In this document: in pieces, positions 1-64,000 of the stretch
How the letters are laid out: each line of letters opens with the position of its first letter
Position numbering within the stretch: the stretch's first letter is position 1
Assembly (NCBI GenBank): GCA_903813345.2
Contig: CAIIXF020000001.1
Coordinates: forward strand, 21,638,001 to 21,702,000
From: Owenia fusiformis
Lineage: Eukaryota
Reading direction: 5' to 3'
Length of the DNA: 64,000 nt
Program-made: the position numbers and the translations under genes
Notes under the pieces: model-generated
The model's input: only the letters and a program-made list of their open reading frames with translations
Told to the model about the DNA's origin: nothing
Database searches by the model: none

Positions 1-1769
1 CTTGGGAAATCAATGTAATTTTGGATAAGCTTTAAAATGATATATGACACATACTAGGGAGACATTGGCACATGTCTGCCTAGAGGGGGTCCCATAATTT
101 CAAGACATCCTGTATCGACCATGCACTCATTTGTTGTTTATGAATATCATATTTGAATGGCATCTTCCCTGGTAAAAAATTAGTTTTGCTGGTTTGATTT
201 GAAAGTATATGAACAAATACATCTTAAGGGAGTTCCGATGAGCAAGAAAATATCAGGGAAAATATTGACCTTAAGGAATTGACCAGCATTTTGGAAAACC
301 TTATTTTATGTAAGAACTAGAAATGAAGTGTTTTCTTGTTGTAACGTTCTGGACTCTAAAGTAAATAACATTTAATATCTATCTAATTCAATCTGACATC
401 AAAGCATGAAGAGGTAGTTATAATTCTTGTATGTTTAAAGAAAAACACTTGTTCAACTCATCAACTTGTTGTAATACACAAATACTACTTGTAGATTCTA
501 GATGAAAAGATTTGTTGTAAAAGCTTCATATGTAACTCAGTAAATACTCTGTACATGGCGGAATAGATGCATCAAATATTCAGATAGCATATTTATTCAT
601 TTACAGACTGCATATGAATTCCAACAGAGGCCGCAGAAAATATAGGTCTTGTTTTCAGACGCTAGGATGGTGGCAACAATTTTAATAAAGGGCCTAATAT
701 GATAAAATATCACCATCTTAAAGTTATTGCAAAGTTACCAAAAATGCAAATGATTACAATGGTGTTAGAGACACTAATAAAACGTTGACCACTGACTGAC
801 AGTCACCAAAATGGTAGCAATAACAATTATTGGTAAAAAACTTGGCACAAGTAAATAGACTCTGTAGGGTAAAGAATAACAAAAACATTTTCAAGAAGGT
901 AGTGGTTAGGTAGGCTGGTCTAAAACCAGAAAGCTTGGTGACCAGCAACGAGAATTTTTTCCGTCTCATTGAACGAATAGATAATCTCCTCCAGTGAGTT
1001 ATAATCAAAAATAGATATAAATTCTATGTATACTACTGCAGTGGGTACAATAATTACTGACATTGACATCCTAATTATATCTTGACAATGTAAACCATGA
1101 GACTGTTGTGGAGAGATATATTATTTTCATTGTCAACCACAAAAGGAGGTCTATAATTAACTTCATATGTGGTGTAAGGTTAAATATATAGTGATGTGTT
1201 TATATAGAATTAAATCCTTTAAGAAGACCACTAAGACGAACACTAGTGCAAGATGGCCAGAAGAATACTTTTGTAACTAAAGCACTTGGAATACAGAATA
1301 CTACAGTATATAATAACAAGGCATTAACACACAAAATGTCACTACCTGCCATTTGTTACAGACACCAGCCAGATGCCCTTCACATAAAAGTTGGGGATAA
1401 TGCAAATTGAATACCTCCATATGGGTGGAACACTTCAGAGTCCCATGACTCAATAGTAACTTAATGTTAAATTAACCTCAGGCAGTAGAACACCTCCAAA
1501 GTGGAACACTTTAGAGGTATCAATGGTGTTCTAATACAGGCTTTACCAAATGACAAATGATTAAAATAGCCTGATCAGCTTGTCCTAATGCTCCCATTGA
1601 AGCTTCACTTATCAGTAAAATCTGAAAAATAATTTTACTGGCTATATTGATATTTAAGGGTAGCAGATGTTAAAGTTTGATGAATTATTCTACAAAGTAT
1701 TGGTAATTCTCTCAAAGGTCAACTCAAACTATCGATAGCATCATAGTATGTTGATATGAAGTCTCAAGC

Positions 1770-2005
1770 AGGATGATATTATAATTTCCCATGATATTAT
1801 AATTACCTAGGATGTTATAATTTCCTATGATATAATGATTTCCCATGATATCATAATTACCCGATTTCCCATGATATTATAATTTCCCATGATATTATAG
1901 TTATCTATGATGTTATAATTTCCTATGATATTATGATTTCCCATGATATTAAAATTTCCCGTGATATTATAATTACCCATGATATTATAATTTCCCATGA
2001 TATTA
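1770..2005. repeat. Minisatellite, ~18-19 bp unit (ttataatttcccatgata)
   Basis: About a dozen degenerate tandem copies are visible. Confidence 0.9.
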
Positions 2006-2853
2006 TTCAGGAAACCAAATAACCCCTTCCAAAAACTTGATTATATGAATTTTGACATTTGGTGTTTCTCTGAAAGTATTTCACATTTTAAAATACAATG
2101 CTGTAGATTGATACTCCATGTGCCTCCTATCTTCAAAATGTATTCCATACCAAATGAGGTTCCTGTCCCTCAGGAGGAACACATATTTCCTTTGTAAAAC
2201 TGATACATTTTGGGCCAATCCAAGCTTTCAAAAAAATGATCTAAACAATATATATTTATTGTAATTGTTGTGGTTAATTTACTAATAAAATGCTATTCCG
2301 CATTCAAATTCAAATCAGCTTTATTTTCGAAATAAAATGCTATGTCATATATCCGTTCTACCACGATCCCTAAGACATAAGAGTATTCTACACTTTGATA
2401 AAATACTTCAATTATATATAGTGTTTTCAAACCCAAATCCATCCATTATATCTGATTAATTATTTCATTCAATATTCTGGTCATGCAAGAAGATATCAAA
2501 TCATCCCTCAGGATAAACCCAATATACAATCCCTCCTGGTGTATAACCTCTATTTATACAAGGTAACAAAGTCAGAGAAATACATACAGATAAATGATAC
2601 TGAATCTCAATCCACTGACATGTAAACAAAATATGACATTGAATCGAACTCACCATTTAACGCTTCATTACATCCCAGATACACAGTCTACATATTACTA
2701 ATGCACAGAATATCCCATAAAACTGCCTTCATCTGTTAAGCATTTATTCCATATGGATTCATCTGGCTATTTATTTCATTATTCTAAGCGATGTGGTAAG
2801 CGTACATGTAAATTGGTATCTTTTATTTCTTGGTTACAGAGCAGTTATAAGTA

Positions 2854-3016
2854 CAGTAAAACCTGTGTATCCAAACATCTCTGTAATCTGAACACCTCTC
2901 TGTATGAACACCTTTTTTCAGTCCCATTTTTTAACCAGCCATAGACTTCCATGTTAAAAAAGTCCCAACACTTTTGGCTGGTCCAAGTGACGTTCGGATA
3001 AGACATGTTTTACTAT
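2854..3016. mobile_element. Short MITE-like element (cagtaaaacctgt...acatgttttacta); related copies near 4519, 39948-40110, 40245-40370 and 52715-52908
   Basis: Imperfect terminal inverted repeats, internal gaacacct motifs, dispersed related copies in the window. Confidence 0.6.
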
Positions 3017-3741
3017 ACTCTATTTTTACATGGAGTCAGGGGGCTGCCATAAGATCTCCGAGGACCTAAACCTTTTACCGACTAATAGGTCACCCAGAAT
3101 ATTGAGGTAAATTATATTAAGCTTGAATGTCTGGTGATTCTTGTAGTCTAAAACTTTGCTGAGAGAAAATAGGTGTTCAAAGCAGAAAAGATACTCTGGG
3201 CCCATTTGCTTCCAAAAATGCTATTCACCTGCATCAGAACTATTCAATGGTCTCTCGCATAGAAATATCAAATGTTTCCAATTGTTGTTATTTGATGAAA
3301 ACATGATTAGAAATGTGGCATATGAAACATGTATATTATCATGCAGCTTCAATAACAAAAACCCCATAAAACACCATTTTATAGAGCTTTTATGATTTAA
3401 TTTAAGGCAGCATGTTATTTGACCCTGTGCAAAAGATGTCAGTTTTAATATAAACAGGATAATTGATATACAAACTTATACCTGGTATTATGGTGATTCT
3501 ATACATGCCTGAAGTTCAAATACAGGGCATGTTTTGTGAATTATATATACAGATAGAAACCTTGAGAAAATTATATATATCACTCATATATACAATATTT
3601 TGGACGAGTAAATCGAATCTATAAAACTGTAAATAACTACGAATAATCAATAGCAGACATTTAGCAATGATTAAAACTAAACTTATGAATACTTTCCCAA
3701 GTACTTCTGCACTTACAATTACTACAGTAAAATCTGTTAAT

Positions 3742-4040
3742 ATGAACATCTCACTTCTCCAATATGAAAACCTTACCTCTCCATTGTTAAAATCTCACTT
3801 CTCCAATATGAACACCACACCTCTCCAATATAAACACCCCACCTCTCCAATATGAACACCCCACCTCTCCAATATGAACACCCCACCTCTCCAATATGAA
3901 CACCCCACCTCTCCAATATAAACACCCCACCTCTCCAATATGAACACTCCACCTCTCCAATATGAACACCCCACCTCTCCAATATGAACACTCCACCTCT
4001 CCAATATGAACACCCCACCTCTCCAATATGAACACCAAAC
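3742..4040. repeat. Minisatellite, 22 bp unit (ctccaatatgaacaccccacct)
   Basis: Near-perfect tandem copies. They explain the repetitive ORFs at 3773-4062. Confidence 0.95.
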
Positions 4041-4682
4041 CTATCCAATGTTTACAAAACAATAATCTTATTCAAAATATTCACATTGTAGGATCAACAG
4101 CCTATATTCTTTCTTGGAGGACAAGTATTATATAAAGAGGAATAAGTGATTTATTGATAACATTCATCCCATATATGTTTCCCCCATATATCCCCCATAT
4201 ATGTTTAACAAAGATGATGGGGTGGATGGATAGGTATATAAAGGTTCATGTAAGACTTGTAATTATGCTCCACAGTTTTGTTGCATACCTGCTCAAATAC
4301 TTCAGTCATAAATAGTGAGTTTACGTCAGTGAATTCTTATCAAATTTTTCACCTGTTTATATATCAACCGTGGAAGAAACATGCCCTTGTAGCAGCATAT
4401 AAGATGCAGTTTGTAATAAATACTGACTGATGTTCCCTCTACCTGTCCAAACATTTTGGCAATTACAACATGATCTCTATAAATACATGTAATGTACATG
4501 TAATCATCTGTGCTAGTACAGTGAAACCTGAAAGTTGAACAAATTCAATAAATAGAACATTCGAAGTCCTGAACACCTCTCAAATCTGAACATCTCTCAA
4601 TGAAAGTATTTTTAGTCCCATTTTTACTCTGCTATATAATAGAGACTCTGAGAAATATCTCAAAACTTTAGTCAGCTACTAA

Positions 4683-5261
4683 CTGTCCCCTCAGTTTTAT
4701 GCGATTACACGCCTGCAGCACAATTCCGCATATTTTACCTTTGCCCGCATAATCCACACACAAGCCCATAAAGTTACATAAAAGACAAAAATCCCCACTT
4801 ACTTGCCATAAATGCCAACTCGACCATTGATTAATAGATTAACCTGGAATGAATATGTGTTACTGGAACAGTTCCTTATCAAAATAATAACAAAATTAAA
4901 AGAAATCATAGTTCTATGTTCAAAACTTTTTAGCGAAGCTCAGCGATGGGGTGCATTTTGCGGAACAACGATCCGGATCCGGCAGTTTATCTCACTGCAC
5001 CTATGCCATGTCTTTGTTCAGTTATATATATCATGAGAATATATGTTATATTATTTCGAAACAAGAGCTATTAACAGTAGCTTTATTTTAAATCTAAGAA
5101 CTGCTGATATGACTATGATACTGATCCTAACTGTGTTAAATCGATCGCATATTTTTGCATAATTCAACAAAATGAAAATCACATCAATTTGCATAATATC
5201 CAGAATTTTAAAAATTCCATCGCATAGTTTGAGATATTTTTGCATAAAACTGAGGGGACAG
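4683..5261. mobile_element. Non-autonomous DNA transposon (MITE) with ~20-bp perfect TIRs
   Basis: ctgtcccctcagttttatgc ... gcataaaactgaggggacag, flanked by the direct repeat tactaa. Confidence 0.85.
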
Positions 5262-5699
5262 TACTAAGGAGCAACATTTTGGAAATCTATCATCAAGTTT
5301 ATTCTACTTTTTGTTCCTTTATTTCTGATATTAGGTTTACAAAACAATATCACCATGGGATTAATATCACTAACTTTTATTAGTATATTCATCTCAGATG
5401 TTACAAGCTATCATTCATTTGAGGCAATCAACTCTAATGCGATATCAGCATCCCGTATCTCCTAATGAGCAAAAAACATGAACGTTTCATTGATGCCATT
5501 CTGTAATGCTTTAATAATGTTCACCACAATGACAATTGCTCCAGTCAGCCAAGCATTGATTCATCACATTTACCATGTAGCCAACAGTTTTTCAATTGGT
5601 ATTCATGAAGGATGACATTGGAATGAATTAAGTGCATATAGGATGGGAGTAGTCATATAGTTTATAGCTATTTTGGTTGTTTAAAGATTGGGTAAATAA

Positions 5700-7131
5700 C
5701 CAGAACAACGGCAACGCCAAAGCGTAGCGAATCCCATCGAACAGAAATGGCTGGCATTTTTACAAACGAAATATACAGCAAATATCATAAAAACACACCA
5801 GAAAGGCCACCATTTTCAAAATGGTTGCTCACTAGCCAAGTTGTCATCAGAAGAAATAATATGCTTTTAAGTAGCCACCTATAAAATTTTTGAAAAATCG
5901 CACACATGTACTTGTAAAATAACACACATAAAAATGGTGGCCATTTTTCAAAATGGCCGACTACACCCCAAAGTTTTATTAGACAATGTGCCATGCTTAG
6001 AGTATTCACATATCAAATATGAACAAAATCGCTCCACTACTTTTCAAGTTATAGTAAAAAATGTAAAAATGACAGCCATTTTTTAAAAATGGCCGCCTAC
6101 TATCTGAAGTGTCATGAGACAGTGTGCAATGCTCGTAAGTATTCACATATCAAATATGAACAAAATCGCTTCACTACTTTTCAAGTTATAGTAAAAAACG
6201 TAAAAATGGTGGCCATTTTTCAAAATGGCCGCCTACTACCTAAAGTGTCATTAGACAGTGTGCCATGCTTTTAGTATTCACATTCCAAATATAAACAAAA
6301 TCGCTCCACTACTTTTCGAGTTATAGTAAAATAACGGCGGCCATTTTTCAAAATGGCCACCTTCTAGCAAAAGTGTCATAGGACAGTAGGCCATGCTTAT
6401 AGTATTCGCATACCAAATATGAACAAAATCGCTCCACTACTTTTCGAGTTATAGTAAAATACATTAAAATGGCGGCCATTTTTCAAAATTTTTTTTCAAA
6501 ATGGCCGCCTTGTACCAAAAGTGTCATAGGACAGTGTGCCATGCTTATAGTATTCACATACCAAATATGAACAAAATCGCTCCACTACTTTTCGAGTTAT
6601 AGTAAAATACATTAAAATGGCGGCCATTTTTCAAAATGGCCGCCTTCTACCAAAAGTGTCTTTAGACAGTGATCAATGTTTATAGTATTCACATACCAAA
6701 TATGAACAAAATCGCTCCACTACTTTTCGAGTTACAGCAAAAATCGTAAAACAACGAGTAAAGGCCGCCATTTTTCAAGATGGCTGCCATGTGCTTTTTT
6801 AATATCTAGATTAGTAGCTTTATTAATGTCCTTTATAATTTTTTTACACTAAAAACATATTGCTATTACAGTTTTACATATTGCACCTAAATTACTGTAA
6901 AATCGGCACTAAAATGGCCGCCATTTTGAAATGAGCGGCCATTTTGAAAATCAGCTTTCGAGCAGAACTCCTACCCCCATAGGGTATATGTGTACAAAAT
7001 ATGAACAAAATCGGGCCAACGGTATTTGAGTTATTGCCCGGACGGACGGACGGACGGACGTACGTACGGACGGACGGACGGACGGACGGAGGCGTTCCCT
7101 ATATCCCTCCGAACTTCGTTCGATGGGATAA
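5700..7131 (-). mobile_element. Helentron-associated non-autonomous element (HINE/DINE-1/pearl-like) with an internal ~120-bp tandem array and a GGAC microsatellite
   Basis: Subterminal IRs atcccatcgaac (5731) and gttcgatgggat (7118), short terminal hairpins, central repeats (tattcacataccaaatatgaacaaaatcgctccactactttt...aaaatggcggccatttt), (ggac)n at 7040-7090, A-run flanks. Confidence 0.8.
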
Positions 7132-9746
7132 AAACTGTTTTCACTAACAATAAAACATTACGAGGCTTGTTCCAGTTCAAAATAATTTTAGTTTAATGCT
7201 GGTAAGATTTCATAAAAGTAGCTGTCATGGCCTTTCATTGGAATATGGATATGACTGGTATAACAGTGACAATGCTATATTATATTGCAAAGCCTGGCAT
7301 GACAGTGGTAATGTTAAAATTGATGAAATCAGTGCCACCTATATATGAAGGCAGAAACATGCAATGACAGCAATTCTGATTAGGATATAAGAAGTAGATT
7401 CTTTTTGCATCCTGGCAAAATCCAAATCATGCAAGGGTCCAAAGAAAACAAACACAAACTCAAGAAAAAACACAAACTTATTTGCTGAGAAATGTATACA
7501 TTTCTTCTGATTCTGATTGAACGAAATGCGATGGTACTTTCAGACCCTTGTGATTGCTATTTGGATGTGTTTGTTTTTTCTGATTTACTCAAAATCGTGC
7601 AAGCAAGGGGACGCAAAACAAAGAATCTACTTCGTATGGCCTTAGGTAGCTGTATTTTGATCACGTTTAGCATTAGGGAGGTTAAAGCTGCAAGTTAATA
7701 AAATAACTTGTAAGTGAATGTGTAATATAATGACCTCTGGGAATACTGTCTCCCTTGGGTGGTTTTTAATTTTCTGGAGAATTTATTCCAACTTTTAATA
7801 CTTTATTCTCAGTGTGAGAACCTAATGTACAAGCCCATCTGGAGGGGAAGGGTGTTGAGGGCAATCACCCCCCCCCCTCCCTTTTTTAGAGATTTGTTTT
7901 CAATGATGTAAGTACATCTCTCAGATATGCTCAGAATATACCAGAGAGGGTCCAAATTCTTCATAGGGGGTATGCCTCCAGACCCCTTTAGCTTGTGGCG
8001 CTACGCAGAACTCCTACCCCCATAGGGTATATGTGTACAAAATATGAACAAAATCGGGCCAACGGTATTTGAGTTATTGCCCGGACGGACGGACGGATGG
8101 ACGGACGTACGTACGGACGTACGTACGGACGGAGGCGTTCCCTATATCCCTCCGAACTTCGTTCGATGGGATAAAAACTGTTTTCACTAACAATAAAACA
8201 TTACGAGGCTTGTTCCAGTTCAAAATAATTTTAGTTTAATGCTGGTAAGATTTCATAAAAGTAGCTGCCATGGCCTTTCATTGGAATATGGATATGACTG
8301 GTATAACAGTGACAATGCTATATTATATTGCAAAGCCTGGCATGACAGTGGTAATGTTAAAATTGATGAAATCAGTGCCACCTATATATGAAGGCAGAAA
8401 CATGCACTGACAGCAATTCTGATTAGGATATAAGAAGTAGATTCTTTTTGCATCCTGGCAAAATCCAAATCATGCAAGGGTCCAAAGAAAACAAACACAA
8501 ACTCAAGAAAAAACACAAACTTATTTGCTGAGAAATGTATACATTTCTTCTGATTCTGATTGAACGAAATGCGATGGTACTTTCAGACCCTTGTGATTGC
8601 TATTTGGATGTGTTTGTTTTTTCTGATTTACTCAAAATCGTGCAAGCAAGGGGACGCAAAACAAAGAATCTACTTCGTATGGCCTTAGGTAGCTGTATTT
8701 TGATCACGGTTAGCATTAGGGAGGTTAAAGCTGCAAGTTAATAAAATAACTTGTAAGTGAATGTGTAATATAATGACCTCTGGGAATACTGTCTCCCTTG
8801 GGTGGTTTTTAATTTTCTGGAGAATTTATTCCAACTTTTAATACTTTATTCTCAGTGTGAGAACCTAATGTACAAGCCCATCTGGAGGGGAAGGGTGTTG
8901 AGGGCAATCACCCCCCCCCTCCCTTTTTTAGAGATTTGTTTTCAGTGATGTAAGTACATCTCTCAGATATGCTCAGAATATACCAGAGAGGGTCCAAATT
9001 CTTCATAGGGGGTATGCCTCCAGACCCCTTTAGCTTGTGGCGCTACGCAGAACTCCTACCCCCATAGGGTATATGTGTACAAAATATGAACAAAATCGGG
9101 CCAACGGTATTTGAGTTATTGCCCGGACGGATGGACGGACGGACGTACGTACGGACGGACGGACGGACGGAGGCGTTCCCTATATCCCTCCGAACTTCGT
9201 TCGATGGGATAAAAACTGTTTTCACTAACAATAAAACATTACGAGGCTTGTTCCAGTTCAAAATAATTTAGGTTAATGCTGGTAAGATTTCATAAAAGTA
9301 GCTGTCATGGCCTTTCATTGGAATATGGATATGACTGGTATAACAGTGACAATGCTATATTATATTGCAAAGCCTGGCATGACAGTGGTAATGTTAAAAT
9401 TGATGAAATCAGTGCCACCTATATATGAAGGCAGAAACATGCAATGACAGCAATTCTGATTAGGATATAAGAAGTAGATTCTTTTTGCATCCTGGCAAAA
9501 TCCAAATCATTTCTGGAGAATTTATTCCAACTTTTAATACTTTATTCTCAGTGTAAGAACCTAATGTACAAGCCCATCTGGAGGGGAAGGGTGTTGAGGG
9601 CAATCACCCCCCCCCCTCTCTTTTTTAGAGATTTGTTTTCAATGATGTAAGTACATCTCTCAGATATGCTCAGAATATACCAGAGAGGGTCCAAATTCTT
9701 CATAGGGGGTATGCCTCCAGACCCCTTTAGCTTGTGGCGCTACGCA
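6962..9746. repeat. Tandem triplication of a ~1043-bp unit (6962-8004, 8005-9046, 9047-9746); the third copy has a ~340-bp deletion
   Basis: Each unit starts gcagaactcctacccccataggg. Copies are near-identical with a few SNPs and microsatellite differences. Confidence 0.95.
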
Positions 9747-11199
9747 CCCTAGACACTCTGCGTGGGTGTGTTGGACGCGCAATTCCTCCGTACCCAAAAG
9801 TCACCCACTTTGGACGGGCCTGCATAGATTTACATGAAGCTCTCTTTTAAACAAGCAAAATCAATCTACTATATTGGAAAGGGTACATTTAAACATACTC
9901 AAGTAAACATTACGAGACGGGGAGAACTAATCCCTGGATGATCATAATTCAAGACACGTAAAAGTTCTTTTGAAAACATGTAGCTTAACCTTACCTTCCT
10001 ATTGTCTTATTTCACATTTGTACTTGAAAAGATTATTTTCTTTCATCTTTAGGTTAAGTATTTTTCAACAAAACAAATGTTACCTTCTAGTTTATTTTCT
10101 CTTTCATCTCCATCCTCTCTAAAATCCAATTTATTTTAGCAGGAATTAACGACCATGACTTCTCTCAATCAACTTCTAATTGAAAATACCACAATAGTTC
10201 ATTCATCAACTCCCAGGAACAAAATTCAGTGTTGCCTTGACCATTACATAAAACAAAGAGTGGGTAATGATAACAAAAGACAGTAACGACTAAGAACAAT
10301 ATAGGGTTAACACTTTTAAGTCCAAATGACAGCCAAAAAGTCAGCATTATCATTAAACTGAGAATTAAATGAGAAGCAGGGCTATATCTGACGGTATCAC
10401 AATTTTATGAGGGGGAAGCTTTGTGTTTCAGTTATTCATTGAAAGTTATCTGCATGATGCATAAGTTTGTGTTCATAAGATGAACTATTTGTGTGATTTG
10501 AAATATGTCCTTTTCTTGCTTGTGAGACAGTTATAAACATTTGTTTCTCCTTTGACAGATAGCTAGTGATACTTTCTTCTCCTTTGAGAGATACAGGTAC
10601 CACTATGCTATATTGACTTGCTTCTTTGAAAGATTACCAGATCAATATTCCCATTTAAAGATAAAGCAATAAATAGATATTCCTCTGAGAGATAACCATA
10701 ACCTTGAAGAGATTAAGTTAAATACATTTTCTCATTTGAACGCTCATCATCAATACTTGTTTAGCCTCTGAAAGATACTCAGAACATGATCATTCCAATC
10801 ATAAATCATTTCTGAGGTAGCATATCAACTACATATTATAATAATTATGATACATTGAGTAATACTTATAGAGCATGTACATACCAGTAACATGTACCTA
10901 TAGTTGCTGGAACTACATGTGTACTGGTTGATATATCATAACACAAAACAAGGTGGATCAAAAACTAATTAACATTTCACATATTACAACCCTGTTACTA
11001 TAGCAATGTTAAAAAGTGCAATAAACTTGACTGATTAATGGTAGTTGTTTTAAGAGTTCACTTTACCCTTACAAAGAGTGATTACAACTATCTCATCCTC
11101 TTCATTACTGATAAATCATTGATTTCAAGCCAATCAAAGTCTGTGTCCCTGAAAGACAGTTCTCTGTGTATAGAAATAGAATGTGGCTATAGCATGCTC

Positions 11200-11358
11200 T
11201 CTGATTGGTTGAATGTGAAACTGTAGAGCTCTCTGATTTGTTGAATATGAAACTGTAGAGCTCACTGATTGGTTGAATGTCAAACTGTAGCACTCACTGA
11301 TTAGTTGAATGTTGAACTGTAGAACTCACTGATTAGTTGAATGTCAAACTGTAGAGCT
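11200..11358. repeat. Short minisatellite, ~30-35 bp unit (tagagctcactgattggttgaatgtgaaactg)
   Basis: About 5 degenerate tandem copies. Confidence 0.8.
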
Positions 11359-13674
11359 AGTTAGAGGGAAGTATAATACATCTAGCTGCTATAATCAGGG
11401 TAAGAGAAATTTCCCGAAAGCTCATAGCTCTTGTTTATATTTTTACACAAAGTATTCGGTTTTTGCCATGTGTAATATTATTTATTTGATGAATTCCAAT
11501 GTGTACATCATAAAAATGTCAACACAGCTCAATAAACGGAAATTTAACAGATCATCAGATGATTTGTGTATCTCTATCATGGTACTAACCAGACCTCATA
11601 ATACTACCATGCATTTGCTCAATGGTATCTACATTGCTAAGGTAATAGGGGCTGCGTGTTTAAGCAAACTGTTGGTATGATCAGGTCAATGTGGAACCTA
11701 CAATACTCACAGTTAGATCCCGGGAAGGGGTGGGGGGATGTGGAGGGTTAGATGATTAATACCTGTGTATGCACTTATCCCAGAGAAGGAAAATGGGGCT
11801 CCAAATAATCAAATCAAACAATTCTGACGAAAAAGTTTATTTTTCTCAAAATCAAAATATATGCAGTTTATATAAATGAAATTACAAACAGATAACCTTA
11901 TAAACCTTGGTCCCTAAGGGAAAAGCCTCTCTGCCTCCTAACTTAGCTTCAAATTATCAATGCCTGTGGCCCTGCCTTTGGTATGAAGAAAAGTAGGAAA
12001 GTCATGTTAAAAAGTAAATCTTATCCTTACCTTATTTATATCCAGGTATGCATATATCCCATCTGATACTTTAACTATGAAGAAAGATTCTTCCAGAAAT
12101 TACTCTGGCTTTATAATGAGCGTATAAAAGGTTTAACATCACAAGTTATGATCAGAATAGTTCTTAATTTATAAATTTAAAACATAAAAGAAAAAATGAA
12201 AGTCAAAAATTGAACGTTTAGTCAGATCATACCATTTAAAAGTACAGCATGACTCACATAAACAAAAAATGTCAACAAAATAAAAAAACATCAGCAATAT
12301 TTTAGTCCTCTAGTGGAGTATCATGTAAACAAACATTATGTCTGATGTCAGAACAACCCAACTTAATCAAATGTAAAATAAAACAATTCCTAACTCAAAA
12401 TAGTATTCTAGTAGTCTGAGCAGTACAAACTAAGGTAGTTTTATGGGTACTATTAGGAGTAATAACAAGGCATTAACATGCAAATTGTTTCCACCTGCCA
12501 TTTGTTACAGATGCTGAACTCCGGATGCTGACAGCGAGAATGCTGAACACTGTCCACAAAAAGGTTGGAGACCATAACAATATGTCACCACTTGTTGTAT
12601 AAAAGCCATGCTCTGATAGGTAAGAAGGAAACAGTTTTCATTTTTCAAATGGCACCATTCAGTTGGCTCATATTGTGATCTCTAAGAGTAATTTTAAACA
12701 AAAAATTGATGTTTCCAAAATAAAGCAGAAGTAGGAGCTGGGACCAAGAGAAAAACACCCCATTATTGACCCTTATAAGTGGATATGATCATTAGTTCAT
12801 TAATTCAGACACAGCGAGTTTTCATTTGTCTGACAATTGTTGACTGACAGATGGATAGGTGGACGAGTGGGCAATTCCATAGGCTCACTTTAACAAGACA
12901 CACGATGATAAATATGGCACTTGGAAGTCAAAAATGGTCACCGGCATGCCCAAAACCTAATCAGATCTTGGCACTAGTTTACTCTTACATCTGTAAAAAT
13001 TTAAGTTGAACTTAAGTGATTTTCCTTTGTGACCCAGTTTGATGACATTGACAATCGACTTTGAAAATTTAACTTTCCAGGCCTCAGTACATCTGAGTAG
13101 ATCATATCGGTCAACAGACCTAGCAGATCGATTTTAGGTAGCAAGATAACTTGTGGAGCAGGGTTCTAACTTTAGTGGAACCCAGGGGAAGTTGAGTTTC
13201 AGCATGGGCTTTCAATTCTAGTTGAAATCCCATGGTTTCAGCAACCTTTTTGATCTCACAATGCCTCTATTCTAGTACGAAAAATGTCCTTTTAGTGTCC
13301 CAAAGTTGATTAATAACAAGTTCTAGAAATTAATCTAGCTATTTCAAAGTCAAATGGATCAAGGTAATCAATATATGTTTATTTTCCAGAATAAATCATT
13401 ACAAATAACATTACAAATGAACAAAACTTTATTCTTTTGTTGAACGTTTTGACAAGACTTAAAATTGAATAATACTCCTTGAAATCAAATGTTCAGCTTG
13501 CTACTTATACTGTTATGAAGAAATCTAATTAATATACCATGGAGCCATCCCAGACATGTATATTATAATTCTTCCACCTACCTTGGTATAGCTTTCCTTT
13601 ACACGTATGTTGTAATCCTCCAACTACCTTTGTAAAGCCATCCTTGCAGTTGGTAAAACTATCCTAACAATATA

Positions 13675-14727
13675 CAGGGTGTTCCATATGTTTCAGGAAT
13701 GATGCTGTATTTTCTTGGTTTTCTATTCAATCTAGCTGAATTTTTGACAAAATGTGTCCAAATATGTTGTGAATAAGTTGGAAAAGTTTCATATCATGAA
13801 ACTCAGTAGACTGAATAATATGGTTGCTATAGTAACCTAGGGGTAGGGTAGGTGGAGCAGGTGTAACAATGCGCAAAACATGACATTTTTGTAAAAATAG
13901 TAGTTTTTGTATAAAGTGTTCAAAGTATTAATTTGTCATTGTTGCATCAAACTTGTTGGAAATTAAAAAGAATAAAGGTGGATTCCTTGAAATTAAAAAT
14001 GTTATCACACATTTTATTAGCCATCAGTATTATTTCAGCATCTATCCCTTCCGCATTAGATAGCGCTCTCACTGTTCTCGGAAATCCACATTTTGGATAA
14101 TCGGTCTCAGTTTCCCTTCCAGATTTGAACCGCTTGTACCACTCATACACTCAAGAGGTTACCATCATTGAGTCCCCATGTGCATTCGTCAGGAGTTAAA
14201 TTGTGTCTGCTGCAGAAAACTGTTATTCACACATGTCATGTCTTGTCACAAATTGTTGTGTCCAAGGTTTTCCTTTGCTAATAACTTTTTCAATGTTCAA
14301 GATGGCCGCTCATCCAAAATGACCTGTGTTTATTCTCCTTTGTGACTCATGATATGACATGTTTAAATTGGGATGTGATCAAGGGTGATGTCATTTTTTT
14401 ACTTTCTTGGAATCCACCTTCATTTTTGTTTAATTACTGACAAGTTTGATCCAACTCTGACAACCTAATACTTATAGTCACACTTCGTACAAAAAAAAAC
14501 TATTTTTACAAATATTTCATATATTTTACGCGTTGTTACACCTGCTCCACCTACCCTACCCCTAGGTTACTATAGCAACCATATAATTAAGACTACTGAA
14601 CTGCAGGATATGAAACTTTCCCAACTTATTCAAAACATGTTTAGACAGCTTGTGTCAAAATTTCAGTTAGATTGAAAAGAAAACCAATAAAACACAGCAT
14701 CATTCCTGAAACATATGGAACACCCTG
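13675..14727 (-). mobile_element. Mariner/Tc1-derived non-autonomous element with long TIRs and a degraded transposase fragment
   Basis: TA|cagggtgttccatatgtttcaggaatgatgctg ... cagcatcattcctgaaacatatggaacaccctg|TA, with the inverted repeat extending roughly 280 bp. The internal minus-strand peptide VYEWYKRFKSGRETETDYPKCGFPRT resembles the mariner N-terminal HTH/GRP region and has nearby stops. Confidence 0.88.
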
Positions 14728-15640
14728 TATGTTGTAATCCTCCAGTTACATTGGTAAAGCTATCATATACAAGTATGTTGTAATCTTCCAATTAACTTGG
14801 CAAAGCTTATATACAAGTATGTTGCAATCCTCCAGTTATTGGTAAAGCTATTATATACAAGTATCCCAGTTGGCAAAGCTATTATATACAAGTATGTTAT
14901 AATCCTCTAGTTACTGAATCATATACTTTGTTGTAATCCTCCAGTTACCTTGGCAAAGCTATTGTATACAAGTATGTTGTAATCCCCCAGTTAACTTGGT
15001 AAAAGCTATTATATACAAGTACTGTCCTCCAGTAATATTGGTAAAAGCTATTATATACAAGTACTATATGTTATAATCCTCCAGTTATCTTAGCAAAGCT
15101 ATTATATACAAGTATGTTATAATCCTCAAGTTACCTTGGCAAATAGTTTCTTTACAAGTATGTTATAATCCTCCAGTTACCTTGGCAAATAGTTTCTTTA
15201 CAAGTATGATATAATCCTCCAGTTACCTTGGCAAATAGTTTCTTTACAAGTATGTTATAATCCTCCAGTTACCTTGGCAAAGCTATTTTATACAAGTATG
15301 TTGTAATCCTCCAGTTACCTTGGCAAAGCTATTGTATACAAGTATGTTGTAATCCCCCAGTTAACTTGGTAAAAGCTATTATATACAAGTACTGTCCTCC
15401 AGTAATATTGGTAAAAGCTATTATATACAAGAACTGTATGTTATAATCCTCCAGTTATCTTAGCAAAGCTATTATATACAAGTATGTTATAATCCTCAAG
15501 TTACCTTGGCAAATAGTTTCTTTACAAGTATGTTATAATCCTCCAGTTACCTTGGCAAATAGTTTCTTTACAAGTATGTTATAATCCTCCAGTTACCTTG
15601 GCAAAGCTATTTTATACAAGTATGTTGTAATCCTCTACTT
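14728..15640. repeat. Minisatellite, ~45 bp unit (aagtatgttataatcctccagttaccttggcaaagctattatatac), with a ~370-bp higher-order duplication; degenerate units also at 13555-13672
   Basis: Visible tandem copies. The variant series starting at 14931 recurs at 15301. Confidence 0.93.
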
Positions 15641-16650
15641 AATCCTCTACTAGAACTATCCTGTAAATGTATTGAGTAATGAGTCAATCAGCTTCAAAAC
15701 AAGACACTTACCCAGATGGTGCAACTTTCTTGTGTTATCTCTTCAATCCAATCTTCGAATCACCTTTACTGTATTATATTACAAAACAGCATGGAGCAAT
15801 ATTTAATATAAACTGTTACGACCATGTTTGCCCTAACATAGCTATAATTGGCTTTCAAGATAAAACAATAATCTACTAAGGACAGTGTTTCTGTATCCGT
15901 TTCTGTATCCAACAACCTAATAATGTGAAATGCTTTGGTGTAGGCTGTTTCTGATAAGACCTCCCTAACAAGAAAGTTTGTGGTTTTTCTGCATTTTCTC
16001 TCAAGCTGCTATCATATACCCCTAAGTGGGTAAGAAGCCAGTGTAGATGAAGCTCTCTTTTAGAAAAGTGAAATCAGAATATTGAAAAGGGTACAATCAA
16101 ATGCAAAGGAAAAGAAACAAGGAGTACAAACTCAAAACAATGAGTGTTATGTACTTATTTCATTGAATCCAGAGTAACAATGTTTTCTGTTCTTGTGAAT
16201 AAAGTACTAAAATAATATAAAGCATGTGAACATGTTTTAAGGAAAATGCCACAAGTTATGATCATGCTTTTAGTCACACTGTAAGAATGTCGCACATAGG
16301 CTTTTAATATAAACACTTGCAAATGTGAACAATTCTAATCAGTCATAGGAGAATTCTGAAGATGTTAAAATGTTTTATCTGCATGGATTAACTCTAATCT
16401 ATTACCTGTGATATAATAATCCCCATGATCCAGTGTCTTTGAAAGTATCATCCCTTATAATTATGACAAATGTGTAGTATTGTCTAAATTCTCATGCAGG
16501 CAACATATTTTTCACAACATAAATGGGAGAGAGAGGGGGTTGATAGCCACCTCTTGCAATTTAAAATTGTCAGTGGGACATTAAAAGCAATTGTACAATT
16601 GAAAAGCTTGCTGAAAAGGCTCCGAGATAGATAAGCGTTAAATAGATTAG

Positions 16651-16795
16651 AAACAAGGCTATAAAATGCAAAATGTCACCACCTGCCATTTGTTACAGAT
16701 GTCAAATGTCAAACACTGACCACTGAATGCGGAACACCATCCGCCAAAAAGTTGGAAATAATATGTCAACACTGTACTTGTGGTGGTGATATAAA
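16651..16795. mobile_element. Short dispersed HINE-like repeat (aacaaggc...aaaatgtcaccacctgccatttgttacaga...gtggtgatataaa); other copies at ~1313-1400, 12461-12603, 31610-31722 and 41047-41192
   Basis: Five copies share the core caccacctgccatttgttacaga (with variants). Subterminal IR atgtcaccac/gtggtgatat. Confidence 0.7.
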
Positions 16796-18543
16796 AAATT
16801 GGGACCATTTAAACCATCCTATTTTGAAAACGAAATCACCCATCCATTTAGTTTTTACACCAAAAGGTTCAGATAAAATTTGTTGAAAATGGTGCAGCTA
16901 CATTAGAAAAATTGCCCCCTCTGCCTGTATTAAGAAAGTACATCTGACATGCAATATCACTCACAACAAGCAAGTTAGCCATTACTCTATTATATATTGG
17001 ATTTTTGCCTTCGTGAGATGAAATCCTCTATAGGCTACATATTGCCTCCTATTAATGTTCTGGCTACAATCACAAGGCAATATAATTAGATATTAGATTA
17101 TTATGTTTTGCATGCCTCAAGGTTAACAGTGTTGTTTCAACCACACTAATATACAACAATAACAAATTGAAAAATGTATATCCCCTAGGAAAATAGATAG
17201 TAAAGTCATCAACAATAAAGATGATATCATTTTGTATTTATGTTATGGATGACTACACCGAGCAATATGGAAGGCTGTTTATTTCATCAAAATTGTCAAA
17301 GATTAAACGCAAGAATTGTGTTAAAACTCAAATATTCTGCAATTTTTTATTTCTAGCAAATTCCTTCATTTCTTTTAGGAACGTGCTGTTTTGTGGCTCT
17401 TCAAGACAGAGTAGCCCAGGAAAGAGACAACATGTTTAAAACATTGCCCACGAGTACAAAGTATGTTTTATAATTCCATTTATACACACTCAAGAATAAG
17501 ACATGAATAAAGCTGAACATATAATGTAATGAATAAAACACAAAATACTTAATTTTTTTGAAAATATTCTTCATTAGTGCATTCCTTGGCCTCAGCCTGA
17601 AAAACTAGATGTTCCCTTGATGAAAACTCTCCGCATAAACAACATAAAGTTGCATAACTACACTGGTTGAACTACAGCCACTTGAAATATCATTCCCAAT
17701 AACAACAACTACAGGAAAAACTCCAAAAATCTCACACAGGCTGCTTGATAACTTCTGCTATAAAGTATCTTATATGTTGCAAAGGCAAAAGCTTACTTAC
17801 CAGACTAAATATAGCTCAAGATTTGCCTGCCTCTAATCCACCGAATGGTAAATATAAACTAATGATAAGTACTTCAGGTAGGGTACATACATACATTGCA
17901 CGCTACATAACACCAAAAGTACCTGAGAGTTTAGATATATGGATGTCAAATAGGAAAGATAAACATGCGTGTGGGATTATATCAGAAGTTCGTAAAGATC
18001 TTCCCTTGATTGCAGAATTCTTAATGGATTAAAGAAAGTACTATGGATAATTCTGGAGGATCTTGATACTGCAATTGCTGACTTATAAAGTTAGAACAAT
18101 ACATTGATTGGGCACTAACTGACATCATAATATGTATGTATATCAGAATAAGGTGTAGACAATGGCTCTGTATAAGTAAGTACAATATTCTTATATTCAA
18201 CATTATATACACCATGATTGTGAAATTCCCTGCAACCCGATTGGTCCATGTGACTTAAATATATTCTGTATTTACACACTCTCAACTTAGCACGGGATAC
18301 AGAGTGAAAATGACGTCACTGTTGGGATACTGTTCAGTATCCCAGCGTGCCAGATTTCCATTCAGGATATGACTGATACTAAAAAAAATCAAAATGAAAG
18401 TCTGTACTTGTGAAATACAGACTTTTTCAGGTGAAATATTTCCTGTATTTCACTTGAATCAATGAATAACTTAGAGTATTGTAAAACCTGGTGAAACAAA
18501 ATATGTTAATGATATTGTGCAACCATCTCTCCATCAAGGCATC

Positions 18544-20754
18544 ATGATATATACAAATGATTCTGGTTGCAGCTACAGTGCCTCATTACCCAGGGAGGCC
18601 TATGTCAATGATCCAGAAGGTCTGGAACAAGCCTTAAATGACAGGAAAGCACATGGGAAAGATCACTACACACTTGCCAGAGGGCTACAACTTGTAGCAG
18701 AAAAAGGTAAATAAAAATAATATGTGTCATTTACAGATGCAGTGGTCTGGACCTCAAGTTCTCTGTTTCTTAATTCTTATCTTACCAAAAAGGAAGAAAC
18801 AAAGAGTAGATGATGTCTTCAGCCATGCGTTTGGAGGATGAATATGTGTCAATCATACTCAATCAGAGTATAAAGCTATTAATAAATAGTCAATAAACGT
18901 TTCTGCCCCATTAGATAGTCTGACATAAGTTCAAATGTGGAAAAGATAAGTATTATTTTTTCGAAAGATTGTCCTTATTTTTTAAAAAAATAGGCCTCAT
19001 TTTAAGAAAAATAAATAGGTCTAGTCTTCCAAAATAATGTATTTGTCCTCCTCATTGCTTTCTACCCCTTTAAATGATAGATTTTTCAATAACATAAGTT
19101 TGTTTGTCTTGTAGGGTATTTAGAGTGTGTCCTTGTGTTCCTCAGGGCAGGTGCTCTGCCCGATGCTCATGACAGGAGTGGACAAACACCACTGATTCTA
19201 GGTAACAGCTAAGATATGATGAACAATTAACTTATCCTTCTTACATATACCATGACCTTTGGCTGCTTATTCCAAAATGCCAAATGTCAATAGCATCCAC
19301 TGAGCTGAGAAATATAATCAGATAATGCAAGAAAGTATTCTTGTTACAAAGTATAGACAACATTCAAAAATAAAAAATGTGCTTAACAGAGCTATAACAT
19401 CCAAGAAAAAACATACAATGTGTATAAACTTAAAACAAAGTGGTCACTCAGCTTTCCTTAATCATTTCATGAAACTAATATGTGTTCTCCTCTTCCAGCA
19501 TCCATGCAAGGCTATGCTGATATTGTGGAGATCCTAATTCGCAAGGGATGTAATGTCAATAAAATGTGCCACAGAACACGCGCCACTGCCCTACATTGGG
19601 CATCTGCAAATGGCCACCTGGAGTGTGCTGAGCTCCTATTGGATGCTGGAGCCAACCGAGAAGCCAAAACAACCAATGGGAGAACACCTCTTATGATGGC
19701 ATCACGTAATGACCATGATCTAATCCTAGAAATGCTTATAAAAAACAACTGTGATGTCAATGTGTTAGATGTTGAATCTAACTCTGCTCTGCACCTTGCT
19801 GCCATTGATGGTGCCTATGATACTACCAATCTATTGATTAAACATGGATGTAAAGTTGACCAGCCTAATCATTACGGAGATACCCCATTTTTGTTGGCAG
19901 CTAGAGGCGGGCATATTCAGGTGGTAAAGCGTCTGCTCCGTGCAGGATGTGACATTAACAGACGTGGAAGGTATACCTTGAATGCCTTACATTGGGCGTG
20001 TGACAAAGGAGCCACAGAGGTAGCTAGCCTACTCCTTAGTAACATGATTTCCCCGAACTGTGAAACCAAGGATGAAATCTATAGTGGAGACATAGCCATG
20101 GAACGTGGAATGACACCTACAATGTTAGCCTGTCAAAAAGGACACCATAAAATCTTAAAGCTTTTGATTGAAGTTAATGCTAATATACACACCTGTCAGA
20201 ATGGACACTTTTCTGCATTACATTTTGCTTGTAAACATGGTCATACGGAATGTGTGCGTATACTCCTAAACAAGGGAGTCATACCTGAACCCCTTGGAGC
20301 AAGATATGATTCAAACCCTGGGATTATAATATATGAACCAACACCTTTGTTTATTGCTGTAAAGTATAACCATCCTGAGGTGCTGGGGTTGATCCTCCAA
20401 ACAGGGGTCAATCCTGATATCTACTGCTATCACGACAGAACAGGCAAAGCCATGAGTGCATTATATCTAGCCTCCTCACAGGGTCGTGTGAATGCAATCC
20501 TGAAGCTCGTAAAAGCAGGTGCTGATATCACAGTTCTCTTAAAAGACTCCTCGATATCAAGTAGTTTGTTACAGGATGCGGAATTCACTTCGTGGCTAGA
20601 AGAATGGAGGCACAGTCCTATGTCATTGAAGTTTCAGAGTAGAGTTCAAATTCGAAGAACTCTGGGGTATTTTCCCAACAATAAAATTGAAATGTTTCCA
20701 CTTCCAGACTCTATGAAGAAGTATCTACAATTGGCGGAACTCACAGAAGATTAG
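18544..20754 (+). CDS. Ankyrin repeat and SOCS box protein (ASB-like, putative Elongin BC/Cullin E3 substrate receptor), nested antisense in an OSBPL1A-like intron
   Basis: Exons 18544-18706 (G|gtaaat), 19115-19201 (gtag|GG...G|gtaaca) and 19499-20754 (ccag|CA) splice in frame to 1506 nt, about 501 aa. Many ANK repeats (ATALHWASANGH, GRTPLMMASRNDH, GDTPFLLAARGGH, GMTPTMLACQKGH) and a C-terminal SOCS box (SPMSLKFQSRVQIRRTLG...IEMFPLPDSMKKYLQL). AATAAA near 20802 and 21075. Confidence 0.9.
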
Positions 20755-21723
20755 ATAATGTTTGTGTTTATAGAACTGAAGATTCAGAAAGACTATATGC
20801 AAATAAATATTGGTGCATGGTTAAGTTTCTTTCTGTATATTTTACAAACATGAGACAAAAAATTAATTTAAAGAATGTATGGATAAAAAAGTCTTGGGGG
20901 TCAGAAAAAAGAATACCTTATTTCTAAATGTGAACAGTAAATGCGGAAGATATTCTATATGTTGAGATATACTATTTATTAGCTTGGACACTTAACATAA
21001 CATGAATCGATGCTACAAACCCCATTTCTAAATTGTTGATTCAATACATCAATATTGAACCTAATTTTGACATTAATAAAAATCTTGTTTTCTTAATATG
21101 ATGAATCCCTAATGTACATTTACATGCAATGCATATCATAAAATGTGTCTCATTCCTTGAAACAGCTACTTACCAATTTCAACCCTCAACCTGATTAGTA
21201 TTTTCTACATAATGACTGCTAACTGTCATACAAAAACACCTGAGATGATATATTACCATTGGTACATTGCTAAGTTGAAATGGCAGCTAAGTGGTGATAT
21301 GTCATCATTACGATAATTTTGAAGTAAAATATTTCCGATTCATTATCTATCTGTAGAGTTGCTGAATGGAATTCAGTGTAAATCAGAATAAAGTGATGGA
21401 ACCTGTTGTTTGCACTTTACCATAGACAAGAGACAAAGTTACTTCATATGTCGAAGTTCCAAATGCAGAAAATCATGCCTAAGCTTGACCCCTTCACCAT
21501 GTTAAAAATCTGTAATGCACTCTACATCTCTGACACTTGAAGCAATCTCATCATGTTAAAAAGATCATGACATACACATGTACTGTTCATGCTTTTCAGT
21601 GTGATAATAGTATATTACTATTGGAAATTATTGCCAAAAAGAAAACCCGGAATCTCGGAAATCCAAGACAATTTAATACGAGCTCTGATGCATCAATATC
21701 AATACAAGTCTAAGGGGACATAC

Positions 21724-24700
21724 CTTTGTGGTTCCTTTCATCAGACATATTGTTTACTAAGCTTGTAACCATGGCAACTTGTCTCTCTAAAAGCTGTTGA
21801 TGTGCTTGGGATGTCTAGAAAAATACATTCAAAGAAAATGTTTCATGTATGACATTTAAAACAAACCTTCTATGACATCATACAAACAATTAATGATGGT
21901 TGACATGCCAACCATATTGATTATTACAAAATGAATAGTACCTCCTAAAAAGCTGTGCCATTCAAAATTAATCTCCTATATTATTAGATATTACACAAAT
22001 AATTTTTGGTGAATTCCTGTGCATCTTTCACAAAGATGCACGGGTATTCAGCAAAAATAGAATTTAATATTTGTTAATTATTATTATTCACTGTTAATAT
22101 TCCCCACTCTCAATAATGGAATAAAAAACTATTTACAATTGGTATCTAATTTAATAACAATGTAGTGCATATTAATAAATAAATAGAACTCACTCTTGGG
22201 TTTATATAAAATTAGAATTATACTGGACGAACTCAAAGCAAGGCAATATTATTTGACAGTATTTCCTTGTCATGTTTACAGTTGGGCAATATATCTTCTT
22301 ATTTTCTATTCATGTGTAGGACATAGACCAATCAGAGAGTGAGAAATATGACCGCGATATAATAATAATGGATGTCATGACCAATATAGATGACAGGTCA
22401 TAATTGGTCTAATTTTAATAATCTTCATATTTCAAATTCTTAAATCCAAAAGTGGTAGACACAATTCATTTTCCAATTGTTCTGGAACATTAAGTACCTC
22501 TAAACAATAAACGAATTAAAGAACCTCAAAAACTTCAATAAAAAAAGCAAATCCCTGGAGTAGCAAATTCCATCAAACAAATAATATTTTATTAATTCAC
22601 TCATCATTTTGAACATTACAACCAGGCAGTCTTCTTTAAAATCGACCACACTAACATAACATGACGCTATATTACAGATTCCCTCTCAAGTTGAATTCCT
22701 ACTTTATGCCCACATAAGGTATTTTTTATTTATATTTGTTGGTGGAATAATAAATTAAAACCACAAAAGCCTCCTTACTTTACAAAAACATTTTATACAT
22801 TGAATCATTAATGAATCAACAACACATATAAGAAAATACTTACTGTTATTGTCGATTAGGAAATTAAATAAATATTCATACAATATATACATTTATAAGT
22901 TACCTGTAAAGCATCTTGAAGGGAGCCAAGAGGCATGAGATCATCCAGCTCTTCATCATTATTGACACTCCCCTTTCTGGTATAGTATGTGCTAAAGCTG
23001 ATATGCTCTTGTAAGGCATTCAACCATTTCTGGAAAACAAATACAATACATAGACTATACATGTACAGTACATCAAACCAAGGATGCATTGAACTTAGAC
23101 ACAACGTAACACAGTGTGAACACATTGTACACTTGAGTCAATTGAAATGAAGTAATTCCAAAGTAAAACATATGGATATATTCAAAAGAATAGTACAAAG
23201 TCTCGACTAATGGGATAAATTACATGTGCTAGCAAACCCCAACACAAACATGGATATTTGTTTTTAGGCTCAGACAAATTTTCATATGGCCGATATTGTT
23301 GAAGGATGTCTTGTGGACGGAAAGATGGACTATGTAAAACTGGACAGACTAGTGGGTGATTCCATAGGCTCGGGATGTGACCCAACAAAACAGGAAAACA
23401 AACAAACAATTGATTGATTGAATTCTAACCTGTTTTGTTATATGACAGGCTTGTGAGTCAGTGGGATCAACGAGGAAAACATGATGTGTGTCATCTGAGA
23501 AGTTTATCCTTATCTCCCTGGGGTCATCTGCACGCACCTGAAATTTTTTTTTTTCATATTCATGTATTTATCAAAGGTAAATCACCATAAGTAAGATGAA
23601 CCTAACAATGCATTCCATCAAAAATAAGTGAACATTTAAACCTATGTAAATGGGTTGAGAAAAATTATTTTAATATCAGCTGAATGGACAGCTTCTTTCT
23701 CAATGTGGATCCAATGGAGAAATTGAATCAACTCACTTATGTGAGTTGATGTCTCAATATAATAATATCCGGAAAGTGAGTGACTGCAATAAATGCTCAA
23801 TTACATTTGGGTAGGAGAAATAGAAAATTACATTATGTGAGTTGATGTCTTAATATAATAACATCCGTAAAGTGACTGCAATAAATGCTCAACTACATTT
23901 GGGTAGGAGAAAGAGAAAAATGGTATATCAAAATTTAATAAATTTTTCATTTAGACTAAATCGATATACAAAAGAAATTGACAAAATCGATCTGGGAAAT
24001 TGATATGACCTGGTTCCTTACCATAACTTTTGCATCATCCAAGTACTTAAAGCCTTTTCTGTTTGACCCTGTTGTAGCATCAGCCCTAAAGAATTCAAAT
24101 TACAAAATCATTTTTTGTAATTTTATCTGTAATTTTTATTGATTTAGTAGTGAAACTATAAGACTGAATATTTATAGTGACAATTTGGATTATGTCTATG
24201 GTATCACGAAAAATATAATTATTTTGAATATCTCCATAGTAACACTAACAAATACACTACCTTGTCTTGAAGGAAGACATGACACCTCTATCTAAGACAA
24301 CCCACACATACTTCAGTCTAAGTCGTGCTTTCTGAAATAAACCAAAACTTGTAATATACAGTACATACGAAAAATGCATTGATTGTCATGGTGAATACTT
24401 TGAGAAAGAGTGAGATTGCACCAGAAGGATACGGAATCAATAGTCCTGTACAGAATTGATGTGGTCCACAAAATGACTTGCTAGAAGTCACGGATAAAAT
24501 CACGTCCTGAATATCAGTTGAGACTTGTATATTTAACTAGCAATTTGTGACAAACAATGTGCTCCATGGACCCTGTTGTGACGTCATGATTGGAACTCTC
24601 ACTTTACTGAAGTTGGGTTTAACTTTTTGAGATTCTCACAAAATGATTATCACATGTTTGTGATTCTGTGTTCCAAGTTTGAATAAAACCTGGTTGATAG

Positions 24701-27700
24701 AAGTGGAGTTATAGCATTTGTCCCACTACTTATGAATCCCCCTCGTATGTGCATCTATTACTACAGTCTTCACTTGCTTTGCTTATGGCATTCTCAAAGA
24801 TATCTAGCAATATAACTGTATTATTTGTCCTCAGTCAAGACTTTTATTCCTTTTTAGAATTGCTAGGAATTAGAAATAAATATTATATTGTAATTTCTTC
24901 TTCAGACCCATCAACCTGAAGGTAAATAAATTATCAAAATAAACAGGTAAATAAATCGTGTTTTTGCTCACCTTCAATAGTGTACCTTCAAAGCGACAAA
25001 CTTCCTTGAGCAATGTTTGGATTGGCCTAACATCCAGGACACACCTCATGGATGTGCTTTTACACATCATTAGAGCAGTTTGCCCTGGAAACCAAAAATT
25101 ATCAGGGGCCGTGAATTTGTATAATCTCATTAAATTATCTAATGGAGGAGTTATCTTGGAGACTTGACCATTTAATAATAATGCATTTTAGGATTGATCT
25201 GCCCAGATATTAAAGAATAAATCCAAGAAAACTAGACTAAGTGAATATTCACTAGTATTTTGGAATAGCAAGATTTATAATACAGTAGTGATAAAAATGG
25301 CCCCGCTCGTTAATGCTATGTCTTTTGCCATATAAAGGGTAATGAGGAGCTCAAAATTTAGCATTTAATCATACCATCATAATTACCTTTGGCATTTGTT
25401 AGTTTTGGATTAATCCCATTCTGAAAAAGGAGCACTGCAACTTCTTTTCTGTCTCTATAAGCTGCACAATGTAGGGCACTGTTACCAAACTTATCCACAC
25501 AGTTGATGCTAGGCCCGTTGCCATCTTTTAACTACAAAAATATATGATCACTTAATGAAATTATTTCAAAGCATTCTAAATTTCTAAGAGGGAGGGGTGT
25601 TGTATAGGATAGGGTATAAGAGTATCAAAAATACATCACTTTTTATAAGTGTACATCAAAGAACTTAAGACAGAAAATGATGAAAATAATGCAGATAAAA
25701 TTATTTTCTTAAATGATCTAAAAGGCAAAGTCTTAGCCTGTAAATATTACCATGTGCTAGTAAGTTTTTGAGCTGTTACAGATGCTGAAAACCAACTAAT
25801 ATCAATATTCACAAGTTTTTTCATGACATAATTACTTATACCATTTGCTGAAGCTTCTCTGTGTCACCATCTCTTGCGGCTGCCAGGAATTCAACTTCCC
25901 TTTTTCGACACTCATATTGCTCTGCCGCTGGAAAAGTAAATCATAAACAGAAATTATCTACATGTAATACAAATACAGGGTGAGTCAAAAGAACTTCCAC
26001 CTTTTTATCTCATTTTCTTATATTTGTTGGAATCTGTTAAAAATTCATATGTTCATACATTCAATCATGAAGAGTTTGTTAGACAAAGTAAGAGATTATA
26101 TTTTGGGAAGAGTCCATGAAGACAAGGCATTGGACACACATTATACAACACCTTCAAAATATTGTGAGTTCAGGACTTTCACAATTATAGTGAAATCTTA
26201 CTGAATATGTTGTTTTTGAATGATTTTTACAAGAGAGCTTGTCTAGATGGAAAATGAAACCTCTGTCATTGTTTTGATATGCTGTATAAGTAAACAACTG
26301 ATTTATACATTAAACACTATATCTACATATCTTTGGGACCACTCTGTAGAAGTTTAAAAATGAATGTATTCAAATACATATAGTGGCTAAAAATTAACTA
26401 ACTCCAGATTATTAAAGGCATTTTCCAATCTGATTTTGCTGTACATTTATACTGCATGTACACATTTTTGAAGGGTCCAGGGAATTGAACTGTAATGATG
26501 ACAAGTAATAGTAAACTGCAGAATTATCCTTTTCATAACATATTTATTTATATTTAACATTTGGTGCAGTATATCTAAATGTATAATGAACTATGAGTGG
26601 TCCTTACTGACCTTCAATTAACTCTTTGATATCTGTAGTTTTTGCAATATGCTTTGCTCTCTGCCCCTCTGCATTTATGATTGTGACATCAGCATCGTTG
26701 GCAAGCAGTAGCATAACAACCTCAACACGTCCTGTGTATGCAGCTCTATGTAGAGGCGTGTCTCCAACATCATTGGCAATATCTACATCTGCTCCATACT
26801 ACAAGGCAACCATGTATAATAACTCTAAATGCTTTGTAAGAGTGGATGCTTCTCTGATATTGTTCAAGGAAACTAAGTACCGATTGTACTTTCAGCATTG
26901 ATCAACATACGAGTATGCAATTCAGGCATCACTTACCTCCAGTAAAAGTTGAACAACTTCTTTATGACCAAAATAACTGGCAAGAAGTAAAGGGGTCCAA
27001 CCATGGTTTGACTTTGAGGTACCTATATAAAAAAAGTAAAGATTTACATGGTTTTTGGAAATTTTTATTGCAAATGAACAGTGTGAATATGAATACCGTA
27101 TGCACATGCAGTTTGTAAGGTAAAAGCTTCAAATTCAACTGGATCTAAATAGGTGTTTTACAAAATTCGGAATCAAAAAAGGTACTGAAAGTGTCTACCT
27201 TTCTTTAGAGAACACTCCTCTAATAAACTATGTACTTTGAGTTATCAGAACTGAAATTGTTTTGTCCAGCTCAAGGTCAAAACCTGGGTCACAACAGATT
27301 GTTCTGATAGAGTTAACTGAATTTCAGGAACTTGAAATTTGTTAAGGTCAGGGTTAAAAACTAGGGTTGGGAATTGGGATTTGACTTAGTGTAAGTAAAT
27401 ACTTCAATGTAAAACATCAAATTTAAACCTCAGCATATTGCCTTGAAACCAGACTTTCTGAGCTTTTCAGAACTTGAATTGATAATTGATTCCATGAATT
27501 ATACACATTTAAGGGCTACATGTATGCATAACCCTCCTTGATCTCTAATTTGAGTGACTCATTGTAAATAAAAAAAAACCAGCCACAACATAAGTAGAAT
27601 ATAGCAAAGTATGTTTCCTATTCTGAAAAAATGAAACTGATTCTATTAAACAAGGAAGGATTTTAAAAGAAGTGGATTCGATTTCACAATACACTTTACT

Positions 27701-28176
27701 AGATTTCCTTCTGTCACTTAACATATTTTTACTAAATACCAATACATGTAGAAGGTTCAAAACAAATCGCATACATACATTGTAGTAGACATCTAGTATT
27801 TATATGATTCCATGGAAGAATACAATCATATGTCAATATACCTACATATTCACTCTCTATTATAACTGAGGGATTAAGAAGAAATAAACATTCACTTTCC
27901 AGTTAAATCCATAAGTCTTTAGCAATGTAGAAATCTGCATGGAAGATTTAAGCAATACTTGAACCTTGGTGAAATATGCAAAATAAGAAAATTATGTCCA
28001 AAAATGGCAAGTGCTTGATATGACATACCTTTACAATTGATGTCTAAGCCAATGCGCCCCTCTTTAGATTCCTTCAGGAGTGCTTCTACTAATTGTGCAT
28101 TGCCCTGTCTGGATGTGAGAAGTAGCTGGTCTTCACTTGTTACATCCTCCTCTATTATGTCTGAGTCTGCACTCAT
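21724..28176 (-). CDS. OSBPL1A: Oxysterol-binding protein-related protein 1 long form (ORP1L)-like, N-terminal part (ankyrin repeats, PH domain, start of coiled coil); 3'-partial
   Basis: Manually spliced GT-AG exons with matching phases: 28176-28029 (ATG), 27022-26937, 26798-26612, 25927-25842, 25531-25387, 25084-24972, 24331-24261, 24085-24022, 23537-23430, 23029-22904, 21814-21724 (1225 nt, open throughout). Encodes ANK motifs (INCKGTSKSNHGWTPLLLASYFGHKEVVQLLLE, GDTPLHRAAYTGR, GNSALHCAAYR), then a PH domain (FEGTLLK...WVVLDRGVMS...QKWLNALQEH), then LQDALQTSQAHQQLLERQ. This is the ORP1L architecture. No FFAT or ORD exons were found in the window. Confidence 0.88.
23737..23919. repeat. Intronic tandem duplication of ~95 bp
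   Basis: ttatgtgagttgatgtct...acatttgggtaggagaaa occurs twice in direct succession. Confidence 0.85.
25976..26346. mobile_element. Degenerate Tc1/mariner-type MITE
   Basis: TA|cagggtgagtcaaaaga ... tctttgggaccactctg|TA: imperfect TIRs with TA flanks. Confidence 0.55.
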
Positions 28177-28871
28177 ACTGCGTGAAGCAAATCACCTTCT
28201 GGAACAAACATATAATTTACATACATATTTCCACATATATACTCCAAACCTATTTAATGGTAAAAAATTATTTTTCTATAATCTGTTTTATTTCATTATA
28301 TGATAGACAAATACAAATTGTTGCTGATATGAGTGACCAATCGCTATGAAAGGATAGCATTTTAGGTTCATTCTTAGTTTTTTAAATACGAGTATAACAA
28401 AGTGTATGTGAAAAAGATGTATTTTTCTGACAAAGGGGGTTTACTGGTATTTGCTGGGTAATGGTGCTGGGGCAAAGTAATAAGATGATCTGTTTGAACA
28501 AGAGGAGGCTGTCTTGAGCATTAAGTGGAATTGTCTGATAAGAAATTGTAACTAGTTTTGGTAGAAAATTATCTAATCTGATACTTGCACAGGCCCATAG
28601 ATATGCATGCACTTCCATCAAATGGTGATTATGACCCAGATCTTAGATTACATGGTATAGTATTATTGTAACAGGAGATACCAGTTTTATTAAAATATTA
28701 AACATTTAAAAAACAGTTTCCATGCAGACATCTTACATGTAATATACTGTTTTTGAATCTTGCTAGAAAGTTTCAATTCGACTCGGTAAATGAAGTCTTG
28801 ATCAGTGATAATGTCCATGGGCATGTAAGACATGGCTGCAATGCTATATATTCAATGTGGAAAAGTCAATC

Positions 28872-28950
28872 GGCTGAATAGCTAGTGGTAGAGCACTCAT
28901 CTGCAAAGCGAGGGATCCACACTAGGGTAGAGTGACTTTTTCACATTATC
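28872..28950 (+). mobile_element. tRNA-derived SINE head remnant or tRNA-like pseudogene
   Basis: ggctgaatagctagtggtagagcactcatctgcaaagcgaggg resembles a tRNA 5' half with an A box. No intact T-arm/B box. Confidence 0.45.
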
Positions 28951-29992
28951 CCAGTTAGCCCAAAATTTCATTCTGTGTTTTCATTAACCACAAAGGCCAG
29001 TGATGTAGGAAACATTTCAGGATTTAATTTAAGAAGCTGATTTCAGTTTTTCACTTTCAGGCATCATGATCCTGAAGTAGCTGATAGGGGGGGGGGATGA
29101 CTAAGTAAGCCAGCAGCTAGCATTTGAAAGAGGTAACCTTATCCAATTCCATGAATTTTAGTCCTGGCTCCAATGATTGTTCAGGCATCAAAAGAATTCT
29201 ACTAATCAGTTATAAATTTTCATGTAGTTGAACCCCCAATCTTATGGGTTACAGACACACTGTAACATACAACTGACAAAATGGTTAAAAACATTTTCTC
29301 AGGCTTTAGAGTCCATTTTATGGTTTAAAACCTTCTCTGGTGATTCTATTTTCGAATTATGCATGAAGGTCCATTCAAAGTCGCCTATTGAACCTTGAAA
29401 AGCGATATTTAGACTGAGGATCGAAAGGTGTTCACAACAACTTTCGTCTCATCTTTATAACGACAGACCGAAAGTGAATTTTCGAATTGAGTAAATGGTG
29501 ATAATGTTCTTTTTTTATAAAGCAGGGAAGTCAAAACATTACTAATAGAAATCATACTAAGGGCACTAAGCATTAGAAGATAATTTAGAAGCATTTAAAA
29601 TCGAATCCACGGCAAAATCTGAATAATTAAAATACTCATACCCGGACGTTACAGAACGCACTTCGGGTTTTATTAATCAAAAAATATTTTTATGAATTTA
29701 TCCAATTTAAATACGGTATATGTATACTTGCGTTGATTGTTAAATTGAAAAATAGGTAGGGTAAAGAATAGATCTCGTCCTAGAAGTAATAATTTGTGAC
29801 TTATATCTCCCCAACGTTGGAGAAACTGCCTGAACAATGATTAGATCGTACAACCACAAGGTGGGGTGGTAACAGTCAATACAGAGGTGAAATTTCTAAA
29901 GCATGAAGTTGAAAGTCAAGTACAGTAGGGATCATAAAGAATTGCAAAAGCTATGAAAATTACATGCTGTCGCACATGTAATAAATTCTTAC

Positions 29993-30230
29993 CTCAGTGT
30001 ATTCAGTGCTCTATTTTCTCCGTCTGAGTAAGTCCAAATATAGTGGAATTTGTGTCCCTAATGACAAATAAGAACTTCAAAAGTTGAAGTGGATATTCAC
30101 ATGTTATGCCGACTCTTCAAATGTTGAGGTGATTTTGTTGCCCGATTGCGCCGGAACGGAGGATTGGCTCCCAGAATGCAATATGACACGTGCCAGCTTT
30201 CAAAATGCTGTTCCGCCATTTTGAAACCTG
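29993..30230 (-). promoter_or_regulatory. Probable non-coding first exon and promoter of the OSBPL1A-like gene
   Basis: Strong donor GAG|gtaaga at 29993/29992, local CpG enrichment, YY1-type AAAATGGCGG on the minus strand near 30213-30222. The ATG exon has an acceptor at 28198, so an upstream exon is expected. Confidence 0.5.
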
Positions 30231-33200
30231 TCATGAGTAAATATGGTAACTGATGTTGCATTCTGGGAGTCAACCGTCCTTGGATAACAAACATGGCGAT
30301 TCATGAAAACATTCATTCGATTTGGTAGGGATTTATCCATTATTTGCAGGTATGAAGCTTTGGATTCATTTATTGTGCTACTTTAGTGAACAGGAATTAT
30401 TTTTCTACCGCTTGGGAGAGTTTGAGACACGAAACTTGGAAATTAGCTCATTGTGACAACTTGTGAACGTTGAGTTTTATTTTTGTCCCCAACTTTATAA
30501 GCTTTTTCTTAGTCTATTAGGAAAAAAATCTTAAAAACCCAAGTGTACTTGTGTGTAGTAAGTAATGTCACAACGAAACTGAAAAGTAATTTTTTTTCAC
30601 TGAAATTTTTTTCAAAGATAACTTACTTACTTTGTGGCTTGTTTCCTAATTCTATCATCAACCTTTACTTTATTTTGTCGACTAGAAGCTCCTGATAATT
30701 TATCTGAAAGGGGGCTTCATCAAATCGGTCGCAAATAACTCGGTTTGATTCAATTGAATGAACTTTGTTCGGTTCCCTCTTTTTTGCTAATTTTGACCGG
30801 AAGTGACTGAAGGGAGCATACATTATTTGTTTGGCCAAACATTTTTGTAGTACTGACAGTACATAATTAATGATATCATAATAGCATATAAACCCTAAAC
30901 TGATTATAGTTTAATGAAAATAAAGTTATCACATAATTCTGCTAATTTGAAGTGGGGTCCCTGGGCCGACCAGTGGGTGTTTTCCGTAGTATTTCGTTCG
31001 GTGCGTTCCTGAAGGAATACATGTAAGGGGAGGGGAATTTCCTTCTTTTGAATAAAGACTAAAGAGTATGGAATTCCACTTTATGTCACTTAAAATACTG
31101 TTTATCAATGTAGCAAGTAAAAAGCATTCTGTTATGTATTCAAAAAATATAATCAGGGGTTATAACCAGGATTTAAAATCAGGTGAGGCTAGCAGTAGGA
31201 TGAATAGGCGAGGTAAATATTTAGACTTTTGGTTGATTGTTAGCATTTGACTTAGTTTCCACAGTTTTAGTTGAAAAAGCATCTGAAAAATGTAATCATG
31301 TAAAATTTTTGTGAGACAGTTGCCTCGCCTGGATAGGCCAATGTTTGATATAGTTTAGCAAGTATCACGGACAGCACTGTCTTTTTAGGATATTGTAGAG
31401 ATTTCTGATTGTGTTTGGTTTGTATCTACATATGTTTTTGTATACACTGATTGGTTAAACCCACTAGGACGCATTATCAATCTGTGTTGTCTATGATATT
31501 ATTACTGGCATTTAGGCTGAACAACTGTTGATACAATGTATTTAATGATTGAGAAAACGAGTGGGAGGGGGTTAACACCGTGACTAAATATACTAGTAAC
31601 CCATGATTAAATGAGGCATTAGCACCCAAAATGTCACCACCTACCATTTGTTACAGGCCTAATGTTACAAACACCAAACGCCACCGCTGGAGACTATAAC
31701 ACACTCTGGGTTGTGACATGAAAACCATAATCAGATTGTTAAAAGATTTATGTGGATGAATATTCATTAGAAATGGTCAAAAAGAAAATACTTCAAATTC
31801 CATAAGGTAGGATACAAAATAAAACAAGTTTCAGTAATATCTATATTTTATCAGTTTATCAGGTTCCTTTATTTTTACATATATTACAGTTTGATATTTG
31901 ATAATAATACTAATGTACAGTTAAAATAGGTTCAGATACAATCCAATGGTTTAATAATATATAATGAGTAATCTTTCACATGTAACATGTATAGTAATCA
32001 TTGCACCAATAATACTTTAAATACACCATGATGATCTTTAGTTTTTCAGTTGTATAATATGTAATGTGTTCTAACATGAATAAGAATTTATTGTTTTTGA
32101 AAATAATGATGCAAATTAGAAATATTTTTGACATTTTTTAACATTTCAGGCCTGCAGCCAGGGACCTCCCCCAGCCAAAACTTCTTTCAAAATTATGCAG
32201 TTTTCACCATTTTTATGTGATTTTGGGCCAAATTTGTCAAATATGAACAGAACTTCCTGGAATTTCTTTAAAGCTGAACCCCATTGGCAAAAGCTGGCTA
32301 CAGGCCTGGTTTTATTGACATGCTTGAAAAATATGACCCAGCATATGGTAAAGTGCCATCTATTGGATAACCTTGGAGATTATAATTGAGAAAACATTGT
32401 CGAAACCTTTCTAATGTGAGTATGGGCTTGACCAGCTTAAAATATTCACATTAAGGTTTTCACATTGATAACATGGAAGTTAATGAGACAACCAAATTCA
32501 AAGCAAAAACTGAGCCAAAAATGGATTGCAATTTTAAAAAAAAACATAGGATCCTGCTGTGTAACTTGATATATAAGGATGACATAATATAACAAGGGTA
32601 AGCTGTTGGGGAATGTTATAATATAAAGCCAATGAATTGCAACATTTAGAAAGCATCAGGGATAAATCAAGTTACACAACTGAACGGTATCAATGTTTTA
32701 GATTTAAGTTTTTTAGTATTTACAAAGCTGGATCATTTCAGCAAGAGTCAAATTTTTTCAAATCATCATTTGAATATCAAAACATACATGTATTTCCCCG
32801 AATAAGAGATGTAAAAATTGGGTTAAATATTATGCTACTTTTTACGACAATCTGGTTGTTTCAGTCAACATGAACAAGATACGAAAATCACAGAATTACA
32901 AGACAAAGATGTCATATTATTGTTTTATCTATTAAGTCAGTTTTCTTCAGCAGTGTCAACAATTAGGATATGAGATACAGTGTAGAGATGACAAATATAG
33001 TCATGGACGAAACAAGTGTCATGAATAATGACACAGACACCAAAAACAACATAATATAATATGAAGCTCTTTCAAAACTAATGTACATGACAATTAGTTT
33101 CATTACCTCGATTAACTCCATCAGTACTTTAAACAACCAATCTAAATACAGCATCAGCAGGCAACAGGCGATTTTCACCGGTTGTTTCACAAAATCGCCT

Positions 33201-33673
33201 GTTGTTTTTAGGGACTTTTCAACTTTTCCATGTTAATTCATGATTTCCATTAATTTTGTTGTTTTCATTTATTTAGCCTGTTGTGAGAAATTCTAGTGAC
33301 CCCTGCAATGATAATCAATGCATATCTAAAGCTTTTCCTCTTGCGATAAAGCTCTCAGCCATATAAGTTCAAAACATATCTTGTGTGTCAGTTCTAATAG
33401 ATATAGAGCACCAAACAATATTGATCTCATCCTGCGATTTTTTTCTTCGTAATTTGGAGAGAAACTGGCCTCTTAGAATGAATGATCAACAACACCAAGC
33501 AGACTATACTGTGCCGTGCCATATAACCAGTGAGTCGATTGCACTTTAGCTTCTAATGGCACTGTGGTGTTCCTCCTGCGACACAAGCTTATATGAATTA
33601 TGGTATATTCCGATCTGTACATTGCATCAATAAATACATATATATCCACCAGCGTATGTGCTGTTACTATACA

Positions 33674-36600
33674 CTAAGTCTTTCCAAGGTTTTCTTCCAA
33701 TATGCCATTAGTCTGTGGGCTACTTGGAATTGGTGGGCTTTGGTGTTTATGCCGCACGTTGAACACTTCAGTGATTGCTTTGCGGAAACAGTGGAAATTG
33801 TAGTCTATAAGACCTGGAATCATAAAATAGGTTGATTTAGATAGGAGACAAAAAATTGGAGAAATTCTATCTTGGAAGGAGGTAACATTAGCCAAGTGGA
33901 ACAGTGGAAGGGTCTCTTAAACATGTGTGATTATGCAATGCATATAAAACATCACTCCCACTGACCAAAACAAATAAAGAATTGAGATTATTGAAAGTAG
34001 TCTGCTGTATATGACAAATGGTTGATCCCAAAATATTTCGCATCTATTGTATCAGCGACTTTATATCTTGCACATTGCCAACCCCTGTTGCATCCCATTT
34101 GATTCAGATGTACAAGATTCAGTGTTCAATTGGTAAGATTATCTTATACTAGCACTTTCTTAGCTCACTGTCTCCGTATTCATAAGGTTTCATTTTTTAA
34201 TTCCTCATCCTCTTTTTCATCCAAATCTATCTTCAGATAATACAATGCAGTATTTATTACCTTGTCTTTCAAAGCTATCCTCTCTCATTATACAGACAAT
34301 TGCTAAGAATTTGTTCACTTCCCGTAAATAAAGTATGGTTGCATTGTTCATTTTTATAATAGAAGATGATTGCTGGTCGAATGCACTGTTGTCTGTGTCC
34401 TCACTGCCACTGGAAAAAACATTTGAATGAGTTATTTTAGTCATTAACAATATGGCCCAAAACTTAGATAATATAGCCAGAAATATGTAAAAAAAAATCT
34501 ACTAAAATCAGGACACCACTGTTGTTGACGATTTTAATAAAACACGTTTTGTGATGTCACAACATTATAAACTCATATCATTAAGAATCCTTCATTTAAC
34601 CATAAACTAGAAAAAACAGAGTATCAAATCCCAATGTACTAAACATATTTTATTATCAAATCACTTGTCACTATGAATATTTCATGAGAGAAATAAACAG
34701 GCAATTCTGTTGTCTTCGTAAGGAAAAATCTACAACGATAATGGGAAATGACACCAAATCAGGAATTCTTTCTTCACTAGAGGTGCTACGCCCATATAAG
34801 GCAATGCAAACATCTGATTTTACTAACATCGTCATGTAATATTGAATTGTAGCAAATATAGCAATGGTTTTGTTATGAGGCTAACCAAAGACCTCCATCA
34901 ATAAATGGTCATTATGAAAATTAATCCATCAAGATCTTAACTTTTTGGGCTCTAGAAATAAAATATTTGTCCATGATAAAGATATTTTCCCCCTTAAACG
35001 TCACAATTCAGAAAAATAAGATTTCATTACATAAGCCAAATTTCCCTTACTTCAGCAGATTATCTACTCGACCTGTATAGTAATTGGTACAATAAAGGAT
35101 GCTCTAATCTTACCCATATATACAAGACACATCTATGACTACATCTATCATGTCACAGCAAAGCTCATATGACTGCATGTCAACTGGTGATGAATCTGTG
35201 GCAATGTAGATTTTACTGACGACATCAAACAGAAACGCTTTTTCTATACCAGAATTCTGGAATGAGAAAATATGTGTTTTGTTCTTTGGGGTGAATTGAA
35301 AATCCATTTGCCTTTGTGGTAATTTTTTAATCTCAACTTGTTGCATCTCCCTTTATGTATTTTAGTACACATGTATTAACATTTAACTAAGACATGTACA
35401 ATGAACATACTCGTACAGAATTACATCCAACTCTGGTATCAATATCATGTATTCATTTATTGAAAACTCGATCTGGATTGCATCAACAATTTCAACCTCT
35501 ATTGAATATACACATTCAATTTGTTAAACAAAATCAGTCAATATTTCTTAAAGTATATTCAGTTAATGCTCACATAATGATGACTGGGCTTATTATTTTG
35601 TGTGTTGAAATCTTAATTTCACAAAATATAATACTTACTGAAATAAATATGTTGAGTAGGTTTTCTAAGATGGGTAACTGTGGTATGAGTTTCTGTACTA
35701 CTTTACTGAACGCCTCAAATATTGAGTGGTCATATATACTAGTGAGGTAAAAACTGGAACAAAAAATTGTTTCAATAAATTCCAAAATGACATGTGATTT
35801 TATAATTCATAGAATTAACATCAAAAATATATTTGAAGAAATTGTCCAAATGGGCAATTAAATGAAGATATATTTTGATTAACTTATTTTGTTCAAGGAT
35901 CAAAAAAACATTTATTGAGTTCCTAAACCATACGTACTGTTTTGACTTTGGTTAATATTATACTGTTGATAACTTTTGAGTGAAACAATGTTGGTCTTAC
36001 CTAAGGTGAATTGATTCTAAACCTGCATCTGCTAAGTCATCATTGGCACGCTGGTAAATGTCTCTTTGTGTCTCAATTTTGTGGTCATCTGATAATCCAT
36101 CTACTTTATGGATAAAAACCTGGAAATGTATAAAGTTTATGGTATATCTATACACATCATCAAAACTATTATATAATCTGATATAAATTATTGGAAAAGA
36201 ATAATTGAAAAATATAGAAACTGACTACATTGGCTTAACTGTATTTCTTTACTGACTCTTTAGATGTCATAGCATGGAATATAAGTCTATACAAAAATAA
36301 ATCTATTGAACTACACCAAGCTACACTTGACTACACTAAGCTATCATTCTGCATGTATATGAATTAGGAAGAAAAGTTTATATTTATGCAATAAACCTAC
36401 TTCAAATTTTATGTTTGGGTTGACTTTGTGTGCTCTGGATACAGTAGTGTGTAACCTTGCAAGAGCTTCCATATAGTCATCCTGTAAAAAGAACAGTGCA
36501 CAACTGTTATGTATCTGCTGGTGCAGCATTATAAGTCACAGGTATAAAAGCACTACTTGGAGAGGTAAAATGTGCTCAAATATTGTTCTTCAGAAAAGGA

Positions 36601-39600
36601 ATACTTTTCATGTTCCAGAAAAATTGCCATGTCATTACTAAATGACAATTTCTGCTCTTTTCTAGCAAAAAATCACAGTTCATACTATTACTTTTAAAGA
36701 CAGTATGATAAAAAATGTCCAAAATGTAATTTTAACCCTCCAAGTACTACTTTCAAGGAATTAGAATGGATAGAGAGTAGAATATTGGAAGCAATCTTTC
36801 CAAAATTCGAGCCAGTATTTCCTCAAAAAAAAAGAATTACCAAATATAGAAGTTATTGTTGACAATAAGATGCAGAAATGTCTAAATTCATTAAAATTTC
36901 TTTTTTCTATTTTTGAGATTATCCTGAGATAAAGTCAGAACTCTTGGAAAATAACCGAGACATGGAAAGTGAATGCAAAATATATACATTTCTTTTATTA
37001 TCTAAAGATCTTTGTAATTCATCAACCTAATTAACATCCTATTTGACATCCATCAACCTAATTAACGAATTATAAGCTCCAGTTTTCCACATTACTAACA
37101 TTTCAGAATATTCCCCCTCCTCTATACTAGATTGAGACAAGTCACAGGTTTTATTTCAAGTCAAATATCTCTTGTTGCAATCATCTTGATGCAATCATTT
37201 AAGGCTGGCTGATTCCCTGTATCAATTTACCAGCCAATGTTTAATCCGCAAATATTTTCCATAGTAGGATCCCATATTCAAAGCTGTTTGGAGATTCTTA
37301 CTTGATTCTAGCTAACTACATGTAGTGTGATTTGAAAATGATTAAAAAAACATAAAGCATATTTCTAAATTTGAAGCTTCTCTTAAAATTAAAATGTACT
37401 TTTTAAAATTAAATAGTATCAAAGCAGTATATGTGTATATGATGGACATCTGAAAAAGTGTTCATGCCAAAGACATATGGGAATTGGCAACATGCAAATT
37501 GGTTGGTGAAAACCAACAAAGTATGAGGTACATACAAGCCTTATAATAAGAAGCTTCCAACACATAACTGTGAACATGATGAAACAGGTACAGTGGCTGG
37601 AAAAGCATGTTGATGAGGTGATCAGAATATGACAAGTACTAGGCAAAAGAAAATACTAAACCTGATATTGAAAGCACTAAAATGTCATTTGTTGAGCAAA
37701 ATATTATCAGTACTTTGTTTAAAATGCAGATTTTTTCTCAAGTTATACCATCTTTTGCCAAGTATACTTCTAAGTAAAGGGGCTTGGTATTAATTCATTT
37801 GTATATATCTGAGAATCAATGTTGTTAAGCACCATTCAAATGCTTACGTGAGGCCTGCATTACTGAAGATCGAGACCTGAGACATGAAGTACTGTCCCAG
37901 CCAATGAGTTTTTGAGAGTACCTCGCCCAGGAAGTGGGGACTTTTGAAATGCATATTCCTGATAGTAGAAAGGATGAGTCTGGGAATGAGTCTGGGTATC
38001 GACTTAGAAAATATTGAAAATTGTAATGTCTGAAAAACCAACTCAATTACACATATTATTAAACTTCAATATCTTATTCTACTTCTGAGATTACAAAAAT
38101 ATTAATTTGTATCACAATTGATGAAGAATATTGGCATCAAAGACAGTGCATATCACTTTGTCAGAATTGAAAAAAAAAATCAATGGCAAATATTAAATGA
38201 ATTAATTATGCAAAAAGTTTGAAACTTATCTTCCAAAACATTGGTTACTTTCTTTGTATAGACATTGAATGGTATTTCTGGAAAAGTGAATTGGTGTTTA
38301 TCTTGGTAATCAAGGGATTATAGTCACTCAAAGTTACTGAGCATCCAGTTTTGAGACTTCAATTGTGTTGGTGAAGTTACACATATTCCAGTCAAATTCA
38401 TGCTGAGCACAACATTCTGGTTTCAATTTTATAATCTCTATACGTGACCCTGGTGATGAAGAGTCAGAATCAATCAAAAAACCTAAACCGGAAAACTGTG
38501 CTCATTGTGAAAACTAAAAATGAAGCAACTTTTTTTCTGATATTTCTCATATCAAATGGCAACCATCTTGTTTTTCCCCCTTCAAATTAAACTGGCGGGA
38601 AATTCAAAAATTTGAAAAATTTTTAATCCTTAAATATATTTTTCAAAAATATGATTTTCTCTTTAATTCTTCATGGGTCTTAAGTTATTTCTTCTTTGTA
38701 TGTCATACATGTTGCCATTGGTGTTTTTTCTATGATAATGACTATTTTTTTGTTTGTTAAGATACTTATTCTGACTCTCAGTAGGGGGTTAATTATGCAT
38801 CAAAACTTGTGAAAAAGTAAATATACTTATCAAATATAACTAGGTCAGTAATAAAAACCATATTTCACATACATTTGACTGAGGGACCAAAAGGGCATTT
38901 ACCCAGACACATCCTTTTGACTACATTTCACCAGTCTAATTTTTATTTTGACAAAATCCCTACCCTTTCCTGAGTGGCAATCTCACGCAACAAAACCTTT
39001 GATTGGTGCATAGCGATAATAACAAGGCCCTTTAACAGATGGGATGAACATGAGATTTTGATGAATATAGGCAGTCTACAGCTAAAAAGCTGTGTATGTA
39101 TCAAACCTGAGCATCTATAATAAACAGTATACAATGTTGAGCGCCATATAGATAGTCCCAGTCTATATCTGGATTGTCTGTAAAGTTTGGCTGGCCTGGA
39201 ATCTCTTGCAATGTAAACTGCACAAATGAGCCATTATCTATTTCTGCAAAAACAAACAGATGAGATTTAAGAAGTACAAATTTGGTTATACACATACCTG
39301 GGCATCTATAACAAATATTAGGGCTCCACAACCTCCAAATATGGTTTCTGAGTCGAATGTTGGGTCAAAAAAGTCAATCTGTCCTGGGAAATCCCAAATT
39401 TGAAACTGCACAAATGAACTATTCGACACGTCTGAAATAACAGAAAGACATGCATAACATTTCTTCAATCATGAACACTTTAGAAAGAGTTGCTGATAAT
39501 GAAATTGAAACATTACAACATTAGAGAAATGTGTTTGTCTATGATAACGATTGTTGTTTTTATACTTTTGTTTTCCTCATTTTTATGTGTACTATTCAGT

Positions 39601-41003
39601 ACAGATTGAACCATACAATCTATAGATCTAGAAAAAATATTGCAAACAATTAGTGTATTGTACAAAGATCAAATGTATGTAGATCAAATCTAAAAAAGAC
39701 TGATGACTCATACAGATTTCAAATATAGATGGCTGCATCATTACATTCTAAAACTTCTACAAACTCAGTTAATCATTTCCTAGACAGTTATTCTTGCAAA
39801 ATGAATTCCACTTACCATCTTTGACTATTTTGTTTGTGCTTTCTAAAAATAATGTTTCATTTGGTGACATTTTGTGGAAGACAACTTTTTGTATTGATGA
39901 TTTGCCACTCCTGAAAAAGTCAAATGATATATATGAGAAAGCTGGAACAGTGAAACCTGAACATCTCTGTAATCCAAACTCCTCTCCATTATGAAAACCT
40001 TTTCTCGGTCCTAATTTCAAACCTCCCATTCACTCCCATGTTAAAAAAAACTTGAATGTGAACACCTACTAATCCTTACACTTTTAGTCAGTTCCAGTAC
40101 GATTCAGATTAGACTGATCACATTTCAACAACAGGGGAAATAACCTCACACCGTACCTGCAGTTGTACCGTCCTTTAGGCTAACTTCATGTGATTATGAT
40201 TTGCTAGATTGAATTCCTCTGGGACCAGCCAAAAGTCAAATTAACCGGTGTTCACATTTCAAGTTTTTTTCAACATGTAGGTCAATGAGACCTAACAAAG
40301 TGGGACCGAAAAATATGTTCACACTGAGAGGTGTTCCGACAGAGGTGTCTGGATATACAGCGTCACCGTGTTGTAGTCTTTGACTCAATAGGCAAATAAC
40401 CATCAAACTTTAACAGCAAAATCACATTGAATGAACTTAATGATTCTGAAATTTTAAGACAAAATATGCAAGATTGACCACATTAATGAACTTTTCTTTG
40501 GTTATGTTTTTTGGACATGTCTTATCTCCTCCTTTCCATTCCAACCTTCTATTATGGATTTTCATTCTTTCAAACAATCTTGTTGTATTTTACTCACTTA
40601 ATGTTGAATCAGGGGTACCTCATATTGAAATAGAATTAATCAGATAAAAAGAAAAAATGATTCTGTCTAAATATGAAGAAACCAAAAAAATGAATATAAA
40701 GGGACAAGGATGAAGTGGCGATGATTACTCTTAGCTAAATGAAAGAGCAGCCCTTTCCCATAATAGGTGACTATTCCCATTTAGTGTAGGTTCAGGATGT
40801 ATGAGGAATGAGGATGGGACGACTGGTCGACATATGTGACAAAGCTCATACCTTCGTAATCCCATTAAGAGAATCCTTGGCTTTGAGTCTAATGCGGTTA
40901 CAATTGTGTCATGGTCTGGGTCATCTGCTCCATACCCATAATCCTTAGGGAATGAACCAACTACATAGCTACCCGTCGTGAATCCTCCGTCTCCTTCATA
41001 AGA
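33674..41003 (-). CDS. RRAGC: Ras-related GTP-binding protein RagC/RagD (Gtr2 family); start-codon exon not located
   Basis: Exons 41003-40852, 39910-39816, 39431-39298, 36481-36401, 36119-36001, 35753-35639, 35256-35114, 34409-34261, 33813-33674 (TAG): 1128 nt in frame. Motifs: [68 protein letters not shown], and roadblock-domain [26 protein letters not shown]. Probably a single co-orthologue of RRAGC and RRAGD. Confidence 0.96.
39107..39243 (-). CDS. Alternative (tandem-duplicated, putatively mutually exclusive) RagC/D exon covering the interswitch, G3 and switch II region
   Basis: Acceptor tgtttgtttttgcag|AA and donor CAG|gtttga; 137 nt, phase 1 to phase 0 like the canonical 134-nt exon 39431-39298. 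Open peptide (E)[45 protein letters not shown] aligns end to end with the canonical exon. Confidence 0.75.
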
Positions 41004-42270
41004 CTGCAATGAACAATCATGAAAATATATTCCATAACTGTAATAGATAACAAAACATTAACCTGCAAAATGTCACCACCTGCCATTTGTTACAGAAGCC
41101 TAACACCAACCACTGAACACCAACTGCTGAATCCCAAACACCATCCATAAGACCGTGGAGATCATAATAATATGACTTGTGTTGGGGACAATAACCAAGC
41201 TTGCCTTTTTATTCTCACATTGTAAACAAAACACCCAAACATGTATTAAGTTATTCATTGATATAATCATAATATCCAAGGGAAGACTTAATTTATTTCA
41301 AGGAAGGAAGGTTACTTGATTGACAAGATGATCAAAAAGTCAATATTAAACTAGACTCCAAATTAATTTGGAAGTTTGTTCAAAAACCAGCCTCCTGACC
41401 AATCTAAGATTACTGCTTCTGTTTTCGGTAAAAGAAGTATCTGTACATTCATGGACTTAAAACTTTTAAGTTAAAAGGTATGAAATCTTCAAACCTTAGA
41501 ATCAATCTGAAATCCCTGCCCAAATTCAAATAATTTATCATAGATGGTCAAGGTCCAAGATTAACAAGATATCATCTTATTCAGTAATCCAGTAAGTCAA
41601 GTTATGCCAATTCTTTAAATATTCATTTTTTCTTGTGATAGAACATAGATCTTATGATACCAGACAGTATGACTGAAAATCTGGTGGGGAATATGTGCTC
41701 TTTATTAGGAATAGACTTTATGACTGATTAGAAGGTCAAACCTGAAATAATATACTGAAATCTAATCATAGAAAAATACATCAACTCGTGCATTTATTTA
41801 TTGCCATGATTTGCGATTTTTATGTTTTTGCTATCTGAACCAAATTTTTCCAAACCTCTATCCAAAACAAACAAAATTATATATGTAATATTGTATGATA
41901 GAAGAGACAGGGATATGGGATGATGAAAATATGGGAAGTTGCATCCACTACCCTTCTCTTGAAAGCCTATGTAAATCCTTATGATTTTGTTTCAATACAT
42001 ACAATAGTTCTCTTGAAATCCCATGGACTAATGGAATAATCTGGGAGTGACCTTCGTTGAATCTGGGAGTGACCTTCGGCGAACTGGAGTCTCTAGCCAA
42101 TTCTAGCCACTGGGATGATTTTACTTGTAAAGCAGGCCACAAGAACCCACGAAATAAGAAATAAGGCTCAGACTAGGTTTAACTACTAGGTTTATCTACT
42201 TTAAATGGGCTTGTCACCATTTGCAGATTATTAAAGTAGTTGTACAGCTTGTTGAACTACATGTAGCCTT

Positions 42271-43019
42271 AACCTGATTTCCCGGCCTGACTTCGTCAGT
42301 AGAACTTGAAATATAAGAGCTACCTGAAGATTAGGAGTCTTACTTACCCTCTAGAGGTTAAAACACACATTTCAATGAAACCATATCAGCTTTGTTTTGT
42401 TCATAATGAAGCATAAGCACAGTACTTGATTGAAATTTGTGTAAATGTTTTTTGGTCTTTTCCATTTTCCTCATGTTAACTTCCGGGAAGGCGTTGCCCC
42501 TATCACAAAATAATGTATTGACCTTGAACTTTTATTCTTTGACATGTCATCTAACCATTTCTGATGTGAAAATAATCAAAAAAAATAAAATATTAGGAAA
42601 GAATGTTTTGCGGTCGTTTGTGAACTATTGGTCTGAATGAAATGCTGCGCAGAAAGTATGAATGGGTCGTCTGCTGTATAAGTCTATTAATACAGTAGGA
42701 CCTGTTTGTGATGCTTTATAATTTAGACAAAAGTATAGACACACATGTGTAAATTCTAAAATCGACGAAGAAACATTCAATTTTCACAAATGTTTAGTAA
42801 TTTATTATATTGGAACTTCCGTAACTTACAAGGAAATCATTCATTTTCACGGTCCATATTTTACCCCTTGGATATTGCGCTAAATGCTCTATGGTTGACG
42901 CAAAAAGGTGATAAGGTTTCATTGAAATGTGTGTTCTAACCTCTAGAGGGTATGTAAGACTCCTAATCTTCAGGTAACTCTTATATTTCAATTCAGAAGT
43001 CAGGCCAGGAAATCGGGTG
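42271..43019. mobile_element. MITE with ~115-bp imperfect TIRs
   Basis: 42271-42388 is the reverse complement of 42909-43019 (tgaagattaggagtcttac...ctctagaggtta...cacacatttcaatgaaacc). Confidence 0.8.
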
Positions 43020-43048
43020 TACAGTACTCTCTGAAAATCTTAGAAATA

Positions 43049-44830
43049 CAGTTTGGAACAAAAATAATGATACGTGGATTTGATGAAGTGAGGATTTCCC
43101 ATGTTAAAAACTAGAAAAACAGCAACTCCACGGAGTAGCAAATCCCACCGAACAAAACATGTTTTGATAAAAAAATTGAGCCAAATTCATCCACTGGTAT
43201 TTGAATTATCAAAGATTATGTCTTTATGAAACATGGTTGCCATTTTGAAATTCAGCTGTCATCTTTAGATTTCTTCTTTAGCAGAGAATGGAATTCAGCT
43301 ATCGCCTTTAAAATTTCTTCTGAAGCAGATCTCCTTTTTCCCTAAACATCAGCATATAAAATTGGAACCAAATCCATTCACTAGTATTTGAGTTATCATT
43401 AATTACGTTTTTTTAGAGAAAAATCGCGGCCATTTTGAAATTCAGTGGCCATCTTGAAAATTTATTTTTGAGCAGAACATTTTTGTCTCTAGGCATCAGC
43501 ATATAGAATTTGAACCAAATCAGTCAACTGGTATTTGAGTTATCAAAGGTTATGTTCTTTTATGAAAAATGGTGGCCATTTTGAAATTTAGCTACCACCT
43601 TGAAAATCCCTTCTCGAGAAGAGCTCCTATGTCCCTAGGCATCATCATGTAAAATTTGAACCAAATCCATTCAATTATAATTGAGTTATCAAAGATAATG
43701 TTTTTTTATGAAAAATGGCCGCCATTTTATAATTTAGCTGCCATCTTAAAAATCCTTTCTTGAGCAGAGCTCCTATTTCCCTAGGCATCAGCATCTAAAA
43801 TCTAAACCAAATCCATTCAATGGTATTTGAGTTATCAAAGATAATGTTTTTTTACGAAAAATGGCCGCCATTTTGAAATTTAGCTGCCATCTTGAAAATC
43901 CTTTCTCGAGCAGAGCTCCTATGTCCCTAGGCATCGGCATCTAAAATTTGAACAAAATCCATTCAATGGTCTTTGAGTTATCAAAGATAACGTTTTTTTA
44001 CGAAAAATGAAATTTGGTGGCCATCTTGAAATTGTCTTCTTGAGCAAGGCTCCTTTGTACCAAGGCAACAGCATATAAAATTTTAACCGAATCCATTCAC
44101 AAGTATTTGAATTATTAAAGATTATATTTTTTCCGAAAAATGGCCGCCATTTTGAATTTAGCGGCCATATTGAAAATTCCTTCTCGAGCAGAGGTCCTAC
44201 ACCCATAAGGCATAAGCCTATAAAATTTGAATGAAATTGGTCAACCGGTATTTGAGTTATTGCCCGGACACACGAACGGACGAACGGACAGACGAACGGA
44301 CGGACGAACGGACGGACGAATGGACGGACGAACGGACGGACGGACGAACGGACGGCTTTTCTATATCCCCCTCGAACTTCGTTCGGTGGGATAATAAGAG
44401 AATTTTCAAGAGGTCATACATCAGTGGAAGAGAGTATACAAAATGTAAATATACAAATTTTAAGGGATATATACAGTATCTAGACAATATTTGAGACCAT
44501 AGGGCTTTCAAAACACCATGGTTTGCATATGGTGAAGAGGGGGAGAAACCCCAGGGTTCAAAGATGACATACGCTTATAATATAAATCTGTATTGAGATG
44601 ACATTGTCGCTGATTGGTTAAGATTGATTGGTTAAGCGAGTCAATCGTTGATTGGTTTAAAACTAGGTCAATTTGAAAACTTTCAAAAATCAAGATGGAG
44701 GGTATAAGTACTTCCGGGAAAGGAGGTGCACGAAGGAGGAAATCTTATGCCATCAATTGAATCATGGGGTTTTCCCTCCTCTTCATATGTTGATAGAAAA
44801 TCCACCTGTCATTTATTTTGTTCCAAACTC
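43049..44830. mobile_element. MITE (cagtttggaacaaaa...ttttgttccaaact) interrupted by a HINE insertion; shorter inverted sister copy at 49093-49329
   Basis: TIR-like ends. Sequence on both sides of 43111-44394 is colinear with the reverse complement of 49093-49329. Confidence 0.75.
43111..44394 (-). mobile_element. Helentron-associated non-autonomous element (HINE/pearl-like) with an internal ~140-bp tandem array and a GGAC/GAAC microsatellite
   Basis: Subterminal IRs atcccaccgaac (43142) and gttcggtgggat (44381), hairpin actccacggagt, CTAG at the minus-strand 3' end, microsatellite at 44265-44355. Same design as 5700-7131. Confidence 0.85.
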
Positions 44831-45578
44831 ACGGATACTGGGAAGTCCTCCATCTAGGAGGTATATACACCAGGTTATGCGAATAAAAATTAAAAAATAT
44901 GAAAAAAATATGGTCACCTGTCCTCTAGATTCAATTTTTGAATGAATCGTAGCATAATGTACAGATTATTTGATATCATGCTATTCTTGAAACATTTATA
45001 CGCAAAAATAACTGGGTCGCTCACCTCTTATGCCTATATGTGTTCAGTAATCATCAATTCTCGTGAGTAAAATTTCTCCAGGCCATTGAAAGGTCCGCGC
45101 AGAAATTTACAATTTCTACTGCGCATGTGTGAAACACTGGACGAAATGGTATGGTAAATTTCAAGCTATTTGATTGGTCGAAAAAATCACGCGCCTTTGC
45201 GTGATTTGCTTTATTCTCGCGAGATAAGGCGCTCCGTCCCCTTTAATTTTTATTTTGAACAACCATTATGATTTGGTGCACTATCTGACCAATAAAGCAG
45301 ATTTGGGGGTATGAATATTTTTTTTATTTTTCTGTTTAGTGTTTTCTACAGGCCCTATGTGTCTCAGGGTATTTGTTTAACGAAAACTAGACAAATAATT
45401 TACTTTAAAAATACATATTTTTTATTTTGGATGGAAGCTGCGCAACCTGACAAATAATATAAGAAATATATGGAGGAGTTCCCATAACCATGTCCAAACT
45501 GTACAACATTTATACTATGTCTATGTCTATGTCAATAATCTGCAAAAGGCCAATAAGCCCATATGAAGCAGATATATA

Positions 45579-48500
45579 CACTCTGTTAAGCATGATAAAA
45601 GGCAAGAAGTTTAGTTAGAAATAAAAGAGTTATCTCATGAATGGGACCCTTACATGGCTCCTAAAAGGTAGAAGACACTAAATGGTGTGACACTATAAGC
45701 TGAATTTTGTCCACATAGAGCATGTGCACAATACTAAAGACATGTAAAATTGAACTGTCAAAATAATAGAAATTACTCACCAGCTCGCCTCTACCGGAAG
45801 TTATGATACGTTATGGTGTAACTACGGTAATTAATTTTAAAATATTGAAAAAATCAACAACATTCAATTTCTAGGGTGTACAACCATTTTCGAGCGAATT
45901 TGCCGATATAATAACAATATTTTTGAGTTCCCCTAGGCTATATATAAACTTCATCAATACACAGTATATTCAACATAGGTTTTGCTTCTCGATTTTTAAA
46001 TATCACTATGCAAAGACAGGGACTCATTTTAGGTAAAATCATTGCTTCACCAATGAAAATTAAAGGGAACGTTAGCTCACAAAATAAATAAATCCATTAC
46101 AATGTTAAGTATATGATTTGAAAGATTGTCTGGATTATGTGTGATCGATTGATGCATAAACAAACATATTCATTTCAACTTGCAGGCCTCCATTCTGGCT
46201 CATGTATAGGCCTAATACGCCACATTGCCTTATGTATTGTACTGCCCATGCGTGCATACTTAATGCGTGACGTCACATCGACAGAGATCAGCGATCAAGT
46301 TTGACTAAAAAATTAAAAGATCCACACTTAACAGCACAAAAATGATATCAATGATCGCCTATTTTATATCAAATAAGTGTAGGATGTAAGGTTTAACATT
46401 TTTCATGTTATTTAGTATTTACAGAAGCAGAGCTTGTAAAGAAACCAAGTTTTAAATTCCGATTTTGACTGTTGACAAAAATAAAGAAAAGAGAGAAAGA
46501 GGCGACTTGTTAGAAACAATGACATGAAATTGTGAATAAAAAAGATATTATTGTGGGTTTTATTTTTTGAGAGTTCATCAAATAAACTCATGTGTATTAA
46601 TTTAATTATGTATTGTAATACCTCTCAGTTCTACCAAGGATTATAAAAACTGATCGAAATGGCTTCGTTTTTAAAGATCTAATAGCAAAGGTTTTGCAAA
46701 AATAAATCAATGTAGTATAAAACAAATGTATGTATTATGAAGAAATAAATATATAATGAAAAAAATAGATATGTGTTTGTAATATTGGTATAAACTTAAG
46801 ATTAAAAAGTGTCACTATCTCTTTTATTTTTCAACAAATATAGGCTCACGTGACATGTGACGCGGGGCAGTCAATTTTGATCTATCGTAGACCATATCAG
46901 TATCAAATTACTGATATTTCAACCTCGTCTTGCGAGGCCATTTTGATTTGAAACATCTTGAATTTGGTGTCAAAATGAAGCTGGTCACGCCCACTTTCAG
47001 AGTTATCAATGAATCATTTACTACGACTACTATATTCATTTAGGAGGCGTGTAAAGTTAACCAATCAGAAAGACAATTGTTCCATATATGGCAGTTCATT
47101 AACATATTCAGTGTTTACTACTGCTTTTCACGTCATGACAACACGAGTAGTAACCAATCAAGATGCCGTATTTTATCACGTGAGTTCAGAGTGACACGCA
47201 CGCGACATGTCTGGGGTGATCGCGATGTTGAACAATTTCTTCTCGGAATTTGTCCAGAGAAATCAGCGATTCTAAATTAAGGTAGGATCTGCCATTTTTT
47301 CCTGTACAAGTTATAACTTATCTCTATCGAATCCTAAAGTTTTGGAAGAAGATATGAAGCGTAGGTTTAAAAACGAAGCGATTAATTTGACGATCTGATT
47401 TTGCAATTTGCAATGGCCAATTTACTGCAAGTCCAGTGCATGTATTTGACAAGAGATAGCGCCAAGTCTGGTATCTAAATGCTTGTTAAGCCACTCAAAA
47501 ACAAGATCCATATCTTCTAAATTTGATAACTTTGCAGAAAACCTGTTTTCATAATCTGTTTTCCGCGTCTAGATTCAAACTGAGTATGATAATAGGATCG
47601 CTGGAATCTTCAGTCAATGGCAACGGGTCTTCATTCCAGAACTCACATTTTTAGTTGATTCTCCGTCATAGTTCTTGTTTAAAGTCCCCATATCTGCTCT
47701 CTTACTGCCATACTTGCACACATTTCCCCTCCTTAAATTGTCTTCATTCAAATTACACCCTCTCGCCGATTTATATAGTCATTTCCCAGAACCCGGGAAT
47801 CAGAATCGCTGATGTTTGCCATATTGAACATATTATATGTACTGTAATATCTGTACATTGACTGCTACGCGTAATGGTCACGTGACTAGCGCGATACAGG
47901 AAAAATGGGGAATTTCGAAACAACATTTTTTGGGCACTTTTATTGCAAATTTCAGGTATTTATAAAGTGTTTGTGGTATAAAATATAATCCACAGACATA
48001 AATGAACATCCAAACTAGATGTTTCATTAAGTTTTGGAGCCTTTTTTGCTCTTAAATCAACATCTTTAAAGTATAAAAAACACTACCCTACCCGGAAGTA
48101 GTATAACATGTATATTGAAACCATGTGTAAACTGTAAATCACGTGAATTGGCTGATGCAATCAGGATGTGACTAGTACAAAGTAACTATGATGCAATCAG
48201 GATATGACTTGTGCAAAATAATTGGTTTCACCTAGAATTCGCGATCTTTGCTCTTTAGCATAACATGAAGACATGTTTTGTGTTTAAGTAGCTAGATTCA
48301 AATACAAACTAAATGAATATAACATAAACCAACCATCATTTGTTCCAATCATGGCGAATTTTCAAGGAAATACGTGTAACTGAATGTAAATCAACAGCGG
48401 AGCTCTTCAATTATGAGGTGAGAAAAATGTAAAAATAAAAACAAAAATAAATCTCACAGAATAGAGCTATTTATACGATTCTAAGTACATTTTAAGTGCT

Positions 48501-49019
48501 CCATACATTAATGTAAGTATAAAAGCCATTAACCTCAACTGGGAAGCACTTTCCAACTATTTTTACGGCTTGAATTGTAAGAAAATGGCACTTATCTCAA
48601 AAAATGGAAAATTGAAAGAAGCTCAATTTATTGTGAAGATGAAGTTTATATATATCTGTATATGGGGGTGCGAATATATAGTCATAGTATGGGCTAATTC
48701 GCTTAAAAATGGCGATATATACCTCAGAACTTGTATTTTGTGATTTTTTCAATATTTTAAAATTAATTACCGTAGTTACACCATAACGTATCATAACTTC
48801 CGGAAGAGGCGAGCTGGTAAGTATATTTCAGTTCTTTTGACAATTCAATTTTACATGTCTTTAGTATTGTGCACATGCTCTATGTGGACAAAATTCAGCT
48901 TATAGTGTTACATCATTTAGTGTCTTCTACCTTTTAGGAGCTATGTAAGGGTCCCATTCATGAGATAACTCTTTTATTTCTAACTAAACTTCTTGCCTTT
49001 TATCATGCTTAACAGAGTG
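45579..49019. mobile_element. 3.4-kb non-autonomous DNA transposon with ~280-bp highly similar TIRs and TA flanks
   Basis: TA|cactctgttaagcatgataaaaggcaag... (45579-45860) is the reverse complement of ~48740-49019 (...atcatgcttaacagagtg|TA). No long internal ORF. Confidence 0.85.
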
Positions 49020-49092
49020 TAATTTAACAGTGATAGAATTTGAATAGAATAGAATTTAAAACCTTAATCTAACATTTAAAAATAGATCTATA

Positions 49093-49329
49093 CAGTTGGG
49101 GACAAAAATAAATGACAGGTCGATTTTCGATCACCAATTCCTAATTATGGTGGTCTGAAAGCCCATAATTTCAAATATTGTCTAGATATATATCCCTTTA
49201 AATTTGTATATTTTACATTTTGTATAATCTCATCCACTGATGTATGGCCTCTTGTAAATTCTCTTATTTTTAACATGGGAAATCCTCACTTCAGCAAATC
49301 CACCTGTCATTTGTTTATGTCCCCAACTG
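49093..49329. mobile_element. Short MITE with TA flanks
   Basis: TA|cagttggggacaaaaataaatgacagg ... cctgtcatttgtttatgtccccaactg|TA. Confidence 0.85.
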
Positions 49330-52300
49330 TAGACTATAAAAGTGGTTCAAGCTTCACAAAAACTGTGTTTGTTTCATATAAATCATACTGCATTAATAAA
49401 GAAGAACCATTTGTTCTCACAAATAATATGAAATTCTTATTGCCATAGCTTTAGAAATAGCAGAGGATATATCATAAGCTGAAATATTTTCTAAAAACAC
49501 CTACCGCCATCTTGGATGAAAATCATGTGACCTGCACATGAATTTGTTTCACTATGCATTCCCTGTCATAAAATAGCTATATTTTGTCAAACAATTGTAT
49601 TTTGTATTGTGATACTAAATATCATATGCCAGAAATATGTGTAACTTTGAAAATTAAGGGGTTTTCTTGGTATTTCCCATGCGACATTTAAAGAAACATG
49701 TTGACTTCCTATTTCCGGTTTTAAGTGGAATAAAAATGTTCGAAGTTATCTCATAATTAAATCAGTTTGGTAAGTCAAACTTATGTTATTATCGTAAATT
49801 AAGGTACACAACTTCGTTTGATAGTGTCTTTTCTAAGTCGACAGAATTTAGGAATATATTTATCTCTGAAGCAACAAAGCAGTCCATGTCTTCTCAAAAG
49901 TGATTTTCAGCATCAAGCATGTTTTTCATTGGTTTCATTTAGATTAGACTTGCCTATCTAAGATAGATTTTTGCACATGTTAAGAAATCCTACCGGTCCG
50001 AGCCGCAATCGTCCAAATCCCATTTGTCCGATTTGTCCAATACCAATCGTCTGAATCCCAATCGCCTGAATCCCATTGGTCCGAATCCCGCCTTTAAACT
50101 TAATTTTAAGATCAAGATAAAGATGCAAGAAATGTAAGAACGTGGAATAAACCATCAAGTTGATGTGTGATTATTGTGTGAAACTTTCATTGGTCCATTG
50201 ATTAAAAAAAATTCTCCCAACCTTAATCCATGTTTGTATGTATTGTCGGGGCGATAAAAGTCATACTAATATCAAGTTCCAACCCGCACAATTGAGTTAA
50301 GTCAAACATATATACATGAAATCAATCCCACGTTATATACACGAGAACTTGCTTATTGTTTCATATCGAGTCATTGAGTCTCAGCTCCCGGGAACTAAGT
50401 CAAAAAATATTTGTGAAAACGCTTTGCAGATTGTTATAAGGACCTATATTTTGATCAATTGTGGAAATATACGTGAAGAGGAGTGTCAAACAAAACTGAA
50501 ATGATGTGTTCAAAATCGGACCCTGTATATTTCAATGGGGATAAAACCTGAATGTAAAAAATCTGTTCCCGTAATTTGAGCTCTTCACCACGGGAGGTGA
50601 GGATATTGATAGGAGGTGAGGATATTGTTGTCATTCTGAACTGTCGTATATAAGTCTATTATACAAGTTTTATTTTCTGCTCCCACATTGCGTCAACGTC
50701 AGGCTTTATTTCTGATTGTATACGCTCTTGTAATATTCATGCAAACATAAAATATGAGTTTGAATGAAACGCCCATTGAAGCAAAATGTTAGATAAAACC
50801 CACAATTTTTATGACTATGAAGATCTATTGATTTTTTGACGTCTAGATAGGTTGTAATAACTGTTTTTTCACCTAATCTTTATCTAATTGTTGCCCTTGA
50901 AGACCATTGTTGCTTGATTTGTAGCAAAAATACTCGCTCAATGAAAAATAAATCTTTGTTTTGCATATGAAATTGCATAGAGTATTGTAATTAAATGCAG
51001 GTTGGAATGAAATGATTGAAGCATTGAAACCTAATGTACCTTCAATATTAAAATAAAAGATGTTTAAGAATAGAACAAAGAATTTTGCATTTTGTGGCAC
51101 AGAAAACTGGCATGTATGGAATTGGTTATAAGGTGCAGATCCATGATCCAGGATTCTGTGTTAATGGGGGGGGGGCGTACTTATAACTGAGAGCAAAGCG
51201 AACTGCCTGAGTGAGCGTAGCAAACAAGTTCGAGAATAGGGGGTTCTCCCCCAGATAATATTGAAAATTGAACATCATTTGTTGCATTCTGACCAATTCC
51301 AAAATTTCGAAAATTGAACATTCCTGGGTCAGATTTCAACGTATGCAATGGGTTATTGACAATCCATAACAATATATTTTGTCCAATCTATCTGTCTTTT
51401 TAGGGGGGGGAGGGGGGCTAGTGGTTATATGATTACATGCTATAATGGTCTGTCAGCCTTTTTGTGAAGGTGTGACTCATTTGAGAGCATGTTGGACTCA
51501 TGTTGAGTGCCAGTTTTTAGAATATCATATATCAACTGATATCAAATATAAAGCATTCGTTCTCTTTAATGTAAGAGCTGCTAGAAAGATGGTGCTTCAA
51601 AAAACAAGTAGACATGCTTTACATCTAAGGCAGTCACTGAGATATACAGATATGTTGATAGATTACTCTTGACCATCAGGATACTTGCAAGTCATTGAAA
51701 GTACATTCAGCCTTTATCCTATAGTTTATTAATTAATGATCCTGTATGTTGAAGATGTGGACTATATGAAATAAAACTTGTATGATAAGTTCGTAAAAAT
51801 TAATTACTTTGTCGAGCAAACTGTCAGTGTTGGTCGGAAATAATAAATTGATAGAAATAATTTGGATAATTGGATCTGCTGGTTAAAGAGGAAATGGTAA
51901 AATATCTGTTAATCATTATTTCATTACTGTTATTACTATTCTTCCATAATAACAGTAAGCTATAAATGTAATAAAAGTTGCAAAAATAGAGGAAGCAATC
52001 TATACCACTGACATATGCACGAAAGAGTGAACACTTAAAAATCTGTTATTTGACAAACATAGCTGTAGTTAATAGGGACTGTACTGGCAATTATTCCAGA
52101 AAGGAGTTGACTTAGATACGAGAAAGTTCTAATTAGATTGGTAGGTACTTTCTCTTCATAAATTTCAAGTTGTTTAAAAACATTATTTTATTGGGATCCT
52201 TTTTTATTTTCGTACTTTCAAGACATTTTGTAAAGGAGGGGGGGGGGGGTCTTAATGCAAGACTATGTGGCTCTGTTTAATAAACATTGTATATATCGAA

Positions 52301-55300
52301 GCAAGAAATAAAGGATTAACAATATTTTCAGCTAAAAATTTATATAAGATATATTTACAAGAGCTAGACTTGCTTAATATTGGTAATAGGGATAAACATA
52401 AAAGGAATGGAGATGAGTTTATAGTACGTTTCAAAAGATTGTTTCAATTTTACAGTATTTTTTGCGGTTATAATTCCATTTCATGCTCATATTCTAAGTC
52501 AAACATTTCTGACTTTATTTCAGGATTATACTATCATTTAAAGGTTACGTAAGAAAAAAATAAAATGATGACATCTCATAATATATTGGATATTTTAACT
52601 AAAACTTCTATATTTGATCAGCTTGTTCAATCAGCCTCTCTTGTATTAAAAATTGACCAGATTTCAAAAAATTATCAAACAGGAAAATAACTGCATATTT
52701 TTTATGCACAATTGCAGAAAACCCTGTCTTAGTGAACACCTCTCTCAAGTGAACACCTATGCCTAATGAACACCTCTTCTCACATATACTCTATCACATT
52801 CTGTATAAGTTGCCTCTCTAGTGAACACCTAGCTATAGTGAACACCTACCTATAGTGAACACATTTTTTGTGGCTCCATAGTTGTTCACTATACACAGGT
52901 TTTACTGTACAGTATTTGCAAAGGTAGCTATAGCTGAGTGGTCATATCATATCTAATACTTGTCCGCTTTATCTTCTACTTGTCCAAGAGATCAAATAGA
53001 ACAACTTACAAGTACAAATAGCATCATCAAGTGGAGTATGTTTATACTCTATTTATCTTAAATCTCTAATTATTCAGTAATTTATAGCTCTGATTATCCT
53101 GGGAGAAGATCTAGCTTAGTCATTATCTTAATTATGAAACTTCATTATCTGCATTAACTCTGTTTACTTAAGACTTAATTGAAGACAAAAACATAGGGCT
53201 GATTCTTAAGCTGACATCAAAGGAAAATATTGGCAAATAAGTTCTATGGTGAGCCAGATCACATTTTTCATGTTTCTTTGTTTATCTTGACCCTTTGTTA
53301 ATCTTGACCCTAACAAGTTTGATTTTTTTTCAATATTAGATACTTCACACTGGCGTATCTGGGGAAGGAGCCCAGGCTCCCCCCCCCCTTTGGGTAGGCC
53401 CAGAAACAAAAAATTGGGCCCACAAAATTTTGATGTTTTTTTTTAATTCAATAAAAACATTCTTCATTGATTGTCTATAGCTTTACAGTGGACATTATAA
53501 TCTGTTCTCTAGTGGGGTTGTCATAGTTGTTGTTGTATACCATCACCTGTTCAGTTGGAGGTTGTTGGCACTCGTCCTTTATATCAGTAGGTTGGAGGTT
53601 TGTGAGGGGAGTGACTTATTACAATGTAGATGTTCTATTAATGTAATACTGCCCTCCAGGAGTCTAAGATTTCTGGCTTTGAAGACTAATTGAATCTCCC
53701 AAAGAGTTAATCTGGTTTTGTGATTTGTTTAAAGTTGGATTAAGCCACAGGGTTGTTATGTAAGGTAGGGGTGAGCTAATTAACTCTTGCAAAGTATATT
53801 TACTTCATTATCATAGCATAGATCAACTGCAAATTAACTATTGTGTAACAGAGTCTGATCTTCTGTGATTCTGTGAGATGGAGATTAGTGTAAGTTAATT
53901 AGAGTAGTCATGTCATGATTATGAGGATAGAATTAATGGACCCATTGGTTTAAAGATAAATTTGATGTATGAGGTGCTCGGCAAGGGACTTTACTGAAGA
54001 TATGAAGATCTTTCACTGAAACTACTTGATGGATGATTTTGTCTCTATGACTTTAGGTCTTTATTTCTGGTTTCTTTTGAAAGACACTCATAATAGTCTT
54101 GTATGAATTCTTTGATTCTACTATCTACTTGTCTTCAGAGGATTTGAAGTGTATTGGGGAGTTGTATGAGGGAGTCACGACATTGTGAAACTCATCACAT
54201 CTTTCTGTTTTTCCAACGAGGAATTTTAAATGAGGAACTGATGGAATGTTTTGGTCTCTCAGGCCCATAGCCAGGGGAGGCTCAAGGGTTCAAGTGAACC
54301 TGGCCTTAATTCTTTTAAAATCATGCAGTTTTTCACCATTCTGATCACTTTTCAAGTGATATTGGCCATTTTTTCCGGCAATCCCGGCCACTGGCCTGTC
54401 TCTCGCAATGAGTTACAAAGGGGTACAAGCAGGACTCAGCACACAGATTGTTGTCCATCAAAAATTTACGAAATAGAAATTGCATATCATATTAACCAAT
54501 GGTCGTATCTGTTTATAAGGCCAGTCTTTATTGGTAATATACTCAATTGGGCGTAGCTCCTACTTTTACCTTGCTTTCTAGAAATCATATTTTTTCATCA
54601 AAATATCATTTTTCTTAATATACAGCTTTAACATATGAGCCAAGCAATAAGTGCCATTTTTTAATTGATTCTATAAATTTGTATATAGAACTGCGCTAAA
54701 TGTTGATCAAACATTAATTGTTGTATAAAGTAATGAAATTCAAAACCTTTGCGTAATCACGTGTCAATACTTATACATAATTGAGATCGTTTTTTCAAAT
54801 ATTTTTTAGAAGCTTGGTCCTGAGAATATGTCAACGTGCCCTATTTGTAGGTTACAGTGTTTTGTTTTTCTACCACATCAGTATATAATATACTTTATGA
54901 AAGAGTTCCATGTTAGAGCAAAAAACAATGAACAAGTAACACCAACAACATGTTTTTGATTTTCTCTTTGTTTGTGAAACTCATAAAAATGCGATAGCTG
55001 ATACTGCCATAAATGGTCCATATTGTCTGAATGAGATACATCTTAAGTTGGATAAGATTTCAAGCCATTCCTTGATTCCTCTGTTGATATGATATGATCC
55101 AGTCGAAGATAATGTCAAACTGGTACTTGTACTATATCAATATGCTCTATTTTAGTGTACTGTATACCCATTAGTTGGTTAACTTTATTTTCATAAAATA
55201 ACTGCATATGTCTCAATCCTGGTGACTGGCAGGATTGAGGCAAATATCATACTTCAGGATGTTACAATTTGAAAGGGTATTCCTTTGAATTTACCTTTTG

Positions 55301-58300
55301 CATTCATTTGACTTTTGCTTCTTAAAAGAGATCTTCATTTGTAACTAAACTCAGTCAGTCTTGGGGTATTTTGAATTAAGACTTCACTCATATAGAAGAA
55401 TAGCTTAATTGTTCATATTATAAAAGCAATATATTTCTGATAAAAATAATTTATTGTTTCCATTGTTCAACATTAACTACCCAACCTGAGTCTGATATGG
55501 TATATACTTACTGCCTTCTTTTGAAATATTTAGTAACTTTACACATCCTTTGAGAGGAGTATACTTGGAGAATTCTGCCAGACCAGAGTTGCTTTCAACA
55601 GTTGATTAGCTATTTCTTCTCAGTTTGCCTGGGGATGAAATTGACTTTAGGATTCAAACGTGAAACATAGTACTTTGTAGTATCTAGCCATTTCAAAACA
55701 ACTATAGCACTTCTAAGGATTACTAAAAACAAGTAAGTGAAATACAGGAGAGTTGAGATAATTGTAATATCAGGTATAAGAGAATACAAGTAAAAATATA
55801 AGGAAATTATCAGAGATGGAGAATGAACACAAATAGAGAATTCCCAGATACAATTATCAATTATATATTAGTACATGTATAGGAAAGTATAACATATTTG
55901 TTTTTAAATTTTTCAGATTTTTTTCATGAATAAAGGAATGTACGTAGTTTGAAGTAAGTTGATGACCTGCAACAGCGCACAATTATGTCAATGCAATTTA
56001 GCCTCAGTATCTTTCTATAAAGCTTGTGGTTTGTTAGATATTTTGTCTGTCCAGATCTCCTCCGAGATAGACTTATTTAACTAACATTGGGGGAGAGGGG
56101 GGGCTAAAAGGTAAAAATTTGTCTTAAGTACCCCGCCTTATCAATATTTTAAATTGTTTATTAGAGTCATAGGGTCACCACGTGCACATTTAAAATCTAA
56201 GGTGTTCCAATTGATTTAACATTCAGTAAATGTAAATTGATTATAGAAACTGTTTCTTACGCTTGACTGGACTAGCCTAGTAGTATATATACAAATAGAC
56301 AACTCAAAGCTTTTTTCTCAGTCTACCTGCTGATAAATTAAGCTTCTTGTCTACTGGTTTCCATTGACCATGAGGTAATCTTTTTTTAACGAAGCTTAAC
56401 TACTTTGTTAACTGGGGATAAGTGTTTTGTTCATCATTCTCATAAAGCAGGCACTGTATTGGGAGAAATAATTGAGGATTTACAGCACTGAAAGATACTG
56501 TATCTGAAATATAGTTAAGTAAGTGCCGTTGTTCATCTTGGTTCAAAATGGGATGTTAGATTTGAACCATCTTATACAGTTTAGGAAATAGCTATTATAG
56601 TCATTCATACAAGCTTAATGACTGCTCAGGTCATGTTTTTTGCAAATGTTTTTTAGCATTTATACAGGACTTTTTCAGATTTAAAAGGATTTGATTCAGT
56701 CACTGGCTGAGAAAACTTCTATAGAGGAATTTAATCATACAGTACATGTTTTGGAAAGACAGACGAGCAAATAGACCACTTTGTTAAGTTTTTTGAGGAA
56801 ACATTTTTCTTTTATATTTTCAGGGAACTAATGAGTTTGCCAAAGAAATGTAAGGAATATCAATAGGAATAAAAATGTAAGTTAACATTTATTTAAATAA
56901 ATTTGGTATATTCAATCAGTCAATCATTCGGTCATCCAGTCATTTAGTGTGTCATGTTATAGCTACAACTCTGGATAACTGTCACCAAAACATCTAATCT
57001 AATCACACGACAAAGAAAAAGTTGAGCTCAGGATGTTTGGTATGAAATTAAAAGTGTATTTAGTGTATGATGTAAATATGATGTTGGGATTGTCATCTTA
57101 TCAATTATTTTAAGAAATAATACTGTAGATGAATTAGTGCCATGGTGTCATTAATTTATTAATTTATGTATGATGTTATAGTTTATGTGTGAGTAAGAAA
57201 TATGATTACTTTTTTCAACATATATCTCCCAGCATTAAAGCAAGTGGGTGCCGCACTCTCCTGAGATTTTAAAAACAGGCTTGCACGACTGACTTGAAAA
57301 TCCATTTGCACCCACTTGAAAATGAGAAAAATCATGAAAAATGGTCATATTTTGATCAATTTTGCTCTGAACTGTGAAAATGAAAATTTTGCACACACTT
57401 GAGAAAAAATCCTGTGGAGAACACAGAATTCTGTATTCAGTATCAACTTAAGTGTCCCATCTGAAAAGTAAAACTGGTGTCTCATGTTTAACTAATTACT
57501 CTTGAGGTGTCTTGTATGAAAAATCTCCATATGTAGATCTAACGTGAAAAGCAAGTACTCATGGCCCCTATGCTCAAACAGTGAACTGTTACTTCATTAA
57601 TTTTGTACAGGAAAAAACATAGTGCCACTTTTTATCCAAATTCCTTGAGTAGTTGTCAAAAGCTGTTAATTCGTAAGGAATTTTTAGAGGATACTCTTTA
57701 TTATGCCCATAGCAAATTATAAACTTCATATGAATATATGGAAAATATGATCAACAATTTCTCAAACTGTGAGAGGACCAAAGAAACTGCAATTATAAGT
57801 CAATTATCTATCATTGAAAACTTGAAATGAATGCTTATGAAAAATTGTTTTCAGCCAAAAATAAATAACTAAATAACCGATCGTAATCGAGAATTTTTAA
57901 TACATGTATACTGTACATTAATTTGATTGGAATCTAAAATTCATAGTGTCAAATATTTGGCTTCCTTCAACTTTAACACTATACAACATTTTTGCAGGGG
58001 ATTTAAGAGTTGTGATAATATCCAGATTATCTCCGCTGACAGGATTTCTCTAGCCTAAGGTCATTCCAACTCTAGTAATCAAAATCTATGGATAATAAAC
58101 TTAGAAATATTTCCGCTATCAGATAAGTGTCTGGAGTTTTGCCACTTATAAGATGTAAACTTGCAAGAAATGTATACAATCGTCTGACCACAGATATAGC
58201 TGGATTTTCAAAGAACGATTTTTTTCTGTTTGTTATTTACATACTAAATCATTCATTATAAATAATTAATCTGAACCAAGAAACCAGGGAATGTAGTTCA

Positions 58301-58400
58301 GTCACTCTACGATTATCTTACAATGGGAGGCTTGTAACAAATGCTATAGTGCATGTAGGATATCTTTGCATCATATTTTCAGGTAAGAGGGGTGGATATA

Positions 58401-58957
58401 TAGAGGTTATTTAATGAGAGGGATGGAATATGAATTTTATTTCGAGGGAAAATGTGAAATATTGGACCTTGGGTCTTTGGCCCTCGGTCCAATATTTCAT
58501 TGTATTGCCCTTCGAAATGACTTTATTGTACTATTGAGACTCTCGGGCTGTCACCCTTGGTCAATATGATATTTTCCTCAATATTACATTTACCCACGAG
58601 ATAAAATTTATATTTTATCCCTTCCATTAAATAACCTCTATTTATTACATGATAACATCTTTTCCCAGGGAAATATACTCGGAATAGAATTGATATTTAA
58701 AAAAATCCTGTATCAGTCAAAATCCTGTAACAGATCCCATATTGGATCACGTATCAGCCAAAATCCAATATCAGAACTGTTGTGGAATCAATAGGTTATT
58801 GACGATTGTGATAGAATATGAATTTTTTCCTTGAGAAAACATGATATTGGTCTCGGAAGTTATATTGACACTCAGGCTATGACCATTTATCAATATGATA
58901 CTTTCTCTCAGAATAAAATTCATATTCCATCCCTCCCATTAAATAAATAACCTCTAT
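58401..58957. mobile_element. Two adjacent copies of a palindromic MITE-like element (tagaggttatttaatg...cattaaataacctcta)
   Basis: Inverted termini at 58401/58640, internal hairpin aaatattggacc...ggtccaatattt, second degenerate copy at ~58790-58957. Confidence 0.65.
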
Positions 58958-61900
58958 ATTTTCTATTTGAGTTAGAAAACTTGTTATTTGGAATATTCTT
59001 TCTATTGAATAGTGGTCTGCATTAGTTTGATTAACTAATCGTGATCAATACTGCTTTCCATTGATTAGATTTTCTTGACATTATTCTCTTGAGTGATAGA
59101 GAGCACAAAGTATTCAGAAAGTGTCTCCAGAGACTCATTTCATTTCTTAAACAAGATCAGCATTTTGCTATACTTCAATCAGATACTCTCATGTCATTGA
59201 TCACTCATGGATTGTTTCTTCATTCCCTACGCATTCGTTCGACTCTGTTTCTTGAAGGAGAGCTTCATTTTCATAGTTTATAGGACCAAAATTGATTGTA
59301 AGCAAGAAGTGGTCACAGGTTAAGATGACCTTTCCAGAGGAAGTAGTTTGTTATATCTCCATGAACAATATGTTTCTTTTGACAGAAGTGTTAATTTACC
59401 ATATTGTCTTAATTATGACATCTGTTCTTTCTGTTCGTATTCCCCTTGCATTGATTTAATCAGGGAAATGAAGTAATCAGGCCACAATTTGAAATAATCC
59501 ACTCGGAATAGCATCAGTTACCCTTTGCACTTCACTTCTTAAAAGAGGGCTTCGTCTTCATAGTTAATAACTAGACTCTGTGTACAGGGTAAACATAAGC
59601 AGAATTTGAAACCGAGAGATACATACATCCTCTGAATGCAGAGCTACAGAACTCATTCGTCCTTTTCCAAAAGAAAGTAACATTGGGTCTTGGATCCCTT
59701 TGGTCAGAAGATATATACAAAACCAGGCACTTGAGATTTGACTGAATACTCCTTCATACAAACCAAAAATCTCATACAAATCTGTATATAATCCACAAAG
59801 GCACCATTGAGGCTTGATTGCTGAGGAGAATCGGTCAGCCATAACTGAGAAGTTGTCAGTAGAAATCAACTATCAACACACAGACCTTAACACATCACTG
59901 TGATTTGTTGTTATACCTTCAAACAGAGCAGAAATGAGGAACTAACTGTTCCTTTCAAATTAGACCGGACATAAGTGTAAATAAGGTTATTTGAGTAACA
60001 TTTTAAGATTAATAAAATTGATTTTGAAAATTTTGATCTTACTTCATGTAAACGGGGCTCTATACTAGTTGAAGGCATAATAAGATCAATTAATGATCTT
60101 GTGATATCTTCACAGTGAAAGTAAATGTTACAGTAAATCCAATATTGATTTTTCTAGATTTGTTTTTTGAAGTCAGAGATATGAATCCGTAAATCACAGT
60201 CACCTTTCCAATTCTATCTTTTCATTTTAAGCATCCCAGAAGATAGATTGATCTTTTTCCTGACTTTGATATATGGAAGAACATTGTGTTTAATGTTTAA
60301 ACTAATTGTAAGACCTAAAAATATTGTCTTAAGACAGAAAGTTATGTTTTCCCACAGCTGGTAAATTTCTGACAGGTGGACTGTCTTGTAGAAGAAGTGT
60401 TGAAATGTTACTAATCCTGTAATCCTATAAATGAATGGCTAAAAATGTAGAAGCATCGCCAAATGTTACCATACACATCAAAAAATATTTAAATATATTA
60501 CATTACAATGTTATTTTCCTTGCAATTTATGAAATTACATTTTATGAATGCCATGTTGACCTTTGTATTCCAATATCTGTATTAACATGGGATTGATTAG
60601 GATTACATAACAGACCTATAGATATGTCAAGAAGACCTCTTATATTAATTTTAGAGTTTTTATCAAGAGTTCAGGACTTTTAATAAAAGTGCTGACATTT
60701 TCTAAATAGTAAATGTCAGTATGAGATTAATGTGCGTTTTAAATGCCACACAAATGTGAGCTAATATTTCTCTTTTATATGAGAGGTTTCATCCCAAGAA
60801 AATTTCGCTCATCACACGAGGTGTGGACCTGCACGTAAACTCAGAGAGGGTCCATTATTCACCAATTGAGTGCTAGGTTACATGGGATTGATTACTCTCC
60901 CCTGTTAACATAAGCTTTAAAAATCAGAAAGATGTTCTCACTTTTGACAGTTATGTTCCTACTGGTATGACTCATTCAGACAATTTGTAAAAACATTGAC
61001 ATACTGAGCCCATTACTTTTTCCCATGTTTTCTTTGAAATGCAAGATATTTTCCACCATAATTGACACAGTGTGTTGGAGGCATCATTCAACTTAAAAAT
61101 CAGTTACTTCATTAAGACAGTCTAGAGTTTCTTTGATTGCTTCATTTTTGTTTTTATGAGTGCCTGATTGATATCTTCATATTGTATTATTATAAGTATG
61201 GTAGATTACTTTTAAGTTATAATCTAGTGTCTTGTTTTTTGAGAATCAAATATTGAAACTAAAAACCTCGAGATATGACATATCAAATTTTGTGATGTAT
61301 AATTACTGGTCCATTCAACAATGACCAGTAGATTTTTTTCATGGTCATGGACTAGCACAGGCGAAGCCATGAGGGGGGGGGAGTCAATGGGTGTGAACAT
61401 ACCCCCCCCCCATATTAAATAGAACCATTAGATAGAAGAAAAGAGCTTTAAAATTCAAAACAAATCTTAAAAACAATTTTTTGGTTCGTATATGCAACGA
61501 TCTCACTGAAAACCGAATTTTTTTGGGTTGATCGCACCCCCCTGACTGAAAGCTGGCCATGCCCATGAATGGCAGGTCTATCTTACATTAAACTGCTCTT
61601 TTATTTAATTAGTTGTTTGGAACAGTATGACTGGGTTCCTTCAGGTGTAAGCTGATATCAGTACTATATCTGTCATTCACGTGAAAACTGATCCCACTTA
61701 CATCATTTATATTAGGTTCTAGTGAGTCTGTTGAAGTGTCAGATGTATTTTAATCCTCAAATCCTGGTATATTACTTATCATCATGTACCCTGTGGCCTG
61801 CTTGATGATTTAAACAGAATAGGAATTAATCCTGTAAAATATAAATTATTTCTTTCAAAAAGATTTTATATAGCCAGGGTGAGTTAATTTATTGATATGA

Positions 61901-62630
61901 TTCTCCCCCTCCCAAATCTCTCACAACCCCTATTGAGTTTGTGTAACCCGACTTTTCACATAGAGTGTCCAAAAATTGTATTGTATGATATTATTTTATT
62001 TGTTTCTAGTTTTTGTATAATTAATGTTTACAATGACATGGAAGAGACACATGAGATAAATGTTGAGTGTAAAGGTTTCATGTTATGAAACATGAAATAT
62101 CATAGTACTGCACTATATAAAGTTTGAACAGTCAAAATAAGAAAAACACGGCAACACATTCTTCTTTCTTAGACATCTGTTTAATAACTAGGTGAGTGGT
62201 GAAACTTATTTCGGACCATTTCTGTTTTTATCTTTAACCAATAGAAATAAAAATGGTTAAACCCCCCGCATATTTCTTTTAGTAAACTAATGAAAAATCC
62301 TAAATATATAGGTTTGTCTCCTTAATGATTATCAGTTTAAAAGGCAAGAATCAAAACCTTAAATGTTCAAAAAAGATGGCTGAAATTTGATTTTTACCTG
62401 ATTATCTCTTTAGAGCTTGTAAAAAAATTGGTTTAATAATGTGCTTCATCTTTCTTATATACAAATTTTAGGGACTGTGACTTAAAATTTTTTTTTTCAA
62501 AAACATAAAAAATGTTGCAGCAATGTTCTGTGTTGGTCATATAGTCCACTGCCAGTTCCATCCATAGTATCAATCCAGTGATAAACACAGATTAGTTCTA
62601 GCTTGCATTCTGATACTCATAGCATCTTTC

Positions 62631-63104
62631 TTTATCACATGCTCTGTAAAATTCCAGTAATCTGATTGGTTGATTACCGTGTGAGTTTTCCCGTCTCACA
62701 CGGCCGTCTCACACGTTACTAGAGGCAACCAGTGATGATCAATAGCAACGATGTGACGTCACTGATTATATCACTTCTAGCTAAGGAAAACAATATGACG
62801 TCATACTATTTCACAAACAAGTACGAATACAACGGTATGACGTCATATTGTTTCAAAGCGAAATCAAAAATTATAGTAGTTACCAGAAGTACTGAACACA
62901 ATCATAACTGACCAAATCAAAATGCTTCAAAATTCCTAGACATGTGATAAAATCGTCATCACACGTTTCAGCTTATGTGATACAGGAAATATTCCACTCG
63001 GGTAACAATGTATCACCACTCAAGCTTCGCTTTCGTGGATGATACAGTATTACCTTTCGTGGAATATTTCCTGTATCACATGCTTAAACGTGTGATAACT
63101 GATA
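62631..63104. mobile_element. Non-autonomous element with an IR-bounded segment and a long terminal palindrome
   Basis: tttatcacatg...catgtgataaa bounds 62631-62951, followed by a ~145-bp imperfect hairpin (tgtgatacaggaaatattccac / gtggaatatttcctgtatcaca). Confidence 0.6.
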
Positions 63105-64000
63105 GTTTCACCTGAAGCAGTGCTGAGAAGAAATGAGATGACATTGTTTATCATGATGTCTAGCTTGTGGCAAAATTAAAAGATGTGATGAGTATCAGAA
63201 TGATGTTGGTCAGATATTTAACATATAACACACCAGCCAATGTTGTTTCTCTAAACAAACCTGCTTTATAAAGGACTTGCTAATTGTGCCCCTAAGAAAG
63301 TGTTATTGTTTCTGTAGAAGCAACAAATAATCTTACTGAAACACTACCTTGTTTATCTTTTATAACAACTGTTTCTGTTACACTTCTCTCCTGCTGTTAT
63401 ATACTTGACGGCTGTCAATATAAAAGAAAGAATTGTTTTTTGCAATTTCATTGGTAACTGGAGCAGGCCAGTGCATTCAAAGAAAACCAATAAAAAGGTA
63501 GTCTCTCATTAAGATCCTGTATTAACCCTCTACCTTCTCTAGATCTATCAAAGGCAATGGGGATACGGGGCCTCAGTGCCTTTGACCTAATACGAAATTC
63601 ATGTTCCTCTATCTGCTTTATTCTGTAAAGAACTCGCTCTTCAAAATGATGGCCTCAAAAAAAGTGATAAAATATGAAAACATAGTGAACTTGGAAGATC
63701 ATTTTAAGGTTTTCAGCACTTGCAGATTTTCTGAAAATGGCTGCATTTAATATCAGTTCAATGTAGGAGGTTCATATCTGCTTCAAGACAGTTAGCACTG
63801 AGTAGATTTCTCTCAAGTGACAATTAACCAGTGTGAGAACCTTTAAAAATAACATTCTAAGATAAAGAGTGTCAGAAAATCTGAAAATTCTCCAATGAAT
63901 AACATGGAGATATTTGATGAATTTGAAATGTTTTGGGATGAGAGTGGTTCTGTTCATTTTAGTGTTTTCATTCCTTTCAACGTATCAGGTGATTGGCATT

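Follow-up and report, generated by a model that had tools for sequence, protein, structure and literature searches.

A tandem duplicate of the switch II exon in the RagC/D gene of Owenia fusiformis is a candidate mutually exclusive exon

Can a species with one RagC/D GTPase exchange the switch II segment of this protein by splicing? Rag GTPases make mTORC1 responsive to amino acids, and whether mTORC1 and TFEB-type substrates are recruited depends on the nucleotide state of RagC/D. In mammals, diversity comes from the RagC/RagD paralogues and from RagB splice forms. Owenia fusiformis has one annotated RagC/D gene, and a diverged copy of its exon 3, here called 3B, follows directly behind the canonical exon 3A. 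On the sequence evidence we give a probability of about 0.5 to the reading that 3B is a mutually exclusive exon of RagC/D, that is, a tandem duplicate retained as coding sequence and, most likely, spliced in place of 3A as a minor or regulated form. We consider this reading credible but unproven.

The window, by which we mean the whole stretch of 64,000 nucleotides that was analysed, carries the gene on its minus strand. The annotated protein P0012 (377 aa) contains exon 3A and mapped exactly over nine exons of the window. A unique GT-AG exon chain gave its residues 3-377; the first two codons belong to an upstream exon and were left unmapped. P0012 shows 69-83% identity with 35 RagC/D proteins and is a RagC/D orthologue (Gtr2-type, Pfam PF04670 Gtr1_RagA). 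The features of the locus are as follows.

33674..41003, minus strand: RagC/D gene body as mapped, with the exon chain translating to P0012 residues 3-377
41003-40852, 39910-39816, 39431-39298, 36481-36401, 36119-36001, 35753-35639, 35256-35114, 34409-34261 and 33813-33674 (stop), minus strand: the RagC/D exons of this chain
39816..39910, minus strand: exon 2 of the exact exon chain, ending on the first base of the next codon (G, 39816), donor ATG/gtaagt
39449..39454, minus strand: TGCATG hexamer found by motif match, 18-23 nt upstream of the 3A acceptor, a lead only
39298..39431, minus strand: exon 3A, canonical, 134 nt, P0012 residues 85-129, with beta3, G3 (WDFPGQ), switch II and beta4
39244..39297, minus strand: 3A-3B spacer of 54 nt, read from the sequence, with the 3A donor and the 3B polypyrimidine tract and acceptor
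39107..39243, minus strand: exon 3B, a diverged duplicate by sequence comparison, 137 nt, 46 residues
36482..39106, minus strand: intron from 3B to exon 4 by the exon coordinates, 2625 nt, part of the 2816-nt intron that is removed when 3A is used
36401..36481, minus strand: exon 4 of the exon chain, the common acceptor for 3A or 3B

When 3A and 3B were aligned, 19 of 46 positions were identical (41%) and one extra codon was found in 3B. This whole codon is the sole indel and stays in frame. The nucleotide sequences agree at 79 of 137 positions and have thus diverged by 42%. Both exons run from phase 1 to phase 0, have AG/GT ends and are free of stops when read after the last base of exon 2. 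Exon 3A is flanked by ...ttatttcag and gtatgt (donor CAG/gtatgt), exon 3B by ...gtttttgcag and gtttga (donor CAG/gtttga). An earlier sequence-only reading had proposed these exon coordinates, phases and ends, the 54-nt gap, lengths of 45 and 46 residues and about 19 of 46 shared residues with one whole-codon insertion and no stop or frameshift, and all of this was reproduced from the sequence and the alignment. In a tblastn search of the window with P0012, 3B was the only second match of any exon (E 1.2e-7). When the PDB sequences were searched with 3B by itself, residues 104-147 of human RagC were matched with E values of 2e-4 to 5e-4. Its score with the Pfam model Gtr1_RagA was 18.9 bits (E 0.0011), compared to 47.1 bits for 3A, where the 22-bit cutoff is set for whole proteins. 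Judged by these sequence comparisons, the likeness of 3A and 3B is not a product of chance. The intron flanks of the two exons showed no clear homology, with 13 of 20 bases shared upstream, where each exon has a pyrimidine tract, and 9 of 20 shared downstream.

The splice sites allow either exon to be used and penalise any other combination. The exon 2 donor is frame compatible with either acceptor and either donor with exon 4, and both exon lengths are 2 mod 3. The frame therefore survives single inclusion only. With 3A and 3B joined the protein would read ...IDAQK and end two codons past the junction; with both skipped it would read ...KDG and then stop. The earlier claim that either event breaks the frame is borne out by this immediate stop each way. 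Joint inclusion would also be hindered because the whole intron between 3A and 3B has only 54 nt, and all other introns of the gene have at least 247 nt. In an intron of this length any branch point lies less than 50 nt from the 3A donor; the best branch-point-like sequence as judged by eye, CTCAT, is at a distance of about 37 nt from the donor of 3A, which leaves 17 nt to the acceptor of 3B. In the available text of Hatje et al. 2017 (PMC5740500) the steric criterion is a donor-to-branch-point distance of less than 50 bp, which is a limit of a human catalogue and may not hold for the annelid spliceosome.

The 3B acceptor has a long pyrimidine tract. The 3B donor, GTTTGA, has a T at +3, where 8/8 other donors of the gene have an A. 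Since the 3A donor is strong and the 3B donor weak, 3A would be the default exon, and 3B would come into use only if 3A were repressed or 3B itself activated. The TGCATG at 39449-39454 has the form of an Rbfox-type motif. This hexamer occurs 33 times on both strands of the window, with 41.6 occurrences expected from shuffles, and two of the matches are inside the gene on the minus strand. We also looked at a stretch of 18 nt in which exon 3B is complementary to exon 4; this lead was dropped as it reached only P 0.052 against shuffles and several intron windows pair more strongly. Taken together, 3A and 3B are adjacent, homologous exons of similar length with a shared phase, an open frame, canonical sites and a bar on joint inclusion and joint skipping, as is expected of a mutually exclusive pair.

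The codon pattern was then compared to neutral expectation. Between 3A and 3B, 16, 12, 8 and 9 codons differ by 0, 1, 2 and 3 bases, respectively. A combination of at least 16 untouched and at least 9 triple-changed codons was seen in 0 of 3000 uniform neutral simulations at each of 8 divergences. The open frame was kept in 12% to 9% of the simulations at d 0.45-0.6, the divergence that fits the 55 differences. In an alignment of 36 RagC/D proteins, 3B keeps 15 of the 26 invariant columns and 4 of the 19 variable ones (Fisher P 0.0175), and 15 of 19 hydrophobic positions are still hydrophobic. At the codons with two or more base changes the replacements were more conservative than in random codons with the number of base changes matched (P 0.049). 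A test against fully random codons (P < 5e-5) overstated this effect and was replaced by the base-change-matched value. For the 9 triple-changed codons the replacements were no better than random (P 0.30).

The other measures are less favourable to selection. By NG86, dN is 0.55 and dS 0.78; the ratio of 0.70 gives no sign of purifying selection. Eleven columns that are invariant in the 36 proteins are altered in 3B, including the Trp and Asp of WDFPGQ, and 22 of the 26 new residues of 3B never occur at the respective positions of the 36 proteins. The same codon is still used at 16 of the 19 conserved residues (9.3 expected, P 9e-4). Third positions differ in 3/19 conserved residues, compared to 19/26 changed codons (P 2e-4), and six of the conserved codons are isolated among heavily changed ones. 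The codon pattern and the bias to invariant columns make 3B look unlike a relic in uniform decay. The sequence-only reading had described an old duplicate kept under selection. Selection is favoured by the codon pattern, the bias to invariant columns and the hydrophobic retention and disfavoured by the dN/dS of 0.70, and the age of the duplicate is uncertain because so many conserved residues keep the same codon.

These data also bear on a different explanation, in which 3B is a relic that is left out of the mRNA, at least today. It may have had a function in the past, and short patches of gene conversion from 3A may have renewed its blocks of identity. We regard this as possible, if on the doubtful side. 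It would agree with an annotation that has the 3A form only, with the donor unlike the others of the gene, with the dN/dS value, with the loss of eleven invariant residues, among them the Trp and the DxxG Asp, and with the random-looking triple-changed codons. The near-untouched silent sites of the conserved residues could be the outcome of patchy conversion in an old dead copy, and a chance open frame appeared in about 3-12% of the neutral simulations. The human base rate points the same way: according to the available text of PMC5740500, 654 of 1722 newly predicted intronic candidates for mutually exclusive exons passed validation when one junction read or more was required per criterion, and 358 when three were required; the majority thus had no validation. 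However, the six lone conserved codons are a poor fit to conversion tracts, and the residues that 3B retains are biased to invariant columns and hydrophobic core positions. In addition, 3B has an intact frame, an intact pyrimidine tract and two intact splice sites.

It is decidedly unlikely, in our estimate, that 3B acts as a poison exon, which would be spliced together with 3A, lead to nonsense-mediated decay and tune the RagC/D level without a second protein. The 3B acceptor is good and the stop after ...IDAQK would serve this function, and in the available text of Hatje et al. (PMC5740500) reads joining the mutually exclusive exons were found in 83 of 377 frame-shifting clusters. A poison exon, however, needs neither an open frame nor Rag-like residues, yet 3B has both, and the 54-nt intron with its donor-to-branch-point distance below 50 nt would have to be spliced in a gene with otherwise much longer introns. 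That the duplicate is an assembly artefact or part of another, overlapping gene is extremely improbable. Words of 31 nucleotides from 3B were found in the contigs of 12 public sequencing runs, which belong to 3 studies under one organism label and include none recorded as RNA, so the exon is not an isolated error of assembly. A nucleotide divergence of 42% would not arise from collapsed or duplicated stacks of reads, and the plus strand has no notable open reading frame at this place.

A protein with 3B was looked for in the databases. The search of 5.8 billion clustered proteins (sizes 80-2000 aa and 24-79 aa) gave no 3B-like protein, and neither did that of 1.84 billion representatives, where the 7 matches were 6 repetitive unrelated proteins and 1 RagC/D-like fragment. 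This absence is weak evidence because the databases seem to be without run-derived Owenia fragments of exon 3A as well. The RagC/D-like fragment, P0127, is an ordinary one with a PGQPNF in common by chance. P0001 and P0002, which scored twice against 3A, are gene models with whole blocks identically repeated and not cases of alternative exons. The single locus from a metagenome scan was a bacterial-type 368-aa open reading frame with a chance match to PNFTDNPD. A Rag-gene exon pair of this kind was not found in our literature searches, and "RRAG" has 0 occurrences in the main text of PMC5740500.

If 3B is used as a mutually exclusive exon, the encoded isoform would retain strands beta3 and beta4 and, within G3, Pro-Gly-Gln, and it would have a rewritten switch II with one extra residue. 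An AlphaFold2 model for P0012 was of poor quality, with a mean pLDDT of 58.1 and values below 50 over much of residues 62-103, and served as a rough strand and helix guide only. The G3 motif of 3B reads QEIPGQ for WDFPGQ and lacks the Trp-Asp DxxGQ form, with both W97 and D98 being invariant in 36/36 RagC/D proteins. Since Trp and Asp are replaced and switch II is rewritten, a RagC/D with 3B is expected to be changed in Mg/GTP handling and in its switch II contacts. Most likely this would mean weaker GTP binding, i.e. a GDP-like or pseudo-GTPase form, and the response of mTORC1 recruitment to amino acids would be altered in cells making the 3B isoform. We only infer that 3B may have an effect on the nucleotide state or on FLCN. 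The sequence-only reading had stated that GDP-loaded RagC/D is the active form, that W115 and D116 of human RagC are among the residues mutated in follicular lymphoma and that yeast Gtr2 carries a Glu here (ELPGQ). The available parts of PMC9481461 and PMC10521446 support the first point and give W115R as an activating lymphoma mutation; D116 was not found as a lymphoma residue in these parts.

A more far-reaching version of this mechanism appears unlikely to us. Here, exon choice would produce a GDP-biased or pseudo-GTPase partner of RagA/B, making mTORC1 recruitment or the choice of TFEB-type substrates in part insensitive to amino acids and to the FLCN GAP. Such use might be restricted to particular cells or stages, e.g. 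around the transition from the feeding larva to the juvenile, and might be induced by repressing 3A, for example through TGCATG. The case so far comprises one species, one locus and genomic sequence only. An exchange of switch II by splicing in a species with a single RagC/D gene would, if real, represent a second evolutionary route to Rag diversity, and 3B would be a natural variant at disease-relevant residues for probing the role of switch II.

Among known systems, Rab6A/Rab6A' is a similar case. The two isoforms of this small GTPase arise from the alternative use of a duplicated exon close to the G3 region. The Rab6A exons differ by three residues only, whereas 3A and 3B share just 41%. 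The human mutually exclusive exons that arose by tandem duplication, as described in the available text of Hatje et al. 2017 (PMC5740500), resemble 3A and 3B in adjacency, homology, near-equal length, frame and GT-AG ends, and also in the frame shift upon joint inclusion and the donor-to-branch-point distance below 50 nt. That class is defined by junction reads for each exon and none that join them, and 3A and 3B are candidates for it. For the lymphoma mutants W115R and T90N of RagC, the parts available of Gollwitzer et al. 2022 (PMC9481461) and of PMC10521446 describe raised mTORC1 signalling and a preference for the GDP-like state. The Trp of W115R is the residue replaced by Gln in 3B. The mutants are single somatic substitutions in human, W115R being to Arg, whereas in 3B 26 of 45 aligned residues are changed and one is added. 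RagB-long, a brain-enriched splice isoform of mammalian RagB, has a low GTP affinity, is pseudo-GTPase-like and modulates mTORC1 dynamics, according to the available text of Figlia et al. 2022 (PMC9481464). As is proposed for 3B, the nucleotide-switch region of a Rag GTPase is here changed by alternative splicing. In RagB-long a cassette exon adds 28 residues to switch I of a RagA/B subunit, whereas 3B would be a whole-exon swap of G3, switch II and two strands in RagC/D.

The exon 3A peptide, which is encoded by the canonical switch-II exon, matched 963 of 967 candidate proteins at E <= 0.001, and the matches listed were all of the RagC/D kind. The annotated Owenia fusiformis RagC/D protein P0012 (377 aa) agreed with the window exon for exon. 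In a brute-force search for GT-AG joins, one chain reproduced residues 3-377 of P0012; it contains exon 3A and not the diverged tandem copy, exon 3B, which is also absent from the annotated protein. The exon starting at 41003 opens after an acceptor (ttgcag, 41004-41009, minus strand), and therefore codons 1-2 of P0012 (Met-Ala) lie in a further upstream exon.

Exons of the GT-AG chain to P0012, and exon 3B
41003-40852, minus strand, RagC/D exon
39910-39816, minus strand, RagC/D exon 2
39431-39298, minus strand, RagC/D exon 3A, 134 nt; pyrimidine tract and AG before, GTATGT after
39243-39107, minus strand, exon 3B (outside the chain), 137 nt; ...GTTTGTTTTTGCAG before, GTTTGA after
36481-36401, minus strand, RagC/D exon 4
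36119-36001, minus strand, RagC/D exon
35753-35639, minus strand, RagC/D exon
35256-35114, minus strand, RagC/D exon
34409-34261, minus strand, RagC/D exon
33813-33674, minus strand, RagC/D exon

An uninterrupted 430-aa frame at 19462-20754 (plus strand) carries ankyrin repeats (Pfam Ank, 202 bits) and, C-terminally, a SOCS box (SOCS_box, 34.6 bits); it is an ASB-type gene or a retrocopy and lies some 13 kb away from RagC/D.

The sequence-only reading had described 3A and 3B as an exon pair, and this was borne out in every detail: the coordinates, the lengths, the peptides with 19 identities in 46 columns, and the one extra codon of 3B. The two exons are separated by a 54-nt spacer, are identical at 79 of 137 nucleotides, and both translate without a stop when joined to the last upstream-exon base (G, 39816). 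In tblastn, exon 3 alone among the RagC/D exons occurs twice in the window, the second occurrence being 3B (E 1.2e-7). Searched alone, 3B matched human RagC residues 104-147 best (E 2e-4 to 5e-4) and scored 18.9 bits with Pfam Gtr1_RagA, against 47.1 bits for 3A and a cutoff of 22. Its sequence was present in 12 public runs from 3 studies, the run type of which is a guess only.

Both exon lengths are 2 mod 3, and the frame into exon 4 is kept by 2+3A+4 and by 2+3B+4. Joint inclusion leads to ...IDAQK and then a stop, skipping of both to ...KDG and then a stop. A full protein can be made from single inclusion of 3A or 3B only. The other introns of the gene are all at least 247 nt long, against the 54-nt spacer, within which every possible branch point for 3B is under 50 nt away from the 3A donor. 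Such a distance is the steric-interference criterion for human mutually exclusive exons (MXEs; PMC5740500), a human limit that may not hold for an annelid spliceosome. Read by eye, the spacer has its best branch-point-like site in CTCAT, some 37 nt from the 3A donor. 3B has a good acceptor and a donor with T at +3, a position at which the gene's eight other donors all carry A; if used, 3B would be expected to be the weaker choice, under regulation. A TGCATG at 39449-39454 (minus strand) lies 18-23 nt before the 3A acceptor; the gene has two on that strand, and over the window the motif was not enriched (33 found against 41.6 expected). We take it to be an Rbfox-type motif, which so placed represses the downstream exon; as a possible repressor site for the default exon 3A it is only a lead. 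A pairing of exon 4 with exon 3B (36454-36471 with 39197-39214; 18 nt, 89% complementary) was rejected, since its duplex energy was not better than that of shuffles (P 0.052) and it was weaker than several intron windows.

Among the 45 aligned codons of 3A and 3B, 16 are identical, 12 differ by one base, 8 by two and 9 by three. Neutral decay was simulated with 3A changing only silently and 3B drifting toward intron base composition, at 8 divergences with 3000 runs each. No run at any divergence combined 16 or more untouched codons with 9 or more triple-changed ones (0 of 3000 each time), and the open frame survived in 12% to 9% of the runs at d 0.45-0.6, the divergence fitting the 55 differences. 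Also in favour of selection, 3B retains 15 of 26 columns without variation among 36 RagC/D proteins, against 4 of 19 variable columns (P 0.0175), and 15 of 19 hydrophobic positions are still hydrophobic. Matched random codons gave less conservative replacements than those seen in its codons with at least two base changes (P 0.049). Counted against selection on 3B were the NG86 ratio of 0.70 (dN 0.55, dS 0.78), replacements in triple-changed codons that were no better than random (P 0.30), and the alteration of 11 invariant columns. At 22 of the 26 positions with a new residue, that residue does not occur there in any of the 36 proteins. Starting from the human base rate, and with weight given to the selection signals and to the close 54-nt spacing, we give a probability of about 0.5 that this candidate exon is a truly used alternative. 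That 3B is a silent relic is rather unlikely, and that it is a poison exon improbable; other or mixed cases take the remainder. The base rate is that of newly predicted intronic MXE candidates in the human survey, where 654 of 1722 are reported as validated when each criterion required one junction read, and 358 when it required three (PMC5740500).

The silent sites fit no simple age of the duplicate: in an old one they would be expected to be saturated, and in a young one changed codons would not be expected to look almost random. The same codon is used in both exons for 16 of the 19 conserved residues (9.3 expected from the codon usage of the gene, P 9e-4), and third positions differ in 3 of these 19 codons against 19 of the 26 changed ones (P 2e-4), which differ at about two thirds of their bases. 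Short conversion patches out of 3A are possible, but six conserved codons isolated between heavily changed ones speak against conversion as the sole cause. Nucleotide-level constraint in alternative exons and a burst of adaptive change are possible as well.

Nothing related to 3B other than ordinary RagC/D came out of the protein database searches. This says little, because even exon 3A has no run-derived Owenia fragments there. The sole match of a metagenome scan with 3B was a chance similarity in a bacterial-type ORF. A RagC/D-like genomic ORF of another organism (P0127; ENA contig, 804,807 bp) contains WDVPGQPNFLFDHNFD. It has PGQPNF and a one-residue-longer switch II in common with 3B and is otherwise 3A-like; it runs on into an intron right after IDAQ, so this intron position is common to it and the Owenia gene. 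Two database RagC/D models, P0001 (Heliothis virescens, 616 aa) and P0002 (463 aa), were set aside: they have large identical repeated blocks, are probably assembly or gene-model artefacts, and could pass for exon duplications in automated screens. A literature search on RagC and mutually exclusive exons gave none on Rag splicing among the matches listed, and one on RagC/RagD alternative splicing matched only an unrelated review. 'RRAG' has 0 occurrences in the main text of the human survey, the supplements of which may list such genes (PMC5740500).

Exon 3 codes for beta3, the G3 motif, switch II and the helix belonging to it, and beta4. The predicted structure of P0012 was poor (mean pLDDT 58.1), with roughly a strand at 93-97, a helix at 112-117 and a strand at 119-127. 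SFVQF, Pro-Gly-Gln and F-x-IDAQ are preserved in 3B, WDFPGQ becomes QEIPGQ, and an 18-residue stretch of 3A is rewritten as 19 residues. The replaced Trp is the residue mutated in the activating lymphoma mutant RagC W115R (PMC9481461), and RagC lymphoma mutations are described as favouring the Raptor-binding GDP state (PMC10521446). RagB-long, in which splicing alters the switch region of a Rag, is reported to act as a low-GTP, pseudo-GTPase-like regulator (PMC9481464). By analogy, a 3B isoform would most probably show reduced GTP binding or an altered response to its GAP, and mTORC1 recruitment would then be shifted. It is equally possible that the numerous changes at invariant positions simply break the 3B domain. 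If real, the exon pair would be a tandem-duplication MXE in a GTPase gene, a known kind of system.
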